Assembly (NCBI GenBank): GCA_963840455.1
Contig: CAWIYV010000009.1
Coordinates: 352,001-416,000, forward strand
From: Nitrospirota bacterium
GTDB taxonomy: Bacteria > Nitrospirota > UBA9217
Reading direction: 5' to 3'
Length of the DNA: 64,000 bases
Positions 1-64,000 of this stretch are shown piece by piece. Within the stretch, counting starts at the first letter, position 1. Every line of letters begins with the position of its first letter. A program made the translations under genes and the position numbers. The notes under the pieces are model-generated. The model was not told where the DNA came from. It ran no database searches and saw only the letters and a program-made list of their open reading frames with translations.

Positions 1-2
1 CC

Positions 3-863
3 GACGACATCAGACACCTGGCCCACGAGATCCTGCACAACCCGGTCACGGTGCAGGTGGGCCATACCGCGCCGGCGAACACGGTGGCGCATGCTCTCTA
101 TCCCGTACCGCAGCACCTTAAGACCGGGCTGCTGCTCGAACTGCTCGGCCACACGGATGCGGGGTCGGTCCTGATCTTCACGCGCACGAAGCACCGGGCT
201 AAGCGCATCGGCCAGCAGCTGGAGAAGGCCGGGTACAAGGCCGCGTCGCTCCAGGGCAACCTGTCGCAGAACAAGCGCCAGGAAGCACTCGACGGGTTCC
301 GGTCCGGCAAGTACCAGATCCTGGTGGCGACGGACATCGCTGCGCGCGGCATCGACGTGTCCTCCATCTCCCATGTCATCAACTACGACATCCCGGATAC
401 GGTGGACGCCTACACGCACCGCATCGGCCGCACGGGCCGGGCGGCCAAGACCGGAGACGCCTTTACCTTCATCACCCATGAGGACGAGGTCCTGGTCAGG
501 AGCATCGAGCGGGTGCTGGGTGAGAAGATCGGCCGCCGCACGGTGATGGGCTTCGATTATCAGAAAGCGGCGCCCAGCCGCGACACCGAGTTCGCTCGGC
601 CGCCGCGCGAACCGCAGCGCAGGCGCATACCCGCGCCTGCGAGGCCGGAGCAGGGCAGGCAGCGCACCGCCGCTCCCGGACCGAGGGGACAGCAGGCTTC
701 CGCCGGGTATTCTGCGGGACGCACGGCGATTGCTTCGCCCCAGCGGGCCCCTTCAGACCGGCCGAGAACGGGGAACGCACCCGGAGGCGCCTCATCCCGT
801 CGTTCCTGGGGAGCCCGGCCGAACCGGGGTTCTGACCGGGGACCGGGAAGCGGCAGTCGATAG
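3..863 (+). CDS. DEAD-box RNA helicase (RhlE-like), 5'-truncated by window edge
   Basis: Helicase C-terminal motifs LIFTRTK, LVATDIAARGIDV, YTHRIGRTGRA; Arg/Gly-rich tail. Confidence 0.9.
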   Translation, partial: DDIRHLAHEILHNPVTVQVGHTAPANTVAHALYPVPQHLKTGLLLELLGHTDAGSVLIFTRTKHRAKRIGQQLEKAGYKAASLQGNLSQNKRQEALDGFRSGKYQILVATDIAARGIDVSSISHVINYDIPDTVDAYTHRIGRTGRAAKTGDAFTFITHEDEVLVRSIERVLGEKIGRRTVMGFDYQKAAPSRDTEFARPPREPQRRRIPAPARPEQGRQRTAAPGPRGQQASAGYSAGRTAIASPQRAPSDRPRTGNAPGGASSRRSWGARPNRGSDRGPGSGSR

Positions 864-890
864 GATCATTGATCAATAGCTGCAGCAGCG

Positions 891-925
891 AAAGGTCGGG
901 AGGAACTCCTCCCGACCTTTTCTTA
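891..925 (+). terminator. Intrinsic terminator
   Basis: AAAGGTCGGGAGG-AACT-CCTCCCGACCTTT hairpin followed by T-rich run, just after helicase stop. Confidence 0.8.
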
Positions 926-1281
926 TCTAAAGCAGAAGAACAAAGAAGATCTATTTTTTGGGCAGCCCGGTGCTCCGCTGTGCTAAGCATGCAGAGTGCA
1001 TGTGCTTGTTCTCGTCATGATCTGACAGCTCCCTGCAGCGCTTTCCCGCAGCCGGACTGCCCGGGGTTGGGGGGGAGGCAGGTTCAAGAGCTTAGACTCC
1101 TGTAGTTCCCGGAGCCCCTTCGGCCCGCGAGCGTTCAAGATGTCTACCATCCTTCAACAATCAGGAAGAGGTCTTTTTTATATTCCTGGTGACGAAGCCG
1201 CCGGTTCGTGATATATTTTTTCTTACAATCAATGCGGCGCTTCGATAAGTTCCCGGCCGGCAGCCGCGCGCACGGAACAGC

Positions 1282-2013
1282 ATGCCCATAGTACAAGCAC
1301 AAAACCTCATCAAAGACTACGGCATCGTCAAGGCGGTGAACGGTATCGGTTTCGCCATCGAACCGGGCGAATGCTTCGGCTTCCTGGGGCCAAACGGCGC
1401 AGGCAAGACCACGGTGATGCGCATCATCTCATGCTTCCTCCCGCCCACGTCAGGGACTGTCACGGTCTTTGGCATGGATGTAACCCGCGAACCGTCGGCC
1501 ATCAAGGCGCGCATGGGCCTCATGCCCCAGGAGGACAACCTCGATCCGGACCTGTCGGTGTTCGAGAACCTCCTTGTCTACGCGCGGTATTTCGACATCC
1601 CGAAGAAGAAGGCCGTGCCGCTGGCGAACGAACTGCTGGAGTATGTCGAGCTCCGGGACCAGGGCCGCATGCAGATCAAGGAGCTTTCGGGAGGCATGAA
1701 GCGGAGGCTGCTACTGGCGCGGTCGCTCGTCAACAGCCCCGAGATCCTGATCCTCGACGAGCCGACCACGGGCCTGGACCCCCACAGCAGGCGGGCGGCC
1801 TGGGACAAGCTGAACCAGCTCAAGTTCAAGAACACCACGCTGCTGCTCACCACCCATTACATGGAGGAGGCTGAGCGGCTGTGCGACCGCGTCGCCATCA
1901 TGGACTCGGGGCATATCGTCGCGACCGATACGCCACAGAACCTCATGCAGGAGCACGGCGGCAACCTCGAGGACGTATATCTGAAGCTTACCGGGAGGAA
2001 CCTTGCAGATTAG
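1282..2013 (+). CDS. ABC-2 exporter ATP-binding subunit (NodI-like)
   Basis: Walker A GPNGAGKTT, signature LSGGM, Walker B ILILDEPT. Confidence 0.92.
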   Translation: MPIVQAQNLIKDYGIVKAVNGIGFAIEPGECFGFLGPNGAGKTTVMRIISCFLPPTSGTVTVFGMDVTREPSAIKARMGLMPQEDNLDPDLSVFENLLVYARYFDIPKKKAVPLANELLEYVELRDQGRMQIKELSGGMKRRLLLARSLVNSPEILILDEPTTGLDPHSRRAAWDKLNQLKFKNTTLLLTTHYMEEAERLCDRVAIMDSGHIVATDTPQNLMQEHGGNLEDVYLKLTGRNLAD

Positions 2014-2758
2014 GCACGCCTGGCGGGTCCTTCAACGGCACTGGACCGTATACACCAAGCTCTACAAGTCGAGCTTTGCCCTGAACTTCATCGAGCCGGT
2101 CCTGTACCTCGTGGCCATGGGCATGGGGCTCGGCATCTTCGTGCATGACATCAACGGCCAGCCCTACATCAAGTTCATCGGGCCCGGCATCATCGCCTCG
2201 TCGTCCATGTTCGCTGCGGTGTACGAGTGCACCTATGGCACCTACATCCGGATGACCTTCCAAAAGACCTTCGACGCCATCCTCGCCACACCGGTGAACA
2301 TCGATGACATCGTGGCAGCCGAGCTCGCCTGGGCCGCAGTCAAGAGCGTCATCTACGGGTTGACCATCATGATAGTCGTCGCCCTCTTCGGCCTGGTGGA
2401 CTCGCCGCTCTTGCTGCTTGCGGTCCCCATGATCTTCCTGTGCGGCCTCATCTTCGCCGAGGTCTCGCTGATCACCACGGCGCTTGTTCCGGGCATCGAT
2501 TCGTTCAGCTACTTCTACACGCTCTTCATGACGCCGCTCTTCCTCTTCTCGGGCATCTTCTTCCCCGTGGAGACGCTGCCCCGGGCAGTGGCGGGGATCG
2601 CCTGGTTCACGCCGCTCTATCATCTCGTCACCATCTGCCGGTCCTTCGCTGCCGGGCATGTAACAGCAGTCCTTGGCAGCATTGTCTGGATCGTGGTCGT
2701 GGCTGCGGCCCTTGCCCCGGTGCCGTTCCGGCTGATGAGGAGAAGGGTCATACAATGA
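2003..2758 (+). CDS. ABC-2 exporter permease (NodJ-like)
   Basis: Multiple TM helices, FSGIFFP motif, overlaps ATPase stop. Confidence 0.88.
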   Translation: MQIRHAWRVLQRHWTVYTKLYKSSFALNFIEPVLYLVAMGMGLGIFVHDINGQPYIKFIGPGIIASSSMFAAVYECTYGTYIRMTFQKTFDAILATPVNIDDIVAAELAWAAVKSVIYGLTIMIVVALFGLVDSPLLLLAVPMIFLCGLIFAEVSLITTALVPGIDSFSYFYTLFMTPLFLFSGIFFPVETLPRAVAGIAWFTPLYHLVTICRSFAAGHVTAVLGSIVWIVVVAAALAPVPFRLMRRRVIQ

Positions 2759-2951
2759 GTCCGACACGGGGACGCGGGGACGCGGGGAAGAGGCTTAGCA
2801 TTGCGGATTGAACATCAAAGTCTTTGACACTGAAGACCCAGAGAACGGCTATGAAAGAGCATGATTATTCTGGAAGTGTCAGTGTCTCAGTGTCAAAAAA
2901 ATGTCTTGATACATAATCCGAGTCAAAGAACTTGTCTCAGGAGAAAATATC

Positions 2952-3455
2952 ATGGACCTTCTGGAAGGATTGCAGACCCGCAGGAGCATTCGAACCTATA
3001 CCGATCAACCGATCACCCGGGAGCAACTCCGGGAGATCATCAGGTTCGGGACCATGGCGCCGTCGGGACAGAACAACCAGCCCTGGCGGTTCGTCACCAT
3101 TCGGGGAAAAGAAACCCTCCAAAAGCTCTCGCAACTCACCAAGTACAGCCATATCATCGGAAAGGCGGCTGCCTGCATTGCCGTCTTTATCGATAGGACC
3201 GCCATGTACCATGAAGTGAAGGACCATCAGTCCATGGGCGCTTGCATCCAGAACCTGCTGCTTGCCAGCCACGGAATGGGTCTCGGCGCGGTCTGGCTTG
3301 GCGAGATTCTGAAAAGCGCGAAGGAAGTGCGGGAGCTGTGCGGCCTGTCGAATGATATGGAACTGATGGCCGTTGTCGCGCTCGGCCACCCGGCGGGAAA
3401 GGGCGGAAGGGCGGACCGGAGGCCGGTTGAGGAAGTGCTGTTGAAAGAGTTGTAG
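2952..3455 (+). CDS. Nitroreductase family protein
   Basis: RRSIR, APSGQNNQPWRF and GLGAVWLG motifs. Confidence 0.92.
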   Translation: MDLLEGLQTRRSIRTYTDQPITREQLREIIRFGTMAPSGQNNQPWRFVTIRGKETLQKLSQLTKYSHIIGKAAACIAVFIDRTAMYHEVKDHQSMGACIQNLLLASHGMGLGAVWLGEILKSAKEVRELCGLSNDMELMAVVALGHPAGKGGRADRRPVEEVLLKEL

Positions 3456-3782
3456 TAGAGGAATACGGTTTGTAGTTCGGGAATTATGTTATAGTTGCCG
3501 TCGTATTTAGCCAATAACTCGTCGCGCAGTTGCCGGTCCATTAACATCCGAAATGGGATGTTAGTCCACCTTTCATAACTACGTAATACTTGGTTAGATC
3601 GCAAGGGATATAATGACAGATAACTTAGATTACACAAAACTTCCAATCGGACAGCGACTCACTGATGGTCGCAAAATAGAAAAATGCCCGAAGTGCGGTC
3701 GCAATGGCGCCAGTTCCAGTGGCTATTTTGAGCACTTCGGAATGGAGAAATTTACGACTGCAACAGGTGAAGTGCATGGCAA

Positions 3783-4770
3783 GTGGCGGCCGGGTCAGGT
3801 CCCGGTCGTGTCACCTTCCACCCCTCGGGCAAGTATGCCTATGTAGCGAATGAGGGAAGTGACGACGTCTCTCAGTACACCATCAATGCAGATGGCAGCC
3901 TTTTGTCCATGGCAACCCCCACCGTGGCGGCCGGGGTTTTACCCGTTTCCATCAAGGTCGACCGCTCGGGAAAAAATGCCAATGTGGCGAATGGGAACAA
4001 CAACGCTATCTCGCAGTACTCGATCAATGCGAATGGTAGCCTGAGCATCATGGGTCCGGCAACCGTCGCTGCACACGCCGGCCCAATGGACATCGCTCTG
4101 ATCCATGGTGCCGCTGTCGTCGCTGTGCCGAAATATGCTTATGTGGCGAACGATGGCAGCAGTGATATTTCGCAGTACTCGATCAAAGCAGACGGCAGCC
4201 TCGCCTCGATGGCTACTCCGACTGTTGCGGCCGGACAGGCTTCGCGCTCCGTCACAGTTGACCCATCGGGCAAATATGCCTTTGCGGCCAACTATGGCAG
4301 CGGCAATGTATCGCAATACACGATCGATGGGGACGGCAGCCTTGTGCCCATGGCACTCCCGACCGCGGCGGCCGGGAGTGGACCTCTCTCGGTCACCGTC
4401 GACCCCTCGGGCAGATATGTCTATGTGGTGAATTGCGGACACAGCAGCGTTTCACAGTATCTGATCAATACAGATGGCAGCCTTTTCCCCATGATGACCC
4501 CGACCGTGGCGACCGGGGCGGATCGCTTCCATCGCGATTGCCCTCGGGCAAGAATGCATTCGTGAACTATGGCGCACAGACGTCTCGCAGTACCGATCAG
4601 CGCGGATAGGACGCTCAGTATCCATGGCTACTCTACGGTAGCGATGGGATTATCCGGTATCGTCACTGTCGATCCCTCGGGCAAGAACGCATCGTGGCGA
4701 ACTTTAACAGCAGCAGCGTCTCGCAGTACTCGATCGCCGCGGATGGGGCGCTCACACCCATGGCCACCCC
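3783..4770 (+). pseudogene. Lactonase/YVTN-like beta-propeller repeat protein, truncated and 3'-degenerate
   Basis: ~48-aa repeats VTVDPSGKYAYVANxGSxxVSQYxIxADGSL; starts mid-repeat; further repeat copies continue out of frame after 4565. Confidence 0.65.
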
Positions 4771-4895
4771 TACGGAATGAGGTTTGGTACGATATCAAGA
4801 CGTGTCGCCAGCCAATGGAAAGAAGAAACAAGTTAATCCCACCCGAAGATAAGCTTAACGCGATCCATTGGGATGAGTAGGCGTAACCGGATGAG

Positions 4896-4954
4896 ATCCA
4901 ACCTGCGCCTCGACAGCGACGCGCCAACGGCGGCGCGTCAGGCGCGCGTTCTTC
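4896..4954 (+). other. Solitary integron attC-like site (degenerate R' end)
   Basis: ATCCAAC (RYYYAAC) ... GCGCCT-C-GAC / GTC-AGGCGC imperfect palindrome ... GTT; 59 bp; directly after an ORF-like stop. Confidence 0.55.
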
Positions 4955-5034
4955 AATTGGTTCTGTTGCAGTTGTCTTGATCTCTCTTCGTCCTCGTTAC
5001 TCCGTGGTCAACATCTCAAGCTGTTGAGGTGAAA

Positions 5035-6338
5035 ATGCTGAACGCCTATTTTCGTCTGAAAGAGCTCGGTACTACCATCCGGCAGGAGGTTATTGCGGGC
5101 GCGACGACCTTCGTGACCATGGCCTACATCATCATCGTGAACCCCAAGGTCCTCGAGGCCGCGGGGCTATGCCCTTCGGGCCGTCCATGGTTGCCACGAT
5201 CCTGACGGCCTTCGTGGGGACACTGCTGATGGGGCTCTATGCGAAACGGCCTTTTGCCATCGCGCCGTACATGGGCGAGAACGCCTTTGTGGCCTTCACG
5301 GTGGTCAAGGTGATGGGGTTCTCCTGGCAGGAGGCGCTCGGCGCCATCTTCGTCTCGGGCGCCATCTTCGCGGTGCTGACGCTGCTGAACATCCGCACAT
5401 GGCTCGTGAACTCGATCCCCGAGAAGCTCAAGATCGGGTTCAGCGTGGGCATCGGCCTCTTCCTCACCTTCATCGGCCTGAACGAGACCGGCATCGTACG
5501 GATCGGCGTGCCCGGCGCGCCGGTGCACGTGGGAAACTTCACCGAGCCGACGGTCCTGCTGGCGATCTTTGGTTTTATCCTGACGGGCCTGCTCATGATC
5601 AGGCGCGTGAACGCGGCGCTCTTCCTCGGGATCGCAGCCGTGACCGTGCTCGGAATGCTCGTGGGGAAAGTGCGGCTGCCGGAAAGTATCATCAGCGCGC
5701 CGCCATCGATCTTGCCGATCTTGGGGAAACTGGAGTTCTCCGGCCTCCTCTCGGTCAAGGCCTTCCCGGTCATCCTGACCATGTTCGTGATGATCTTTGT
5801 TGATACGATGGGTACCCTGATCGGGCTTTCGATGAAGGCGGGGCTCCTGGACAGGAACGGCAATCTTCCCGAGATCGAGAAACCCATGCTGTGCGATTCT
5901 CTCTCGACCATGGCAGGAGCGGTCTTCGGCACCGCGACCTCGGGCGCCTACATCGAATCCGCAGCCGGGATCGAGGCAGGCGGCAGGACCGGGCTCGCTT
6001 CGGTGGTCACGGCTTTCCTTTTCCTCGCGGCATTGTTCTTTGCGCCGCTCTTCACTGTTGTCCCGCCGTATGCATACGGGCCGGCGCTCATCATCGTCGG
6101 CATGCTGATGCTGTCGCCGATGAGGCACCTGGAGTTCCATGACCTCACCGAGGTGATGCCGGTCTTTACCATCATCGTGCTGATGAGCTTTACTTACAAC
6201 ATCGGGATCGGCATGACCGCGGGGTTCGTGGTCTATCCATTGATCAAGACGCTGTCGGGCAGGTGGCGCGAGGTGCCGGCGGGATTGTGGGTCCTGGGAG
6301 GGTTGTCGCTGCTCTTTTTTATATTCTATCCGTACTAG
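5035..6338 (+). CDS. NCS2/AzgA-family nucleobase permease (apparent frameshift near 5168)
   Basis: N-terminus MLNAYFRLKELGTTIRQEVIAGATTFVTMAYIIIVNP in one frame; remainder including the YIESAAGIEAGGRTG signature in another. Confidence 0.85.
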
Positions 6339-6399
6339 TTGACATGCCGGGTGCTCCTTTGTCAGATCATGCGAAAGGCGAAGAAGGTGGGGACGATAA

Positions 6400-6777
6400 A
6401 TGATGGTGGAAAGGAACATTGACGTAGCGAGCGGCCTGGTGACCTTCACCGTGAATGGAAAGGCCACCTACGAAGGGCTCATACGGGCCCTCGAAGAGAT
6501 GCTGGACGATCCGAACTTTAGGAAGGGCGCGAACAACCTCTGGGATTTCCGGAACGTTGACTCCGACAGCCTGACGAGCGTCGACATCCGTGGGTTTGCT
6601 TCATTCATCGAGAAAAACAAGGAGCGCCGCGGGGAGGGATACAAGGTCGCCTTTGTAGTCGCCCGTGATGTGGATTTCGGGCTCGCGCGGATATACGAGG
6701 CCTATGCAGATCGCCTTCCTTTCACCGTGATGGTGTACCGCAGCATGGAAGATGCCCTGTCCTGGATCAGGACGTGA
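6400..6777 (+). CDS. STAS/SEC14-like (SpoIIAA-like) hypothetical protein
   Basis: 125 aa; LWDFR...KVAFVV...FGLARIYE...AL SWI pattern resembles this family. Confidence 0.6.
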   Translation: MMVERNIDVASGLVTFTVNGKATYEGLIRALEEMLDDPNFRKGANNLWDFRNVDSDSLTSVDIRGFASFIEKNKERRGEGYKVAFVVARDVDFGLARIYEAYADRLPFTVMVYRSMEDALSWIRT

Positions 6778-6813
6778 TAGCGACGGTGGATGGTCGGTCA
6801 GCGCGTTGGCTGT

Positions 6814-7695
6814 TCATACTGGCCGCTGGTTCTTCTTGCCCAGCACCTTGTATACTGCAATAAGGTCCTCCTCGGCCATTCCCTCCCGCATCGCCAGGGC
6901 ATAGAGCTCCTTCACCACATGCATCGCTGGAAGTGCTGCGCCGGTCTCATAGGCCGTTTCCGACGCGAGATGCAGGTCCTTGTGCATCCACTGGAGGGGG
7001 AACTCCGCGGCATAGTCCGCTTTCTCGATCTTCTGCCGTTTGAAATTGAGAAAAGGCGCCATGACGGGCGACGCCGCGAGAGTATCGAACATAGCCTGCT
7101 TCGTTATACCCAGCGACTCGCCGAAGGAAAGGGCCTCGGCAAAGGCCACCATGGCCTCGCCCAGCAGGATATTGTTCACCATCTTCATGGCCGATCCCAT
7201 GCCATGTCCGCCAACGTGAAAGACCGCCTTGCCCATGCACTCGAGCAGGGGCTTCGCAGTGTCTACATCGGTCTTGTCGCCGCCCACGAAAAACAGGAGC
7301 TGGCCCTGCTCTGCCGGGCCCTTGGAGCCGCCCACGGGCGCATCGAGGAACCGCACCTTCCTTGAGGCGGCCTCGATGGCCATGAGCTTCGAAAAGGAGG
7401 GGTTCACGGTGCTGCAGTCGATCCAGAGCGAACTGGGGAGAAGCTTGTCCAGGAAGGAGCGTTTCCCGAGCAGGGCCACTTCGGCCACGGCATCGGGTTT
7501 GGAGAGCATTGTGAACAGGATGTTGACGTGCTTGGCAATCTCTGCGGGGGAATCGGCCCAGGCCGCGCCGTTCGCCAGAAGCGCCTGCGCCTTGACCTTG
7601 GACCGGTTATAGACCACTAGCTCGTGCCCTTTTTTCCGGAGATTCTCCGCCATGCGGCTGCCCATGATGCCCAAACCGATGAACCCGATCTTCAT
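6814..7695 (-). CDS. NAD(P)-dependent 3-hydroxyisobutyrate dehydrogenase family oxidoreductase
   Basis: IGFIGLGIMG, FLDAPVGG, MKMVNN, KDL motifs. Confidence 0.9.
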   Translation of the reverse strand: MKIGFIGLGIMGSRMAENLRKKGHELVVYNRSKVKAQALLANGAAWADSPAEIAKHVNILFTMLSKPDAVAEVALLGKRSFLDKLLPSSLWIDCSTVNPSFSKLMAIEAASRKVRFLDAPVGGSKGPAEQGQLLFFVGGDKTDVDTAKPLLECMGKAVFHVGGHGMGSAMKMVNNILLGEAMVAFAEALSFGESLGITKQAMFDTLAASPVMAPFLNFKRQKIEKADYAAEFPLQWMHKDLHLASETAYETGAALPAMHVVKELYALAMREGMAEEDLIAVYKVLGKKNQRPV

Positions 7696-7917
7696 ATCAA
7701 ACCTCCTGAGAGTAAAATCTGCCACAGAGAGCTATAGAGGACAGAGAGTAACAACAAGAACAGGAATGGAAAGGGGGGTAAGCAAGGCAAGAAGGTAATA
7801 ATGTTGAAGAGGCCTTACCTTCGCAGTACCGTATCTTCCTATTGTCGTCGTTTCCTACCCTCCAGTTCACTCTGTGCTTTCTGCCTGTAGCCCGCGGCCA
7901 AGTCCTCTGTGGCTAAA

Positions 7918-8355
7918 CTAATCCTTTTTGGTCCTTCGTACACTGCAGCTAAACCCGTTCCCGGAGAATGCCGCGCCGCTGTCGTCGAAGTGCCAGAACC
8001 AGTCACCCATCTTTGCCGCGTCGTCGATCTTTGTCCCGCCCCGGTCTCCCCGCAGGAGATATTTCCGGGGGCCCAGCGAGTGGGGCGCTCCACCCACGGC
8101 GATCGTCATGTCATTGAGATCGACGGTCCACCATCGGTAGGCGGACCGGGCGCGGGGCAGATGGAGGATATAGTACGTGCGGTTCCTGGCCTTTCGATAG
8201 ACCTCGGCATCGGCGAAGAAATCCTCATGCTCCCCGTAGATGACCTGCAGCGAGCCGGACTTAAAGAGCGGCTGTGCGCCGGTGGCGAGGAAGACCCCCC
8301 AGACGATGAGGCACAGGACTGCCGCGATAACGAGTATTTTAGCTCCAAGCGTCAT
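7918..8355 (-). CDS. Hypothetical membrane-anchored protein
   Basis: 145-aa ORF with N-terminal hydrophobic helix. Confidence 0.55.
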   Translation of the reverse strand: MTLGAKILVIAAVLCLIVWGVFLATGAQPLFKSGSLQVIYGEHEDFFADAEVYRKARNRTYYILHLPRARSAYRWWTVDLNDMTIAVGGAPHSLGPRKYLLRGDRGGTKIDDAAKMGDWFWHFDDSGAAFSGNGFSCSVRRTKKD

Positions 8356-8469
8356 GGATGAGGGAGTGGAGAGGAACTTTCTGGAACTCGAACGACACTC
8401 TTCCGGCAGGGAAAAGGACGGCGGGCCCCGTCCGGAGGCCCGCTGTCCGGGATCCTGAGCAAGGTCCGG

Positions 8470-8754
8470 CTACTTGATCTTCCTGATGAACTCTTCCACC
8501 GAAAGGGCAGGGAGTGTCGTCATCTGTACCGAGCCGCGGGAGCCCAGCTCAACGGACATCTTCATCACCGTTTCGTTGTCCGGCGCCTCGACGATGTTCA
8601 CAAAATCGTACATGCCGAGAAGGGCGTACTGCTTGTGTACCTTGACGCCCATGGCCTCGATCTCCTTGTTCACCTCGACGATCCGCTCAGGTCTCTGCTT
8701 GATGGTCCGGCGCCCTTCGTCGGTCAGATTGCTCAAAATGATGTAGTACGGCAT
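8470..8754 (-). CDS. GYD domain protein
   Basis: LLGMYDFVNIVEAPD motif; AGGAGG RBS. Confidence 0.85.
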   Translation of the reverse strand: MPYYIILSNLTDEGRRTIKQRPERIVEVNKEIEAMGVKVHKQYALLGMYDFVNIVEAPDNETVMKMSVELGSRGSVQMTTLPALSVEEFIRKIK

Positions 8755-8987
8755 GGCAGGTCCTCCTTTTTTATTCGGGTCTTTCGGGGATGTCCCTGCG
8801 ACGGCATGCGTGCAGGGAGTGGTCAAAGTATAGCACAAGGGGCCGTTCTTGGCCATGGGAACAGGGGCTGATGGGTCGCGGCTTTTCCCGGCAGGACAAT
8901 GGCCGGGGGCTTACAAATTCCTTTTTCCGTGATACAATAAACCGAGTTTTGCCGCGACCACTTCGTTCCGTCCGGCGACCCATTATC

Positions 8988-9953
8988 ATGAATCGATCTC
9001 TTCTTATCCTATTCCTGTTCATCGGACTTCTCATACGGCCTGCTTCCGCAGGTTCCTTTGACGGCCCGCTCCAGGTGCGGAACCAGTTCCCCATTTTCCT
9101 TCCACTCGATCCCCCCTATCTGGAAAGCGCCTCAGTACGGGATTCGGCGACGGTCTCGCTCACCCATTCAAGCGTGTATGTGATCGAAACGGCCCCTGCC
9201 TGGACGGTCAACATGGACCTTGAGCTCACAGAGCTCAATATCCGCCTGAAAAAGACGCTGGGTCCGCGGACCGAGCTGGGGCTTGACGTTCCCGTGATCC
9301 GTCCCACGGCCGGTTTCTTGGACGCCCCCCTGGCCAGCTTCCATAATGCCCTTGGCACAGGAGATTACGGAAGGAGCGCGCGCCCGAATAATGAGTTCCT
9401 GTACGAGGTCCTGTATCAGGGCAAACCGGTCATCATCACGGAGAGCGACAAGGCCGGGATCGGGGATGTCCGTCTGACGCTCAAACGGGTGGTGAATGAT
9501 GTGAAGCCACTGGTGAGCCTCATGGCAAACGTCGAGCTCCCCACGGGCGACGCGAAGGCCGGATACGGTAATGGGAGCGTTGATGCGGCATTCGCCGTGC
9601 TTATTGACCTGGACCTGGGGAAGCAGTACCGGGGGTACGGGAACGTCGGCGTGGTGGTTCCCGGGGACCTGAAGGGCTACCAGGCCATCCCCATGCGCAC
9701 TTACGCCTATGCCGGGTTCGGCGTCGAGGCGGCATGGTGGGAACGTTTCAGCGTCATCGTCCAGACCGTGGTAGCGGGCTCGCCCTATCCGTCGACGGGC
9801 ATCCGGCAGGTCGATTGGCCGGGGATCCTCCTGACGTTCGGCGGGCGGTATTCGTTTAGTTCAAGCAGCTTCGAGTTTTCCCTGACCGAGGACCCGGACA
9901 CTGCGGGCGCCCCCGATTTCATCATGAACGTTTCCTATATAATGTCGTTCTAG
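8988..9953 (+). CDS. DUF3187-like outer-membrane beta-barrel protein
   Basis: Signal peptide, GPLQVRNQFP, ELPTGD, C-terminal Phe. Confidence 0.65.
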   Translation: MNRSLLILFLFIGLLIRPASAGSFDGPLQVRNQFPIFLPLDPPYLESASVRDSATVSLTHSSVYVIETAPAWTVNMDLELTELNIRLKKTLGPRTELGLDVPVIRPTAGFLDAPLASFHNALGTGDYGRSARPNNEFLYEVLYQGKPVIITESDKAGIGDVRLTLKRVVNDVKPLVSLMANVELPTGDAKAGYGNGSVDAAFAVLIDLDLGKQYRGYGNVGVVVPGDLKGYQAIPMRTYAYAGFGVEAAWWERFSVIVQTVVAGSPYPSTGIRQVDWPGILLTFGGRYSFSSSSFEFSLTEDPDTAGAPDFIMNVSYIMSF

Positions 9954-10054
9954 CGGCACTGCCAGGACGGCCGCTGTTCCAGATCACTTGCCTAGCAGGC
10001 CGCGGCATGGTATAACAAGTACGGAAGCTCTGGTAAACGAGCGAGGAGGCAGCC

Positions 10055-10243
10055 GTGTGCGATCTTAAAGCCTATGTACGGAACAATGACCGGGAAGAGC
10101 TGGTCCTGGAATCGGTGAACCTGATCCGTTCGGAGGGGGGAGAGGTCGTCCTCCGGAACCTTTTCGGCGAGGAAAAACGGGTACGGGGCGAGGTGCGCGA
10201 GGTCTCGCTCGCAAAGAACCGGGTCGTCCTGGAACCTCGATAA
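10055..10243 (+). CDS. cooT: CooT-family nickel-binding protein
   Basis: 62 aa, Cys2 (MCxxxAY), LFGEEK motif; GTG start with GAGG RBS. Confidence 0.75.
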   Translation: MCDLKAYVRNNDREELVLESVNLIRSEGGEVVLRNLFGEEKRVRGEVREVSLAKNRVVLEPR

Positions 10244-10445
10244 CAGGGGCTGAGAGATCCGATAGCAGGGTTCCAATTGGCTATCGTCGACAATCCCGCA
10301 AAGCACTGTTCATGTTGTACCCGTTCTAACATGCGTAAAACGGGGATTCTTACCTTAAACCGCTTGACAAACCTAACCACTTGATTTATAAATAGCTATC
10401 GTCGTGGCATGGTCCTCAGTACCACCCTGAACCCCGCATCCACTT

Positions 10446-11354
10446 ATGGAAGACCACAAGCTGAGAGTTTTCTGCGCAGTTGCCGAGACGAAGAGCTTCT
10501 CAAAGGCTTCGGAGCTCATCCACCTCACGCAGCCTGCAGTGAGCCTGCAGATCCAGGCCATGGAAGAGCTCTACGAGACGCGCCTTTTCGACCGTTCCGG
10601 AAACACGATCAACCTCACGCCCGCGGGCGAGATCCTGTACAAGCGAGCCAAGGAGATCCTGGCGCTCTATTCCGAGGCCCAGCAGAACATCAGCGAGATC
10701 ACCGGCGCCATCAAAGGATCGCTCTCCATCGGCGCCAGCTCCACCATCGGCAACTACCTCCTCCCGCACATCATTTCCGCGTTCAAGAAGAAGGTGCCCC
10801 AGGTCAACATCTCCCTGGTGGTGGGCAACACGAAGACCATCACGGAAAAGCTGAACGCGGGCGAGATCGACATCGCCCTGGTGGAAGGGGACGTGAGCAA
10901 GCAGCGGTTCTCGGTGGAGACGCTGCTCTCCGACGAACTGGTGGTGATCATGTCGCCTGCCCACCCTTGGGCGGAGCGCAGGAACCTCCCGGCCATCGAA
11001 CTGACCAAGGAGCCGCTTATCATGCGCGAGGAGGGCTCAGGCACGCGCCAGATCATCCTGAAGCACCTGGAGGAGCATGGTCTCAAGCTCGACCAGCTCA
11101 AGATAACCCTCGTTATGGGAAGTACCGAGGCGATCAAGGGCGCGGTGGAGGAAGGGACTGGCGTGTCCATCATGTCGGGCTGGGCCGTCCGCAAGTGGCT
11201 CAAGCTGGGGCTCCTCAAGGCCGCCACGTTCAAGGACCTCAAGTTCCACCGGAACTTCAGCATCATCTCACCCAAGCGCAACTACAGCACCCACACCGCA
11301 AGGGAGTTCCTGAACTTCCTGAAGGTCTTCCCGATCAAATCCCCGCTGTCCTGA
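10446..11354 (+). CDS. LysR family regulator (CysL/selenium-metabolism-associated type)
   Basis: HTH SFSKASELIHLTQPAVS; SIGASSTIGNY; REEGSGTR. Confidence 0.9.
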   Translation: MEDHKLRVFCAVAETKSFSKASELIHLTQPAVSLQIQAMEELYETRLFDRSGNTINLTPAGEILYKRAKEILALYSEAQQNISEITGAIKGSLSIGASSTIGNYLLPHIISAFKKKVPQVNISLVVGNTKTITEKLNAGEIDIALVEGDVSKQRFSVETLLSDELVVIMSPAHPWAERRNLPAIELTKEPLIMREEGSGTRQIILKHLEEHGLKLDQLKITLVMGSTEAIKGAVEEGTGVSIMSGWAVRKWLKLGLLKAATFKDLKFHRNFSIISPKRNYSTHTAREFLNFLKVFPIKSPLS

Positions 11355-13878
11355 TCGCCACCCGCTTCCAGTTCGACCGTTCTACCGTCCACCATCCATC
11401 CTGTCCGGACGGCGTCGCCTGCTGGAGCAGCAGCTCCGACCATGGCTGGACGTCGAGCCCGGCAGGAGACAGCCTGACGGTGATCGCCCCGTGCCGGTCC
11501 GTGCGATAGACCGTTGCCCCGTTCTCCCGGTACCGGGTCTCGGTCTCTGTTGACGGATGGTGGTAGGGGTTCCCGTCACCCACGGTGATGACCGCAGCGG
11601 CGGGACGGAAGGCAGCGACAAGATCGCCGCTGCTTGAGGTCCTACTGCCGTGGTGCGGTACCTTCACGAGGTCAACGGCGAGGTCCGGAACGTTCCGCAG
11701 CAACTCCCGTTCCCCTTCGGCGTGGATGTCCCCGGCGAACAGCAGCGTCCTTCCCGCCAGCTCCATCCTAACCACCAGCGAACGGTCATTCTCGGCGGCA
11801 TAGGCCTTCTTTGTTCGCTGCCGGAAGGTCGCGCCGGGGTGCAGTACGGTAATATGCGCCTCGCCGATGCGCATGCTGTCGCCTGCCGATACCTTTCGGA
11901 AGGGAATCCTCCGCTCTATGATGATATCCTGAAGATCCGCATATCCCGGCAGGGACCTGTCCAGGCCCGACCCCCAGACCTCGCGAACCGTGAAGTTCCT
12001 GAGCACGGCGCTCAATCCATTCATGTGGTCGGGATGCGGATGGGAGAGTATGACGAGATCAAGGTCCCTGATGCCCCGGTCCCACAGGTATGGCGCGAGC
12101 ACGCTGCGGCCGACATCGAACCGGTTGTCCCGGGTCCCGCCACCATCGATCAGGATGGTACGGCCTGCAGCGGTCTCGACGAGGGAGCAGTCCCCTTGTC
12201 CGACATCGACGAAGGTCACCTGCGATCCATGAGCCAGGAGAAGAGGGAACGCCGCGGACAGCACGATTACCGCGGCTGAAATAGCCATCGTGGCAAGAGC
12301 GAAGCGGGGCGGCAGCTTTGACGCTTCCAAGGGCCGGTACGCCGCGAAGAGGCGGGCGCGGAACCACAGGGCCGACGCGATCAACAGGCCGGCGTAGCCG
12401 ATAGCCAGCAGGGGCCCCGGCGAAGGCAGATGCACTGCCGCAAAGGGGATGCGGGCGAAGAGCGCGACCAGCGCAACGAAGGCGTCAGCGAAGAACTGGT
12501 TGACCGCTGCGAACGGCAGGGAACCGGTAAGGATCGACAGTATGCCGCTGGCCAGACCGAGGGGGACGACCACCGCTCCGGCGAAGGGAACAACGACCAT
12601 GTTCGCGGCGATCCCGGCGAACGAAATCTGATGGAAGTAGAATGCGACGAGAGGGCCGGTGACTAGTGCCGCGGCAACTGAGATGGAGAACAGCAGCAGG
12701 CCGCTGTGCAGCAGCTTCCCGGCCCGTGTATCCGGCCGGAGCTCGAGCGCATTCCAGGTGGACACGACGAATGCGATGCACAGAACGGACAGGTAGGAGA
12801 GCTGGAACGAGATATCAAAGAGGGCCCGCGGGTCCGGTACGAGCGAAATGAACGCCGCGATGCCGAGGGCGGACAGGAGGTCTTCCTCCCGGTCCAGGAT
12901 GAGGGCCGTGAGACCGGCAAGGATCATGATCAGGGAGCGGATGGTGGCGACCTGGCCGCCGGCAAGGAACGCGTAGAAGACAACGGGGATGACCGTGGCC
13001 AGCGCTGCGATCTTCCGAGGATCGGCATGGATGGTCAACCAGTGGTAGGAGCGCTCGGGCAGCAGGAACAGGGCGTTCCTCGTGAGCCAGAAGCAGATGA
13101 CGGCCACCATGCCCAGATGGGACCCGGATATGGAGATGATGTGCGTGACCCCTGCTGCCATGAAGCGCTCCCGGAGGTCCTCGGTGAGGCTGCCCTCCTC
13201 GCCGATGGTCATGGCCAGCAGGATGGCGCTGCCGTCCCCCGTTAGGCCGGCCGTCATGGCCTGCCGGATCCGCTCGCGGAGGTCCTGGATGGCGCGCAGG
13301 ACGCCGCTGCCCTGTTCAAACACGCGGACATCGGTGCCGCGACTGAGGGAGAGGACCGCATGCACGCCGTGTCGGGCCAGGTAGGCGGGATAGTCGAATC
13401 CGCCCGGGTTCCTGAACCCGCGGGGAGGATTGAGCATGCCGGAAAGCGATACCCGGTCGCCGTACCCGGCAGGGAGCGCTTCGTCCCTGACGGTCACCCG
13501 GACCGTTCCGGATGCCTCCCTGCCGTCGATGCGGTCCAGGTCGAGCTCGAAGGCCGTCCTTCCGGGATCCCGGTCCAGGGGCGAGGATATCCTGCCGGTC
13601 AGTTCATGTGCGGCGCCGTCGAAGATCGGCATCGCTCGATAATGGCGCTCCGGGAGATGTGCGGCGACGGCGACGAGGATGGCAAAGCCGGCGACAGCAC
13701 CAGCGGCCGTGAACAGCAGGTCCCTACGGCCGAGGCGGGCAGTCGCAGGAATCACGCTGCCACCGGCGGCAAGGGCGACGATAACCGCGATCGTGGAATA
13801 GGGAAAGAAGAGGAACGCCTGTCCCAGCAGGATGCCGGTGACGAGGGCAAGAGTGAGGAGGATGACGGGACGGTGCAT
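11335..13878 (-). CDS. comEC: Competence protein ComEC/Rec2
   Basis: HIISISGSH competence motif; metallo-beta-lactamase DVGQGD, SHPHPDH, VPHHGS. Confidence 0.92.
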   Translation of the reverse strand: MHRPVILLTLALVTGILLGQAFLFFPYSTIAVIVALAAGGSVIPATARLGRRDLLFTAAGAVAGFAILVAVAAHLPERHYRAMPIFDGAAHELTGRISSPLDRDPGRTAFELDLDRIDGREASGTVRVTVRDEALPAGYGDRVSLSGMLNPPRGFRNPGGFDYPAYLARHGVHAVLSLSRGTDVRVFEQGSGVLRAIQDLRERIRQAMTAGLTGDGSAILLAMTIGEEGSLTEDLRERFMAAGVTHIISISGSHLGMVAVICFWLTRNALFLLPERSYHWLTIHADPRKIAALATVIPVVFYAFLAGGQVATIRSLIMILAGLTALILDREEDLLSALGIAAFISLVPDPRALFDISFQLSYLSVLCIAFVVSTWNALELRPDTRAGKLLHSGLLLFSISVAAALVTGPLVAFYFHQISFAGIAANMVVVPFAGAVVVPLGLASGILSILTGSLPFAAVNQFFADAFVALVALFARIPFAAVHLPSPGPLLAIGYAGLLIASALWFRARLFAAYRPLEASKLPPRFALATMAISAAVIVLSAAFPLLLAHGSQVTFVDVGQGDCSLVETAAGRTILIDGGGTRDNRFDVGRSVLAPYLWDRGIRDLDLVILSHPHPDHMNGLSAVLRNFTVREVWGSGLDRSLPGYADLQDIIIERRIPFRKVSAGDSMRIGEAHITVLHPGATFRQRTKKAYAAENDRSLVVRMELAGRTLLFAGDIHAEGERELLRNVPDLAVDLVKVPHHGSRTSSSGDLVAAFRPAAAVITVGDGNPYHHPSTETETRYRENGATVYRTDRHGAITVRLSPAGLDVQPWSELLLQQATPSGQDGWWTVERSNWKRVAIRTAGI

Positions 13879-13933
13879 GGGCGGCCGGGCTGTCTCGGGT
13901 CGCGGTGCGCGCGGCAGGGGCCGCGCGAAGCCG

Positions 13934-14374
13934 CTACACCCCGATCATCGCGACGTCCTCGACCGCGGTGGTCACGACAAGGATCCTGATATTATTGCTG
14001 CTTTCGTCCACCGGTATGATGGTGAATGCCTTTTCCTCCATCGATTCGAGGAAGAACCCCTTCTGCCAGGGGATCTCGCCTTCCATGTTGCCCATAATCG
14101 TCTCGCCGTCCTTGAACTTGACGAACACCCGCTTGGAACCGGGGCGGGTGCCGGAAAAGGCCTTCTTTTCCTGATGGCCCCGTTCACCTTCGAACTTCTT
14201 CACATAGAAGATCGCCTTCAGCTCCTTGAGCCGCACCTTGAGCTGGTGGCTCGATTCGTCCTCAAGGTAAAGGTATTCCTCGGCGATCTTGAGGTCCCGG
14301 ATATAGCCTTTCAGCATCTTCCCATCGATGAACCGCAGTATGACCTTCTGGTTCTCCTGGAGCCCGTCTGCCAT
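13934..14374 (-). CDS. Conserved hypothetical protein with duplicated small beta-domain (DUF6982-like)
   Basis: Twin VxFxDG repeats, LKAIFYVK, SNNIRI; AGGAGA RBS. Confidence 0.65.
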   Translation of the reverse strand: MADGLQENQKVILRFIDGKMLKGYIRDLKIAEEYLYLEDESSHQLKVRLKELKAIFYVKKFEGERGHQEKKAFSGTRPGSKRVFVKFKDGETIMGNMEGEIPWQKGFFLESMEEKAFTIIPVDESSNNIRILVVTTAVEDVAMIGV

Positions 14375-14468
14375 GATCAGTTCTCCTCGCGCCGTCCCCG
14401 TTCGTCTCACTGCCTATCCGAGAGTGTATCACAGGATGGGAAAAAAGCAACCAGTCTGCAGCCGGAAC

Positions 14469-15818
14469 CTATCCCAGCTTGTTCCTGACCATTTCCGCCA
14501 GCTCGTGGGCATGCTTCCGGATGGTCTCCTCGTCCTCGCCCTCGAGCATGATGCGGAGCTTTGGCTCGGTGCCGGAATAGCGCACCAACAGGCGGCCGCT
14601 GCCCTCGAGTGCCTTCTCGATATCGGCCACGCGCTTCGCGATCTCCGGGACCGATGCCAGGTCGCGCTTTTCCTTCACCCGGACGTTCACGAGCACCTGG
14701 GGATAGGTGCGCATGCAGGCGGCAAGCTCCGAGAGCGTTTTCCCGTCCTGTTTCATGATGGAGAGGACCTGGAGCGAGGTGATGAGCCCGTCGCCGGTGG
14801 TGTTGTGGTCCAGGAAGATAAGGTGGCCGGACTGCTCCCCGCCGAGATTGTAACCGCCTTCGAGCATCAGCTCCATGACGTACCGGTCGCCTACTGCCGC
14901 CCGGACGAGCCGGCCTCCCGCTTCCTTCAGGGCAAGCTCGAGCCCGAGGTTGCTCATGACCGTCGACACGAGGGTGTTGTGCCGGAGCCTGCCCTGACGG
15001 ATCATGTGCAGTGCGCAAAGGGCCATCACCGCATCACCGTCTACGACCTTTCCGTTCTCGTCGCAGAAGATGGCGCGGTCCGCGTCGCCGTCGTAGGCGA
15101 TGCCGATGTGCGCCCGGTTGGCGATAACGGCGCGGGAGACCATCTCGGGATAGAGCGATCCGCATCCCTGGTTGATGTTCATGCCGTTGGGCTGGTCGTA
15201 CAGCGAGATGACATCGGCGCCGAGCTCGAGCAGGATCCGGGGCCCGATCTTATAGGCGGCGCCGTTCGCGGAGTCCACCACGACGCGGAGCCCGGCGAGG
15301 TCCATGCCGCGGGGGATCGCGGACTTGACGAACTCGTTGTACCGGCCGATGGCATCGTCGATCCTGACGGCCTTGCCGATGCCGGCGGCCGTGGGGCGGA
15401 TGTCGTCGATGGCGCCCGAGAAGATGAGCTCCTCCATCTGTGCTTCCAGCGCGTCGGGCAGCTTGAATCCGTCCTTACCGAAGAACTTGATGCCGTTGTC
15501 CTCGTAGGGATTGTGGGAGGCAGAGATGACCACACCGGCGTCCGCCCTCAGGCTCCGGGTCAGGAACGCGATGCCCGGCGTCGGGACAGGGCCCACGAGC
15601 AGCACATCGATGCCCATGGAGCAGAGCCCGCTGGTGAGGGCGCTCTCGATCATGTACCCCGAGAGCCGCGTGTCCTTGCCGATCACGACGCGATGCCGGC
15701 GCGATGAGTCGCGGAAGATATGGGCGGCGGCCCTCCCGATGCGCAGGGCCATCTCCGAGGTCATGGGATCCTGGTTTGCGACACCCCGGACGCCGTCAGT
15801 GCCGAAAAGCTTTCTCAT
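14469..15818 (-). CDS. glmM: Phosphoglucosamine mutase
   Basis: [35 protein letters not shown]. Confidence 0.96.
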
Positions 15819-16471
15819 GGACGCTCCTTCTGAAGGGTGATGGTAATGCTAATGTCCTGCTCGAGGACCTTGACCGGCTTGCCCTGGAAGTCGATGCGGG
15901 GCTCCACGGTCGTGTTCTCCCGCATCCCGCTCACATCGACGGGAAGGGTCTGGAGCATGGTGAACGACCCGATGATGGCTGCCGGGCCTTCGAGGGTGAC
16001 GCGGAGGGGTTTCACGGAGACGCTCCTGATGCGGTAACCCGTCGCCGGTCTTCCGGTGAGCACCGGTTTCAACTGCAGGCTCTTCCGGGCGAGCCGGTCG
16101 AGCTTCACGGCGATCTCAAAGGGATTCAGGTGGGTCACGAGAGCGCCGGACGGCCTCCTGATGTCGTCAGGGGAAAGATGGATGATGTTCTCTCCTTCCT
16201 TGCCGCGGCCGAGGTCCACGGTGCCCACCACTTTTTTCCCTGCGGCGATGTCGCGGAGCGCCCGCTCCTGGCCCTGGAGACGGATTTCGATGGTCCCCGG
16301 CACATCGCCGACCACGGCCATATCCTGGGGGATATTGCGGAGCTCCAGGGGTACGATGAGCGACATTTCGGTCTTGCCCTTGGAGGTGACATAGATCCAG
16401 AGGGTCACGGCAAGGACGAGTGACGCGAGCTTGATGGGCCAGTTCTCGAGGAATATCCTGCGGATGTTCAT
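15815..16471 (-). CDS. cdaR: CdaR/YbbR-like protein
   Basis: N-terminal TM ([15 protein letters not shown]), YbbR-like repeats, lies between cdaA and glmM. Confidence 0.8.
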
Positions 16472-16472
16472 A

Positions 16473-17270
16473 TTACGTTCTCCGCTCCTGCTTCTGCCTC
16501 ACGAAGAGGTCCGAGATCACCTTCCGGAGCCGGGGGGCGTCCAGGCTGGCGTCGATCGCTCCGTTCATGACCATCGAGATTTCCCCGGTCTCTTCGGAGA
16601 CCACCACGACCACGGCGTCCGTTTCCTCCGTGAGGCCCACAGCCGCCCGGTGGCGAGTCCCCAGGGATTTGGCGATGTTCGACGACAGCGTCAACGGCAG
16701 GAAGCAGCCCGCGGCGACGAGGCGGCCGTTCCGGATGATGGTGGCGCCGTCATGGATGGGTGAGTAGGGGAGAAAGATGCTGGTCAGGATCTCCTTGGAG
16801 ACCTTTGCGTCCAGGTTCGTCCCCATTTCCACGATGGTGGTAAGGTCGGTCTCCCGTTCGAGCACGATGAGCGCGCCGATGCGCTTGTTCGCCATGGAGA
16901 CCGAGGCCTTCACGATCTCCTCGATGAACTTAGAACTTTCGACGGGGGAGAGGGCCCGGAAGAAACGGCGTTCGCCCATCTGGGCCAGGGCGCGCCGGAT
17001 CTCGGGCTGGAACAGGATAACCGCGGCGATGACGATCTGGGACCAGAAGCTGCGGATCACCCAGTCGAGCGTGTAGAACTCGAAGGCCTGGGACGCGATG
17101 AGGGCGAGCATGATGAGGCCGAGGCCCAGGAGCATCTGGAACGCCCGGGTCCCCTTGATGATGAGCAGGAGGCGGTAGAAGATATAGTAGACCAGCGCAA
17201 TGTCCGCGGTGTCCTGGAACCACCGGTAATGCGCCAGCGCCTCGCGTATTTCGGAAAAGGTGGTGAACAT
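16473..17270 (-). CDS. cdaA: Diadenylate cyclase CdaA
   Basis: 3 TM helices, HDGA and GTRHRAA motifs. Confidence 0.94.
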   Translation of the reverse strand: MFTTFSEIREALAHYRWFQDTADIALVYYIFYRLLLIIKGTRAFQMLLGLGLIMLALIASQAFEFYTLDWVIRSFWSQIVIAAVILFQPEIRRALAQMGERRFFRALSPVESSKFIEEIVKASVSMANKRIGALIVLERETDLTTIVEMGTNLDAKVSKEILTSIFLPYSPIHDGATIIRNGRLVAAGCFLPLTLSSNIAKSLGTRHRAAVGLTEETDAVVVVVSEETGEISMVMNGAIDASLDAPRLRKVISDLFVRQKQERRT

Positions 17271-17285
17271 GGTTCGTTAAGCTGA

Positions 17286-18413
17286 TCAGCTTGCAAGATA
17301 GGTTCGTCTTACGATCGCATCCGTCATGCGGGCGACCTTCATCATATATCCGACATCGTGGACCCGGACGATGTGGGCGCCGCGCTGGATGGCCAGCGCC
17401 ACGGTGGCTGCCGTTCCCTCGACGCGGTCCCTCGGCTCCGGGATGTTCAGGACCGTGCCGATGAACCGCTTCCGCGACGTCCCGAGGACGGTGGGGAACC
17501 CGAGCGTCCTGAACTCGTCCAGCCGATCGATGATCTCGAGGTTGTGCTGGACGGTCTTCCCGAATCCGATGCCGGGATCGACCAGGATCCGTTCCCTGCC
17601 GACGCCCGCCTTCAGGGCGATTGCGGCGCTTTCCTCGAGGTAGTCCATGATCTCGCCGACGACGTCGCCGTACACGGGATTCATCTGCATGTCCCGCGGC
17701 GTCCCCTTGATGTGCATGAGCACCACGGCGGCGCCATGATCGGCAACGACCCGGGCCATGTCGGGCGAGAACCGGAGGCCGCTGATGTCGTTGACGATGG
17801 ACGCGCCCGCTGCCAGCGCCTTCCGAGCAACGCGCGCTTTGTAGGTGTCAACGGAGATCGGCACCGGAAGCTCCGCGGCAATGCGTTCGATGACCGGGAG
17901 GATCCTCCGCAGTTCCTCCTCGTCGGTCAGCGGTTCGGCGCCGGGCCGGGTGGACTCTCCACCGATGTCGATGATGTCCGCCCCCTGGGATGCCATTGAC
18001 CGCGCATGGCCCATGGCGGCGCCATGGCCGGCGAACAGCCCGCCGTCGGAAAAGGAGTCCGGCGTGACGTTCAGGACCCCCATGACATGGGTCCTGGCGC
18101 CGAGGTCGAGGAACGAATTCCTGAGGGTCAGCGGGTAATGCGAACGCAGGTAATTATCAAGGCGCGATTCGATCTGGGCCGGGAGGTGCTTGGTGAGGCG
18201 GTCGTCAGACCGGAGGAAAACGCAGAACTTCCGGATCTGCGCAGGGGACCCCGTGATGAACAGCGCCGTTGGCATGGGGAAACCGAAGCCGGGCCCCGAA
18301 GGGACCTGGGGAGACGAGCACGCCTCCCGGAGGAGGGCCGACTCCCCCGAGGACAGATCGCTGACGGTCACCGTGAGCGTGTCATACCGGTGGATCCTGA
18401 TGGCGAAGTCCAT
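17286..18413 (-). CDS. folP: Dihydropteroate synthase with N-terminal extension
   Basis: MGVLNVTPDSFSDGG, GGESTRPG, DPGIGFGK, SRKRF, RVHDV. Confidence 0.95.
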   Translation of the reverse strand: MDFAIRIHRYDTLTVTVSDLSSGESALLREACSSPQVPSGPGFGFPMPTALFITGSPAQIRKFCVFLRSDDRLTKHLPAQIESRLDNYLRSHYPLTLRNSFLDLGARTHVMGVLNVTPDSFSDGGLFAGHGAAMGHARSMASQGADIIDIGGESTRPGAEPLTDEEELRRILPVIERIAAELPVPISVDTYKARVARKALAAGASIVNDISGLRFSPDMARVVADHGAAVVLMHIKGTPRDMQMNPVYGDVVGEIMDYLEESAAIALKAGVGRERILVDPGIGFGKTVQHNLEIIDRLDEFRTLGFPTVLGTSRKRFIGTVLNIPEPRDRVEGTAATVALAIQRGAHIVRVHDVGYMMKVARMTDAIVRRTYLAS

Positions 18414-18420
18414 CGCCGCC

Positions 18421-20217
18421 TCACGCCGCGGTCGGCTGGTGATTGATGATCGCGTCGATCTCCGGAGCGTCGAGGGTCTCTTTCTCGAGGAGCGCCCTGG
18501 TCAGGGCATGGAGCGTTTCGACGCGTTCGGAGATCAGCTTTTTCGCGCGGGCATAGTTCTCCATGACGATGCGCTTCACTTCATTGTCGATCTCGACGGC
18601 AATATGTTCGCTGTAGTCCCGGTGCTGCGATATCTCGCGGCCCAGGAAAATCTGCTCTTCCTTCTTGCCGTAGGTCAGGGGGCCGAGCTTATCGCTCATG
18701 CCCCATTCGGTGACCATCTTCCGGGCAAGATTGGTGGCCCGTTCGAGGTCATTGCCGGCGCCGGTGGTCATGTGGTTCAGGGCGATCTCCTCGGCGGCGC
18801 GGCCGCCCAGGAGGATGGCGATGTTGTTTAGCAGGTGCTCGCGGTCGTAGGAGTACCTGTCTGCCGTGGGGAGCTGGAGCGTGACACCCAGGGCCATGCC
18901 GCGCGGGATGATGGAGACCTTGTGCACCGGGTCGGTCCCCGGGATGAGCCGCGCCACCATGGTGTGGCCTGCCTCGTGGTAGGCGGTGTTCTTCTTTTCC
19001 TCATCGCTGATGATCATGCTCTTGCGCTCGAGGCCCATCATGATCTTGTCCTTGGCATGCTCGAAGTCTTCGTTCTCGACCTGGGACTTGGCCGCTCGGC
19101 CGGCGAGCAGGGCCGCTTCGTTCACGAGGTTCGCCAGATCAGCGCCGGACATGCCGGGAGTGCCGCGGGCAATGGCCTCGAGGTCCACCTGGGGCGACAG
19201 CTTTATCTTCTTGGCGTGCACCTTCAGAACGCCGATCCGGCCGTTTAGGTCAGGCCGCGGAATGACCACCATCCGGTCGAACCTGCCGGGCCGGAGGAGC
19301 GCCGGGTCGAGCACATCGGGCCGGTTCGTGGCCGCGATGAGGATGACGCCGTCATTCGATTCGAACCCGTCCATCTCCACGAGGAGCTGGTTCAGCGTCT
19401 GTTCGCGCTCATCGTGCCCGCCGCCGAGGCCCGCGCCGCGGTGCCTGCCCACTGCGTCGATCTCGTCGATAAAGATGATGCAGGGTGCGTTCTTCTTGCC
19501 CTGCTCGAAGAGGTCGCGGACGCGGCTTGCTCCCACGCCCACGAACATCTCGACGAAGTCGGAGCCGCTGATGGAGAAGAAGGGTACGCCTGCCTCGCCG
19601 GCGATGGCCCGGGCCAGGAGCGTCTTGCCCGTGCCCGGAGGCCCCACGAGCAGCACGCCCTTGGGGATCTTGCCGCCCAGCTTCTGGAACTTCTGGGGAT
19701 CCTTCAGGATCTCGATGATCTCCTGGACCTCCACCTTGGCCTCGTCCATGCCGGCCACCTCGCTGAAGGTGATCTTCTTGGTGGTCTCGTTCAGGAGCTT
19801 GGCCTTGCTTTTGCCGAAGGACATGGCCTTGTTGCCGCCCATCTGCATGTTCCGGACGATGAACATGAACCAGAAGACCATGAGGATGAGAGGCGCCCAG
19901 ACCACGAGGAAGTTGTACCAGGCGGATTCCTTCACCTGCTCCGCGTTGATCCTGATGCCCTTTGTCCGGAGCTCCTTCACGAGATCGGGGTAATCGGGCA
20001 GGGTGGTCTTGAAAGACTTGCCGGTCTTGTAGTTGCCGGTCAGATCGAGCCCCTTGATCGTGACATCGTTCACCTCGCCTTTCTCGACCTTGTCCATGAA
20101 ATCGCTGAAGGGGATCTGGACCGCCGAGGGGGCGATGGGGTTGAACAGGTTGAATACGAGCACCGAAACTACGACGAACAGCAGGATCAGTGCAATGTTC
20201 TTATACATGGCGCTCAC
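18421..20217 (-). CDS. ftsH: ATP-dependent zinc metalloprotease FtsH
   Basis: 2 [24 protein letters not shown]. Confidence 0.97.
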
Positions 20218-20258
20218 CGATGATGACCTCCTGGGTTAACGGGGTGTTCCTATTTTTT

Positions 20259-20287
20259 ATACTAACACATTGACGCCCCTGCAGCAA
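20259..20287 (-). promoter_or_regulatory. Putative sigma70 promoter of ftsH
   Basis: On minus strand TTGCTG-N17-TAGTAT with extended -10 TG; -35 lies within the repeat element. Confidence 0.45.
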
Positions 20288-20318
20288 GCTGCGGGGTTAG
20301 CGAGCGATCCTGGATTTA
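20270..20318 (+). repeat. Miniature palindromic element, copy A (single hairpin)
   Basis: TTGAC..CCCTGCAGCAAGCTGCGGGG..CCTGGATTTA; matches copies B-D. Confidence 0.75.
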
Positions 20319-20336
20319 CGGGAAGGCTTACAACAG

Positions 20337-20882
20337 CTATCCCTGCCGCTCTTCCTGCTCATCGTAGGGCATGACGGCGATATAGGGCAGGTTCCGGTAG
20401 CGGTCCTTGTAGTCCAGACCGTATCCCACCACATACTTGTTGGGGATGCGGAACCCTGCGTAGTCCGCCTCGATCTGCACCTTCCTCCGGTCCGGCTTGT
20501 CCAGAAGGACGCAGACCTTCAGGGACTCCGGTCCCCGACCCTGCAGCATCTTCTTGAGATAGTCGATGGTCACACCGGAGTCCATGATGTCCTCCACGAG
20601 CAGGACATGCTTGCCCCGGATGTCCTCCTTCATATCGGCAAGCATCGTGACGGGGCTGCCGACCTTCGAGGAAGAGCTGGTGCAGTGGATGAAATCCATC
20701 CGCACCGATATGCGGAGCGAACGGAGCAGGTCGGACATGAAGAATAAAGCGCCCTTGAGCACGCCAACGACGAGCAGGTCCTTTTCTGCATACTCCGTGG
20801 AGATCCGGGATCCGAGCTCCTGGATTTTCCGCTGGATCTCCTCACGGGTAAAGAGCGGCTTGCCGAAATCGATCCCTACCAT
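20337..20882 (-). CDS. hpt: Hypoxanthine phosphoribosyltransferase
   Basis: GVLKGA, LLVEDIMDSGVT, VVGYGLD, YRNLPYI. Confidence 0.94.
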   Translation of the reverse strand: MVGIDFGKPLFTREEIQRKIQELGSRISTEYAEKDLLVVGVLKGALFFMSDLLRSLRISVRMDFIHCTSSSSKVGSPVTMLADMKEDIRGKHVLLVEDIMDSGVTIDYLKKMLQGRGPESLKVCVLLDKPDRRKVQIEADYAGFRIPNKYVVGYGLDYKDRYRNLPYIAVMPYDEQEERQG

Positions 20883-20965
20883 TGAACAACCTCCAAATAA
20901 TCCGTAAAGCGTCAGGGGCGAGGAGTGGGGCGACGACAGGCAGCTGTTTCCCTTATCCCTTGCCA

Positions 20966-21081
20966 TTGAAGCTCCCTGCAGCAAGCTGCAGGAAATCTTC
21001 GATCCTCAGGGTAGTATGTTCATCCTAATCGCTCGCTGACCCCGCAGCAAACTGCGGGGAATGCGCTCGCTCCTGGATTCA
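20966..21081 (+). repeat. Miniature palindromic element, copy B (two hairpins, longest)
   Basis: TTGAAGCT-CCCTGCAGCAAGCTGCAGG...CCCCGCAGCAAACTGCGGGG...CCTGGATTCA. Confidence 0.8.
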
Positions 21082-21085
21082 CGAC

Positions 21086-22522
21086 CTACCGTGTCCTTCG
21101 CACTCGAACCACCAGCAGTTTCTTCGTTTCCGGCCCCGGCAGGTACCGTCCGTCTGTCCTCATGCCGACGACCCAGACGAGGTCCTGTTCCGTGGCGAGC
21201 AGGGGCACGGCCGCGCGTCTGAACCGCGGCACCTTCTCATCCACGAAGTAGTCCTGAAGCTTTTTGCTCTTCCCCTCCATGCCCGCGGGGCAGAACCAGT
21301 CACCCACCCGCCTGCTTCGCAGGTACAAAGGCAGCGCTATCTTATCATAATCAAATTGTGCCTGCCACAGATAATTTTCATCGAACGACCCCTCGTCGTC
21401 ATCGCCCGTCCTCTGATGGGAAGGTAATCCACCGTCAAGGTCGAGGGCTTCGCGCACCTGAACTTCCACCTGCAGGCCAGTTCCGGGGACGTCGGTCCTG
21501 CCGGGAACCGCAAGGGGTGTGCTGAGCTCCTCGACGCGTTCCCGCTGCCGGATGAGAAATGAATCATATTCCCGCGCAAGGGAAAGACCGCCGGGAAGCT
21601 CCATCATCCTGCCAGTCTGGGCCTCTGCCATGAAGGCGATGGCTTCTTCGGTCCGGACCGAGGACAGACCGGGCGTCTCTTCGCCGTTGGACAGGGCAAG
21701 GGCATTTCGCAGCACCCGCCGCCGGAGCGCCGGCAGGAGGCCGTTGAACTCCGCCCGGACGATGCGGACAGCCTCGCCGTCCTGCCGGACCGTGCGGTCC
21801 ATGACGTCGGCCAGGGAGGCCTCCATGGCGGTGTCCTCGTCCCGGAGGACCTCCGCCGCCGTGGCGAGGGCCTCCACGATGCGCGGGTTGAAGCGCTCGA
21901 GGACGGGGAGGACCTCCTGCCGGACGCGGTTCCGGGTGTAGAGCGGCTTCAGGTTGGATGGGTCCGTGACGAAGTCCTGGCCGTTCTCCTTCAGGTATGT
22001 CAGGACCTTTTCCCGCGTTACGTCAATGAGCGGCCGGATGATGTTCTCCCGGACCGGCGGGATGGCCGAGAGGCCGGTCACACCCGCGCCCCGGATGAGC
22101 CTCATGAGGAGCGTCTCGGCCTGGTCATTTGCCGTATGGCCGAGAGCGATACGATTCGCACCGGCCGCATCGGCGACATGCTGCAGGAACCGGTAGCGGA
22201 CCTCGCGGCCGCCGACCTGGGCAGAAAGCCCCCGTTCACGGGAGTAGGCGGGGACGTCGGATGATTCGATCGTCGCCGGCAGGCTCCAGCGGGCGGCCAA
22301 GCCCCGGACGAACTGCGCTTCAGCTGCCGATTCTTCCCCCCGGAATCGGTGATCCAGATGGGCCACGTGGAGCGTCAGTTCGTATTCCGGCATGAGCGCC
22401 AGCAGGGCGCGGAGCAGGCAGACCGAGTCAGGACCGCCCGATACCGCCACGACTACCCGGTCTCCGGGCGAGAGCATGCGGTGTTTGTTGATGGTCTCTT
22501 TGATCTTCAACAGGAGCATCAT
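21086..22522 (-). CDS. tilS: tRNA(Ile)-lysidine synthetase
   Basis: AVSGGPDS, GHTANDQAET, IRPL, RNRVR, KKLQDYFVD. Confidence 0.95.
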   Translation of the reverse strand: MMLLLKIKETINKHRMLSPGDRVVVAVSGGPDSVCLLRALLALMPEYELTLHVAHLDHRFRGEESAAEAQFVRGLAARWSLPATIESSDVPAYSRERGLSAQVGGREVRYRFLQHVADAAGANRIALGHTANDQAETLLMRLIRGAGVTGLSAIPPVRENIIRPLIDVTREKVLTYLKENGQDFVTDPSNLKPLYTRNRVRQEVLPVLERFNPRIVEALATAAEVLRDEDTAMEASLADVMDRTVRQDGEAVRIVRAEFNGLLPALRRRVLRNALALSNGEETPGLSSVRTEEAIAFMAEAQTGRMMELPGGLSLAREYDSFLIRQRERVEELSTPLAVPGRTDVPGTGLQVEVQVREALDLDGGLPSHQRTGDDDEGSFDENYLWQAQFDYDKIALPLYLRSRRVGDWFCPAGMEGKSKKLQDYFVDEKVPRFRRAAVPLLATEQDLVWVVGMRTDGRYLPGPETKKLLVVRVRRTR

Positions 22523-22600
22523 GAATCTAGGAGCGAGCGATTAGGATAACACTACCCTGAGGATCGAAGATTGCCCGCAGCTTGCCGCAGGGAGCTTCAA
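22522..22600 (-). repeat. Miniature palindromic element, copy C (inverted, internal deletion)
   Basis: Reverse complement matches copy B but lacks the segment between the two CGCTCGCT direct repeats. Confidence 0.8.
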
Positions 22601-22771
22601 CGTTGCGACGAGAGACGAGCGACGCGTGACAAGAAACAATAACGATGACAAGCGACGCGCAACGAGGTTCGGGCCAAAGGACGTTACCCGTCTCTCGTCG
22701 TTCAGTAACGGCACGATGCCATTATACCGGAGAACGGGACAGGAGGGAACGGAAATGAACGGGGAGGAAAG

Positions 22772-22789
22772 AAATGGTGGCGGTGCAGG
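22772..22789. repeat. att-site duplication of tRNA-Met 3' end
   Basis: AAATGGTGGCGGTGCAGG identical to 27105-27122. Confidence 0.85.
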
Positions 22790-23009
22790 CAATCCAATAG
22801 GTAATATAATTGATTGTAATAACTTGCTATTTATCAATTCAATTTTGCTTGATTCCCCACCCGGTTCCCCAGCATCATGGGTTCGTTTCCTGAAAGCATC
22901 CAGCATACCCCCGATGAGACTCATAGAGTCCCCCTCGAGTTTTTCTTGTCAGAAGTTCACGCATCGCGCTCACTCACTTTGGTGAATCTTAAAAATCCGT
23001 AGACCGACT

Positions 23010-23444
23010 TTACCTTGGCAATAAGATCATCGTGAATCTTCTTATAATATTCGACAACGCAGGCAGTTCTTCTTTCGGTGGATAATAATTCCCTGAGCCT
23101 GATATATAACCTGTATCGAATTCAGTCTTAATCTTGCCATCTTTCACATAAACCGCCATCGAATAATTAACATCGACAGGCACGGAACTTTTCAGTGTAG
23201 GGTTATATATATACTGATAGGTATAAATTGCTTTTACAATGATGATACCAGCATCTTTATCCTGCATTTGAATGACATCCTTGGCTGAACGAAAATTCTT
23301 TGCTATCCATTCATTTGCTGATGCATAAGCATCACTCTTCGTTTTAGTATGCTCGTCAATGTATGTAATTGTTTTTTCTTTCGGATCGAAAGTTTCAGGG
23401 TACTTCGGCGTAACCATGCATGCACTAATAAAAATAGTTGTCAT
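23010..23444 (-). CDS. DUF4468-like lipoprotein (possibly damaged ends)
   Basis: Lipobox ISAC; WIAKNFRSAKDVIQMQDKDAGIIIVK and VKDGK motifs. Confidence 0.6.
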   Translation of the reverse strand: MTTIFISACMVTPKYPETFDPKEKTITYIDEHTKTKSDAYASANEWIAKNFRSAKDVIQMQDKDAGIIIVKAIYTYQYIYNPTLKSSVPVDVNYSMAVYVKDGKIKTEFDTGYISGSGNYYPPKEELPALSNIIRRFTMILLPR

Positions 23445-23542
23445 ACTATCAAAGTCATATTTATCGCTTTTCCCAACAAGATAGAAGTTGCGCCGCCAGC
23501 ATCACCAGCGACGTTTAATTTCAAAGTATTTTTTTTTAAACG

Positions 23543-24418
23543 CCACATTCAACTCTGAAGTGCAACAAGTGAGCGAGCAACTTCCAACGGTGTTTTGAAG
23601 CTAGGCACTTTCTGGGTCGGTTGTTGATGAGCTTCTCGATTTTCTTTATTTGCTCTTTGTCAATCTTACTGAAGTCAGTACCCTTTGGCAAGTAGCGTCG
23701 GATGAGGCCGTTGATCTGCTCATTGATCCTCGTTGCCATGCCGCATAGGGATGGGCAAAGTAGCATTTGATGCCAAGCGTAGCTGACAACTCCTCGTGCC
23801 TGGCATTCTCAGTGCCGTTGTCCATGGTAAGCGTCCGTTTTGCCTCCACGGGCAACTTCTTGAGCGCTCGAGCGACCGCTTATTGGTTTCGGCAGCGGTC
23901 TTGCGTTCATTGGAAAGCGGAGGATGGTTTGCGCTGATTATGCTGTGCAAGGCAGACTTACTCTTGCGGAGACAGCGTATCGCTTTCAATGGAAATTGCT
24001 TTCGCTGATGAGACTTTGGCTGGCATAATGGAAATATTGGGAATTTGTTTTAGTATTTTCTCTTTTCTTGATGCGCGTTTTCGCTTTTCCGCAGAAACGT
24101 AACCAGGTAGTTCCTGCAAGGCCGTCACAGTCTCTTCTTAAGACGACAGCAATGATCTCGGGACAGTTGATCTTAAGCTTTCGCGGACGTACTGCTAATT
24201 TTTTGCTCTTGAGCAGCGGTATCATGACGGCTGTCAGTTTCTCTGATCTGATCGTTTCTGTGCCGGCAGGGCGTGTAACAGCTATACTGGAAGCGTTAGT
24301 ATAAGCTCGTGAGATGTGCCTTATCGGCTGATACCGGCAATCTCGGAAGGCTTTGCCTCCAATGCATTGATGCTATGAGCTCACGCTCTGTTTGGTAAGA
24401 TGAACATAGTTTTTGCAT
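23543..24418 (-). pseudogene. IS30-family transposase remnant
   Basis: TLTMDNGTE, FAHPYAAWQRG, NEQINGLIRRYLPKGTDF, INNRPRKCL across several frames; IS30-like end TGTTGCACTTCAGAGTTGAATG. Confidence 0.85.
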
Positions 24419-24421
24419 CTT

Positions 24422-24963
24422 CTAAAAGAGCCCCGCTTTCGACAGCTTATTTACAAGATCTTTGGCATAGGGTGGTACCTGGTCAAGGTAATGGCGAGGA
24501 TCGGTTGAGCCTTCCTGTATCTTCGTTTCCGCATCAGCGGACGAGATCAATTTGTTCGTATTCATGTCGTAGACATCTGTGTGCGTATTAATACATGGGT
24601 GCCCCGATGCATCCATTTTTGTGCCAGCGGGCCCGGTAATCAGTACGGTATCTGCACCGACTTCCTTTGCTAGTGCCGCTATAGCGTCCTTATCGGGCAC
24701 GACCTTATCGGGCGCAAAAGACCGAAGTATCTTACGACAGCATCTACCTTGTGATCCTTCAATGCCTTCACCACTTCGTCTTGGAAGAGCCTTCTAATCG
24801 AGGCATTTTGAAACGTACTGATTACAAGGATCTTTTCGGGATGCCCTTGATATGTCTCATCCTTCCACATAGAGGAGAATTTCGTCGACGTGGATGCGCA
24901 CGCAAGGAAGATAAACAACATGATGAACGCAGCGAATCGTATGGATAATCTTAAAATTCTCAT
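24422..24963 (-). pseudogene. Lipoprotein split by frameshift (~24700)
   Basis: Lipobox FLAC, WKDETY..KILVI..RRLFQD; continues in another frame as GADTVLIT...LVNKLSKAGLF. Confidence 0.6.
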
Positions 24964-25293
24964 TTTCCGATGCTCCTTACTTTATAACATAGGGTTTCCC
25001 TGAAGAGGCGACACGATTGACTATAACACAAGACGCCGACAATTTCAAACAGCAGAAACATAAGCGGACAATTCCTGCCCAGAAATGTCACTTTATGATA
25101 TAGTTACTAATAAGAACTGTTTCTGATGCATGAGAAGGGGGAATAACAAATGACGATATCAAGGATTTTATCTATATTCGGTATCTTGTTTTTCCTTTTC
25201 TTGATTGCGGTTCCAGACACTTCGGCAACATGCACCTGAGTTTGGACAGTTAGCTTAGAGCAATCGGACAGGGTGCTTTTTGATTCAAGTTTA

Positions 25294-26270
25294 TCAGCTT
25301 TGCCTCGTACTCAGCAGGCGGAACGTAATCCAGTGAAGCTTGCAGCACGCTTTCTGATTATACACTTGTTCGTTGAGTGGACGCTCGTACGAGAACGTCT
25401 CAGTGCGGTATGCTAAAGATGAGACCACTTCGGTCTTGAAGGTTTGCAAAAGATTTGCAAATGCGTTGTCGCAAAAAGTGCCCTTCGGAGACGCAGATCT
25501 GAAACCGGGCTGCGATGGACTGTAATTGCATGAGCTAGCAGAACTCGACACCGCGCTTCGAATGTGAACGCGTCGTGCAGGAGGGTTTCTGCTCTGAATC
25601 GCCATCCGAAGCGCTGAGAGGCTCAAGGATGTGTCGATAGTCCGCGAGAGGGCATATCCGATCGCCTTCCGCGAACAGAGGTCCAGATTGACCGCCAGGT
25701 ATACAAAGCCGACTGCAATCCGGATATAGGTGATATCGGCAACCCATACCTGATTGAGGCTGGTTACCTGCAGGTCTTTGGTCAGGTTCGGATATACGGG
25801 ATAAGGATGGTTGCTGTCAGTGGTTTTGACAAACTGCTTGGTATTCGTGACCAAGAGGCCCTTTTCCCGCATGATCCGGTGTACTTTCTTGTGGTTTACC
25901 GGGATGTCTTTCCGGTGCAGTTCACGGGTGACTTTCCGATACCCGTATTTCGGGAACTCTTCGGTGATCTCGTTCGAATCCGGTTGCCAGGGCCTGGTCC
26001 TCAAGGGAAAGCTCCTGGCTCTTGGAATGGTAATAATAGCTGCTTCGAGGGAGCTTCATGAGTTCGCATCCCCTCGTGACGGTTTTGATAAGGTCTCGAT
26101 GGTAGGCAATGAATTGCCTTTTTTCCGGGACTGATCGAAGCTTTGATGCAGCGCTTTTTTTAAAAACTGTTTTCGAGATGAGCTTTTCGAAGCTTGCTAA
26201 AATTATGCAATGCGTGCTTAAAAAGCTGCTTCCTTGGCGGAATAGGCTGCGAGCTGTATTTGACATACTG
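25294..26270 (-). pseudogene. IS3-family transposase remnant
   Basis: YGYRKV, VNHKKVHRIMRE, NQVWVADITYI, LDLCSRKAIGY; degraded C-terminus and orfA. Confidence 0.85.
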
Positions 26271-27046
26271 CTTTATCAATGATGCAGAACTCAGACACGG
26301 CTATGTCTGCGGCAGGCGGACTCCGATAACCCAGCAGATTTCGTGTACAACTTGAATATAGCAATTCGGTCTTTAAACTCTGCAATCGAAGCACTAGGCG
26401 CCTGCACTGGTGCGCCCTAACTATGTAATAATTGGATCTAACGTCAGGGGGTGTTCTGGCAGACCGAACTCGCAGATCTTAACGCAAACGTGAGTGCGCG
26501 GTGAATACGGGAAAAATTTTTTCGTTTCAAGTTAGTCGATCTCGATACACAGGAGGTCGTTGCGGTATCCAGCGAGACACCAATTATCCGTCGGGGACTA
26601 CCCCAATCTGGTCCGATTGTACTTCCAATTATCATCCCAACTCGTTAGTAGGGTAAGATATCGCTATCATCCCTAAAAGCCCATCGCCACATTAGATGCT
26701 GGCGGTTCCTTCCGGGCCATCATGCCTTTGGCGGCTTCAAACCCTGCCAACTCTCTCGCCAACTTCGCCTCTGCGAATGCACAGATAACGGCGCTGTCAA
26801 GGTTGTCCCACACGACGCCTGCAACTCTTTTGTTACTTCCTGTATGCCCTAAAAATACCTCATCTATTACCAATAATCATTCTCGCATAGCAGGCGCAAC
26901 AATGCGCCTCGATTGCATCCCGGCGCGTGAGCTTGATCCCGTTCTTCAGCGGCCGTGATCAGCCTTACCATCTACACAAGACATAAGACCTCACTAAAGG
27001 ACGGTATTGGACTAACAGAACGATCAGGGAGGGGACATTATGACAA

Positions 27047-27074
27047 TAAAAAAGCCCCTGTTTTCAAGGGGCTT
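27047..27074 (-). terminator. Terminator downstream of tRNA-Met
   Basis: AAGCCCCT-loop-AGGGGCTT followed by T-run on minus strand. Confidence 0.6.
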
Positions 27075-27107
27075 ATGTACTGCATTGAACTTTGTTGAAT
27101 AATTAAA

Positions 27108-27183
27108 TGGTGGCGGTGCAGGGACTCGAACCCCGGACACAGGGATTATGATTCCCCTGCTCTACCAGCTGAGCTACACCGCC
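27108..27183 (-). tRNA. tRNA-Met (CAT), elongator type
   Basis: GGCGGTGTAGCTCAGCTGGTAGAGCA-GGGGA-ATCATAA-TCCCT...GTTCGAGT...CACCGCCACCA; canonical 7/5 cloverleaf, G1-C72 pair, encoded CCA. Confidence 0.93.
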
Positions 27184-27278
27184 ACGGGTGAATTTGATAG
27201 GTGGTCAAAATACTCAATTACGGCTTTTTTGTCAAGAAAAACCGTCGCCGCGCCCTTTGTATCGGGGGAGGCCGGGGG

Positions 27279-27917
27279 CTATTCCTTGAACCGGGTCTCT
27301 TCCTTCTGGATCTTCTCCATCTCTTCCTTCTGGGTCTTGCACTCGATGCAGTACCGGGCAAGGGGATTGACCTCGAGCCGTTTGATGCTGATCTCTCCGC
27401 CGCACTCCTCGCAGACGCCGTACGTATTGTTCTGGAGCTTGCGGAATGCGTCGGCGATGTCCTTGTATTGCTCGTACTTCATCTCGAGCAGCGAGTAGTC
27501 GATCCCCTGGTCCACGTCCTGGGACGACTGGTCGGCGCTGTCCATGGCTGAGTCGATCTTCTGGCCGGTCTCAAGCGTCAGCTTGCGGCCCATCTGGGCC
27601 TCCAGGCCGCGCACCACTTCGTTCCGCTTCTTGAGAAGCAGCCCCTTGAGCACGTCCTTCCGTTTGTTCACGGCGGCGGACATCTTTGCCGGGGCGGCCG
27701 CTGCGGCCTTCGGGGCGGCCTTTGGCTTCTTGGTGGCGGTCCGTTTTACGGCCTTCTTCGCGGCTTTCTTTCCTGTTTTATTTGCCGTTCTTGTCACGGC
27801 TTTTTTTAACGTCTTTTTCTTCGCTGCTTTCTTTGCGGAGGCGCGTGCAGGTCTCTTGACCGATTTCTTTCCTTTGGTCGTTGCCGCCTTCTTCTTTGCT
27901 TTCTTTTTTACCGCCAT
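27279..27917 (-). CDS. DksA/TraR C4 zinc-finger protein with Lys/Ala-rich N-terminal extension
   Basis: YGVCEECGGEI..RLEVNPLARYCIECK; DSAD coiled-coil tip. Confidence 0.85.
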   Translation of the reverse strand: MAVKKKAKKKAATTKGKKSVKRPARASAKKAAKKKTLKKAVTRTANKTGKKAAKKAVKRTATKKPKAAPKAAAAAPAKMSAAVNKRKDVLKGLLLKKRNEVVRGLEAQMGRKLTLETGQKIDSAMDSADQSSQDVDQGIDYSLLEMKYEQYKDIADAFRKLQNNTYGVCEECGGEISIKRLEVNPLARYCIECKTQKEEMEKIQKEETRFKE

Positions 27918-28178
27918 GATCCTTTTCTTCCTCCTGACCCTTATGCGTGTGGCAGAATGATAGTGCAGATGTGGCGCTGCAGGCCGCTTCGCCATTTTTT
28001 GAATGCCGGATATTATAGTAAGCTATGATGGTAAATTCAAGATAATTTATCAGGGTCTGCAAGAAAAATGACCTGCCTGCAGATCCGGCTGTTGCCAGGT
28101 TCAGTCAAGAATATAATGGCTAAGTATCTGGAATTCTGGTACTATTCGGCACTTAGACCGAGTCGAAGAGAGGGGAAC

Positions 28179-31100
28179 ATGAAAACACTTTTTATTACTG
28201 CCTTCCTGATGCTCTGTTCGTCCTGTGCGGCGCTTGCGGGGGAACGACCGGCCCCAGCACCCATTGAGTGCCGGCTTGATGTCTCTCTTGATATCCCCCG
28301 GTCGCTGATCAGGGGGCGTCTGACCATTCCTGTCAGCGCGGGGAATGCGGTGACCTTCCATACCGGCCAGCTTGTGGTGGGCGGCGTTACGCTGAACGGC
28401 AAAGACATACCTGCGCCTGTCCGGGAAGGGGTCCTCGACATCAGGCCGTCCGAGGACGGCCTGATGGAGGTCCGGTATGAGGGCGTGTTCCAGGGCGGCC
28501 AGCCCCAGGGCGACAGGAACTTCGGGGTCGTATCGAGCACCATCGATGACCGCGGGATCTCGCTCACCGGGACATGGTACCCCCAGCCGTCCGGTCTCGT
28601 GCGTTGGAAGCTCACAGCCCTGCTCCCTGTCGGGTATGAGGCGGTGTCGGAGGCGGACAGGATCGTCAAGGTGAAGAAGGACGGAGGCACCGAGTTCACC
28701 TTTGATTTTCCCCACCCCGTCGACAGTCTCTCCCTGGTTGCCACGGACCGCTACGAGGTGACCCAGGACCGCTTCGGCGACCGCGAGCTCTACGCCTATT
28801 TCTTCAAGGAGGACCGGGAGCTCGCAAAGACCTACTTACAGTACGCCAAAAAGTATTTCGAACTGTACGAGAAGATGCTCACTCCCTATCCCTACAAGCG
28901 GTTCTCCATCGTCGAGAACTTCCTGCCCACCGGCTATTCCATGCCCGCCTTCACCCTCCTGGGACAGGACGTGGTGCGCCTGCCGTTCATCGTGGAGACC
29001 TCGCTGGGCCACGAGATCCTGCACCAGTGGTTCGGGAACTCGGTGTACGGCGACCGCGAAAAGGGCAACTGGGAGGAGGGCCTGACCACCTACCTTGCGG
29101 ACCACTGGTACGAGGAACAGAAGGGCAGGGGATGGGAGTACCGCAAGCAGCTGCTCGTCAACTACGGGGCGTACGTGAACAGCTCGAACGAATTTCCCCT
29201 CAGCGAGTTCAGGAGCAGGACCGACCTTCCTTCGCGCTCCATCGGCTACGGAAAGGCGGCCATGGTCTTCCACCTGCTCCGGACCATGACGGGCGACGAG
29301 ACGTTCTTCGGGGCGCTCAAGGACCTCATCGGGCAGCGGCAGTTCACTGCCGCGTCATGGGACGACATCAAGGACGTCTTCGAAAAGCGGTCCGGCAGGG
29401 ACCTGTCGCCGTTCTTCCATCAGTGGCTCAAGGAGAAGGGGCTTGTCGATATCCACGTGGAGAGCTCGTCGGTCCGGAGGAAAGGGGGGAAGTTCGAGCT
29501 GACGATTATTGTTGTGCGGAAGAACAGTACCGTCGCCATCGACCTGCCCCTGACCCTGCTGTTCCTGCAGGGCGGCGAGAAGAAGATGTCGGTCACGCTG
29601 GATGCTGAGCGGAAGGAGATCATGCTCCTTGTCGACGACGAACCTGCCTACGTGGTGTTTGACCGTGATTATGATCTCCCGAGGACGCTGACGGGGGATG
29701 AGATGCCGCCGGTCGTCGCGCGGCTGCTCGGTGACGAACGGCCGATCATCGTCGTAGAGGAAGCGGGCATTCCGGTGTACCAGGCGGTCATCGTGGGTTT
29801 TGCACGGGAACAGGCTCAGAACAACGAAAAGAAGATGGATGGAACCGGGAAGCGTCTGACCGATGCGGACCTCAAGGCGTCGTCGGTCGTCATCCTTGGT
29901 GCGGACAATCCGCTGGTCAACAAGCTGTTCGGCGCTGTTCCCGCTCCGGCCGCGGGGTTCAGCCTTGAGGTCCGGACGAACCCGTGGAACGCCGGCAAGG
30001 TCGTCGGGATCTTCAACGCCCGTTCTGCGGAGGAGGCCGCGGCAGCATTCCCGAAGATAGCGCATTACGGGAAGTACAGCAGCCTTGCCTTCGACAAGGG
30101 AAGGAACATCGACAAGAAGATCTCCACGGCCGAGCGCGGGATCATCGTTGCCTTCCGCGAGGAGCCAGCGGTCGTTGATCTCTCGCTGATGAAGAAACTC
30201 TCCAACGTGACGGAGGCAGCTGCTGCCAAGAAGATCGTCTACCTGGGCGAATACCACGACCGGTTCAGCCACCACAACATCGAGCTCGAGATCATCCGGG
30301 ACCTGCACAAGAAGGACCCGAGGCTCGCCATTGGGATGGAGATGTTCCAGCGGCCCTTCCAGAACACGCTGGACGACTATGTCAACGGCGCCATCGACGA
30401 GCGCGAGTTCCTGAACCGGTCCGAGTATTTTGGGCGCTGGGGGTTCGATTACAACCTCTACAAGCCCATCCTTGATTTCGCGCGGCAGGAGCGCGTGCCG
30501 GTGGTCGCCCTTAATATAAGGAAGGAAATCACCGAGAAGGTATCGAAGGAGGGCATGGACGCCCTGACCGATGATGAACGGAAGGAGCTGCCGCGCGAGA
30601 CAGACTTCGCTGACGAGGACTACCGGCACCGCATCCGGCAGGCCTTCGACCAGCACAAGGGGCAGAGCGAGAAGAACTTCGATTTCTTCCTCCAGGCCCA
30701 GGTGCTCTGGGACGAGACCATGGCGGAATCCATCGACGAGTACCTCAAAAAGAACCCGGACCGCCGGATTGCGGTCATTGCCGGCGGTGGCCATCTGGCC
30801 TATGGCAACGGCATTCCGAAGCGGGCCTTCCGGCGGAACAACCTCCCGTACACCATCATCCTGAACGATGCGGAGATCGAGCGGGACATCGCGGACTTCA
30901 TCATCTTCCCGCAGCCCCTCAACGGCATGACCGCGCCGAAGCTGCTTACCACCTTCAAAGAGGACAAGGGGAGGCTTGTGATCAACGATTTCGTGCAGGA
31001 AAGCCCGGCGAAGGCTGCGGGGCTCAGGTCAGGTGACGGGATCATATCCCTGGACGGCGTGCCGGTGACATCCCTGCAGGATATCAAGGAGGCCCTTTTT

Positions 31101-31193
31101 TACAAGGACAAAGGTGATATAATGAAGATCAAGGTTATCCGGAAGCGGTTCCTTCTGGGCGAAAAAGAGATGGAGTTCGAGGTAAAGCTGTAG
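28179..31193 (+). CDS. Exported M1 aminopeptidase-ChaN-PDZ fusion protein
   Basis: Signal peptide; HEILH-x18-E; ChaN motifs YLGEYHD, GMEMFQRPFQ, QVLWDETMAE, AGGGH; C-terminal PDZ SPAKAAGLRSGD. Confidence 0.8.
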   Translation: MKTLFITAFLMLCSSCAALAGERPAPAPIECRLDVSLDIPRSLIRGRLTIPVSAGNAVTFHTGQLVVGGVTLNGKDIPAPVREGVLDIRPSEDGLMEVRYEGVFQGGQPQGDRNFGVVSSTIDDRGISLTGTWYPQPSGLVRWKLTALLPVGYEAVSEADRIVKVKKDGGTEFTFDFPHPVDSLSLVATDRYEVTQDRFGDRELYAYFFKEDRELAKTYLQYAKKYFELYEKMLTPYPYKRFSIVENFLPTGYSMPAFTLLGQDVVRLPFIVETSLGHEILHQWFGNSVYGDREKGNWEEGLTTYLADHWYEEQKGRGWEYRKQLLVNYGAYVNSSNEFPLSEFRSRTDLPSRSIGYGKAAMVFHLLRTMTGDETFFGALKDLIGQRQFTAASWDDIKDVFEKRSGRDLSPFFHQWLKEKGLVDIHVESSSVRRKGGKFELTIIVVRKNSTVAIDLPLTLLFLQGGEKKMSVTLDAERKEIMLLVDDEPAYVVFDRDYDLPRTLTGDEMPPVVARLLGDERPIIVVEEAGIPVYQAVIVGFAREQAQNNEKKMDGTGKRLTDADLKASSVVILGADNPLVNKLFGAVPAPAAGFSLEVRTNPWNAGKVVGIFNARSAEEAAAAFPKIAHYGKYSSLAFDKGRNIDKKISTAERGIIVAFREEPAVVDLSLMKKLSNVTEAAAAKKIVYLGEYHDRFSHHNIELEIIRDLHKKDPRLAIGMEMFQRPFQNTLDDYVNGAIDEREFLNRSEYFGRWGFDYNLYKPILDFARQERVPVVALNIRKEITEKVSKEGMDALTDDERKELPRETDFADEDYRHRIRQAFDQHKGQSEKNFDFFLQAQVLWDETMAESIDEYLKKNPDRRIAVIAGGGHLAYGNGIPKRAFRRNNLPYTIILNDAEIERDIADFIIFPQPLNGMTAPKLLTTFKEDKGRLVINDFVQESPAKAAGLRSGDGIISLDGVPVTSLQDIKEALFYKDKGDIMKIKVIRKRFLLGEKEMEFEVKL

Positions 31194-31199
31194 GGAACG

Positions 31200-31330
31200 G
31201 TTGAGAGGCAGACGCGAAGCAGTCGAAAGGCAGTCATGGAACAGTCGAGAAACAGTCGTCAGGCAGTCAACTGCTTTATGGCTGCAGCATGACTGCTGCT
31301 TGACCGCCCTTCGACCACCGTTCGACCGCA
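31200..31330. repeat. Degenerate ~12-bp tandem repeat (CAGTC core) with inverted GACTG/GACCG arm
   Basis: gcagtcgaaag-gcagtcatgga-acagtcgagaa-acagtcgtcag-gcagtcaact then gactgc..gaccgc..gaccac..gaccgc. Confidence 0.6.
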
Positions 31331-31380
31331 ATATGATTCACATCATAGCTGTTCCTGGGCGGAAAGAGTAGGGTAAGACC

Positions 31381-31629
31381 ATGGGATTGTTCAGTGAAGG
31401 CTGCCCCGGCAGCTCAGAGATCCGCACCCCGAAGCCGGAAGAGATCCGTTGCCAAAAGTGCGGCGAAAAGATGGAGATCTGGACCGACGAGCCGGACTCG
31501 GCTTGCAAGAAGTGCGGCCACATCAATGCCCGGCCCATGGGCACGTCTTGCGTCGAGTGGTGCGCCTTCGCCAAGGACTGCGTCGGCGCGGAGAAGTACG
31601 ATCGACTGATGAAGGCCGCGAAGAAGTAA
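31381..31629 (+). CDS. Small Cys-rich zinc-ribbon protein
   Basis: CPG, CxxCG..EIWTDE..CxxCG, CVEWCxxAxxC. Confidence 0.75.
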   Translation: MGLFSEGCPGSSEIRTPKPEEIRCQKCGEKMEIWTDEPDSACKKCGHINARPMGTSCVEWCAFAKDCVGAEKYDRLMKAAKK

Positions 31630-31813
31630 ACCGGTTCGCATCCCGCCTGTTCCGTTCATCATACCCCCTGCGAGCCACATGAACACGACCTTGCGTGCCT
31701 CACTCAAGGATACGGAAATCCCTTGATTTATAGGAGTGATTGTTCTATTATTGTCCGGCCATGAGGCGCTTGTTAGCGCCATTCAGGCAATCTGATCGAG
31801 GAGGACCACCCAG

Positions 31814-32038
31814 GTGCCAAAGAAGAAGGTCACGCAGGAAGAGCTCGCAGCGAAGATCGGGAAGTTGAAAGAGAAGGCGAAGGTGGCAAAGGAAAAGACG
31901 GCCGGAAAGAAGTCCGACCCGGCAGTGCGCAAGGCAAAGAAAAAAGTGAAGCGCGCCCAGCGGAAGCTCCGGACCGCCAAGGCTTACAAGACCGGCGGCA
32001 AGAAAACGAAAAAGGCCGAGGCCCCGGCAACGGCGTAG
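31814..32038 (+). CDS. Small highly basic Lys-rich protein
   Basis: GAGGAGG RBS, GTG start, 74 aa very Lys-rich. Confidence 0.7.
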   Translation: MPKKKVTQEELAAKIGKLKEKAKVAKEKTAGKKSDPAVRKAKKKVKRAQRKLRTAKAYKTGGKKTKKAEAPATA

Positions 32039-32060
32039 CATTGGTCAGCGGTACCCCTCG

Positions 32061-32750
32061 ATGAAACTGGCCGCCGTTTGTATATCCATTCTCTGCGCCG
32101 TGCCTGTCATCGTGTCCTGTGCGGGCAAAGCGCCGCTTCCGGCGGCACCGGCCGTTCCTGAGAGGCCGGCGGCACCGGCAGCCGCGGCCGCGCCTGCATT
32201 GACGCCGGAGCAGGTCTACCGGGAGACAGGAACGGCCTCCTGGTACGGCAGGGAGCTCCAGGGCAGGAGAATGGCGGACGGAGGGACCTTCGATATGGAT
32301 GGTCTTTCGGCCGCCCACCGCATCCTGCCTCTCGGAACGGTCATCCGCGTCACCAACCTCGACAATTACAAAACCACCAACGTCAGGGTCAGCGACCGCG
32401 GTCCCTTTGTGCGGTCCCGCATCATAGAGCTATCCTATGGGGCCGCGAAAGAACTGGAGTTTGTCCCACAGGGTACGGCGCGCGTCAGGATCGAGACCCT
32501 CGAGCCCGTCAGGGGCGATGCGGTCTACACGGTCCAGGCCGCCGCCTTCGTGGAAGAGGAGAACGCGAAGCTGCTCAAGGAGCGGCTCCAGAGGAAGTAT
32601 GAAACAGTGTACATCACTTCCTTCGAGTCGAATGTCGGCAAGTTCTACCGCGTCCGTGTCGGCGCATACCATAGCGAGGAGAAGGCCGAGCGCGTGGCCG
32701 TCAAACTGACGCTGGACGGGCTGGAGCCGGTAGTGGTAAGGAAAGATTGA
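32061..32750 (+). CDS. rlpA: Septal ring lytic transglycosylase RlpA with SPOR domain
   Basis: Lipobox, GTASWYG, AAHRILPLG, DRGPFV, SPOR YRVRVGAY. Confidence 0.9.
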   Translation: MKLAAVCISILCAVPVIVSCAGKAPLPAAPAVPERPAAPAAAAAPALTPEQVYRETGTASWYGRELQGRRMADGGTFDMDGLSAAHRILPLGTVIRVTNLDNYKTTNVRVSDRGPFVRSRIIELSYGAAKELEFVPQGTARVRIETLEPVRGDAVYTVQAAAFVEEENAKLLKERLQRKYETVYITSFESNVGKFYRVRVGAYHSEEKAERVAVKLTLDGLEPVVVRKD

Positions 32751-32791
32751 CGCGGGGACACGGGGACGGGGCGACACGGGGAAAAGGCGCT

Positions 32792-34285
32792 ATGAAGATA
32801 ACGGTAAAGACCGGCAAAGTGGAAATGCTGCGGACCGATGCCGCGGTCATCATGGTCATTGAAGGAGAGAAGCTCGGTTCAGCCGCGGCGCGGGTGGACA
32901 AGGCGCTGGGCGGCATGGTCCAGAAGCTCCTGAAGCGCGGCGACCTCAGCGCAAAGGCCGGCAGTGTCGGAATGCTCTATCCCGATGGCAGGATCGCGGC
33001 CGAGCGGCTGATCGTTGCCGGTCTCGGCAAACGGTCCGAGTTTTCGGCGGACAAGCTCCGTCTCGCGGCGGGCAAAGCAGCCGCTGCTGCGCGCGGAGCC
33101 GGTGCGAAGAACGTCGCCATCGTGATCGATGGGTTCACGCTTGACCAAGAGGAAACCGGGCAGGCGCTGGCCGAGGGCGCCACGCTCGGTCTGTACCGGT
33201 TCTTGAAGTATAAGACATCTAAGATAGAAGAGAACAAGGGGAAGAAGGACATTGCCTCCATCACGGTGCTTTCGGAGAAGGCCTCGGCAATCAAGGCCCT
33301 CGCGAAGGGAATCCGGACAGGCGAGATCATCGCGGCCTCGGCCTCGCTGGCCCGAGACATGGTCAATGCGCCGCCAGCGGACATGACACCCGCGGTCATC
33401 GCCGGGATCGCCCGGAACCTGGGCCGGAAGCACCGGCTGAAGGTCCGCGTCCTGGAGCGGGACGCCATGCGGAAGCTCGGCATGGGCGGGCTCCTGGGCG
33501 TGGCCTCGGGCAGCGCCCAGCCGCCCAAGTTTATTATCGTCGAGTACCGGGGCGGCGGGAAGAAGCCCTTCATCGCGCTGGTCGGCAAGACCATCACCTT
33601 TGATTCCGGCGGCATCTCCATCAAACCGTCGGAGAACATGGACAAGATGAAGGACGACATGAGCGGCGGCGCGGCGGTGCTCGGCGCCATCACGAACGCG
33701 GCGGCGCTCCGGCTTCCGCTCAACCTCGTGGCGCTCCTGCCAGCCACGGAGAACATGCCGAGCGGGACCGCTTTGAAGCCCGGCGACGTGCTCCGGACGA
33801 TGTCAGGCCAGACCATCGAGATCCTGAATACCGATGCCGAGGGAAGGCTCATCCTTGCCGACGCCTTAGTCTACGCCTGCCGATATAAGCCTGCGGTGAT
33901 CGTGGACATCGCCACGCTGACCGGCGCCTGCCGGATCGCCCTCGGCCAGGAAGCCTCGGGGATGGTCGGCACCAGCGACCGGTTCAAACAGAAGATGCGC
34001 GATGCAGGCGAGAAGACCGGCGAGCGGGTATGGGAACTGCCGCTCTGGGACGGTTACTGCGACCTCATCAAGAGTGACATCGCTGACATGAAGAACGCGG
34101 GTGGGAGGGACGGCAGCGTCATCACAGCGGCCTGCCTGCTCTCAAAGTTCGTGCAGAAACACCCCTGGGTCCACCTCGACATCGCCGCCACGGCCTGGAC
34201 CGACAAGGACCGGCCCTATACGCCGAAAGGCGCCACAGGCATCGGCGTCCGGCTTCTGACGCAGTTCCTCAGGGATTACAAATAA
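32792..34285 (+). CDS. pepA: Leucyl aminopeptidase (M17)
   Basis: GKTITFDSGGISIK, MKDDMSG, NTDAEGRL, ATLTGA, WVHLDIA. Confidence 0.94.
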   Translation: MKITVKTGKVEMLRTDAAVIMVIEGEKLGSAAARVDKALGGMVQKLLKRGDLSAKAGSVGMLYPDGRIAAERLIVAGLGKRSEFSADKLRLAAGKAAAAARGAGAKNVAIVIDGFTLDQEETGQALAEGATLGLYRFLKYKTSKIEENKGKKDIASITVLSEKASAIKALAKGIRTGEIIAASASLARDMVNAPPADMTPAVIAGIARNLGRKHRLKVRVLERDAMRKLGMGGLLGVASGSAQPPKFIIVEYRGGGKKPFIALVGKTITFDSGGISIKPSENMDKMKDDMSGGAAVLGAITNAAALRLPLNLVALLPATENMPSGTALKPGDVLRTMSGQTIEILNTDAEGRLILADALVYACRYKPAVIVDIATLTGACRIALGQEASGMVGTSDRFKQKMRDAGEKTGERVWELPLWDGYCDLIKSDIADMKNAGGRDGSVITAACLLSKFVQKHPWVHLDIAATAWTDKDRPYTPKGATGIGVRLLTQFLRDYK

Positions 34286-34370
34286 CGTAAAACGTAAGGG
34301 GTGGCTCGGGTCGTGGCCGCTGCTTCGTCGAGCATGGTGTTCATCGTCTCACGTCTCACCTATCACGGAT

Positions 34371-35261
34371 ATGGACCTCCATCAGATCGAGATATTCTGC
34401 GCCATCGTCCGACACCAGAGCTTCTCCCGCGCCGCCGAAACGCTCTTCCTCACTCAGCCGACGGTGAGCGGCCACATGAAGAACCTCGAGGCCGAGCTTG
34501 GCGTGAAGCTGCTCGACCGCTTGGGCAAGCGGGCCATCCCCACCGAAGCGGGCGATATCCTCTTCCGGCACGGCACGCGGCTGCTCGAAGAGCGTGACCG
34601 GGCAAAGCAGGAGATCGAGCAGCTCACCGGCCGGATCAGCGGCGTCCTGACCATCGGCGGGAGCACCATCCCCGGCGCCTACCTGCTGCCGCCGCTCATC
34701 GGTACGTTCAAGAAGAAGAACCCGGGCATCTCGGTCCATCTGAGCATTGACGACACTGCGAAGATCACCGAGGCCGTTCTGGCCGGCAGCATCCGCATCG
34801 GTGTCGTCGGAGCCCGGCTCTCGGACCCGCAGCTCGAGGTCCATCCTTTTGAGTCCGACGAACTGGTCATCGCGGTGCCCGCACGCCATCCCTGGGCCAG
34901 GAAACGGACGGTCGCACCGCGGGAACTGAAGGGACAGCCATTCATCCTGCGCGAGCAGGGCTCGGGCACCCGCAAGATCATGGAGGACCGCCTGGAGAAG
35001 GCGGGCGTCTCGATCGCCGACCTTGCCATCGAGGCCGTCGTCGGGAGCAGCGACGCGGTCCGGCAGGCGGTCAAGGCCGGGCTCGGCATTTCGATCCTGT
35101 CCCTCCGCGCCCTTGCCGATGACATCGAGGCGGGCCGCCTCGCCGCGGTCCGTGTCGCGGGCGTCAGGATGGAACGGCACTTCTACGTAATCCTGCTCAA
35201 GGGCAGGGCTCGCTCGCCCCTCTCCAAGGCGTTCCTCGATTTCATCCTCAAAAAGGTCTGA
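34371..35261 (+). CDS. Selenium-metabolism-associated LysR family regulator
   Basis: HTH SFSRAAETLFLTQPTVSGH; IGGSTIPGAY; REQGSGTR. Confidence 0.88.
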   Translation: MDLHQIEIFCAIVRHQSFSRAAETLFLTQPTVSGHMKNLEAELGVKLLDRLGKRAIPTEAGDILFRHGTRLLEERDRAKQEIEQLTGRISGVLTIGGSTIPGAYLLPPLIGTFKKKNPGISVHLSIDDTAKITEAVLAGSIRIGVVGARLSDPQLEVHPFESDELVIAVPARHPWARKRTVAPRELKGQPFILREQGSGTRKIMEDRLEKAGVSIADLAIEAVVGSSDAVRQAVKAGLGISILSLRALADDIEAGRLAAVRVAGVRMERHFYVILLKGRARSPLSKAFLDFILKKV

Positions 35262-35301
35262 TAGCCGCTTCCGAACAGCCGTTGCCGCCCTGTTCCACTC
35301 G

Positions 35302-35377
35302 ATCACTCTTTCCAATCCGATCTTCCTGTCCTCATCAGTATTAGCGATTTGACTCCCCCCAGATGCTCCCTTAAGAT
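35302..35377 (+). promoter_or_regulatory. sigma70 promoter with two LysR-type boxes
   Basis: TTGACT(35349)-N17-TAAGAT(35372); ATC-N9-GAT at 35334-35348 abutting -35; ATC-N9-AAT at 35302-35316. Confidence 0.6.
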
Positions 35378-35412
35378 GGCCCCGGTACCAGCTCCATCTT
35401 CGGAGGTCAAGC

Positions 35413-36156
35413 ATGCAATTCGCGCGAAAACTGCTCTTCATCGCACTGTTCATATCGGTTTTTGTTCCCGTCACGACGCCCTCGGCAGAAAAGGAGTTCC
35501 GCGTCATCGCGACCGAGGAGCTCAAGGCTATGCTGGACGGGAAGAAGGACTTCGTCCTCGTGGACACGCGCACGGCCGAAGAGTATTAGGAGGCGCACAT
35601 CAAGGGAGCGATGAGCATCCCGGAAAAGAGCTTCGAGAACCAGCTCGCCCTTCTGCCGGCGGACAAGAACGCCCTGATCGTGCTGTACTGCAACGGCGTC
35701 AAGTGCGGCAAGAGCAGGAAGTCGGCAAAGAAGGCCGAGGCAGCAGGGTACATGAACCTGGTCATCTACGCCGAGGGATTCCCTGTCTGGGAGGAAAAGG
35801 GCTTTGCCATCGTTGCCGGGCCGGAGCACGCGAAGAAGATCGAGACCGCGAAGGTGAAGACCTACCGAGCTCAAGCAGCTCCTGGATACGAAGTAGCGCG
35901 AACATCGTGATCGTGGACGTACGGGACGAGGCGGAGTTCAGGGAAGGGCACATCCCCACGTCGATCAACATCCCCGTCGAGACCTTCGCGCTCCGCTCCG
36001 AGGTCCTACCGAAGGAGAAAGAAGATCATCGTGTACTGCAACACCGGCGGCAGGAGCTACAACGCCTACCGGAAGCTGATGAAGCTCGCTTATCCGAGCA
36101 TCGCTCAGGCGACCTTTGCTGAGTGGAAGGAAGCGGGCATGCCCGTCGAGAAGTAG
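35413..36156 (+). pseudogene. Exported double-domain rhodanese (in-frame TAG at 35587 plus ~3 indels; pseudogene or sequencing errors)
   Basis: Signal peptide; LVDTRTAEEY*EAHIKGA; YCNGVKCGKS; second domain IVDVRDEAEFREGHIP..YCNTGGRS recoverable by frame shifts. Confidence 0.75.
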
Positions 36157-36174
36157 ACAGGGGAACGATCGTAG

Positions 36175-36701
36175 ATGTCCGACGAAATTTCATCGATCAG
36201 AAAGGTATATCGCGATCCCTCTTCGATCGGACCCTGGGAGAGGTGCGTTCCCGAGGGCGGCTAGGCACCGTGGTAGCCGGAAAGGCCGATGCATTTAATC
36301 GGGTCCTCACCGGCCGCACCAGCGGCCAGGGACGGGACAGGTTCCGCTTCACCCGGAAGGGGGAGTATCGCATCAAGAACTGCCGGAAAGTGGACCTTGG
36401 ATGCGGCTACCGCATTGTCTGCATCCAGAAGGATCACCGTCTCGTCCTGCTGTTCATCGGCACGCACGACGACTGTTTCCGGTGGATCGAGCGTCACCGT
36501 ACGGCAGAGTATGACCTTGACGGCGTGCCCGAGGAGGCATGGACGGCCGTTATCGCCGATCGTCCGGCCGAGCGGCCGCGCCGGGAATTGGAGCACGACG
36601 AGGAGTGTCTTGCCGAGGAATATGAAGAGTCGCTCATGGACAAGATCGATGACGGGGTCCTGCGGAAAGTATTCGCCGGCATCGTCAATGGACGAACGTG
36701 A
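36175..36701 (+). CDS. Hypothetical protein with RelE/YafQ-like motif (likely 1-nt indel near 36218)
   Basis: KVDLGCGYRIV..LLFIGTHDDCFRW; ATG 36175 gives MSDEISSIRKVYRDP, which joins the main frame if a C is added to the CCC run. Confidence 0.55.
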
Positions 36702-36755
36702 TCAAGGAACGGTAACGATGAGCGAACGAAAATTTGCTTGAAAGGAGATCAGACC

Positions 36756-37388
36756 ATGAAACATACATTCACGCTGGGGGCGAGCACCATCCCGGGAGAG
36801 TTCATCATTCCCCGGCTGCTGTCAGCCATGATCAAGCACCTGCCGGAGATCGAGCTCAAGGTGGAGATCTCGGACAGCCTGAAGGTGTTTGAGGGGGTGC
36901 GGAAAGGACAGCACGAGATCGGAATTATCGGGACGCGGTTCGATTCGCCGGAGGTCGACTTCGCGGTCATGGTCAAGGACGACCGGCTGGTGCTGATCAC
37001 ACCGAAGAACCATCCGCTTGCAGCGAAACAAAACGTAGCCTTGAGCGACCTCAAAGGTCAGAGCTTCGTCACCCGGGAAAAGGGCTCGGGGACGCGGGCG
37101 GCCTATGAGAAGGCGTTCAAGGACGCGGGGCTCGCGCTAGCGGACCTGAACACGGTCGCCGAGGTCGGTACCACCGAAGGGGTCATCCAGGCTGTCGAGG
37201 GCGGCGCGGGGATCGCCATTGTTTCGGAGCTGGCGGCGAAAGAGGCCATCGAGCTCGGGAAGATCAAGGCGTTGAACATTCCCCTGCTCAAGATGGTCCG
37301 GGATTTCTCGATCATTACCCGGAAAGGGACAGCGCTTTCGAAAGATGCATCGGAAGTGCTTGCCGTGATCAAGGCGGTCATGAAGTAA
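36756..37388 (+). CDS. LysR substrate-binding domain protein lacking HTH
   Basis: AAGGAG RBS; starts directly at TLGASTIPGEF; REKGSGTR; no HTH coding sequence upstream. Confidence 0.85.
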   Translation: MKHTFTLGASTIPGEFIIPRLLSAMIKHLPEIELKVEISDSLKVFEGVRKGQHEIGIIGTRFDSPEVDFAVMVKDDRLVLITPKNHPLAAKQNVALSDLKGQSFVTREKGSGTRAAYEKAFKDAGLALADLNTVAEVGTTEGVIQAVEGGAGIAIVSELAAKEAIELGKIKALNIPLLKMVRDFSIITRKGTALSKDASEVLAVIKAVMK

Positions 37389-37438
37389 CGTAGATACAGT
37401 TTGCTGAAGGAGCAGTGCTGTCAACGAGGAGACGTTAT

Positions 37439-37533
37439 GACTGGCTGTGTCGGCTGGCGCCGGCTGCAGGCTTCAATCCTGTAGGACTGCCGTGAAGGGC
37501 ATGTCATCGGTTCGATTCCGAAGTCAGTCTCCA
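37439..37533 (+). tRNA. Non-canonical tRNA-Sec-like tRNA, anticodon UCA, 8/4 fold, U73 (selC*/tRNA-ReC-like)
   Basis: Acceptor GACTGGCT/AGTCAGTC (8 bp); D-stem GTCGGC/GCCGGC + TGGC loop; AC stem TGCAGG/CCTGTA, loop CTTCAAT; long variable arm; T-stem TCGG/CCGA, loop TTCGATT; ends T-CCA. Confidence 0.85.
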
Positions 37534-37617
37534 AGTGAACGAACGACCAGCCAGGAATGCATTGTCGCAGAACGAACGAGCGGGGAGGCTCTTCGATCTC
37601 ATCTCAAGGAGGAGTAC

Positions 37618-38136
37618 ATGGAACGGGAGCATCGTGAAGAGAAGGATCGCGAGGAGCTGAGCAGGCAGGATTTCCTGAAGGTCGCGGGGATCGCCGGCCT
37701 CGGCATGGCTGGGTTGGGCGCCATGATGAGCGCGCCCGTGTCAGCGGAAGAGGCCAAGGAGGGGAAGAAGGGGAAGTATGTCATCGTCATTACCCACGGA
37801 GGCAACAATCCGAACCGTGCGATCTGGGCGCTCCTGATGGCGGAGACGATCCAGAAGAAGGGATTGGGCGATGTGCATGTCTGGATGACCATCGAAGGAG
37901 CCGACCTGAGCAAGAAGAGCGTTCCCGAGAAGATCGTTTCTCCTATATTCTCCAAGTTCGGCAATGCCATGGAGATCATGGACCGTGTGCGGAAGAACGG
38001 GTGCAAGTTCGGCGTCTGCCCTCCCTGCGCGGAGTATTTCAGCGCCAAGGGCGATGAGAAGTTCGACTGGGTGGAGCTGCAGGGCGGCGACTGGCTGATG
38101 AAGAATATCCAGGATGCCTGGGTGGTGTGGTTCTAG
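37618..38136 (+). CDS. DsrE-family protein with Tat-like signal peptide
   Basis: AAGGAGG RBS; SRQDFLK + hydrophobic + VSA cleavage site; VWMTIEGADL and VCPPC DsrE motifs. Confidence 0.75.
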   Translation: MEREHREEKDREELSRQDFLKVAGIAGLGMAGLGAMMSAPVSAEEAKEGKKGKYVIVITHGGNNPNRAIWALLMAETIQKKGLGDVHVWMTIEGADLSKKSVPEKIVSPIFSKFGNAMEIMDRVRKNGCKFGVCPPCAEYFSAKGDEKFDWVELQGGDWLMKNIQDAWVVWF

Positions 38137-38218
38137 CGGTATCATTTCGCAAGGGGGCCGGTCGTGTTTGCTGCGACTGGCCCTGATCGTTTAGAAGAAC
38201 GAGCAACGGAGGTCGGAC

Positions 38219-38632
38219 ATGCATGCGGAAGGACCGAGTACCGGCTGTGGAGCACATGCAAAAGGCGCCGAGATGAGAACGAGCGATGCGGGCTGGGCAA
38301 AGAGCCTGCTGCTGATCGTGGGATCGGATGTTCTGGGCAAGGAAGAGGCCATCGGAAAGGTCCTGATGAAGGGCTTCTTCGAGACGATGAAGGTCCACAA
38401 ACAGGTACCGCACACCATCTTCTTCCTGAACGCGGGAGTGAAGCTGACCACCACGAACGAAGAAACGGTACCGCTCCTCAAGGAGATTGAGGCCATGGGC
38501 GTCGAGATCTACACCTGCGGTACCTGCCTTAAATACTACAACCTTGAGCCCTCTCTCAAGGTCGGACATCGCGGTACGACCAATCATATTGTTGAGGGAC
38601 TGCAGGACTTCGGCAAGGTCGTGTGGATCTGA
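38219..38632 (+). CDS. YedF-related selenium-metabolism sulfurtransferase, DsrE-like domain only
   Basis: IGKVLMKGFF, IFFLNAGVKL, CGTCLKYY, KVG motifs; no TusA domain. Confidence 0.75.
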   Translation: MHAEGPSTGCGAHAKGAEMRTSDAGWAKSLLLIVGSDVLGKEEAIGKVLMKGFFETMKVHKQVPHTIFFLNAGVKLTTTNEETVPLLKEIEAMGVEIYTCGTCLKYYNLEPSLKVGHRGTTNHIVEGLQDFGKVVWI

Positions 38633-38826
38633 AACAGGTCTGGAGCTCTGTTCCGCGATGAACGTCAAGGTCCGGCTCTGTTCGCCGCCCGTCGTTTCTG
38701 TCTTTCACCACGCAACTCTCCATCAAACACCGTTATATTTACTCCGCCTCTTCAACCATCCTGTCTTCCCTGTGTCTTATCAACCGGACGCAAGATCAAA
38801 TTATTCGACACAAGGAGGATACAGGT

Positions 38827-39318
38827 ATGAAGAAGTATTGGATCATCGGTTTAGTGCTGGTACTTGCGGCAGCAACAGCGGCATTCGCGCAGCCCTGGCA
38901 GGGATGGAAGAACTGCGGGGGCTGGTGCAAGGAAGAGGGGATGACGGGAGGGCCGGGCGGCGGGCAGGGAAGGATGTATGACCCCGCCAAAGCGGAGACG
39001 ATCAAGGGCGAGGTGACGGCGGTCGAGCAGATCGGCGGCGGCCGGAGGATGGGCCCGGGCGTGGGGCTGAAGCTCAAGACGGCAGCGGGCGAACAGTTCG
39101 TACATCTGGGGCCGCAGTGGTACATCGAACAGCAGGGAGAAATGCCGATCAAGGCAGGAGACACGGTCGAGGTGACGGGCGTGAAGGCCGCGCGCGGCGG
39201 CAAGGACTTCTTCATCGCCGGGATGGTTAAGAAAGGCGATGACGTTCTGAAGCTTCGCGATGAGACCGGCGTCCCCGCGTGGGCGGGATGGAGGCGGGGA
39301 GGGGTGGCACCGAAGTAG
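38827..39318 (+). CDS. Exported OB-fold protein (MamS/MamX-domain-like)
   Basis: Signal peptide; YDPAKAETIKGEV, VHLGPQWY, GDTVEVTG, LRDETGVPAW. Confidence 0.65.
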   Translation: MKKYWIIGLVLVLAAATAAFAQPWQGWKNCGGWCKEEGMTGGPGGGQGRMYDPAKAETIKGEVTAVEQIGGGRRMGPGVGLKLKTAAGEQFVHLGPQWYIEQQGEMPIKAGDTVEVTGVKAARGGKDFFIAGMVKKGDDVLKLRDETGVPAWAGWRRGGVAPK

Positions 39319-39365
39319 GAGCGAGCAGAAGCGCATTGTTTAAACCCTGAAAGCATACTGCGAGC

Positions 39366-39398
39366 GGCTGGCCCAGGATAACAGGGCCGGCCTTTTTT
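39366..39398 (+). terminator. Intrinsic terminator
   Basis: GGCTGGCCC...GGGCCGGCC followed by TTTTTT. Confidence 0.7.
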
Positions 39399-39476
39399 GT
39401 CCCTTCCGTACAAATCCCTTGACTCTTGTCCACCGTGCTTCTACAATGTCAGAACTTTCAGCGGCACGGGCGGGAC

Positions 39477-40109
39477 ATGGAACGGGACATGACGTACGCC
39501 GATGCCGTTACGGGCATCGAGAAATACCTTACGCGGGGCAAATTCGCCAAGGCCGATGTCTTCATCGCCCGCTACCGCGGCTTGCGGTTCATCGTAAAGG
39601 ACTTCGGGAAACGCGGTTTCTGGGAACGGAACCTCATCGGCCGCATCGTTATCGGCCGCGAGTCGCGGGCCTATAGGGCCCTTGCCGGGATCGAGGGATT
39701 GCCCGCACGCTTCAAGCGGCTCACGCCGTTCTCCCTTGCCATCGAGTATCTCGAAGGCAGGGACCTGGGCGGGGTCGAGCGGCATGAGATCGGCCCGGGG
39801 GTCATCCGCCAGTTCGAGCGGATCATTGACGATATCCATGACCGCGGCTGGGTCCACCTGGACCTCCAGCGGCGCTCCAACATCCTGCTGGTGAACGACC
39901 GGGTGTTCGTGGTCGACCTGGCCTCGGCGTTCCATCCCGGCGGCGTCCCGGTCATCGGCCGCTGGCTGGTGCGTCTCCTGGGGTTCGCCGACCGGCTGTC
40001 GCTCATCAAGATGAAGACGATCTTCGCGTCAGAGCTTCTTTCACCCAATGATCGGAAACTGATCAAGATGCGGAACCTTCTCATGCCGACGAAATGGTCC
40101 CCTGAGTAA
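39477..40109 (+). CDS. RIO/Kdo-like protein kinase-fold protein
   Basis: IVKDF, RE, HLDLQRRSNIL, VVDLA motifs. Confidence 0.7.
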   Translation: MERDMTYADAVTGIEKYLTRGKFAKADVFIARYRGLRFIVKDFGKRGFWERNLIGRIVIGRESRAYRALAGIEGLPARFKRLTPFSLAIEYLEGRDLGGVERHEIGPGVIRQFERIIDDIHDRGWVHLDLQRRSNILLVNDRVFVVDLASAFHPGGVPVIGRWLVRLLGFADRLSLIKMKTIFASELLSPNDRKLIKMRNLLMPTKWSPE

Positions 40110-40166
40110 CGTCAACCGCATAGGCGGTAGCGGATCACGTTGCAGTACACGACAAGGAGACGATCC

Positions 40167-40736
40167 ATGGCGGTCAAAGACACCCTGCAGTACAAACTGA
40201 CGAAGGTGACGGGAAAGACCGTGATGGCCGGTATTGTTGGGATCGTCATGTTCTTTCTGGCGAAGGGCAGGACCCTCGAACCGGCCTGGTTCATCCCGGG
40301 CGCCGCCATTACTCTGTTCGGCGAATGGCTCCGTCTCTGGGCCGCCGGCCACCTCCGCAAGAACAAGCAGCTTACGACGACGGGTCCCTACTCGTACGTG
40401 AAGAACCCCCTCTACATCGGCACACTGCTCATCACCGTGGGTTACAGCGCCATGGCGATGAACTATTGGATCATGGTCGCCGGCTTTGTCTGGTTCTTCA
40501 TCTATTATGCGCCGTACAAGAAGAAACAGGAGAACGAGAAGCTCATCGGCAGCTTCGGCGATGCCTGGATCGAGTTCGACAAGGCTGTGCCCGACTACCT
40601 CCCGCGCCTGTCGCCCTACCCCGGCAGGGGGACGAACCGCTGGAGCTGGGAGGTCGTGAAGGAGAACTCGGAGCACGAAACCGCCGTCGCGGTCTTCATC
40701 GGATTCGCTGTCATGTTCTATCTGCTGGTCCGGTAG
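40167..40736 (+). CDS. Isoprenylcysteine carboxyl methyltransferase/PEMT family membrane protein
   Basis: LTTTGPYSYVKNPLYIG motif, TM helices. Confidence 0.85.
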   Translation: MAVKDTLQYKLTKVTGKTVMAGIVGIVMFFLAKGRTLEPAWFIPGAAITLFGEWLRLWAAGHLRKNKQLTTTGPYSYVKNPLYIGTLLITVGYSAMAMNYWIMVAGFVWFFIYYAPYKKKQENEKLIGSFGDAWIEFDKAVPDYLPRLSPYPGRGTNRWSWEVVKENSEHETAVAVFIGFAVMFYLLVR

Positions 40737-40878
40737 CATACCGGATTATATCTCCCCGCGAGGGGCCGCCCGGCCCCTCTGCTCCCTTCCCCGCCCGCAT
40801 TCAGGCCGATTTACCCCTTGACTTGACATACGCTGTTTGGGATACTCGCTTTACTCCGCCTCAACGGGATGGTATGCA

Positions 40879-43800
40879 ATGAACACGGCACAGGTCATCG
40901 GGTATCCCTTGCTCCTCATCTCCGTGCTCGAGCTGTTTCTCGGGTTCCTGCTCCTGAAGCAGAACCCCCGCAACAGTCTTGCCAGCAAGGCGACCGCGGC
41001 CTGCGCCTTTGCCGCCGCCCTGTGGTCCCTGAGCGCGTCCCTCATGTACATCCGGCTCTCTCTCGGCCTCGACTACCTGCTGTTTCAACGCGCCTGCTGG
41101 GTTGGATGGTTCACGGTCCCCACGGCACTTCAGACGGTGTTCTTCCTGCAGGACGAGCGGAGCCGCAAGGCCCGCCTCGCCGGCGTGGTCCTGTATCCCT
41201 TCTGGACCGCGGTGCTCGCTCTGTGCCTGTTCACCGATCTCATTGTGACACCGGGCTTTATTCCGCTTCCTTACTCCAACAGCCCTGGACCGCTCGAGAT
41301 GCCCATACGGCTGGCGGGCAGCATGATGGCCTTTTGGCTGATCTACGAGATCGCCAAACTGAGGCGGCAGGTGACCGGCTACCGGCGCGCCCAGCTCAGC
41401 TATTATCTCTACGGGACGGCCATCTTCGGGACCGGCGGAGCGGTCATCGCCGGACTCCTCCAGCTGTTCACCGGGAGGGGGATCGAGCCGTCCCTGAGCG
41501 CGTACTTCAGCCTGCCCTGGGTCCTGATGATCTTCTATGCGATTACGCGCCACCGCCTGTTCGATATCCGAATCATCATCTCGCGCACCCTGATCATCCT
41601 CATCCTGTCTTTCTGCATCTCGGCGTTCCAGTTCGTGCTGTTCAAGGTCCTGGAACCCCTCATCGGCCCGGTTGCCACCATTTTCATCTCGGTCCCGGTC
41701 ATCGGGGTCATCTTCTTCGGCACCCCGCTCAGCCGGACCGTGCAACAGTGGATCAATGATCTGGTGCTCAGGGGCCGCTACCAATACCAGAAGATGCTGA
41801 AGGAATCTGCAAACGCCATGGTAGCCATCCTGGAACGGGACGAGCTGCTCCGGTTTATCGTCGAGACCGTGCGAAGCGGACTGGGGGTCCGGGAGGTCTT
41901 CCTCTATCTGCTCGGGCCGGACGGCAGCTATTCTCTACGCCATAGCCGCAGGGCCAATGGGGAAATGCCGGACGGCTGCGTTCTGCCGGACAACGTGGTC
42001 ACCTGTCTCACCGAGACCAGCCAGCCCATCATCGGCGATGAGCTGGCGGTCGGACCGTCCGGCGTCGATACCGGCCTCCGGGAAACGATCCGGAGAATGG
42101 GGGCGGAGATCATTCTCCCGCTGATCTCCCAGGGCCGGCTGCTGGGCGCCCTGACGCTGAACGAGCGCAGCAACGGCGAACCCTTTCTCCAGGGCGACAT
42201 CGACGCGCTCCAGACCCTCGCCGGCCACGCGGCTGTGGCCATCGAGAACGCCCGGCTCTTTGAAGAGGCCGTTCAGGCCCGGGCATCGCTGAAGGAGAGT
42301 GAGGACATGTTTCGCACTCTGGCGGAAACTTCGAACGCCGCCATCCTCATTTTCCGGCCTGACGAGGTCATCTATACGAACGGTGCTCTTTCCCGGATGT
42401 CCGGCTATACCGTCGATGAATGGAAGGTAATGCATCCGCTCGCCCTCGTTCATGACGATTTCCGGGAAATGATGGTCCAGAGAGGCATGGCGCGGATGCG
42501 CGGCGAAAACGTCCCGTCGCAGTACGAATTCAAATTCATTCACCGGGACGGATCGGAGCGATGGGCGATCACCAGCTCCGCCACCCTTGCGCTGCGGGGA
42601 GGACCCGCACTTCTTGCGACGATGGTGGACATTACGGGCCTGAAGAAGGCAGAGGATGAGCAGGCACGACTGTACCGGGAGAATGAACGGCACTACCGGG
42701 AAAAGATCTCCGAGCAGGAACGGTTCGCTGCGGTGCTGAGCACGACGCGCGAGGGATTCTGGATCTGCGGGGTTGATGTGCGCTTCACCTTCGTCAACGA
42801 CGCCTATTGCAGGATGCTGGGCTACAGCCGCGATGAGCTCCTGGCCATGTCGATCAAAGATGTTGAGTTGAACGAAAGCACCGCGGACGTGGATGCCCGT
42901 ACCGCGAGGATCAAACGCGACGGGTACGACCTGTTCGAGACCAAGCACCGGCGAAAGGACGGGAGCCAGATCGACCTTGAGATCACCGTGAGCAGATTCA
43001 AGGACGAGGAGACGTTCTTCTCCTTCGGCCGCGACATCACGGACCGCAAAAAGGCCGAGGCGGAGCAGGCCCGGTTCGCTGCCGTGGTCAGCGCGACCAA
43101 CGAGGGGTTCTACATCTGCAACAACGACTCGGATTTCCTGTTCGTCAACGAGGCCTACTGCAAGATGCTGGGGTACAGTCGAGAGCAGCTGCTGGCCCTG
43201 TCGGTCAAGGAAATGGAGGTTGACGAAAACGCAGATATGGTAGACGACCACTCACGCAAGGTCATACTGGAGGGACATGACCTGTTCGAGACCCGGCACC
43301 GCCGGAAGGATGGCACGCTGCTCGATCTCGAGATTAACGTCAACCGGTTCAAGGGCGAGGACCTGTTCTTCTCTTTCTGCCGCGATATCACTGATCGGAA
43401 GAAGGCCGAGGAGGCGCTGCGGCGGAGCGAAGAGCGGTTCCGTCAGGTCTCGGAGACCGCTCAAGAGTGGATATGGGAAGTGGACCGCGACGGACTGTAT
43501 ACCTATTCCAGCCCGGTGGTCATGACCCTGCTCGGCTACCATCCCGACGAGATCGTCGGAAAACGCTCCTTCTTCGATTTCTTCGTTCCCGAGGAAAGGG
43601 AGCAGCTGAAACGGGACGCCTTCAAGGTCTTCGCGGAAAAGGAGGTGTTCCACGACTTCGTGAACCGCAACCTGCACCGGGATGGACGGGAGGTCGTTTT
43701 CTCGACAAGCGGGATCCCCATCATCGACGAAAAAGGCGACCTTCTGGGATACCGCGGTGTGGACTTCAATATCTCCGAGCGCATTCGTGCCGAACAGGAG

Positions 43801-44457
43801 CGGAGAGGGTTCTATGAAGAGAGCCTCAATCACTACCAGGAGCTCCTGGTAGAGCAGCAGCGCCACCAGGCGGAGAAGGAGAATATCCTGAAGGATCTCC
43901 ACGACGGCATCGGCGGGATCACGACGAACATCAAGCTGCTTGCGGAGCTGGCGCAGAAGCAGGACGGACTGTCCGTGGTCAAACGTTCGCTGTCCACGAT
44001 CGCGGACCTTTCCCAAGAAAGCCTGTCGGAAATCCGAAACTTCATTCAGAGCCTTGACGCCAAGGAGCTTACCTGGCAGGCGATCGCCGCCGAGTTCAGG
44101 AGCCTGGGGAACTCGATTGTTGTGCCGCACGGCGTCACGTTCTCTCTCGATGTCCGGTTCGGGGAGGAGACCGGCGGCCCGACCAGCTCCGTCAGTATGA
44201 ACCTCTTCCGGATCTACAAGGAGTCCCTGGCGAACATCATCAAGCATGCGAAGGCCACGGCGGTCGATGTCCGGTTCTCGGTCGAGGGAGGGCGGGTGTC
44301 CCTCGAGGTCCGGGACAACGGCGTCGGCCTCGACAGGAAACGCGCGAGCGGCAGGGGGCTCGTGAACATGAAAAATCGCGCTCTGGGGATGGGCGGCAAC
44401 CTGACGGTCACGACCGACAAGGGAACGTGGCTGCGCCTCGATTTCCCCATGCCCTGA
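40879..44457 (+). CDS. Multi-sensor histidine kinase (multi-TM, GAF, 4 PAS, HisKA_3/HATPase)
   Basis: AVAIENARL, repeated DIT PAC ends, DLHDGIG, NIIKHA, DNGVG, GRGLVNM. Confidence 0.9.
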   Translation: MNTAQVIGYPLLLISVLELFLGFLLLKQNPRNSLASKATAACAFAAALWSLSASLMYIRLSLGLDYLLFQRACWVGWFTVPTALQTVFFLQDERSRKARLAGVVLYPFWTAVLALCLFTDLIVTPGFIPLPYSNSPGPLEMPIRLAGSMMAFWLIYEIAKLRRQVTGYRRAQLSYYLYGTAIFGTGGAVIAGLLQLFTGRGIEPSLSAYFSLPWVLMIFYAITRHRLFDIRIIISRTLIILILSFCISAFQFVLFKVLEPLIGPVATIFISVPVIGVIFFGTPLSRTVQQWINDLVLRGRYQYQKMLKESANAMVAILERDELLRFIVETVRSGLGVREVFLYLLGPDGSYSLRHSRRANGEMPDGCVLPDNVVTCLTETSQPIIGDELAVGPSGVDTGLRETIRRMGAEIILPLISQGRLLGALTLNERSNGEPFLQGDIDALQTLAGHAAVAIENARLFEEAVQARASLKESEDMFRTLAETSNAAILIFRPDEVIYTNGALSRMSGYTVDEWKVMHPLALVHDDFREMMVQRGMARMRGENVPSQYEFKFIHRDGSERWAITSSATLALRGGPALLATMVDITGLKKAEDEQARLYRENERHYREKISEQERFAAVLSTTREGFWICGVDVRFTFVNDAYCRMLGYSRDELLAMSIKDVELNESTADVDARTARIKRDGYDLFETKHRRKDGSQIDLEITVSRFKDEETFFSFGRDITDRKKAEAEQARFAAVVSATNEGFYICNNDSDFLFVNEAYCKMLGYSREQLLALSVKEMEVDENADMVDDHSRKVILEGHDLFETRHRRKDGTLLDLEINVNRFKGEDLFFSFCRDITDRKKAEEALRRSEERFRQVSETAQEWIWEVDRDGLYTYSSPVVMTLLGYHPDEIVGKRSFFDFFVPEEREQLKRDAFKVFAEKEVFHDFVNRNLHRDGREVVFSTSGIPIIDEKGDLLGYRGVDFNISERIRAEQERRGFYEESLNHYQELLVEQQRHQAEKENILKDLHDGIGGITTNIKLLAELAQKQDGLSVVKRSLSTIADLSQESLSEIRNFIQSLDAKELTWQAIAAEFRSLGNSIVVPHGVTFSLDVRFGEETGGPTSSVSMNLFRIYKESLANIIKHAKATAVDVRFSVEGGRVSLEVRDNGVGLDRKRASGRGLVNMKNRALGMGGNLTVTTDKGTWLRLDFPMP

Positions 44458-44512
44458 AAATACCCTTCCGGAACGCTGGCATTGAACGGCCCGTTGTGCT
44501 AGAGTCAATCCT

Positions 44513-45136
44513 ATGAAAGTATCGATCGTCGAAGATGATGTCCTGCTTCGCCAGAACCTCAAACTGCTCCTGAGTGGGGAGAGGGGGATATCGGTGGTCA
44601 GCGTCTACGGTTCCGCGGAAGAGGCTCTGTCGGGGATCAAGCGAACGCGTCCCGAGATCCTGCTTGCCGACATTGGACTGCCGGGCATGTCCGGGATCGA
44701 GCTCATCCGGGAACTCAAGGAGCAGATGCCGGGCCTCGAGATCATGGCGCACACGGTGTTCGATGACCGGGAAACGGTCTTCTCGGCCATCAAGGCGGGC
44801 GCGTCAGGCTACCTCCTGAAGGGCAGCACGCCGCGGGAGCTCATTGATGCCCTTCACACGCTGGCGAAGGGCGGATCGCCCATGAGCCCGAAGATCGCCC
44901 GAAAGGTGATCCGTGAGTTCCAGGACGAGGGGATCGACGAGCAATACCTCCTGAGCCACCGGGAGACGGAGATCGTCAAGGAGATCGAGAACGGCCTGTC
45001 CTACAAGGACATTGCCGTGAAGCTGGCCATCAGCCCCCACACCGTCCACACCCATATCAAGAACATCTATGAGAAGCTTCATGCCAAGGACAGGCAGGGT
45101 GCATTGGTCGCCGCGAGGAAGAAAGGGATCATATAA
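44513..45136 (+). CDS. NarL/LuxR family response regulator
   Basis: VEDD, DIGLPG, GYLLK, TVHTHIKNIYEKL. Confidence 0.93.
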   Translation: MKVSIVEDDVLLRQNLKLLLSGERGISVVSVYGSAEEALSGIKRTRPEILLADIGLPGMSGIELIRELKEQMPGLEIMAHTVFDDRETVFSAIKAGASGYLLKGSTPRELIDALHTLAKGGSPMSPKIARKVIREFQDEGIDEQYLLSHRETEIVKEIENGLSYKDIAVKLAISPHTVHTHIKNIYEKLHAKDRQGALVAARKKGII

Positions 45137-45322
45137 AGCCAGGAATCAGGAGCCTGGAATGAGGAGTCAGGAACACCATCTCTCGACCAGAAAGTTATTG
45201 CCCCCATCCCGAATCCACATGATCTTGAACTTTGAAGCTTGTCCGTTGCACCCCTCGTATTTTCCCCATACCCTAAAAATACCCTGCCCGGGTGATTCCG
45301 TTTTTCCCAAGCATCCTCTATA

Positions 45323-46030
45323 GTGTCTCCAGGTCCGCTGCATCCGAAGCGTTCCTTTTTTCCGTACGATGACACGGGGAGGCCGGCGATCGATTCATCC
45401 TTGCAAGACGAGGTCCTGCCGGCGCTGGAACCCGGAGAGAGGCTGCTGTGGGCCGGTCGGCCGGATCCGCGCAGGACCGCGTGGGCGAAGATCAGGCAAG
45501 CACCGCTCGGAGCTGCGTTCGTTCTGCTGTCCTTCCTGGCGTATCTTTCCTTCCTGCCGGCCATCGGCCCCTATTTCGGCGCTGATTCCCTGCTATTCTC
45601 CTTACGCCCGATGGTCCTTGTCGCAGGTTCCCTCCTTGCCTTCTCCGGCATGCTCCCGCCCATGCTCGCATACCGGAGGGCACAGAGGTCTTTGTACGCG
45701 GCGACCGACAAACGGGTCCTAGCCCTGACCCGGGGGTGTTCGGTAAAGGCGGTCCGGTACGAAGACATGCAGGTACCGCTCATGGACCTGCAACCTGATG
45801 GAAGCGGCGACATCCATTTCAATGGGAAATGCAGAGGCGACGGGACCGAACTCCAACCGCAGTTCCCGCATTTTCTGGGGGTCGGAGAGGCCGAGAGCGT
45901 CTACCAACTGCTCCTTGGCCGGATGCCGGGTGCTGATGACGGCCGGATAGCGTACGGTGCGGTGCATGATTACCTGGAACTGCTGTTCCAGGGGAAGAGG
46001 ACCCTCGACGAAGACCCGCCTCGGGAATGA
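45323..46030 (+). CDS. Hypothetical membrane protein (bPH-like); start uncertain
   Basis: LEPGERLLWAGRP, 2 TM, YAATDKR, DGSGDIHF. Confidence 0.55.
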   Translation: MSPGPLHPKRSFFPYDDTGRPAIDSSLQDEVLPALEPGERLLWAGRPDPRRTAWAKIRQAPLGAAFVLLSFLAYLSFLPAIGPYFGADSLLFSLRPMVLVAGSLLAFSGMLPPMLAYRRAQRSLYAATDKRVLALTRGCSVKAVRYEDMQVPLMDLQPDGSGDIHFNGKCRGDGTELQPQFPHFLGVGEAESVYQLLLGRMPGADDGRIAYGAVHDYLELLFQGKRTLDEDPPRE

Positions 46031-46422
46031 AGAACGATTCCGCCCCCGACCTTCCTCTGTAGATGGTTCCCGTAAAACATCCCTTGCACCTCGACGCAGA
46101 ACACCGCAAGAAATATCCTTGACTCTTTCTGCTACGTTATGCATACTGAAATATCTTCAGCTATATTTAGCTGGAAGATAAAACAGGGCACTGGTATTCA
46201 GGGTTTTCTGTTCCCTGCGGTAGCCGACAACTTTTCATGCGCTGGTGTATTGCGGCTGGAAGGGTGCTCCTGGGCAGGATCGTGGCCCCCTTGTCACGGA
46301 TCCTCCCCCTGGGACGGCATGAGTGCTGGTCACCGCTTCCTGAAGGGGGGCGTGCGCCGCGACCGCCGCTGATGAACACGTCCCCCCTGCGAGGACCGCG
46401 CATTCTCGCGGAACGCATTCCC

Positions 46423-47907
46423 ATGAACGATAAAGAGCTTTATATCAAGAAAAGCAGGGAACACCTCTTCAAATTGTGGGTGGTGAGGTCCGCCACGTAC
46501 GGCGCGTTCCTGTTCCTCATGTTGAGCGGGCTTGATTATCTCGCCACGCCGGAGAACTTCAGGACCTTCTTCGTCTACCGGGTCTTCATCGCCCTCGTGC
46601 TCGTGACCATTGCGTTCGTGATCAAGGAGACCGATCCCTGGGGGATACGGTTCCACCAGGTCCTTGCGGCAGTCGCGATCGCCGCTTCTGCCGGGGCCAT
46701 CGAGCTCATGATCCTGCAGTTCGGCGGACATGAATCGCCGTACGCGGCAGGCCAGATCCTCCTGGGCGTTTGCGTGTTGGGATTCGTTCCGGCATGGATG
46801 TCCTTCCATGCTGTCAGCGCCCTGGTCATTTACGGCATCTATGCCGTGCCCATCCTGCTCTTCGACCGGCCGGAGCAGACCGCGATGTTCGTAAGTGCCA
46901 ACGGATTTCTGATTGGGGCGCTCATCTCATCGCTGGCCCTGCGGTTCATCAGCGAACGCTCCCTCGACACGGAACTTTCCCTCCAGTATGACCTGCTGCA
47001 GTCCGAACAGAAGTACCGGGATCTGTTCGAGAACGCCGTCGATCCCATCTTCGAGGTCGATGCGGACCTGAGGTATGTGGACGTGAACAAGAAGGCCACG
47101 GAGCTCACCGGCTTTACAAAGGAGGAACTCCTGCGCCGGACCATCTACGACATGGTCCCTCCCGATCAGGTGCCCCGGTCCGCAGCCGCGTTCGAGAGGC
47201 TGCGGCAGCGCGGCGCCTACGAGAAGTTCGAGGGTAAATTGCGCACGAAGGACGGCCGTTGGATTGACGTTGAGGTCAATTCCTCTGCGATCATCCGGGG
47301 AGGGAAGGTGGTTGGTTCGCAGGACTTCGTCCGGGAGATAACCGACCGGAACCAGCGCCAGAAGGCGCTGAAACGGTCCCATGAGGAACTGGTATAGAGT
47401 GTCAGAGCGCGCTCGACGGCGCGCACGGAAATGAACCGGGCGCTGGAGCGCGAGATCGCGGACCGCCGGTAGGCCGAGCAGAAGATCAGCGAGCAGCCCG
47501 AGCGGCAACGCTCGCTTACCGCCGTAGACGGAGCGATCATCTCGAGTCTCGAACTAAGCCTGACGCTGAATGCGTTCATCGAACAGTTGATGAACCAGCT
47601 CGGTGCCGACGCGGCCGCGGTCCTGCTCTATGACGCCGAACACCAGGAACTGACGTTCGCGGCGGAGCGGGGCTTCCGCTCGAACCGCATCAGGAAGGTC
47701 ACCGCTCCGGACAGAGCCTTGCCGGCACGGTCATCGCGCGTCGCAAGAACATCATCATTGCGGACCTCGAACGTACGGGCGGGCGTTATCCTACACCAGA
47801 GCGATATTCGTTCAAGGACGCATTTATTTAAGGATATCCGTATGCCGAGATTGATCACGCTCGAGAGCGGGTCGACTTTCGGGCTGACCGAGGCGGCGTG
47901 TACGTGA
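46423..47907 (+). pseudogene. Membrane PAS/GAF signalling protein, 3'-degenerate
   Basis: TM region + PAS, then stops and frameshifts after 47397 with GAF-like remnants. Confidence 0.6.
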
Positions 47908-47966
47908 TGAATAAGATATAGATGCAGGTCGCGGACATCTCTGAGCAGGGAGCGCGATAACGAACA

Positions 47967-48000
47967 AAAAAGCCTCCGTTCGTACTGAACGGGGGCTTTG
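47967..48000. terminator. Hairpin terminator (T-run on minus strand)
   Basis: AAAGCCTCCGTTC-loop-GAACGGGGGCTTT. Confidence 0.6.
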
Positions 48001-48029
48001 CTGTTTCGGACCGGAAGCGAGGCGGCCGA

Positions 48030-48200
48030 TTACCGGGCGTACGTCTGCGCGGTTGTTGTACCGTTGATAATGGGAAAGAACTTCTTGAACTCCGACCGTT
48101 TGCCCATGTCGGAGAACTGGGGGGGCGACGACAGCGCCTTCTGATCGCCCACGGTCTTGCCCTGGGTAAAGGCGCTGTTGAGCATGGAGCAGGCGGTGTG
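48030..48200 (-). pseudogene. C-terminal remnant of a paralogue of 48238-48951
   Basis: SMLNSAFTQ..KALSSPPQF..RSEFKKFFPIING aligns by eye with AMLDSALTQ..KSLSADPRF..RPEFRKYEPMIKG. Confidence 0.6.
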
Positions 48201-48237
48201 AGCTGCGAGCCGCAAATGTTTTTGGCTCCGAGATCCG

Positions 48238-48951
48238 TCAGTTCGTGGCCTTGGCCGAGGCACCCTTGATCATGGGTTCATATTTTCTGAATTCCGGCCT
48301 CAGGGAGAGACCCGCGAAGCGCGGATCAGCGCTTAAGGACTTCAGTTCATTGGCGAACTGATCCTGGGTCAATGCGCTGTCGAGCATGGCACTGGCATAG
48401 GCAAAGTCGCCAAGCAGATAATTGACCTGGAAGAGCATCCAGTCGAGGTTCGCGGAATGACCCCGGGCGACAGACCTCGCCTGACGCAGGAATTCATTGG
48501 CAGCAACGTAATTCTCCTTATCCATTTCAGCCTGGCCGAGCAGGACATAGGGAACCGAATCCTTGGGCTGTGTAGCGATATACTGTTTCAGGAACCCGAG
48601 GGCCTTTTCTTCGTCCTGGCCCGCATGGATGAAGTAGAGCCCCATATACGCCGAGTTGGCGCCGTATTCCAGCGCCTTGAGGCAAAATTGCTCCTCCTGC
48701 GCCGGGGTGTTGTTCTCCCGTCCGGCGATCATGAGGTAAGCCTGTCCGATGTAGGACCTTGCAGCCGGGGAATAGGTCTTTGTTGCGTCGACCTTCCCGA
48801 TGATCTTGTCAAATTGCTCGGCTGCGGCTAACGTCGAGAACTCTTTGCACGCGGCGTCTTTCGCGGAACACGGGCTCTCCGTGGCCATGGCAACGGACTG
48901 TCCTGAAATGATAATACCGACCGCCATAATGATACCGACGAAATGCTTCAT
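48238..48951 (-). CDS. Exported TPR-like protein
   Basis: Signal peptide, helical repeats (PKDSVPYVLLGQA); AGGAGG RBS. Confidence 0.7.
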   Translation of the reverse strand: MKHFVGIIMAVGIIISGQSVAMATESPCSAKDAACKEFSTLAAAEQFDKIIGKVDATKTYSPAARSYIGQAYLMIAGRENNTPAQEEQFCLKALEYGANSAYMGLYFIHAGQDEEKALGFLKQYIATQPKDSVPYVLLGQAEMDKENYVAANEFLRQARSVARGHSANLDWMLFQVNYLLGDFAYASAMLDSALTQDQFANELKSLSADPRFAGLSLRPEFRKYEPMIKGASAKATN

Positions 48952-49247
48952 GGACCGCCTCCTGGAATGAAATATTTCTTACAGCAAGTCATTGCATGAA
49001 GGTATTATTACATGCGAGGGGGGATGTCTATCTGCGATCAGCATCATAAATTGGATAGAACATACTCTAACTTCTGATTCCTGTCAACAATAATATTTGT
49101 TATAAGCAAATAAAATATGTTTATTGGTGGCCGGCGTATGTGGACAGGCATGCTGGTCTAAGGGCCGAAGAAGATGCCGCTTCACGAACGCTCCATGATA
49201 ATACGATAGAAGAGCATCTCGATTATCCTTCGGAGTCAACCGATCAA

Positions 49248-49297
49248 TGAATCCAGGAGCAAGTGCATCCCCCGCAGCCCGCTGCAGCGAACGTCAA
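49248..49297 (-). repeat. Miniature palindromic element, copy D (degenerate)
   Basis: Reverse complement TTGAC..CTGCAGCGGGCTGCGGGG..GCTCCTGGATTCA. Confidence 0.65.
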
Positions 49298-49378
49298 CAA
49301 TACGTTTGCATGGAAAGGCAAGATCACGATATTCCGCATTGATTGACACGTCTCGGAGCAATGGAGTAATATCTAGGC

Positions 49379-51385
49379 ATGCCGAAATTCCAGATCAGGT
49401 CAGACTTCAAGCCCACCGGAGATCAACCCCAGGCTATCGAGAGGCTTTCCGACGGCATCATCAAAGGCCTGAAGCACCAGGTCCTGCTCGGCGTGACCGG
49501 GTCGGGCAAGACCTTCACCATGGCGAACGTGATCGAGCGGGTCCAGCGGCCCACGCTGGTGATCGCGCACAACAAGACACTGGCGGCGCAGCTCTACAAC
49601 GAGTTCAAGGAGCTCTTCCCCGATAACGCGGTGGAGTACTTCGTTTCCTATTACGACTATTACCAGCCCGAGGCCTACCTCCCGACAACGGATACGTACA
49701 TCGAGAAGGACTCGGCCATCAACGAGCAGATCGACCGCATGCGCCACGCCGCGACCAACTCGCTGTTCGAGCGGAACGATGTGGTCGTGGTGGCTTCGGT
49801 CTCGTGCATCTACGGCCTCGGTTCGCCCGAGGCGTACCACGGCATGCTGCTGTTCCTCGAGAAGGGCCAGCATATCGAACGGAACGACATGCTCCGGAAG
49901 CTCGTGGATATCCAGTACTCGCGCAACGACTTCGATTTCCACCGCGGCACCTTCCGGGTGCGGGGCGACGTGTGCGAGATCTTTCCGGCATCCCACGAGA
50001 ACACGGCCATCCGCATCGAGCTGTTCGGCGACGAGATCGACAACATCGTGGAGTTCGATCCGCTGCTCGGCACGCCGCTCAAGAAGCTCGAAAAGATCGC
50101 CATCTATCCGAACAGCCACTACGTGATCCCCGAGTCGCGCATGAAGGCGGCCATCGACGGCATCCACGACGAGCTTCGGGAGCGCATCCAGTATTTTCGC
50201 AAGGCGAACAAGCTCATCGAGGCGCAGCGCATCGAACAGCGCACCCTGTTCGACCTCGAGATGATCCAGGAGATGGGTTTCTGCCACGGCATCGAGAACT
50301 ATTCGCGCCATCTCTCGGGCAGGGTCCCCGGCGAGCCGCCGCCCACGCTGCTCGACTATTTCCCGAAGGACTACCTCCTGGTCGTCGATGAGTCGCACGC
50401 GACCATCCCGCAGATCGGCGGAATGTTCAACGGCGACAAAGCGCGGAAGACCACGCTCGTGGAGTACGGCTTCCGCCTCCCTTCGGCGCTGGACAACCGG
50501 CCGCTCAACTTCGACGAGTTCAACGCCCGGGTGAGCCAGACCGTATACGTGTCGGCAACGCCGGCGGATTACGAGACAGAGAAGGCGGGCAACAGGATCA
50601 TCGAGCAGGTCATCCGTCCCACGGGACTCACTGACCCGACGATCAGTATCAGGCCGGTCAAGGGACAGGTGGACGATCTGCTGGACGAGGTGCGGAAGCG
50701 GGCGGAACAGAAGGAGCGGGTGCTGGTCACGACGCTCACGAAGCGCATGGCAGAGGACCTGACGGAGCATTATAAGGAACTGAACGTCAAGGTGGCGTAC
50801 CTGCATTCCGATATCGATACCCTGGAGCGGGTGGACATCATTCGTGACCTGCGTATGGGAAAGTACGACGTGCTGATCGGCATCAATCTCCTGCGCGAGG
50901 GGCTCGACATCCCCGAGGTCTCGCTCGTGGCGATCCTTGACGCGGACAAGGAAGGATTCCTGCGGTCCGCGCGGTCGCTCATCCAGACCATGGGCAGGGC
51001 AGCGCGGCATGTGAACGGCGAGGTGGTCCTCTATGCCGACATCATCACCGATTCCATGCGGAAGGCCATCAATGAAACGAACCGGCGCCGTACTGTCCAG
51101 GTGGAGTATAACCGGGATCACAACATCACGCCGCAGTCCATCAAGAAGAACATCCAGGCCGCGCTCCGGACCGTGTACGAACAGGATTACTTCACCGTGC
51201 CGATCGCAGCCGAAGAAGCAGGCGAGTATGTGCCGACGGTGAACATCCCAGCGCTCATTGCTTCGCTCGATAAACAGATGCGCGCAGCGGCAAAGCAGCT
51301 GGACTTCGAGACAGCGGCGGAACTGCGCGACAAGATCCGGTCCCTCCGGCAGCAGGAGATGGCCGTCGGGGTGAAGGTGGAGTAG
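49379..51385 (+). CDS. uvrB: Excinuclease ABC subunit B
   Basis: [32 protein letters not shown]-terminal UVR domain. Confidence 0.97.
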
Positions 51386-51517
51386 AATGGCAGGCCAAAA
51401 GGGGCAAGCGTCCGGAGCCCGGAGTCCAGAAAACAGGGGGCTCGTTGCATGTCTCCGTGTTCATCCGCCTGTCCTCCGATGTTGTAACCGGGGACGTGTA
51501 TCCGTGGCTAATAAATA

Positions 51518-53366
51518 ATGACCCTTCCTGAAAAACTCCAGAACCTGCCGGACGAACCGGGCGTCTATCTGATGAAGGACCACGCCGGCCACATCATCTA
51601 CGTCGGCAAGGCCGTCTCCCTGAAGAGCCGGGTGCGGTCGTATTTCCAGAAGAGCGCCAAGGACGAGAAGACCGAGGCGCTGGTGCGCATCATCGCGGAC
51701 CTCGAGACCATTGTTACGCACACGGAGCTCGAGGCGCTGATCCTCGAGTCCACGCTCATCAAGAAGCACCATCCGCGCTTCAACATCATCCTTCGCGATG
51801 ACAAGAACTATCCCTACCTCAGGCTTGACCTGAAGGCAGAATATCCCCGCCTTGATGTGGTCCGGGGTTTGAAGAAGGACGGCGCGGTCTATTATGGGCC
51901 CTACGTGCCTGCGGGCGGCATGTGGGAGATCCTGTCGCTCATCCGGCGCACCTTCCCGCTGGCAACGTGCCGGAAGGAGTTCAACCGGGAGAAGCCTGAA
52001 CGGCCCTGCGTGCAGCACCAGATCGGCAGGTGCATGGCGCCGTGCGCGGGTGATGTCGATCCTGCGGTCTATAAGGACGTGGTCTCCCAGGTGCGGCTGT
52101 TCATCGAAGGCAAGAACCGGGACCTCGTCGAGATGCTGAAGCAGCGCATGGAAGAGGCATCGGAAAGGATGGAGTTCGAGCGGGCGGCCGAACTGCGGGA
52201 CCGCATCGCCCGGATCGAAGGGGCCTTCGAGAAGCAGAAGATCATCTCGCCGGGCTTCGAGAACCAGGACGTGATCGGCATCGCGACTGAAGGGGGCCAC
52301 AGCGGACATCCAGGTGCTCTTCGTCCGGAACGGGATGCTGCTGGGCAGGAAGGATTTCCACTTTACCGACCTGCACGGCTTGGCAGGCGAGGAACTGCTG
52401 ACGGATTTCCTGCACCAGTTCTACGCCAAGGAGATGATCGTGCCAGCCGAGGTGCTGTTGCCGTTCGACGTGCCGGACCGGCAGGTTGTCGAGAGCTGGC
52501 TTACGGCAAAGCGAGGGGCGAAGGTGGAGGTGTCCGCGCCCCAGCGCGGCAGGAAGCGTGAGCTGGTGCAGATGGCGTCCGACAACGCTGCGCAGTCGCT
52601 CAAGGAGCAGATGCTCTCCCGCAAGAGCAAAGAGCGCGTCCTCCTCCGGTTGCAGGAGGAGCTGGGGCTCAGGAACCTGCCGCGCCGCATCGAAGCCTTC
52701 GACATCTCGAACATCCAGGGGACCGAGGTGGTCGCAAGCATGGTCTCTTTCGAGAACAACCTGCCGGACAAGCGGAACTACAAGCGGTTCAAGATACGGT
52801 CCGTCGAGGGACAGGACGACTTCGCGAGCATGGCCGAGGTGGTCCGGCGGCGGTATGCGAGAGCGAAGGAAGAGGGCAGTCTTCCGGACCTCATCCTGAT
52901 CGACGGCGGCAAAGGCCAGCTGAACGCGGCATTGGATGCGCTGATCGAATTGGACGTCAAAGGGCCCGACATCATCGGCCTCGCAAAGGCGCGGAGCGGG
53001 GAGGAAGGATCGACGCGTGAGTTCGAGCGGGTCTTCCTGCCGGGCGTGGAGGAGCCAATCATCCTCGAGCCCACGAGTTCGACCACGCATCTGGTCGCGC
53101 GGGTGCGCGACGAGGCGCACCGCTTCGCCATCGAATATCACCGGAAGCTGCGGGAAAAGAAGGCGGTGCGGTCGGAGCTGGACGACATCCCGGGGATTGG
53201 CGACGCGCGGAAGAAGGCGCTGCTCCGGCACTTCGGCAGCCTCGCGAAGATCAAAGAGGCGACCGCAGAAGAACTGACATCCGTTAAGGGGATGACGAAG
53301 AACGCTGCGGAAGAGATTGTGAACTTCTACCGCGGGGCCGGGGTCCAGGGGCCAGGACCTAAATAG
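51518..53366 (+). CDS. uvrC: Excinuclease ABC subunit C (apparent +1 indel near 52301)
   Basis: GIY-YIG N-terminus in one frame; IEAFDISN, IDGGKGQ, RDEAHRFA and HhH in the next. Confidence 0.9.
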
Positions 53367-53403
53367 ACTATAATTAAGAGAAACGACGTTGTTAGGAGAT
53401 GTT

Positions 53404-54246
53404 ATGACGAACGAACAATGGCTGGAAATCTTCAAGGACATCGGCCGGCAAATGCACGCCGGCATCGCCGAGTTCCTCTCGCGCGAAGGCGGCGCCGTCC
53501 CGCTCGGCAAGGGCGCAGGTGGGGACAAGACCTTTCCGGTGGACAAGTGGGCCGAGGATATCATCCTTGCCTCGCTCGAGAAGGCCCATAATGAGGGCGA
53601 ATCGTTCACGCTCATCTCCGAGGAGCTGGGCATCCGAAAGTTCGGCGACGGAATGACGGTCGTGCTCGTGGACCCCATCGACGGGAGCAACAACGCGAAG
53701 AACGGCGTGCCGTTCTTCGCAACGTCTCTTGCGCTCCTGAACGGCGACACACTGTCCACCCTGGCCGTAGGCTACGTCATCAACCTCGCCGTGGGGGACG
53801 AGTTCTGGGCGGTCCGGGGTCAAGGGGCCTTCAAGAACGGCTCGCGCATCCGGACGCCGGCGACCGACGCTGTCACCATCGTGGCCTACGAGGCCTCTGA
53901 CCCGGCGAAAGACCTCCCGCGCATCTTCCCGCTCATCGCCCAGGCGAAGCGCACGCGGTGCTTCGGTTCCACGGCGCTGGACCTCGCCCTTCTCGCGTCG
54001 GGCGGGTTCAGCGTGTTCGCAACGGCCACGGCATCGCGTGCCTTCGACTACGCGGCGGGGATGCTGATCGTCGAGGAGGCGAACGGCGTTATCACCGATC
54101 TCGAGGGGACGTCGCTCGATCACATCATCGCGGGCCTCGGCAGGACCGTGCCGCTGCTGGCAAGCAAGAACGATGCGACGCATGTGAAGGCGCTGAATAT
54201 TCTGTCCCCGGGGATCAGCAGAACAGCTCGGTCCACAGAGGGATAA
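53404..54246 (+). CDS. Inositol monophosphatase/FBPase family protein
   Basis: GAGGDKT, SEE, DPIDGS, FDYAAG. Confidence 0.85.
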   Translation: MTNEQWLEIFKDIGRQMHAGIAEFLSREGGAVPLGKGAGGDKTFPVDKWAEDIILASLEKAHNEGESFTLISEELGIRKFGDGMTVVLVDPIDGSNNAKNGVPFFATSLALLNGDTLSTLAVGYVINLAVGDEFWAVRGQGAFKNGSRIRTPATDAVTIVAYEASDPAKDLPRIFPLIAQAKRTRCFGSTALDLALLASGGFSVFATATASRAFDYAAGMLIVEEANGVITDLEGTSLDHIIAGLGRTVPLLASKNDATHVKALNILSPGISRTARSTEG

Positions 54247-54295
54247 TCGCCCCCGCAGTATTGACATCCCTTTCTTTTTATGCAATCATGACCAT

Positions 54296-55216
54296 ATGGC
54301 ACTGGTAAATCACACCACACGCGAGATCAACGCGAAGATCGTGTATTACGGGCCGGGCCTCTCCGGCAAGACCACCAACATCCACTTCATCTATCATCGC
54401 ATCTCCCCCAACCAGCGCGGCAAGCTCATCTCGCTCGCCACCGAAACGGACCGGACGCTGTTCTTTGACTTCCTGCCCGTGGAGCTGGGGACCATCAAGA
54501 ACTACAAGGTGCGGTTCCATCTCTACACCGTGCCCGGACAGGTATTCTACAACGCCACCCGCAAGCTGGTCCTCAAGGGCGCCGACGGCGTGATCTTCGT
54601 CGCCGATTCGCAGCGGACCATGGTAGACGCGAACCTCGAGAGCCTCGCGAACCTTAAGGACAACTTCACCGACATGGGCATCGACCTCACGGACTTTCCC
54701 GTGGTCCTGCAGTACAACAAGCGCGACCTTCCGGATGTGATGACACTGGAGGAGATGAACGCCAGGTTGAATCCCGCCAATACGCCGTTCTACGAGGCGG
54801 TGGCCCCGAACGGCAACGGTGTGCTCAAGACCTTTGCGGCCATCTCCAAGCTGGTACTCCAGGACATGCAGAAGAACCCCGAGCGCCACAACTTCTCCGC
54901 CGGGGACATCGTGGCAAAGACCGAGGAAGAGTCCCGCGAAGCCCCGCTGCCGCGCAACCTCGTTCCCGAGCCGGAGCCGGCCCTGCCGGACGCGCCATTG
55001 GGCGAGTCGAAACCCGCCATGGCGGCGCTGGAAAAGACCGTGGAGAAAGGCATCAAGGTTGAGCTCGGCAAGCCCTTCCTGGAGAACGGTCAGATCATGC
55101 TGCCCTTCGAGCTGCTTTCAAGGAACGCCAGGGAGCAGTACCAGCTCAGGGTCTCCATCAACACCGACGCACCCGCGGCCAAGCGGTTCAAGGTGATGGT
55201 CAAGGGATTCAAATAG
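54296..55216 (+). CDS. MglA-like small GTPase with C-terminal extension
   Basis: KIVYYGPGLSGKTTN, RTLFFDF, TVPGQVFY, QYNKRD. Confidence 0.88.
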   Translation: MALVNHTTREINAKIVYYGPGLSGKTTNIHFIYHRISPNQRGKLISLATETDRTLFFDFLPVELGTIKNYKVRFHLYTVPGQVFYNATRKLVLKGADGVIFVADSQRTMVDANLESLANLKDNFTDMGIDLTDFPVVLQYNKRDLPDVMTLEEMNARLNPANTPFYEAVAPNGNGVLKTFAAISKLVLQDMQKNPERHNFSAGDIVAKTEEESREAPLPRNLVPEPEPALPDAPLGESKPAMAALEKTVEKGIKVELGKPFLENGQIMLPFELLSRNAREQYQLRVSINTDAPAAKRFKVMVKGFK

Positions 55217-55258
55217 GGATCATCAGCACGCGGCCGCGGACCGCGGCATGAGGCTCCT

Positions 55259-55948
55259 ATGTCCAAGGTTACGGCACTGGTCCCCGCGGCGGGAATGGGA
55301 AAACGGATGGGGAAGGCAGTGGCGAAGCAGTTCCTTCCCCTCGGCGGCAAGCCCATGCTCGCTCACACGCTTCTCGCCTTCCAACGCGCCCCTGAGATCG
55401 ACGAGATCATCCCCATCCTATCCGAAGAAGACATGGAAACCTGCCTCCGCGACGTGATCGAGGCATTTCACCTCACCAAGGTAAAGACCCTGGTGGTGGG
55501 CGGCAAGGAGCGGCAGGACTCGGTCTACAACGGGATCGGGAAGCTCGAGAAGGATGCCGCGGTCGTCCTGGTGCATGATGGGGTCAGGCCGTTCGTGACC
55601 CATGAGATGATCCGGGAGTGCGTCGAGTCTGCACGGAAGGGTGAATGCGTCGCCGTGGGCGTGCCGCTCAAGGACACGGTCAAGGAAGTGGACAGCAAAG
55701 GGATCGTCCGCCAGACCCTGGAGCGGAGCAGGCTCTGGGCCATCCAGACGCCGCAGGCGTTTCCCGTGAAGGTCCTCCGGAAGGCCTACGATGAGTCGTA
55801 TAAGAACAAGGTCTACGGCACTGACGACGCGACCCTTGTCGAGCGCTCCGGCACCAAGGTGAGAGTGCTGATGGGGAGCTACGAGAACATCAAGATCACG
55901 ACACCCGAGGACTTGATGCTCGCGGAGGAGATCCTGAAGAGAAGATGA
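55259..55948 (+). CDS. ispD: MEP cytidylyltransferase
   Basis: [32 protein letters not shown]. Confidence 0.95.
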
Positions 55949-56424
55949 CCATGCGCATCGGAACCGGATACGACGTCCACCGTCTCGTCGAGGGCAGGAA
56001 GCTCATCATCGGCGGGGTGGACATCCCCCATGAGAAGGGGCTGCTCGGCCATTCCGACGCGGATGTCCTGCTTCACGCTGTCTGTGATGCGATCCTCGGG
56101 GCCGCCGCGCTCGGCGATATCGGCAGGCATTTTCCCGATACGGACCGGCGGTATAAGGGCATTTCAAGCCTCAAGCTCCTCGGTGAGACCGCCCGGCTCC
56201 TGGGGGAGAAGGGATTCCGGGTGAACAACATCGACGCAACGATCATCGCCGAACTACCGAAGATGGCGCCGCACATTGCAGCGATGGCGGCCAATATAGC
56301 CGCAGCAGTCCAGGCCGATGCCTCGGCGGTGAACGTCAAGGCGACAACGACTGAGGGGTTGGGGTTCGCGGGCAGAGGCGAGGGCATCGCGGCCTATGCG
56401 GTCTGCACGATCACCCGGGGGTGA
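55945..56424 (+). CDS. ispF: MECDP synthase
   Basis: [26 protein letters not shown]. Confidence 0.95.
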
Positions 56425-56450
56425 AGGTGCTCGTGACGAAGGAGAGGGGT

Positions 56451-57020
56451 ATGAACACTATCATGAAGATGACCGGTCCGCTGCTCGTTGCATCATTGCT
56501 CTTCCTCGGCGCTGCCACCTGGGCGCAGGAGGGGAGCGGAGGCCTCTTTACCTGGACGGACAAAGACGGGGTCGTCCACATGACGGACAGCCTCGATAAG
56601 GTGCCGAAGGAATATCGTTCTAAGACCCAGCGGACCGGTAATGGAGCATCGAGCGACAAGGTAGTGCCGGAAGCGCAAAGTCCAACAGCGCCTGCGACCT
56701 CGAACCAGGGCGGGGGCAACGATGCGGCGCTCAAAGCCCAGTGGCAGTCGCGGATGCTCGATGCCAAGCGCAGGCTGCAAAATGCCGAGAACAATTACCA
56801 GCAGTTCGAGAAGCGCAAGAGCGACCTTCAGGCCCAATGGGGCTCCTCAGGATCGGCTTTGCCTCCCCAGGACGTGCTGGACCAGATGAAACAGCTGGAT
56901 GTTGACATGTCGCGCGCGAAGGCGGAGATCGACAATGCCAGGGACCAGATCAACAATGTCATTCCCGATGAGGCCCGGCGCGCCGGGATCCCTCCTGGAT
57001 GGCTTCGCGAGGTAGAATAG
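56451..57020 (+). CDS. DUF4124 exported protein with coiled-coil
   Basis: Signal peptide, WTDKDGVVHMTD, GIPPGWLR C-terminus. Confidence 0.75.
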   Translation: MNTIMKMTGPLLVASLLFLGAATWAQEGSGGLFTWTDKDGVVHMTDSLDKVPKEYRSKTQRTGNGASSDKVVPEAQSPTAPATSNQGGGNDAALKAQWQSRMLDAKRRLQNAENNYQQFEKRKSDLQAQWGSSGSALPPQDVLDQMKQLDVDMSRAKAEIDNARDQINNVIPDEARRAGIPPGWLREVE

Positions 57021-57089
57021 GCCAGGTTGAAGGGTGAAGGTGCGGGGGGAAGGAACTCTCCCCTCCAACGCTGCAATAGAAGAAAAGTC

Positions 57090-57743
57090 ATGACCGAAAC
57101 ACTTCGCAAAATACGGAACGACTTCAATGCTGCGATGTCGATGGACCCGGCTGCAACGAGCAAGATCGAGGTCGCGCTTACCTATGCGGGATTCCACGCC
57201 CTGTTGTTCTACCGCCTGGCCCACTGGATCGTCAAGCATCGCATTCCGTTCCTCCCCCGCGCCTTGTCCCAGTTCGCGCGGTTCCTCACCGGCATCGAGA
57301 TCCATCCCGGCGCGATCATCGGGTCGGGTCTGTTCATCGACCACGGCATGGGGGTTGTCGTCGGCGAGACCACGGAGATCGGCGACAATGTTACGCTCTT
57401 TCAGGGGGTGACGCTGGGTGGTACGGGCAAGCAGCGGGGAAAGCGCCATCCCACCATCGGGAACCACGTGGTGGTGGGGGCGGGTGCCAAGGTGCTGGGG
57501 CCGATCATCGTCGGCGACTATGTCAAGATCGGCGCGAACTCGGTAGTGCTGCAGGATGTTCCGGACCATTCAACGGTCGTCGGCATCCCGGGAAGGATCG
57601 TGAGGATCAAGGACGAACGCGTTGCCGACGAGGCGCTCATGGACCATATCCATATCCCGGATCCCATCGCGGACAAACTCATCGATTTGCAGGTGCAGAT
57701 CGATACGCTGAAAAAGGAGATGGAAAAATCACGGGGGGTGTGA
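57090..57743 (+). CDS. cysE: Serine O-acetyltransferase
   Basis: [24 protein letters not shown], hexapeptide repeats. Confidence 0.93.
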
Positions 57744-57861
57744 ACCTTCCGGGCGAACTGTCTGTCAAGGGAACATCCGTTGTTATCCGACTCTTATCTG
57801 GTTTGGTCCGTGTCAAATGCCGTTATGAGGGACATCAGTCATTGCGTGATCTACTCGGGGA

Positions 57862-58281
57862 TCACACTTCCACGATCCGGTAGCTGTGCGTGATGGCCGC
57901 TGTCTTCCCGATCGTTGCGCCGACGGAGCAATACTTATCCAGGGAAAGCTGGATGGCCCGCTCCACTGCTTCTTTCTGGATGTCCTTTCCCGTCACCACA
58001 TACTCGATATGCACTTTTTCATAGATATGCGGGAATGAATCAGCCTGCTCGCCCTTTACGTTCGTCTCAAGTCCTGTCACGTTCTGGCGCTTCTTCCTCA
58101 GGATGGAAATGACATCCATGCCGGTGCATCCACCGAAGCCGACCAGGAGCAGTTCCATGGGCCTGAAGCCCTTGTTCTGACCGCCCGATTCTGCATCGGC
58201 ATCCATTATCAACCGATGACCGGATGAGGATTCACCCTCAAACTGCATACCTCCTGCAAGTTTTACTTTGGCTTCAGCCAT
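57862..58281 (-). CDS. OsmC/YhfA family protein
   Basis: GFRPMELLL, GCTGMD, KYCSV. Confidence 0.88.
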   Translation of the reverse strand: MAEAKVKLAGGMQFEGESSSGHRLIMDADAESGGQNKGFRPMELLLVGFGGCTGMDVISILRKKRQNVTGLETNVKGEQADSFPHIYEKVHIEYVVTGKDIQKEAVERAIQLSLDKYCSVGATIGKTAAITHSYRIVEV

Positions 58282-58543
58282 TTCTGCCCCCCTATTTTAA
58301 TTGCATGATCATGAGCTAGATCACTATCGATGTCATTCTACCATACAAATTATTGGTATATAAACCAAAAATATATTATCTCCAGAAATTAATTCACTAT
58401 ATTATATTTAAACAAATACTTATATCCATTGACTGGCTGGATATTGGTAATTATGCCAATATTTAACAGTTGCCATGCAATATCTGCTCATTATAATCTT
58501 CTGATTATTAAAAGGATACCTGAGAAGCGAACTAATAGATTGC

Positions 58544-58559
58544 TGGCAATTTACTTGCA
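58544..58559 (+). promoter_or_regulatory. Putative sigma54 (-24/-12) promoter upstream of dsrA
   Basis: TGGCA-ATTTAC-TTGCA with correct GG-N10-GC spacing in AT-rich intergenic region. Confidence 0.5.
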
Positions 58560-58975
58560 TTGATATCTCTTTGTCGCTTGGGATATCCATGGAAAATACG
58601 TGATAGTTCCGCCTGTTCTCAGTCGATCCACCATTTATAAAAAGATAAGTTTTTCTTATTTGACAAACAAGGCAAGTTCCTTAATACTGCACTACCCTGA
58701 AATTCCCGAAGCCATTCTTTATCGACAGAACCGGCATCACGGTCTCTGTTCTAGTCGCTTTATCCCCGTTCCTCAGAAAGGATCGGGTCAGAATCTCAAG
58801 CTCACTCTTTGTCAGGAAAGGGGGATCCGGCAACTCACTACAGTGAAATTGAACGAAGCAACATGATCCGTCGTTCGTCCAGCAGGGGCGATCGTGCGGT
58901 GGCAGGGTTCTGATGTTCGTCGCAGATTCTGAATACCAGTTAAGAGAAAGAACAATATCCTAAGGAGGGTTCCAT

Positions 58976-60154
58976 ATGAGCAAAGATGTTAAAACACCAA
59001 TGCTTGACGACCTGGAAAAGGGCGCGTGGCCGAGCTTCGTAAAAGAGATCAAGAAGGCCGCGAAGAAGAGCAACACGGCACACGATCTGCTCGGCATCCT
59101 TGAAAGATCTTATCGGGACAAAGTGACCCACTGGAAGCACGGCGGTATCGTGGGCGTCCTCGGTTATGGCGGCGGCGTCATCGGCCGCTACTGCGACCTT
59201 CCCGAAGAATTCCCCGGCGTGGCCCACTTCCACACGGTCCGCGTGAACCCGCCTTCCGGATTTTTCTACACCTCCAAGGCCCTGAAAGAACTGTGTGATA
59301 TCTGGGAAAAGCACGGCAGCGGCATGTGGAACATGCACGGTTCCACGGGTGACATGGTTTGGCTTGGCACCCAGACGGACAAGCTTGAGCCCATCTTCGC
59401 AGAGATCACGGCAAAGGGCTGGGACCTCGGCGGTTCCGGATCCTGCCTCCGCACCCCGAGCGCCTGCGTGGGCATGGCACGCTGCGAGTTCGCGAACATC
59501 GATACCATGAACATCTGCCACACCCTTACCAACAAGTTCCAGGACGAGCTCCATCGTCCCGCCTTCCCCTATAAGTTCAAGATCAAGGTTTCCGGCTGCG
59601 CCAACGACTGCACCGCAGCGGTCGCCCGCGCCGACATGTCCATCATCGGCACCTGGAGGGATTCCATCCGCATCGACCAGGCCGAGGTGAAGAACGCCGC
59701 CAAGGACATGGACATCAAGGCAGAGGTCACCGATATGTGCCCGACCCACTGCATGAACTGGGATGGCAGCACGCTCAAGATCAATGACAAGGATTGCAAC
59801 CGCTGCATGCATTGCATCAACCGTATGCCGAAGGCCCTCCGTCCCGGCAAGGAGAAGGGCGCGACCATCATGCTCGGCGGCAAGGCCCCGATCGTGACCG
59901 GCGCCCTCATGAGCTGGGTCATCGTTCCCTTCATGAAGCTCGAAGCGCCCTACGACAACCTGGAAGACCTCATTCGCAAGCTCTGGGAGTGGTGGGATGA
60001 GTCAGGCAAGAACCGCGAGCGTATCGGTGAGCTCGTCGACCGTATCGGGATGAGGTCCATGCTCGAAGCGACCGGCCTCCCGCCCGTGCCGCAGATGGTG
60101 AAGGCGCCGCGGACCAACCCCTACGTGTTCTGGGCCCCGGGCGAAGTGAAATAA
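58976..60154 (+). CDS. dsrA: Dissimilatory sulfite reductase alpha subunit
   Basis: WPSFV, THWKHGGIVGV, CX5C (CVGMARC), CX3C (CANDC), CMHCIN. Confidence 0.97.
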   Translation: MSKDVKTPMLDDLEKGAWPSFVKEIKKAAKKSNTAHDLLGILERSYRDKVTHWKHGGIVGVLGYGGGVIGRYCDLPEEFPGVAHFHTVRVNPPSGFFYTSKALKELCDIWEKHGSGMWNMHGSTGDMVWLGTQTDKLEPIFAEITAKGWDLGGSGSCLRTPSACVGMARCEFANIDTMNICHTLTNKFQDELHRPAFPYKFKIKVSGCANDCTAAVARADMSIIGTWRDSIRIDQAEVKNAAKDMDIKAEVTDMCPTHCMNWDGSTLKINDKDCNRCMHCINRMPKALRPGKEKGATIMLGGKAPIVTGALMSWVIVPFMKLEAPYDNLEDLIRKLWEWWDESGKNRERIGELVDRIGMRSMLEATGLPPVPQMVKAPRTNPYVFWAPGEVK

Positions 60155-60195
60155 CGACAGACGAGCGAGAAAAATTCCAAGGAGGATAACCTAGA

Positions 60196-61269
60196 ATGGC
60201 TGACAAACCGAAGAGAATAACGGATATTGGTGCACCGGATTATCATAAATTCCTGCCTCCCGTGATCACAAAGAACTACGGGAAGTGGAAATATCATGAA
60301 GTCACCACAAAGGGCGTGATGAAGCACGTCTCCGAGACCGGTGATGAGCTCTACACCGTACGTATTGCAACGCCCCGGCTCGTGAGCACGGACTACGTCC
60401 GCGAGATGTGCGACATATCCGAGAAGTTCAGCGGCGGTCACCTCCGCTGGACGACCCGTCACAACGTCGAGTTCTTTCCCGAAAAGGGTCAGGTGGACGC
60501 CCTGGTTGCCGACCTCAAGAAGCGCGGCCATATGGTCGGCGGCATCGGCTACGGCATCAGTAACGTGGTGCACACCCAGGGGTGGATCCATTGCCATACA
60601 CCGGCAACCGACGCCTCGGGCGTGGTCAAGGCGGTCATGGATGAGCTCCATGAATACTTCACCTCGAAGACCCTGCCGGCTCGCGTGCGTATCGCGCTTG
60701 CCTGCTGCCTGAACATGTGCGGCGCGGTGCACTGCTCCGACATCGCCATCCTCGGCATCCACCGGAAGCCCCCGAAGGTGAACGAGGCGACGCTCGCGAA
60801 CCAGTGCGAGATCCCAACGACCATCGCCTCCTGCCCCACGGGCGCCATCAGCCCGAACCCGGCGACCAAGTCGGTGAAGATCAAGGACGAGCGCTGCATG
60901 TACTGTGGCAACTGCTACACCATGTGCCCGTCGCTCCCGATCGCTGATGGTTCCGGCGACGGCATCGCCATCTACGTGGGCGGCAAGGTGTCCAATGCCC
61001 GCGGTCCGGCGCGCATGTCCAAGCTCGTGATCCCGTTCCTGCCGAACAATCCGCCGCGCTGGCCCGAGGTCGTGAAGGCCGTAAAGCACCTCGTCGAGAT
61101 CTACGCGCAGAACGCCAAGAAGCACGAGCGCATGGGCGAGTGGATCGAGCGCATCGGCTGGGAGCGTTTCTTCAAGCTCACCGGCATCTCGTTCACCTAC
61201 CAGCACATCGACGACTTCACCTTTGCCCGTGAGACGTTCCGGATGACCCCCACCTTCAAGTGGGAGTAG
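60196..61269 (+). CDS. dsrB: Dissimilatory sulfite reductase beta subunit
   Basis: [41 protein letters not shown]. Confidence 0.97.
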
Positions 61270-61288
61270 CATCGAGCGAGTGAGTGGA

Positions 61289-61322
61289 TCGGCCCCCCGA
61301 ACGTTCGGGGGGCCGGTTTTTC
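61289..61322 (+). terminator. Intrinsic terminator-like hairpin between dsrB and dsrD
   Basis: CGGCCCCCCGAA-CG-TTCGGGGGGCCG followed by a T-run. Confidence 0.75.
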
Positions 61323-61356
61323 GTTTCACCCAACAACCTAACCAGGGGGTACGGTC

Positions 61357-61593
61357 ATGGACGCCCAGGAACTAGTGAAAAAAGTATACGAACTGGTCGA
61401 GAAGAACCAGGGGAAGAAGAAGATGAAGGCGGGCGATATCACCAAGGCCATGGAGGCCGAGGGAGCGACGCGCGACGAGGTGAAGGCAGCGATCCGCGAG
61501 CTCGTTGACGGCGGCAAGCTGGTGTATTCGTACTTCGGCGGCAGCTTCATCGAGATCCCGCACGTCGAAGGATCGGCAAATCCGCAGCAGTAA
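61357..61593 (+). CDS. dsrD: DsrD
   Basis: 78 aa after dsrB; winged-helix-like VKAAIRELVDGGKLVYSYFGGS. Confidence 0.8.
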   Translation: MDAQELVKKVYELVEKNQGKKKMKAGDITKAMEAEGATRDEVKAAIRELVDGGKLVYSYFGGSFIEIPHVEGSANPQQ

Positions 61594-61600
61594 TCCGGGA

Positions 61601-62992
61601 ATGCTGAAGGTCCCCCGGCTCGTTGTCTCGGCTGTCCGGGGAGGGCTCGGCAAGACGACCCTCTCGCTCGGGATCATCGCAGCCTGGCGGAACCAGGGGA
61701 AAAAGGTCGCTTCGTTCAAAAAGGGGCCGGACTTCATTGACGCGGGCTGGCTCGGGGCCGCCGCAGGCAGGCCCTGTTATAATCTCGATCTCTTCCTGAT
61801 GGAGGAGGAGAGCATCCTCAGTTCCTTTGTCCGGCATTCCGCCGGCGCGGATGCGGCCGTGATCGAGGGGAACCGCGGTCTCTATGACGGCGTTGACGGG
61901 TCCGGGACCTACAGCACGGCGCGGCTGGCACGGTTGCTGGACGCGCCCGTGGTTCTGATCGTGGACTGCACCAAGTCGTCTGCGACGGTGGCGGCGGTGG
62001 TGCTCGGCATCAAGCAGTACGATCCCTCGGTCGCAGTTCGGGGGATCATCCTGAACAATGTGTCTCCGGGAAGGCACGAATCGGTCATCCGTCAGGCGAT
62101 CGAGCAGAGCGGTGGCCTTCGTGTTGTCGGCGCCGTGCCGCGGTTGAGGCATGGCGAGTTCCCTGAGCGGCACATGGGGCTCACGCCTTTTCAGGAGCAC
62201 CCGGATGTGGATACGGCGATCGCCGCGTCGGCGTCCGTGGCGGAGAAGTATCTCGATCTCGCGGCCCTCTGGCAGATCGCAGGCGACGCAGGACCTCTCG
62301 GACCCGTCAAACAGCCTGCCGGACCATCGGCGGATGTTGACCGACCTGTGGTCGGCGTGATAAGGGACAAGGCATTTCAGTTCTACTACCCGGACAATGT
62401 TGAAGCGCTCGAGCGATCGGGTGCGGTGCTCCGGGAGATCAGTGCGCTGCAAGACCAGGAACTGCCGCCGCTGGACGCGCTGTACATCGGGGGCGGTTTT
62501 CCCGAGACCCAGGCGGCTGAACTGGCCGGGAACGTGTCCTTCACCGCATCGGTCAAGGCAGCGGTGGAAAAAGGGCTTCCGGTCTACGCCGAGTGCGGTG
62601 GCCTGATCTATCTCGGCAGAAGCCTGAGGCTCGGGGAAACGGTCTATCCCATGACATCGGTACTGCCCGCGGACTTTGTGCTGGAAAAGAGGCCGCAGGC
62701 CCACGGGTATACTCAGCTGGAAACATCCGGGCCCAACCCGTTCTTTGAAATCAAGTGCAGTTTGCTGGGGCATGAATTCCATTACTCCCGCATCAAGAAC
62801 CTTGATGAGCTGCCCGGCATGGCGTTTACCATGCGCCGGGGCGCAGGGATCGATGGCTTGCGCGATGGACTGGTATACAAGAACGTGCTTGCGACGTACA
62901 CGCATCTCCATGCGCTGGGTGCGCCTCAATGGGCAGAGGCGCTGGTGCGGCGCGCACGGATGTTCCGCCGGGACAGCGCAGAGGAGAAGTGA
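61601..62992 (+). CDS. dsrN: Siroheme amidase DsrN (CobB/CbiA family)
   Basis: GKTT, KKGPDFID, IEGNRGLYDG, ERHMGL, YAECGG, GHEFHYS; dsr context. Confidence 0.88.
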   Translation: MLKVPRLVVSAVRGGLGKTTLSLGIIAAWRNQGKKVASFKKGPDFIDAGWLGAAAGRPCYNLDLFLMEEESILSSFVRHSAGADAAVIEGNRGLYDGVDGSGTYSTARLARLLDAPVVLIVDCTKSSATVAAVVLGIKQYDPSVAVRGIILNNVSPGRHESVIRQAIEQSGGLRVVGAVPRLRHGEFPERHMGLTPFQEHPDVDTAIAASASVAEKYLDLAALWQIAGDAGPLGPVKQPAGPSADVDRPVVGVIRDKAFQFYYPDNVEALERSGAVLREISALQDQELPPLDALYIGGGFPETQAAELAGNVSFTASVKAAVEKGLPVYAECGGLIYLGRSLRLGETVYPMTSVLPADFVLEKRPQAHGYTQLETSGPNPFFEIKCSLLGHEFHYSRIKNLDELPGMAFTMRRGAGIDGLRDGLVYKNVLATYTHLHALGAPQWAEALVRRARMFRRDSAEEK

Positions 62993-63354
62993 TGAAGGTG
63001 CGTGAAGAAAAGAATGCGCCGCCAAGCTGCCCCTTCTGCGGGGCCCATCTCAAACGGCCCGAGGAGATGAAGATCAGCCCGACCGACATTGTTCAGGGAG
63101 GTACCTGCGGCTGCGGTGCGCTCTATCTGGCGGACCCAACGGGTAAGGACGTGGGGTCCATGATGGCCCAGGCGCTCAATTGGGCTGCCGATACCCTCGG
63201 AAAGGGCGTGGGCGATTTGGCGCCCGACGAGGACTATCAGGACGCGGTCCTGAGCTATGACTGGAGAAATCACCGGTCAACCGGTGTCAGCAAGGGTTAT
63301 ATGGACAGGAACGGCAGGCTCTATATCATGAAGGTGGGCAAGAGAACAGCGTGA
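62992..63354 (+). CDS. Cys-motif hypothetical protein translationally coupled to dsrN
   Basis: CPFC...CGCG; TGATG stop/start overlap with dsrN. Confidence 0.7.
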   Translation: MKVREEKNAPPSCPFCGAHLKRPEEMKISPTDIVQGGTCGCGALYLADPTGKDVGSMMAQALNWAADTLGKGVGDLAPDEDYQDAVLSYDWRNHRSTGVSKGYMDRNGRLYIMKVGKRTA

Positions 63355-63365
63355 TGCATAGTGGC

Positions 63366-63395
63366 TTGCATTAACGGTATCTTTTGAGGTAGTAT
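63366..63395 (+). promoter_or_regulatory. Putative sigma70 promoter of dsrC
   Basis: TTGCAT-N18-TAGTAT. Confidence 0.45.
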
Positions 63396-63550
63396 AGCTA
63401 CCTGTTTACCGGCATGACGGAGGTGATGCCCGGAATGCGCTGTCGGTAACGGAAACGAATTAACAGGTACGGTGCGTCAAGCACGAGGACCTAATCACGA
63501 AGAGGCGCTCACAGAAGCGACCGTTCAATTTACGAAAGGGGACACAGAAC

Positions 63551-63886
63551 ATGGGAACAGTCACGGTAGCAGGCAAGACGATCGAAGTGGATGAGGACGG
63601 CTTTTTGGCCAACCTGGACGACTGGAACATGGACGTGGCGAAGTATTTCGCCGAGGTCGAGGGGATCGATATGACCGATCAGCACTGGGAGGTCGTGAAC
63701 TTCCTCCGCGACTACTACAAGCAGTACCAGATCGCGCCGATGATCAAGATCCTGGTGAAGGAGATCGGCAAGAAGCTCGGTCCGGACAAGGGCAATACCA
63801 AGTACCTCTATGAGCTCTATCCGGGCGGACCGGCAAAGCAGGCCTGCAAGATCGCCGGTCTTCCGAAGCCGACCGGCTGCGTGTAG
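63551..63886 (+). CDS. dsrC: Sulfur carrier DsrC
   Basis: DEDGFL, HWEVV, C-terminal CX10C (CKIAGLPKPTGC). Confidence 0.95.
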   Translation: MGTVTVAGKTIEVDEDGFLANLDDWNMDVAKYFAEVEGIDMTDQHWEVVNFLRDYYKQYQIAPMIKILVKEIGKKLGPDKGNTKYLYELYPGGPAKQACKIAGLPKPTGCV

Positions 63887-64000
63887 GGCGGTCACTTCTC
63901 ACAATTCAGGTGCAATCGCGCATCCGGGGATAAAACCCCGGAGGCGCGAGGCCTTGCGCACCATTCCGGACCTCGGACCCATCGAGATCAAGGGGGTGCG

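Follow-up and report, generated by a model that had tools for sequence, protein, structure and literature searches.

In Escherichia coli, tRNAReC puts cysteine at selenocysteine codons. According to the available text of Mukai et al. (2017; PMC5389517), these selC* tRNAs (tRNACys/tRNAReC) resemble tRNASec in shape: their acceptor stem has 8 bp and their variable arm is long. They carry U73, and their anticodon is either UCA or GCA. They have been reported from Nitrospirae/Thermodesulfovibrio, among others, in the available portions of PMC5389517 and PMC13582414. The available text of the latter, a 2026 paper, says of the partition between the two tRNAs, tRNASec and tRNAReC, that it ‘remains unclear’ (PMC13582414).

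In Methanococcus, the LysR-type regulator HrsM keeps the Cys-isoform genes repressed as long as selenium is in adequate supply (PMC11097638, in the part available), HrsM being the name given to archaeal orthologues of LysR_Se. Genes for LysR_Se and YedF have been described next to the selenium genes selA, selB and selD (Lin et al. 2015; both points from the available text of PMC5322559). The terms LysR, YedF, DsrE and TusA do not occur in the main text of PMC5389517, and the available portions of PMC5389517 and PMC13582414 mention neither regulation of selC*/tRNAReC genes nor neighbours of these four kinds. An incomplete coverage of the literature found no published description of a coupling between tRNAReC and LysR_Se or its box promoter (see below). 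What is new here is the genomic context of tRNAReC and not the kind of tRNA, which is already known as selC*/tRNAReC (PMC5389517, available text).

The window analysed is a stretch of 64,000 nt from contig CAWIYV010000009.1 of assembly GCA_963840455.1, and coordinates are positions within it. The locus comprises the following features:

34371-35261, + strand: LysR_Se, a full-length LysR-type regulator with HTH and effector domain (NF040786; HTH_1 and LysR_substrate)
35334-35348, + strand: LysR-type dyad ATCAGTATTAGCGAT (ATC-N9-GAT), abutting the -35 element
35349-35354 and 35372-35377, + strand: promoter, -35 TTGACT and -10 TAAGAT with a 17-nt spacer (promoter scan)
35413-36156, + strand: pseudogene of an exported double rhodanese (Pfam Rhodanese on fragments; signal peptide)
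36175-36701, + strand: RelE/YafQ-fold gene, ORF 36123-36701 (homologue P0122; family alignment)
36756-37388, + strand: HTH-less LysR paralogue, effector-binding domain only, 210 aa, intact (LysR_substrate)
37439-37533, + strand: tRNAReC, a selC*-type tRNACys(UCA) with encoded CCA (ARAGORN, RF01852, fold)
37618-38136, + strand: exported DsrE-like protein with an invariant CPPC motif (Pfam DsrE, alignment)
38219-38632, + strand: TusA-less YedF-like protein, DsrE-like domain with CGTC (TIGR03527)

An earlier note on this DNA had seen here seven co-oriented, closely spaced elements with no selA, selB, selD or cysS adjacent. This is borne out: the seven elements all lie on the + strand, separated by gaps of 151, 18, 54, 50, 84 and 82 nt, and the four other genes are located on other contigs. 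Co-orientation, gaps of 18-151 nt and one upstream box promoter are together what a single operon would present, and the elements may well be co-transcribed; a crude scan saw no terminators in the window. Each of the module genes is single-copy in the genome.

The tRNA is labelled SeC/tca by ARAGORN, with anticodon UCA, and at 52.9 bits it reaches the Rfam gathering score for tRNA-Sec (RF01852). Stems of 8 bp (acceptor), 6 bp (D, with a 4-nt loop), 6 bp (anticodon) and 4 bp (T), along with a long variable arm, give it an overall 8/4 tRNASec-like shape. In an alignment of 20 homologues 95.9% of cells are paired, and double changes affect 12 pairs, a level of covariation reached by none of 500 shuffles, while the fold energy by itself is unremarkable (z = -1.82). 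The discriminator, at 37530 and followed by CCA, is U73, as it is in 20/20 aligned UCA-type homologues; the canonical selC genes, by contrast, have G73 in 20/20 examined cases. The genome itself also has a canonical selC with G73 (C1:311722-311816), which coexists here with the tRNAReC-type tRNA and with selA and selB (both on C7) and selD (on C14). The claim of a UCA tRNA of the Cys-recoding kind is therefore upheld, and the tRNA most likely inserts cysteine at UGA, to judge from its sequence. The in-frame TGA of selD makes that gene a possible target.

The CysRS identity element G34 is absent from a UCA anticodon. The single UCA-type selC* assayed in print required an anticodon-domain-less CysS* (PMC5389517, available text). 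No cysS* of that type is present in this genome, which has one canonical cysS match and one selB match above cut-off, and neither a second selB nor a truncated cysS lies downstream of the tRNA. The missing G34 and the missing cysS* speak against charging of the UCA tRNA by the genome's single canonical CysRS, which is nevertheless inferred to be the most likely enzyme.

The surroundings of the tRNA were compared across 32 tRNAReC-type loci in Nitrospirota relatives, with 20 canonical selC loci as controls. The gene at 34371-35261 scores 306.4 bits against NF040786 (‘selenium metabolism-associated LysR’, cut-off 250) and contains both Pfam domains, HTH_1 and LysR_substrate, in keeping with its earlier assignment as a selenium-associated LysR; the same cut-off is passed by all eight tRNA-adjacent LysRs tested. 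The ‘promoter with LysR boxes’ reported downstream of it also proves real and conserved. The 21-mer made up of the dyad and the -35 element has one match in the window (0.00 expected) and no other in the whole 4.03-Mb genome. The promoter/terminator scan over the whole window is at chance level (2 promoters found, 1.5 expected). It is identical in 5/5 loci of one genus (g1), irrespective of the following gene, and stands there upstream of three different first genes. Analogous boxes are found in other genera, each box pattern having a single match across the 4.03-Mb genome. The total is 22 of the 32 tRNAReC loci, always upstream and on the tRNA strand, and 0/20 canonical selC loci, but these counts overstate independent support since the patterns were derived from the same loci used for counting and the loci stem from related genomes.

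Synteny in relatives had been set as one test of the original proposal, and it is found: besides the 22 loci with a box promoter, 24 of the 32 have module genes within 6 kb (the families being LysR_Se, YedF, double rhodanese, HGD-D with activase, RelE-fold, HTH-less LysR and exported DsrE). Either module genes or the box promoter occur in 27 loci and neither in five; no module genes are found at the 20 canonical selC loci. In 19/32 loci the tRNA is preceded by a LysR_Se gene in the same orientation, and the five genomes without LysR_Se near the tRNAReC locus each encode it elsewhere. What is not conserved is the seven-gene arrangement as a unit, the cargo varying even within a genus. On sequence comparison, conservation is confined to three parts: LysR_Se, the box promoter and the tRNA. 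In five loci from four families (L094, L106, L111, L112 and L100) the tRNA is the first element behind the box, at a distance of 51-136 nt. Neither selB nor cysS lies near tRNAReC in any of the 32 Nitrospirota loci. In a Desulfobacterota sample a selB paralogue follows tRNAReC in 7/8 loci, and LysR_Se or YedF is present at none of the eight; the coupling is therefore lineage-specific.

The explanation that we favour, at a probability of roughly 0.6, is that tRNAReC and a variable set of S/Se-carrier genes are under the transcriptional control of LysR_Se, and that the tRNA is charged with Cys and carried by SelB. The tRNA would receive Cys from the single CysRS, would be carried by the single SelB and would serve to insert Cys at UGA/SECIS. 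In this Nitrospirota family tRNAReC would not stand alone but would be driven by the box promoter beside the LysR_Se gene, where a LysR-type dyad, the presumed binding site of LysR_Se, is fused to the -35 element. It travels with a variable set of S/Se carriers (YedF, double rhodanese, DsrE, and HGD-D with activase), and the YafQ-fold protein and HTH-less LysR paralogue belong to the same variable company. Since regulator, box promoter and tRNA form the conserved core, LysR_Se would set the level of the Cys-recoding tRNA, probably in response to selenium (or S/Se) status. If archaeal HrsM is a guide, tRNAReC may be a Cys backup for times when selenium is short.

The carriers themselves are present in varied states. 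The protein at 38219-38632 scores 134.1 bits against TIGR03527 (cut-off 110) over profile positions 81-194 only, which agrees with its description as a YedF-like DsrE-domain protein. Its CGTC fits the C-terminal CGxC of the family; the N-terminal TusA/SirA-like domain with CPxP is absent, and there are no TusA-domain matches in the window or anywhere in the genome. Elsewhere, a YedF DsrE-domain gene is found in 20/32 tRNAReC loci, in 14 of them with a TusA domain. The DsrE-like protein scores just below the Pfam DsrE cut-off (21.9 against 22.7 bits), and many of its 286 homologues have a precomputed PF02635. It had been called Tat-type. An N-terminal export signal with a hydrophobic core and AxA site is indeed present, but its SRQDFLK has one Arg where the motif S/T-R-R-x-F-L-K has two, and relatives have SRG, SKR or GKR. 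The protein has a single genome copy and lies beside tRNAReC in only 4/32 loci; with the exported rhodanese dead here (see below), the suggested trafficking of S/Se across the periplasm is not supported. The earlier note's proposals on Se/S sensing and on the direction of the switch are not supported either.

These carriers could be read differently, as a unit (YedF, rhodanese, DsrE) mainly for Se/S stress or assimilation that is switched on by an excess of selenium or by reactive sulfur, with the tRNA riding along for some purpose other than a backup under low selenium, for example to buffer SelB. Both YedF and LysR_Se have been tied to general selenium handling, with detoxification among the proposals (PMC5322559, available text), the box stands upstream of selD at one locus (L091), and the regulation could have either sign. 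We nevertheless consider such a unit unlikely. Its carrier genes are the dispensable part, while the tRNA is the constant partner of box and LysR_Se and, by position, the first transcribed element in the five loci above; here the tRNA has stayed intact while the rhodanese has not.

It is also conceivable that regulation is not shared at all, and that a constitutive tRNA sits in a hypervariable spot, between a pepA-LysR and a kinase-methyltransferase flank, which collects S/Se genes. The content between these conserved flanks differs in every g1 genome (WIN, L021, L079, L080 and L081), and pseudogenes and fragments are common. However, the same families and box promoter come back, in differing gene orders, across no fewer than 12 genera and four families, and are missing from all 20 canonical selC loci. 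Spacing adds to this: only 51-136 nt lie between box and tRNA in the five loci named, and in several loci the YedF stop codon is 24-35 nt from the tRNA start, too little non-coding sequence to hold a promoter of the tRNA's own. Coincidence of this kind is distinctly unlikely.

The unit in this genome is partly decayed, two of its seven elements being broken, so the local copy may be losing function. The exported double rhodanese of the earlier note is right as to the two-domain frame and signal peptide, but the gene is a pseudogene. It has a TAG at 35587-35589 where orthologues have Gln and three frame changes (1 to 2 to 3 to 1) near 35860, 35890 and 36022, by comparison with an intact same-genus orthologue (L079:4116-4853); the active-site loops CNGVKCGKS and CNTGGRS remain readable. 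The RelE/YafQ-fold gene is frameshifted at 36219, after codon 16: residues 2-16 of the close homologue P0122 match 36175-36219 and residues 17-176 match 36219-36698 in another frame, and one stretch is locally scrambled. Together with the YedF lacking TusA and the absence of any HGD-D gene from the genome, the four rhodanese lesions and the damage to the YafQ-fold gene might suggest that the whole unit is a decaying remnant without present function here. This we regard as highly unlikely, as every tRNA stem is kept, LysR_Se, HTH-less LysR, DsrE and YedF-like proteins are full length with family-invariant residues, and relatives have the identical box promoter.

A Sec-inserting derivative of tRNAReC was reportedly described by Vargas-Rodriguez in 2018. 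That the tRNA here is a second selenocysteine tRNA, serylated and then converted to Sec, might be argued from this, from its tRNASec architecture and Rfam score and from the ARAGORN label, but is scarcely credible given the consistent split between U73 and G73, the main CysRS and the SerRS determinant, respectively (PMC5389517, available text).

Two further proteins bear on how control by LysR_Se might be elaborated. YafQ and RelE are ribosome-dependent mRNA interferases. Proteins of the local family are about 175 aa long and extend at the C-terminal end into an additional helical part; they match nothing in Pfam or NCBIfam. A PDB profile search against HP0894 is not significant by sequence (E 0.34), the alignment covering the C-terminal strand and a G-[ST]-H-x-x-x-F motif. 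An AlphaFold2 model of P0122 (pLDDT 75) finds HP0894, YafQ and RelE as its best Foldseek matches in the PDB, with E-values from 3e-4 to 1e-2 and target TM of 0.65-0.68. The model thus bears out the RelE-like motif noted earlier as a predicted family fold, although the gene here is frameshifted. No antitoxin gene was seen beside it; the family is present in 8/32 tRNAReC loci.

The HTH-less LysR is as first described: 36756-37388 matches LysR_substrate (140.7 bits) and has no HTH_1. Its best NCBIfam is NF040786, over positions 90-297, with 182 bits against a cut-off of 250. Upstream there is neither an HTH remnant nor room for one. Among the 120 homologue clusters listed, nearly all are of 210-212 aa and none has HTH_1, and each of the four intact close copies (at least 84% identity) has a tRNAReC no more than 1.5 kb away. 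Tentatively, LysR_Se could be a bacterial selenium-status switch of UGA meaning, with the HTH-less LysR titrating the effector or poisoning LysR_Se oligomers and the YafQ-fold protein acting, in the ribosomal A site, on messages stalled at UGA. With tRNAReC turned on from its dedicated box promoter, the same selenoprotein genes would be read with Cys under selenium shortage. If true, the switch would do with one gene what the archaeal HrsM system does by exchanging whole isoform genes.

The arrangement, found again in many related bacteria, hints at how cells may choose between selenium and sulfur when they meet UGA codons. The link of tRNAReC to a regulator and box makes the question of native use directly testable, the dyad being a defined 15 bp, and offers a first way into the function of bacterial LysR_Se, the HTH-less LysR family and the unnamed YafQ-fold family. 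If true, a transcription factor would here govern what a codon means by way of a dedicated tRNA, something rarely seen.

Known systems each share part of this picture. Coexistence of selC*/tRNAReC with a complete selABCD set, as here, has been reported (PMC5389517, PMC13582414, available portions). The Deltaproteobacterial selC*-selB*(-cysS*) loci likewise encode an 8/4 tRNACys mimicking tRNASec (PMC5389517, available text), but where they have a dedicated elongation factor or synthetase as partner, the tRNA here has a regulator and promoter. The published LysR_Se and YedF neighbourhoods, in the available text of PMC5322559, include no mention of the tRNA partner, HTH-less paralogue or box promoter. 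The local YafQ-fold family shares its fold with YafQ and RelE but differs in its length, its extra C-terminal helices and its selenium/tRNA cluster. A parallel in regulation is HrsM, of the LysR_Se group, which decides whether Cys versions of selenoproteins are made (PMC11097638, available text). HrsM does so by controlling duplicate Cys-isoform genes, whereas the item controlled here would, by analogy, be a tRNA that re-reads the same gene.

The cluster in the window (G000:C9:352001-416000 of a 4.03 Mb genome in 14 contigs) consists of seven elements spaced 18-151 nt apart.

34371-35261, + strand: full-length LysR, selenium-metabolism-associated (LysR_Se; NF040786, 306 bits against a cut-off of 250)
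35413-36156, + strand: two-domain rhodanese frame with signal peptide, from domain matches; broken
36123-36701, + strand: ORF without family match in Pfam or NCBIfam
36756-37388, + strand: LysR effector domain without HTH, 210 aa (Pfam/NCBIfam)
from 37439, + strand: tRNA with anticodon UCA (ARAGORN, RF01852)
37618-38136, + strand: DsrE-like protein with export signal
38219-38632, + strand: YedF-like protein (YedF model, 134 bits against a cut-off of 110, C-terminal DsrE-like half only)

All seven elements named in the earlier note are present, all on the + strand, and selA, selB, selD and cysS are, as it had stated, not adjacent, each lying on another contig. The same locus is found on a contig of a Nitrospirae MAG (L021), whose DsrE is 94% identical to that of the window. 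The DsrE, YedF-like and RelE-fold genes are each present in one copy in the window's genome. YedF-like proteins lacking TusA (window 38219-38260 and homologues in L089 and L021) have in common a short N-terminal G-x-C-G-x-H motif and, since this is missing in full-length YedF, the motif suggests that they form a subfamily of their own and are not simply truncated. The right flank (38827-40736), encoding a secreted protein of 163 aa, a Bud32/RIO-like small kinase and an isoprenylcysteine-methyltransferase-like membrane protein, is kept across the genus, and what lies between it and LysR_Se varies. A second LysR (10446-11354, +), 38% identical to LysR_Se, adjoins a ComEC-like gene on the opposite strand and is similar to the LysR type adjoining the tRNA in other genera; a pattern search found no box motif (see below) near it.

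The tRNA has an acceptor stem of 8 bp, a D stem of 6 bp with a 4-nt loop, an anticodon stem of 6 bp bearing UCA, a long variable arm, a T stem of 4 bp and a discriminator U followed by an encoded CCA. A second tRNA-Sec gene, on contig C1, has G73 and scores higher. This kind of tRNA is already known: selC* tRNACys is defined by the U discriminator, the tRNASec-like shape and a coexisting second selC (PMC5389517). It was later renamed tRNAReC and, with SelB, is reported to read UGA as Cys (PMC13582414, citing Vargas-Rodriguez 2018). Its structure is kept over 20 UCA-type homologues, with 95.9% of cells paired and changes on both sides in 12 of 31 pairs; none of 500 shuffles reaches these values, and slid structures attain at most 51.5%. 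For the window tRNA we infer charging with Cys and use by SelB; its UCA anticodon is without G34, and the genome contains a single, ordinary cysS. The selD of this genome (G000:C14:252661-253584) has one in-frame TGA; its product is probably a selenoprotein too and may be a target of Cys recoding.

For comparison, RF01852 was searched over 151 relatives and 40 regions around second matches were retrieved. ARAGORN and inspection divided these into 23 long U73 tRNAs (18 UCA, 5 GCA), three canonical G73 genes and 14 others. Six of the 14 are U73 tRNAReC-type genes missed by ARAGORN and recognised on inspection, three of them with a variable region of ~70 nt; the remaining eight proved to be ordinary long-arm tRNAs (Ser or Leu). 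The final set of 32 loci, with the window, L021 and L028 included, comes from a single phylum, in which it covers five families and at least 12 genera. At the Rfam gathering threshold no tRNA-Sec was found in 29 loci carrying DsrE, the tRNA-bearing L021 among them, and the threshold was replaced by ARAGORN together with RF01852 run genome by genome. A 92-nt 'tRNA-Ile' called by ARAGORN in L038, sitting in GC-rich coding-like sequence, was set aside as false. The three long genes with GCA, U73 and CCA (L087:6001-6144; L090:6001-6144, -; L105:21-166, -) come from one genus, measure 144-146 nt, have a variable region of ~70 nt and score 48-49 bits with RF01852, with no ARAGORN call; in two of the three, rhodanese and TusA-YedF genes follow in the same orientation at a distance of 3-4 kb. 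Genome G058 carries a canonical selC and a tRNAReC-type gene (142780-142874 and 160627-160720) 18 kb apart on contig C58, and another tRNAReC copy, beside YedF, on a different contig.

Conserved synteny in relatives, on which the operon of the earlier note depended, is found: at least one module gene is present at 24 of 32 tRNAReC loci (tblastn, E <= 1e-6, within ~6 kb of the tRNA), against 0 of 20 canonical selC loci in the same genome set with the same queries. The most frequent neighbours are the YedF DsrE domain (20/32 loci, 14 with a TusA domain) and LysR_Se (19/32), followed by the double rhodanese (11/32), the RelE-fold protein and the activase (8/32 each), the HGD-D-type protein (6/32), the HTH-less LysR (5/32) and the exported DsrE (4/32). 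Neither selB nor cysS was detected within the same distance at any of the 32. All matches except three are co-oriented with the tRNA, and in several loci only 24-35 nt separate the YedF stop codon from the tRNA start. The query families were confirmed by Pfam/NCBIfam on the window and L028, and all eight LysRs tested exceed the NF040786 cut-off. In five of five genomes checked whose tRNA locus is without LysR_Se, the regulator is encoded elsewhere. The exported DsrE is not a constant partner, since only two of 29 DsrE loci have a long tRNA on the genome contigs searched. A secreted protein of 334-340 aa with a conserved 'KGCGLGE...GGKC.DIH' stretch also recurs near tRNAReC (L091:4976-5998, L097:1374-2378); in L091 selD precedes it and the tRNA follows. 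NCBIfam gave no match to this protein at E 1e-10.

Downstream of LysR_Se, five loci of the window's genus have an identical 21-mer in common, in which a dyad, ATC-N9-GAT, is fused to TTGACT; 17 nt further on stands TAAGAT or TACAAT. The gene that follows the 21-mer differs by locus, being the rhodanese, the RelE-fold gene or TusA-YedF. In other genera the analogous dyad is ATAG/ATCG-N7-CTAT, fused to TTTACA and followed by a TATAGT-like hexamer. Together these two box patterns match 22 of 32 tRNAReC loci, always upstream and on the tRNA strand, a count to be read with the patterns having been written from the same loci and related genomes not being independent; in the 20 canonical selC control loci they have no match. 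In five loci (L094, L106, L111, L112 and L100) the tRNA comes directly behind the box, whose start is 51-136 nt upstream of it; two of these have no module gene nearby. The order in L091 is box, selD (352 bits), an ORF of 340 aa and tRNA. Across the window's genome each pattern matches once: one match is the window site, and the other (boxB) lies inside an ORF and was rejected as a target. No wider LysR_Se regulon emerges, the dyad with up to three mismatches giving 23 genome matches against ~20 expected, and the best extra site (C13), at the end of an ORF, was likewise rejected. We claim no regulon targets beyond the putative one at the window site.

Two of the accessory genes are damaged. 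The exported double rhodanese of the earlier note is recognisable by its frame and signal peptide, but the gene is not intact: it has a TAG at 35587-35589 where orthologues have Gln, and three frame changes, near 35860, 35890 and 36022. An orthologue in the same genus (L079:4116-4853) is intact. The proposed RelE-like gene is likewise present but frameshifted. Members of the family that includes the ORF at 36123 are ~175 aa long; the gene truly starts at ATG 36175, and a one-base slip occurs after 16 codons, in a C run at 36219. At 36240-36260 it reads RSRGRLG instead of the family's RSLGGYG, altering two nearly invariant glycines, which looks like a +1/-1 indel pair a few codons apart. Assembly noise is unlikely to be the cause of these lesions, because the neighbouring genes are free of them: pepA (512 aa), LysR (296 aa), the HTH-less LysR, DsrE, the kinase-like gene, the methyltransferase and a histidine kinase of 1206 aa. 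Trafficking across the periplasm, as earlier proposed, has only the export signals in its favour, and the exported rhodanese is dead in this genome.

The HTH-less LysR is a real family, judging from at least 120 homologue clusters at 50-100% identity, nearly all of 210-212 aa and without an HTH domain. It was found in just six of 151 relatives. Copies with at least 84% identity, a conservation that exceeds that of pepA in the genus, are found no more than 1.5 kb from tRNAReC in four of four cases; distant copies do not lie within that distance. LysR effector domains form dimers in solved structures. For the RelE-fold family, 111 homologues were found but no match in Pfam; the structure predicted for one close homologue (pLDDT 75) matches HP0894, YafQ and RelE (E 3e-4).

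From 150 Desulfobacterota genomes, eight loci were taken from among the second matches listed (135 further matches lie outside). All eight tRNAs have U73 and in seven a selB paralogue follows, an arrangement that agrees with published loci. Neither LysR_Se nor YedF was detected at any of these eight, so that the LysR_Se coupling appears to be a Nitrospirota solution, at least in the sample taken. HGD-D and activase genes stand directly upstream of the tRNA in one of the eight: in L154 (3919-8024) they end right at a GCA-type tRNAReC, followed by the selB paralogue. Several Nitrospirota loci also have this pair beside tRNAReC, so that the association recurs in two phyla.

What is constant among the loci is LysR_Se, the box promoter and the tRNA; the set of carrier genes changes from locus to locus, also inside the genus. 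Given this pattern, we read the tRNA as a putative regulated product of a LysR_Se promoter. We found no mention in print of a coupling of tRNAReC to LysR_Se, YedF or the box promoter, the supplements of PMC5389517 and Vargas-Rodriguez 2018 lying outside that search and either perhaps showing such neighbourhoods. The main text of PMC5389517 contains no occurrence of LysR, DsrE, YedF, SirA or TusA, a count that excludes its supplementary Figures S8-S13, where selC* loci are drawn. The partition between tRNASec and tRNAReC has been called unclear (PMC13582414). A parallel is offered by HrsM: this LysR-type regulator belongs to one group with LysR_Se (PMC5322559), and through it the Cys-isoform genes of Methanococcus are repressed when selenium is adequate (PMC11097638); by analogy, LysR_Se may play a comparable role in the window.

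Follow-up and report, generated by a model that had tools for sequence, protein, structure and literature searches.

Are a housekeeping CysRS and a single SelB enough to place cysteine where selenocysteine (Sec) is encoded, without the dedicated paralogs seen elsewhere? This question is posed by a tRNA gene on the forward strand of a 64,000-nucleotide stretch of DNA from a Nitrospirota bacterium (assembly GCA_963840455.1, contig CAWIYV010000009.1, positions 352,001 to 416,000), which is the whole stretch analysed here and is termed the window. An earlier note, made from the letters of the window, had described the gene as an opal-reading tRNA with a tRNA-Sec body and a cysteine-type discriminator, and had proposed that it inserts cysteine at Sec-UGA codons. 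We find that the gene is a real, conserved second selenocysteine-like tRNA gene. The proposed role is probably correct in outline: the product would be an accessory tRNA of the rare selC*/tRNAReC type, which is charged by CysRS, delivered by SelB and inserts cysteine at Sec-UGA codons as a backup route.

The tRNA gene (37439-37533, plus strand) can be read from the sequence as a complete cloverleaf of 95 nt. The 8-bp acceptor stem (5' strand at 37439-37446, partner strand at 37522-37529) contains one G-U pair and is joined to the D stem by two linker bases. The D arm comprises a 6-bp stem with one U-G pair and a 4-nt loop, and the anticodon arm consists of a 6-bp stem and the loop CUUCAAU with the anticodon UCA (37473-37475), which reads UGA. 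The variable arm spans 23 nt and forms 7 bp with one bulged U, while the T arm (37507-37521) is built from the plain 4-bp stem UCGG/CCGA, free of a bulge or an A51a, and the 7-nt loop UUCGAUU. The discriminator is U73 (T at 37530), followed by an encoded CCA (37531-37533). Re-reading thus returned the same anatomy that had been described before, from the 8-bp acceptor, 4-bp T and 6-bp D stems to the UCA anticodon and the U-CCA end. The 6-bp anticodon stem holds for the window tRNA and not for its relatives, since its first pair does not form in 63 of 73 metagenome rows (see below).

Standard tools recognise the gene. ARAGORN reports a tRNA-SeC(tca) of 95 nt, with coordinates (37438-37532) that are off by one base, and the Rfam tRNA-Sec model RF01852 matches with 52.9 bits (E 8e-08; gathering score 47). 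In the match both bases of the ninth acceptor pair of the model are missing, which indicates the 8/4 fold. The expectation that annotation would either miss the gene or call it tRNA-Sec is borne out, as both programs apply the tRNA-Sec label. The minimum-energy and centroid structures computed by RNAfold are exactly the 8/4 cloverleaf (-42.1 kcal/mol, z -2.9), and 2 of 200 shuffles fold as well. At position 37530 no difference is listed in the covering assembled contigs of two DNA runs, which may be the window's own source, and the T at this position is further backed by the recurrence of U73 in relatives.

A UCA-type gene was recovered by BLAST in 12 of 61 related genomes, with the window's own genome counted: 11 of the 36 other genomes of the same family carry it, and none of the 24 genomes from other families of the phylum. 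At 11 of these 12 loci ARAGORN calls tRNA-SeC(tca), always with the UCA anticodon, and at the same 11 the acceptor stem is followed by U73. The twelfth locus, in G019, is a degenerate copy; the copy in G024 is also degenerate and lacks the anticodon arm. In an alignment of 13 sequences from relatives the 8/4 structure is paired in 96.8% of cells, with compensatory change at 10 of 32 pairs, and in a shuffle test none of 500 shuffles reached the observed value for four of five measures (49 of 500 did so for the fifth). The acceptor stem is paired in 100% of cells, its pairs 4 and 7 are compensatory, and its eighth pair forms in all 13 sequences, being invariant in that set. An alternative 7/5 fold was rejected, since the extra pair that it needs forms in only 4 of the 13 sequences.

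A metagenome scan, whose pattern prescribed the anticodon and a portion of the D arm, returned 87 stretches, and 80 were kept as loci. Because the pattern fixed the anticodon, counting anticodons in this set would be circular, and such counts are left out. Our own covariance model matches all 80 loci, 77 of them at full length with at least 71 bits. Across the 80 matches (73 distinct rows) 94.3% of cells are paired, and compensatory change is seen at 18 of 31 pairs. Here, with more sequences, the eighth acceptor pair covaries (UA in 48 rows, CG in 12, UG in 4, GC in 1, unpaired in 7, a gap in 1), and the T stem is paired in 98.3% of cells, three pairs out of four being compensatory. Of the 79 rows that extend to the 3' end, 78 have U as the discriminator; 31 of 80 rows lack an encoded CCA, and G1:C72 is invariant in the 13 aligned sequences as well as in all 72 scored metagenome rows. 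Covariation over about 90 relatives supports every helix, including the eighth acceptor pair and all four pairs of the T stem. A sequencing error or a mis-fold is rejected, since relatives share U73 and the 4-bp T stem and show compensatory changes. The same covariation, together with the RNAfold cloverleaf, bears out the earlier claim of a 4-bp T stem, as opposed to a canonical 8/5 fold.

The UCA type occurs in 19 genomes of a family sample of 61, and in a phylum sample of 151 genomes strong covariance-model matches are confined to the family to which the window belongs (11 of 27 genomes); matches of 40-45 bits in this sample are canonical selC or a remnant. An earlier genome scan with a loose pattern gave at least 120 stretches, of which 80 were kept. 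Among the matches listed, ARAGORN called tRNA-SeC in 19, mostly ordinary G73 tRNA-Sec from other phyla, and only L052, L093 and L101 belong to the UCA-type family.

The host assembly (4.03 Mb in 14 contigs, 100% complete) encodes a full Sec machinery of its own. A canonical selC lies on contig C1 (99 nt, G73, 5-bp T stem, 66.5 bits), which rules out that the window tRNA is the genome's only selC. Adjacent selB and selA genes, one each, are found on C7, and selD is located on C14. A 94.5-bit hit on C9 appeared as a candidate second selD paralog and was rejected, since it reads as ThiL by the N-terminal motif of its translation. An ordinary tRNA-Cys(GCA) is also present, along with one cysS, which is full-length. 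Accordingly, the searches that the earlier note had proposed for a separate selC and for selA, selB and selD were all successful, whereas the second cysS or second selB that it had also proposed to look for was not found in the host genome (G000). Nor is there a second selB in the other genomes with a UCA-type tRNA: 18 of the 19 holders have one SelB, and none was found in G177. No SelB was detected in the tRNA flanks at any genome or metagenome locus examined.

The selD gene itself has one TGA in frame, which is codon 18 and falls in the catalytic loop. Within the family, every selD match that includes the N-terminus contains the TGA, with or without a UCA-type tRNA in the genome. The tRNA is therefore not needed for a Sec-type selD, and asking whether the tRNA goes with the Sec or the Cys type of selD is uninformative. 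A hairpin is predicted after UGA18 in a check for a SECIS element; it is not distinctive (z -1.6).

Genes of selenium metabolism surround the tRNA in the window, all on the plus strand. A selenium metabolism-associated LysR family regulator (34371-35261) matches NCBIfam NF040786 with 306.4 bits at a cut-off of 250. It is followed by a tandem-rhodanese gene with a signal peptide (35413-36156, Pfam Rhodanese), which is disrupted in the assembly; measured against the intact homologue of G010, its reading frame is interrupted by a TAG at 35587, and surplus bases occur near 35861, 35887 and 36017. Next comes a conserved ORF of no assigned function and uncertain start (36123-36701), which repeatedly precedes the tRNA in relatives, with homologues that are 55-64% identical. 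This ORF has no Pfam match, and an Atlas search yielded a hypothetical family and a weak ParE/RelE lead. A LysR_Sec_metab-like protein that consists of the substrate domain only, with no HTH (36738-37388; NF040786, 184.4 bits over positions 86-297; Pfam LysR_substrate), is encoded immediately before the tRNA, its gene ending 50 nt upstream. Downstream, at a distance of 84 nt, starts the gene for a DsrE-like protein (37618-38136), whose N-terminus resembles a signal peptide as judged from the translation, and whose Pfam DsrE score of 21.9 bits falls just below the cut-off of 22.7; homologues with 81-94% identity occupy the same position in G003 and at metagenome loci. Finally, the C-terminal domain alone of a YedF-type selenium metabolism protein is encoded at 38219-38632 (NCBIfam TIGR03527, 134.1 bits at a cut-off of 110, positions 81-194).

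This setting recurs in relatives, in which the tRNA lies 25-150 nt behind yedF or a Sec-type selD. In nine related genomes (G010, G016, G027, G030, G031, G145, G168, G177 and G181) the tRNA is preceded on its own strand by a full-length yedF whose end is 25-80 nt away; G005 has the order yedF-selD-tRNA, and in G176 selD stands beside the tRNA. At least one of these selenium genes is present in the fetched flanks of 17 of 20 genome loci. Among the 80 metagenome loci, 23 have YedF in their flanks, and none has SelB, CysS, SelA or SelD there. A promoter and terminator scan found no sigma-70-like promoter or terminator beside the tRNA, and its overall counts were about those of shuffles. A search for sequencing runs with the locus returned no RNA run, a result that has no bearing on whether the gene is expressed. 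The steady placement behind yedF or a Sec-type selD, next to a LysR_Sec regulator, suggests that the route is under selenium control.

The same neighbourhoods house a second kind of Sec-shaped tRNA with U73, which carries the anticodon GCA and is present in 7 genomes of the family sample of 61. It adjoins a Sec-type selD and/or yedF. ARAGORN labels it tRNA-Cys in three of the five genomes run (G170, G102 and G176) and found none in G035 and G183; the two remaining holders are G028 and G172. Both types occur together in only 1 of the 25 genomes with either type (G176). A close relative of the GCA type immediately precedes a second selB in G285 and G305, which is the published selC*-selB* layout, and by their sequences this GCA type and the UCA type are distinct families. 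The presence of GCA-type U73 tRNAs in the same yedF/selD neighbourhoods favours a cysteine identity for the UCA type. Two U73 tRNAs that share their neighbourhoods, one of them with a cysteine anticodon, may well do the same job, and this analogy is the best indirect argument for it. It is put forward with no statistic, since related genomes are not independent samples.

On these grounds the following course of events can be proposed. The tRNA would be transcribed from its selenium-metabolism gene cluster and charged with cysteine by the housekeeping CysRS, which would recognise U73 and G1:C72. The 8-bp acceptor stem would then direct the charged tRNA to the cell's single SelB, and SelB would place it at SECIS-programmed UGA codons, such that cysteine appears where Sec is encoded; UGA18 of the organism's own selD is a candidate site. 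Such a route could serve as a backup or as a bootstrap when Sec-tRNA-Sec is short. The cysteine identity would rest on U73, on G1:C72, on the analogy with the GCA-type sisters and on published experiments with other members of the class, and charging by CysRS, delivery by SelB and the reading of Sec-UGA are inferred from these features. Several points cause friction. G34 is normally read by CysRS, and since the only cysS is the full-length housekeeping gene, that CysRS would have to accept U34. Further points against a cysteine route are the missing selB*, the 12-bp branch reminiscent of allo-tRNAs, the Sec-type D arm, the holder genomes in which canonical selC went undetected and the model scores of canonical selC (for both see below).

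These peculiarities leave room for a variant in which the UCA type forms a separate branch of Sec-mimicking tRNA-Cys that derives from selC itself and does without selB* and cysS*. The covariance model built on the UCA type scores canonical selC at 38-51 bits and the GCA type at 30-33.5 bits, and with canonical selC scoring at least as high as the GCA type, the UCA type may have arisen from selC on its own. The tRNA would be transcribed together with yedF and selD under LysR control, use the ordinary CysRS despite U34 and the only SelB, and operate a Sec/Cys switch set by selenium, starting from UGA18 of selD. We regard this variant as tentative and somewhat doubtful. It would mean that Sec-UGA codons are turned to cysteine according to the selenium supply, and first of all in selD, an enzyme that is itself needed for Sec.

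A different amino acid would be inserted if the gene were a second tRNA-Sec isoacceptor, with serylation by SerRS via the long variable arm, conversion by SelA via the D arm and the 8-bp acceptor stem, and delivery by SelB, U73 merely tuning charging or regulation. The body is indeed Sec-like throughout, passes the RF01852 threshold and includes the 6-bp D stem with 4-nt loop. A D arm of this type is what SelA recognises. The selenium-gene neighbours would suit a tRNA-Sec as well, the higher model scores of canonical selC relative to the GCA type point the same way, and a long variable arm combined with G73 or U73 is described in the main text of Mukai et al. (Nucleic Acids Res 2017, PMC5389517) as suiting SerRS. 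Moreover, canonical selC was not detected in 6 of the 19 UCA-type holder genomes (G003, G030, G168, G177, G182 and G176), where the UCA-type tRNA may stand in for it. These six assemblies are fragmented and 65-97% complete, and because selC also went undetected in 8 of 42 non-holder genomes, all of them fragmented MAGs, its absence from the holders may reflect incomplete assembly. What makes an isoacceptor unlikely is that U73 is nearly invariant in the UCA type, whereas every canonical selC seen has G73, that the window's genome already possesses such a canonical selC, and that the sisters in the same neighbourhoods bear the cysteine anticodon GCA. Published practice, as worded in passages of a 2026 paper (PMC13582414), likewise assigns G/A73 to SelC and U73 to tRNAReC.

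The window tRNA might also be a general opal suppressor of the allo-tRNA type, which would hand serine or cysteine to any UGA through EF-Tu and be kept harmless by tight regulation within a selenium operon. The 12-bp 8/4 branch, the long D stem with its tetraloop, the long variable arm and U73 fit EF-Tu-compatible allo-tRNAs, 8/4 representatives of which work with EF-Tu in E. coli according to PMC5389517 (main text), and the lack of a dedicated selB* agrees with this. Yet, TGA is the commonest stop codon of the host genome, closing 43.7% of 2872 rough ORFs, so that a suppressor acting at every UGA would come at a high cost; this speaks for a use restricted by SECIS and SelB. The UCA type keeps to one anticodon, whereas those of allo-tRNAs vary, its linkage is with selD and yedF and not with toxin-antitoxin or transposon genes, and an 8-bp acceptor stem is the determinant reported (PMC7609411) for SelB and against EF-Tu. 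General suppression is thus quite improbable. It is very unlikely indeed that the gene is a non-decoder, either a tRNA-like element that ends selenium-operon transcripts and serves their processing or stability, or a decaying copy, because despite its place 25-80 nt behind yedF in many genomes, the degenerate copies in G019 and G024, the metagenome rows devoid of an encoded CCA and the lack of a promoter or terminator signal beside it, the anticodon loop, the T loop and the GG of the D loop are conserved, the helices are maintained by compensatory change, and the window copy is intact with its CCA encoded.

If a CysRS-charged, SelB-delivered backup tRNA is indeed at work, some annotated selenoproteins of this lineage may carry cysteine at UGA under some conditions, and predictions of selenoproteomes as well as comparisons between Sec and Cys forms of enzymes would be affected. 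Two local features stand out: dedicated partners are absent, and the gene is consistently linked to yedF, selD and a LysR_Sec regulator.

Set beside known systems, the window tRNA shares with canonical tRNA-Sec (RF01852) the UCA anticodon, the 8-bp acceptor stem, the 6-bp D stem with 4-nt loop and the long variable arm. Canonical tRNA-Sec has G73, a 5-bp T stem and a 13-bp branch (8/5), whereas the window tRNA has U73, a 4-bp T stem and a 12-bp branch. The 8/4 tRNA-Secs likewise combine a tRNA-Sec body with a 12-bp branch, of which 8 bp belong to the acceptor and 4 bp to the T stem; they have a nucleotide bulged out at 51a and act as the tRNA-Sec of their organism, while the window tRNA is free of the bulge, carries U73 and exists beside a normal selC. 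Allo-tRNAs, as portrayed in the main text of PMC5389517, possess a 12-bp branch in 8/4 or 9/3 form, a tRNA-Sec-like D arm and widely varied, mostly sense anticodons; they occur in Clostridia, Proteobacteria and Acidobacteria, often near toxin-antitoxin or transposon genes, and are thought to accept serine. The window tRNA resembles the 8/4 allo-tRNAs in its 12-bp branch, its long D stem with tetraloop, its long variable arm and its discriminator U73, this position being G or U in allo-tRNAs. It differs from them in the fixed anticodon of the UCA type and in its selenium-gene neighbours, the adjoining ORF giving only the weak ParE/RelE lead.

The primary paper on the tRNAReC of D. nigrificans is reportedly that of Vargas-Rodriguez et al. 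(RNA Biol 2018). A review states that this GCA form inserts Cys at Sec-UGA and is carried by SelB, not EF-Tu (PMC11415595). The main text of PMC5389517 defines selC* tRNA-Cys as Sec-like tRNAs with U73 and a GCA or UCA anticodon, found in anaerobic Firmicutes, Thermodesulfobacteria, Nitrospirae and delta-proteobacteria, always together with selA, selB, selC and selD, and reports that they suppress the opal codon of selD in E. coli. According to the same text, selC* is followed by a second selB (selB*) in Syntrophobacterales and Desulfobacterales, some Desulfobacterales also have a truncated cysS*, always with A1:U72 and UCA, and the delta-proteobacterial forms adopt a modified 8/4 fold with a bulged A51a. 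The tested UCA form has A1:U72 and needs a CysRS* without the anticodon-binding domain (PMC5389517, main text). Both anticodons, UCA and GCA, are also reported for tRNAReC with U73 in passages of PMC13582414.

By its sequence features and context, the window tRNA is supported as a member of this selC*/tRNAReC class, an assignment made by description that does not extend to homology with the experimentally tested selC* tRNAs, given that the covariance model scores canonical selC no lower than the GCA type. The Sec-like body, U73 and UCA, by which the published class is recognised, were all found, as the earlier note had anticipated, along with the 8-bp acceptor stem and the long variable arm; UCA is allowed in the class beside GCA. 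Also shared are the extended anticodon stem (in the window tRNA, this sixth pair being the one that is mostly unpaired in the metagenome rows), the co-occurrence with selA, selB, selD and a separate canonical selC, and an anaerobe-type lineage, the NCBI labels of relatives being Syntrophaceae and Deltaproteobacteria. Since a composite Smithella genome figures in the main text of PMC5389517, the supplements of that paper (Table S1, Figures S1 and S8-S17) may already list the subtype. The word yedF has no occurrence in that main text, the papers listed by a full-text literature search (12 of 23), judged by titles and abstracts, gave no link of yedF with this tRNA, and the literature accessible in full text or passages yielded no mention of a selenium-island location for such a tRNA. 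The differences from the published class are nonetheless distinct. The window tRNA has no downstream selB* and no cysS*, it combines UCA with G1:C72, in contrast to the UCA-type selC* of Desulfobacterales with A1:U72 and cysS*, and it adopts a plain 8/4 fold, in contrast to the delta-proteobacterial forms with a bulged A51a. Furthermore, it keeps a tRNA-Sec-type D arm and is embedded in clusters of yedF, selD and LysR_Sec genes.

The tRNA that occupies positions 37439-37533 (plus strand), a 95-nt, Sec-like molecule with the anticodon UCA and U73, is preceded on the same strand by a second LysR_Sec_metab-like gene (36738-37388), whose product consists of the substrate-binding domain alone (profile positions 86-297), with no HTH. 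Homologues of the HTH-less protein share 91% identity in genome G003 and 83-89% in the metagenome loci L194 and L236; the gene is therefore conserved rather than freshly truncated. A conserved ORF at 36123-36701 (+) belongs to a family that is often the immediate upstream neighbour of the tRNA, since homologues are located directly 5' of it in genomes G001, G003, G033, G145, G176 and G182 as well as in loci L191, L203, L221 and L236. Searches of this ORF against Pfam and NCBIfam yielded no match, and an Atlas search placed it in a hypothetical family most frequent in Thermodesulfobacteriota, with ParE/RelE as the sole, weak functional lead (0.84-0.85). Farther upstream, the tandem-rhodanese gene at 35413-36156 (+), whose product carries a signal peptide, is disrupted in this assembly: compared with the intact homologue of genome G010 (about 253 aa), CAG is replaced by an in-frame TAG at 35587, and frameshifts arise from additional bases close to 35861, 35887 and 36017. 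Either the gene is a pseudogene or the assembly contains indels here.

Decayed copies of the UCA-type tRNA are found in genomes G024 (L168:1501-1581, +) and G019 (L165:1501-1595, -). The former lacks the entire anticodon arm and has an A preceding CCA, and many pairs are broken in the latter; G019 is also the sole genome in the window's bacterial family to yield two SelB matches. Six metagenome loci (L208, L222, L224, L230, L256 and L260) contain a more distantly related subgroup of U73/UCA tRNAs, 97 nt long, which is flanked by genes for a TerC-like membrane protein and a cation-diffusion-facilitator-like protein (both names read from N-terminal sequences only) and has no selenium-gene setting.

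In the canonical selC of the window genome (G000:C1:311722-311820, equivalent to L001:1501-1599), the 8th acceptor position is a mismatched G-G, as it is in one (L181) of the two canonical selC copies in G006. Within the 61-genome family sample, every selD match reaching the N-terminus contains one in-frame TGA (two in G167), which identifies SelD as a selenoprotein throughout the family. Several genomes with the UCA-type tRNA (G005, G031, G176, G181 and G173) possess two selD copies.

Sec-like tRNAs with U73 and the anticodon GCA are present elsewhere. In one genus (L169:3997-4142, -; L170:4003-4148, +; G172:C74:21-166) the variable arm is enlarged by about 57 bases, yielding a tRNA of about 146 nt in total, which is located about 110 nt 3' of a Sec-type selD and is not called by ARAGORN. 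Genome G183 shows the order selD, GCA-type tRNA-like stretch (L279:2191-2285, equivalent to G183:C13:54990-55084), yedF; the stretch was detected by BLAST at 75% identity with the tRNA of G170, and ARAGORN called no tRNA there. Finally, G285 and G305, members of another family of the same phylum, encode a 96-nt Sec-like tRNA-Cys(GCA) with U73 (L274:4537-4632 and L276:4505-4600, both on the minus strand) 37 nt 5' of a second selB copy, with a yedF homologue about 1.2 kb farther on, on the opposite strand. This order of tRNA-Cys(GCA) followed by a second selB corresponds to the published selC*-selB* layout (PMC5389517).
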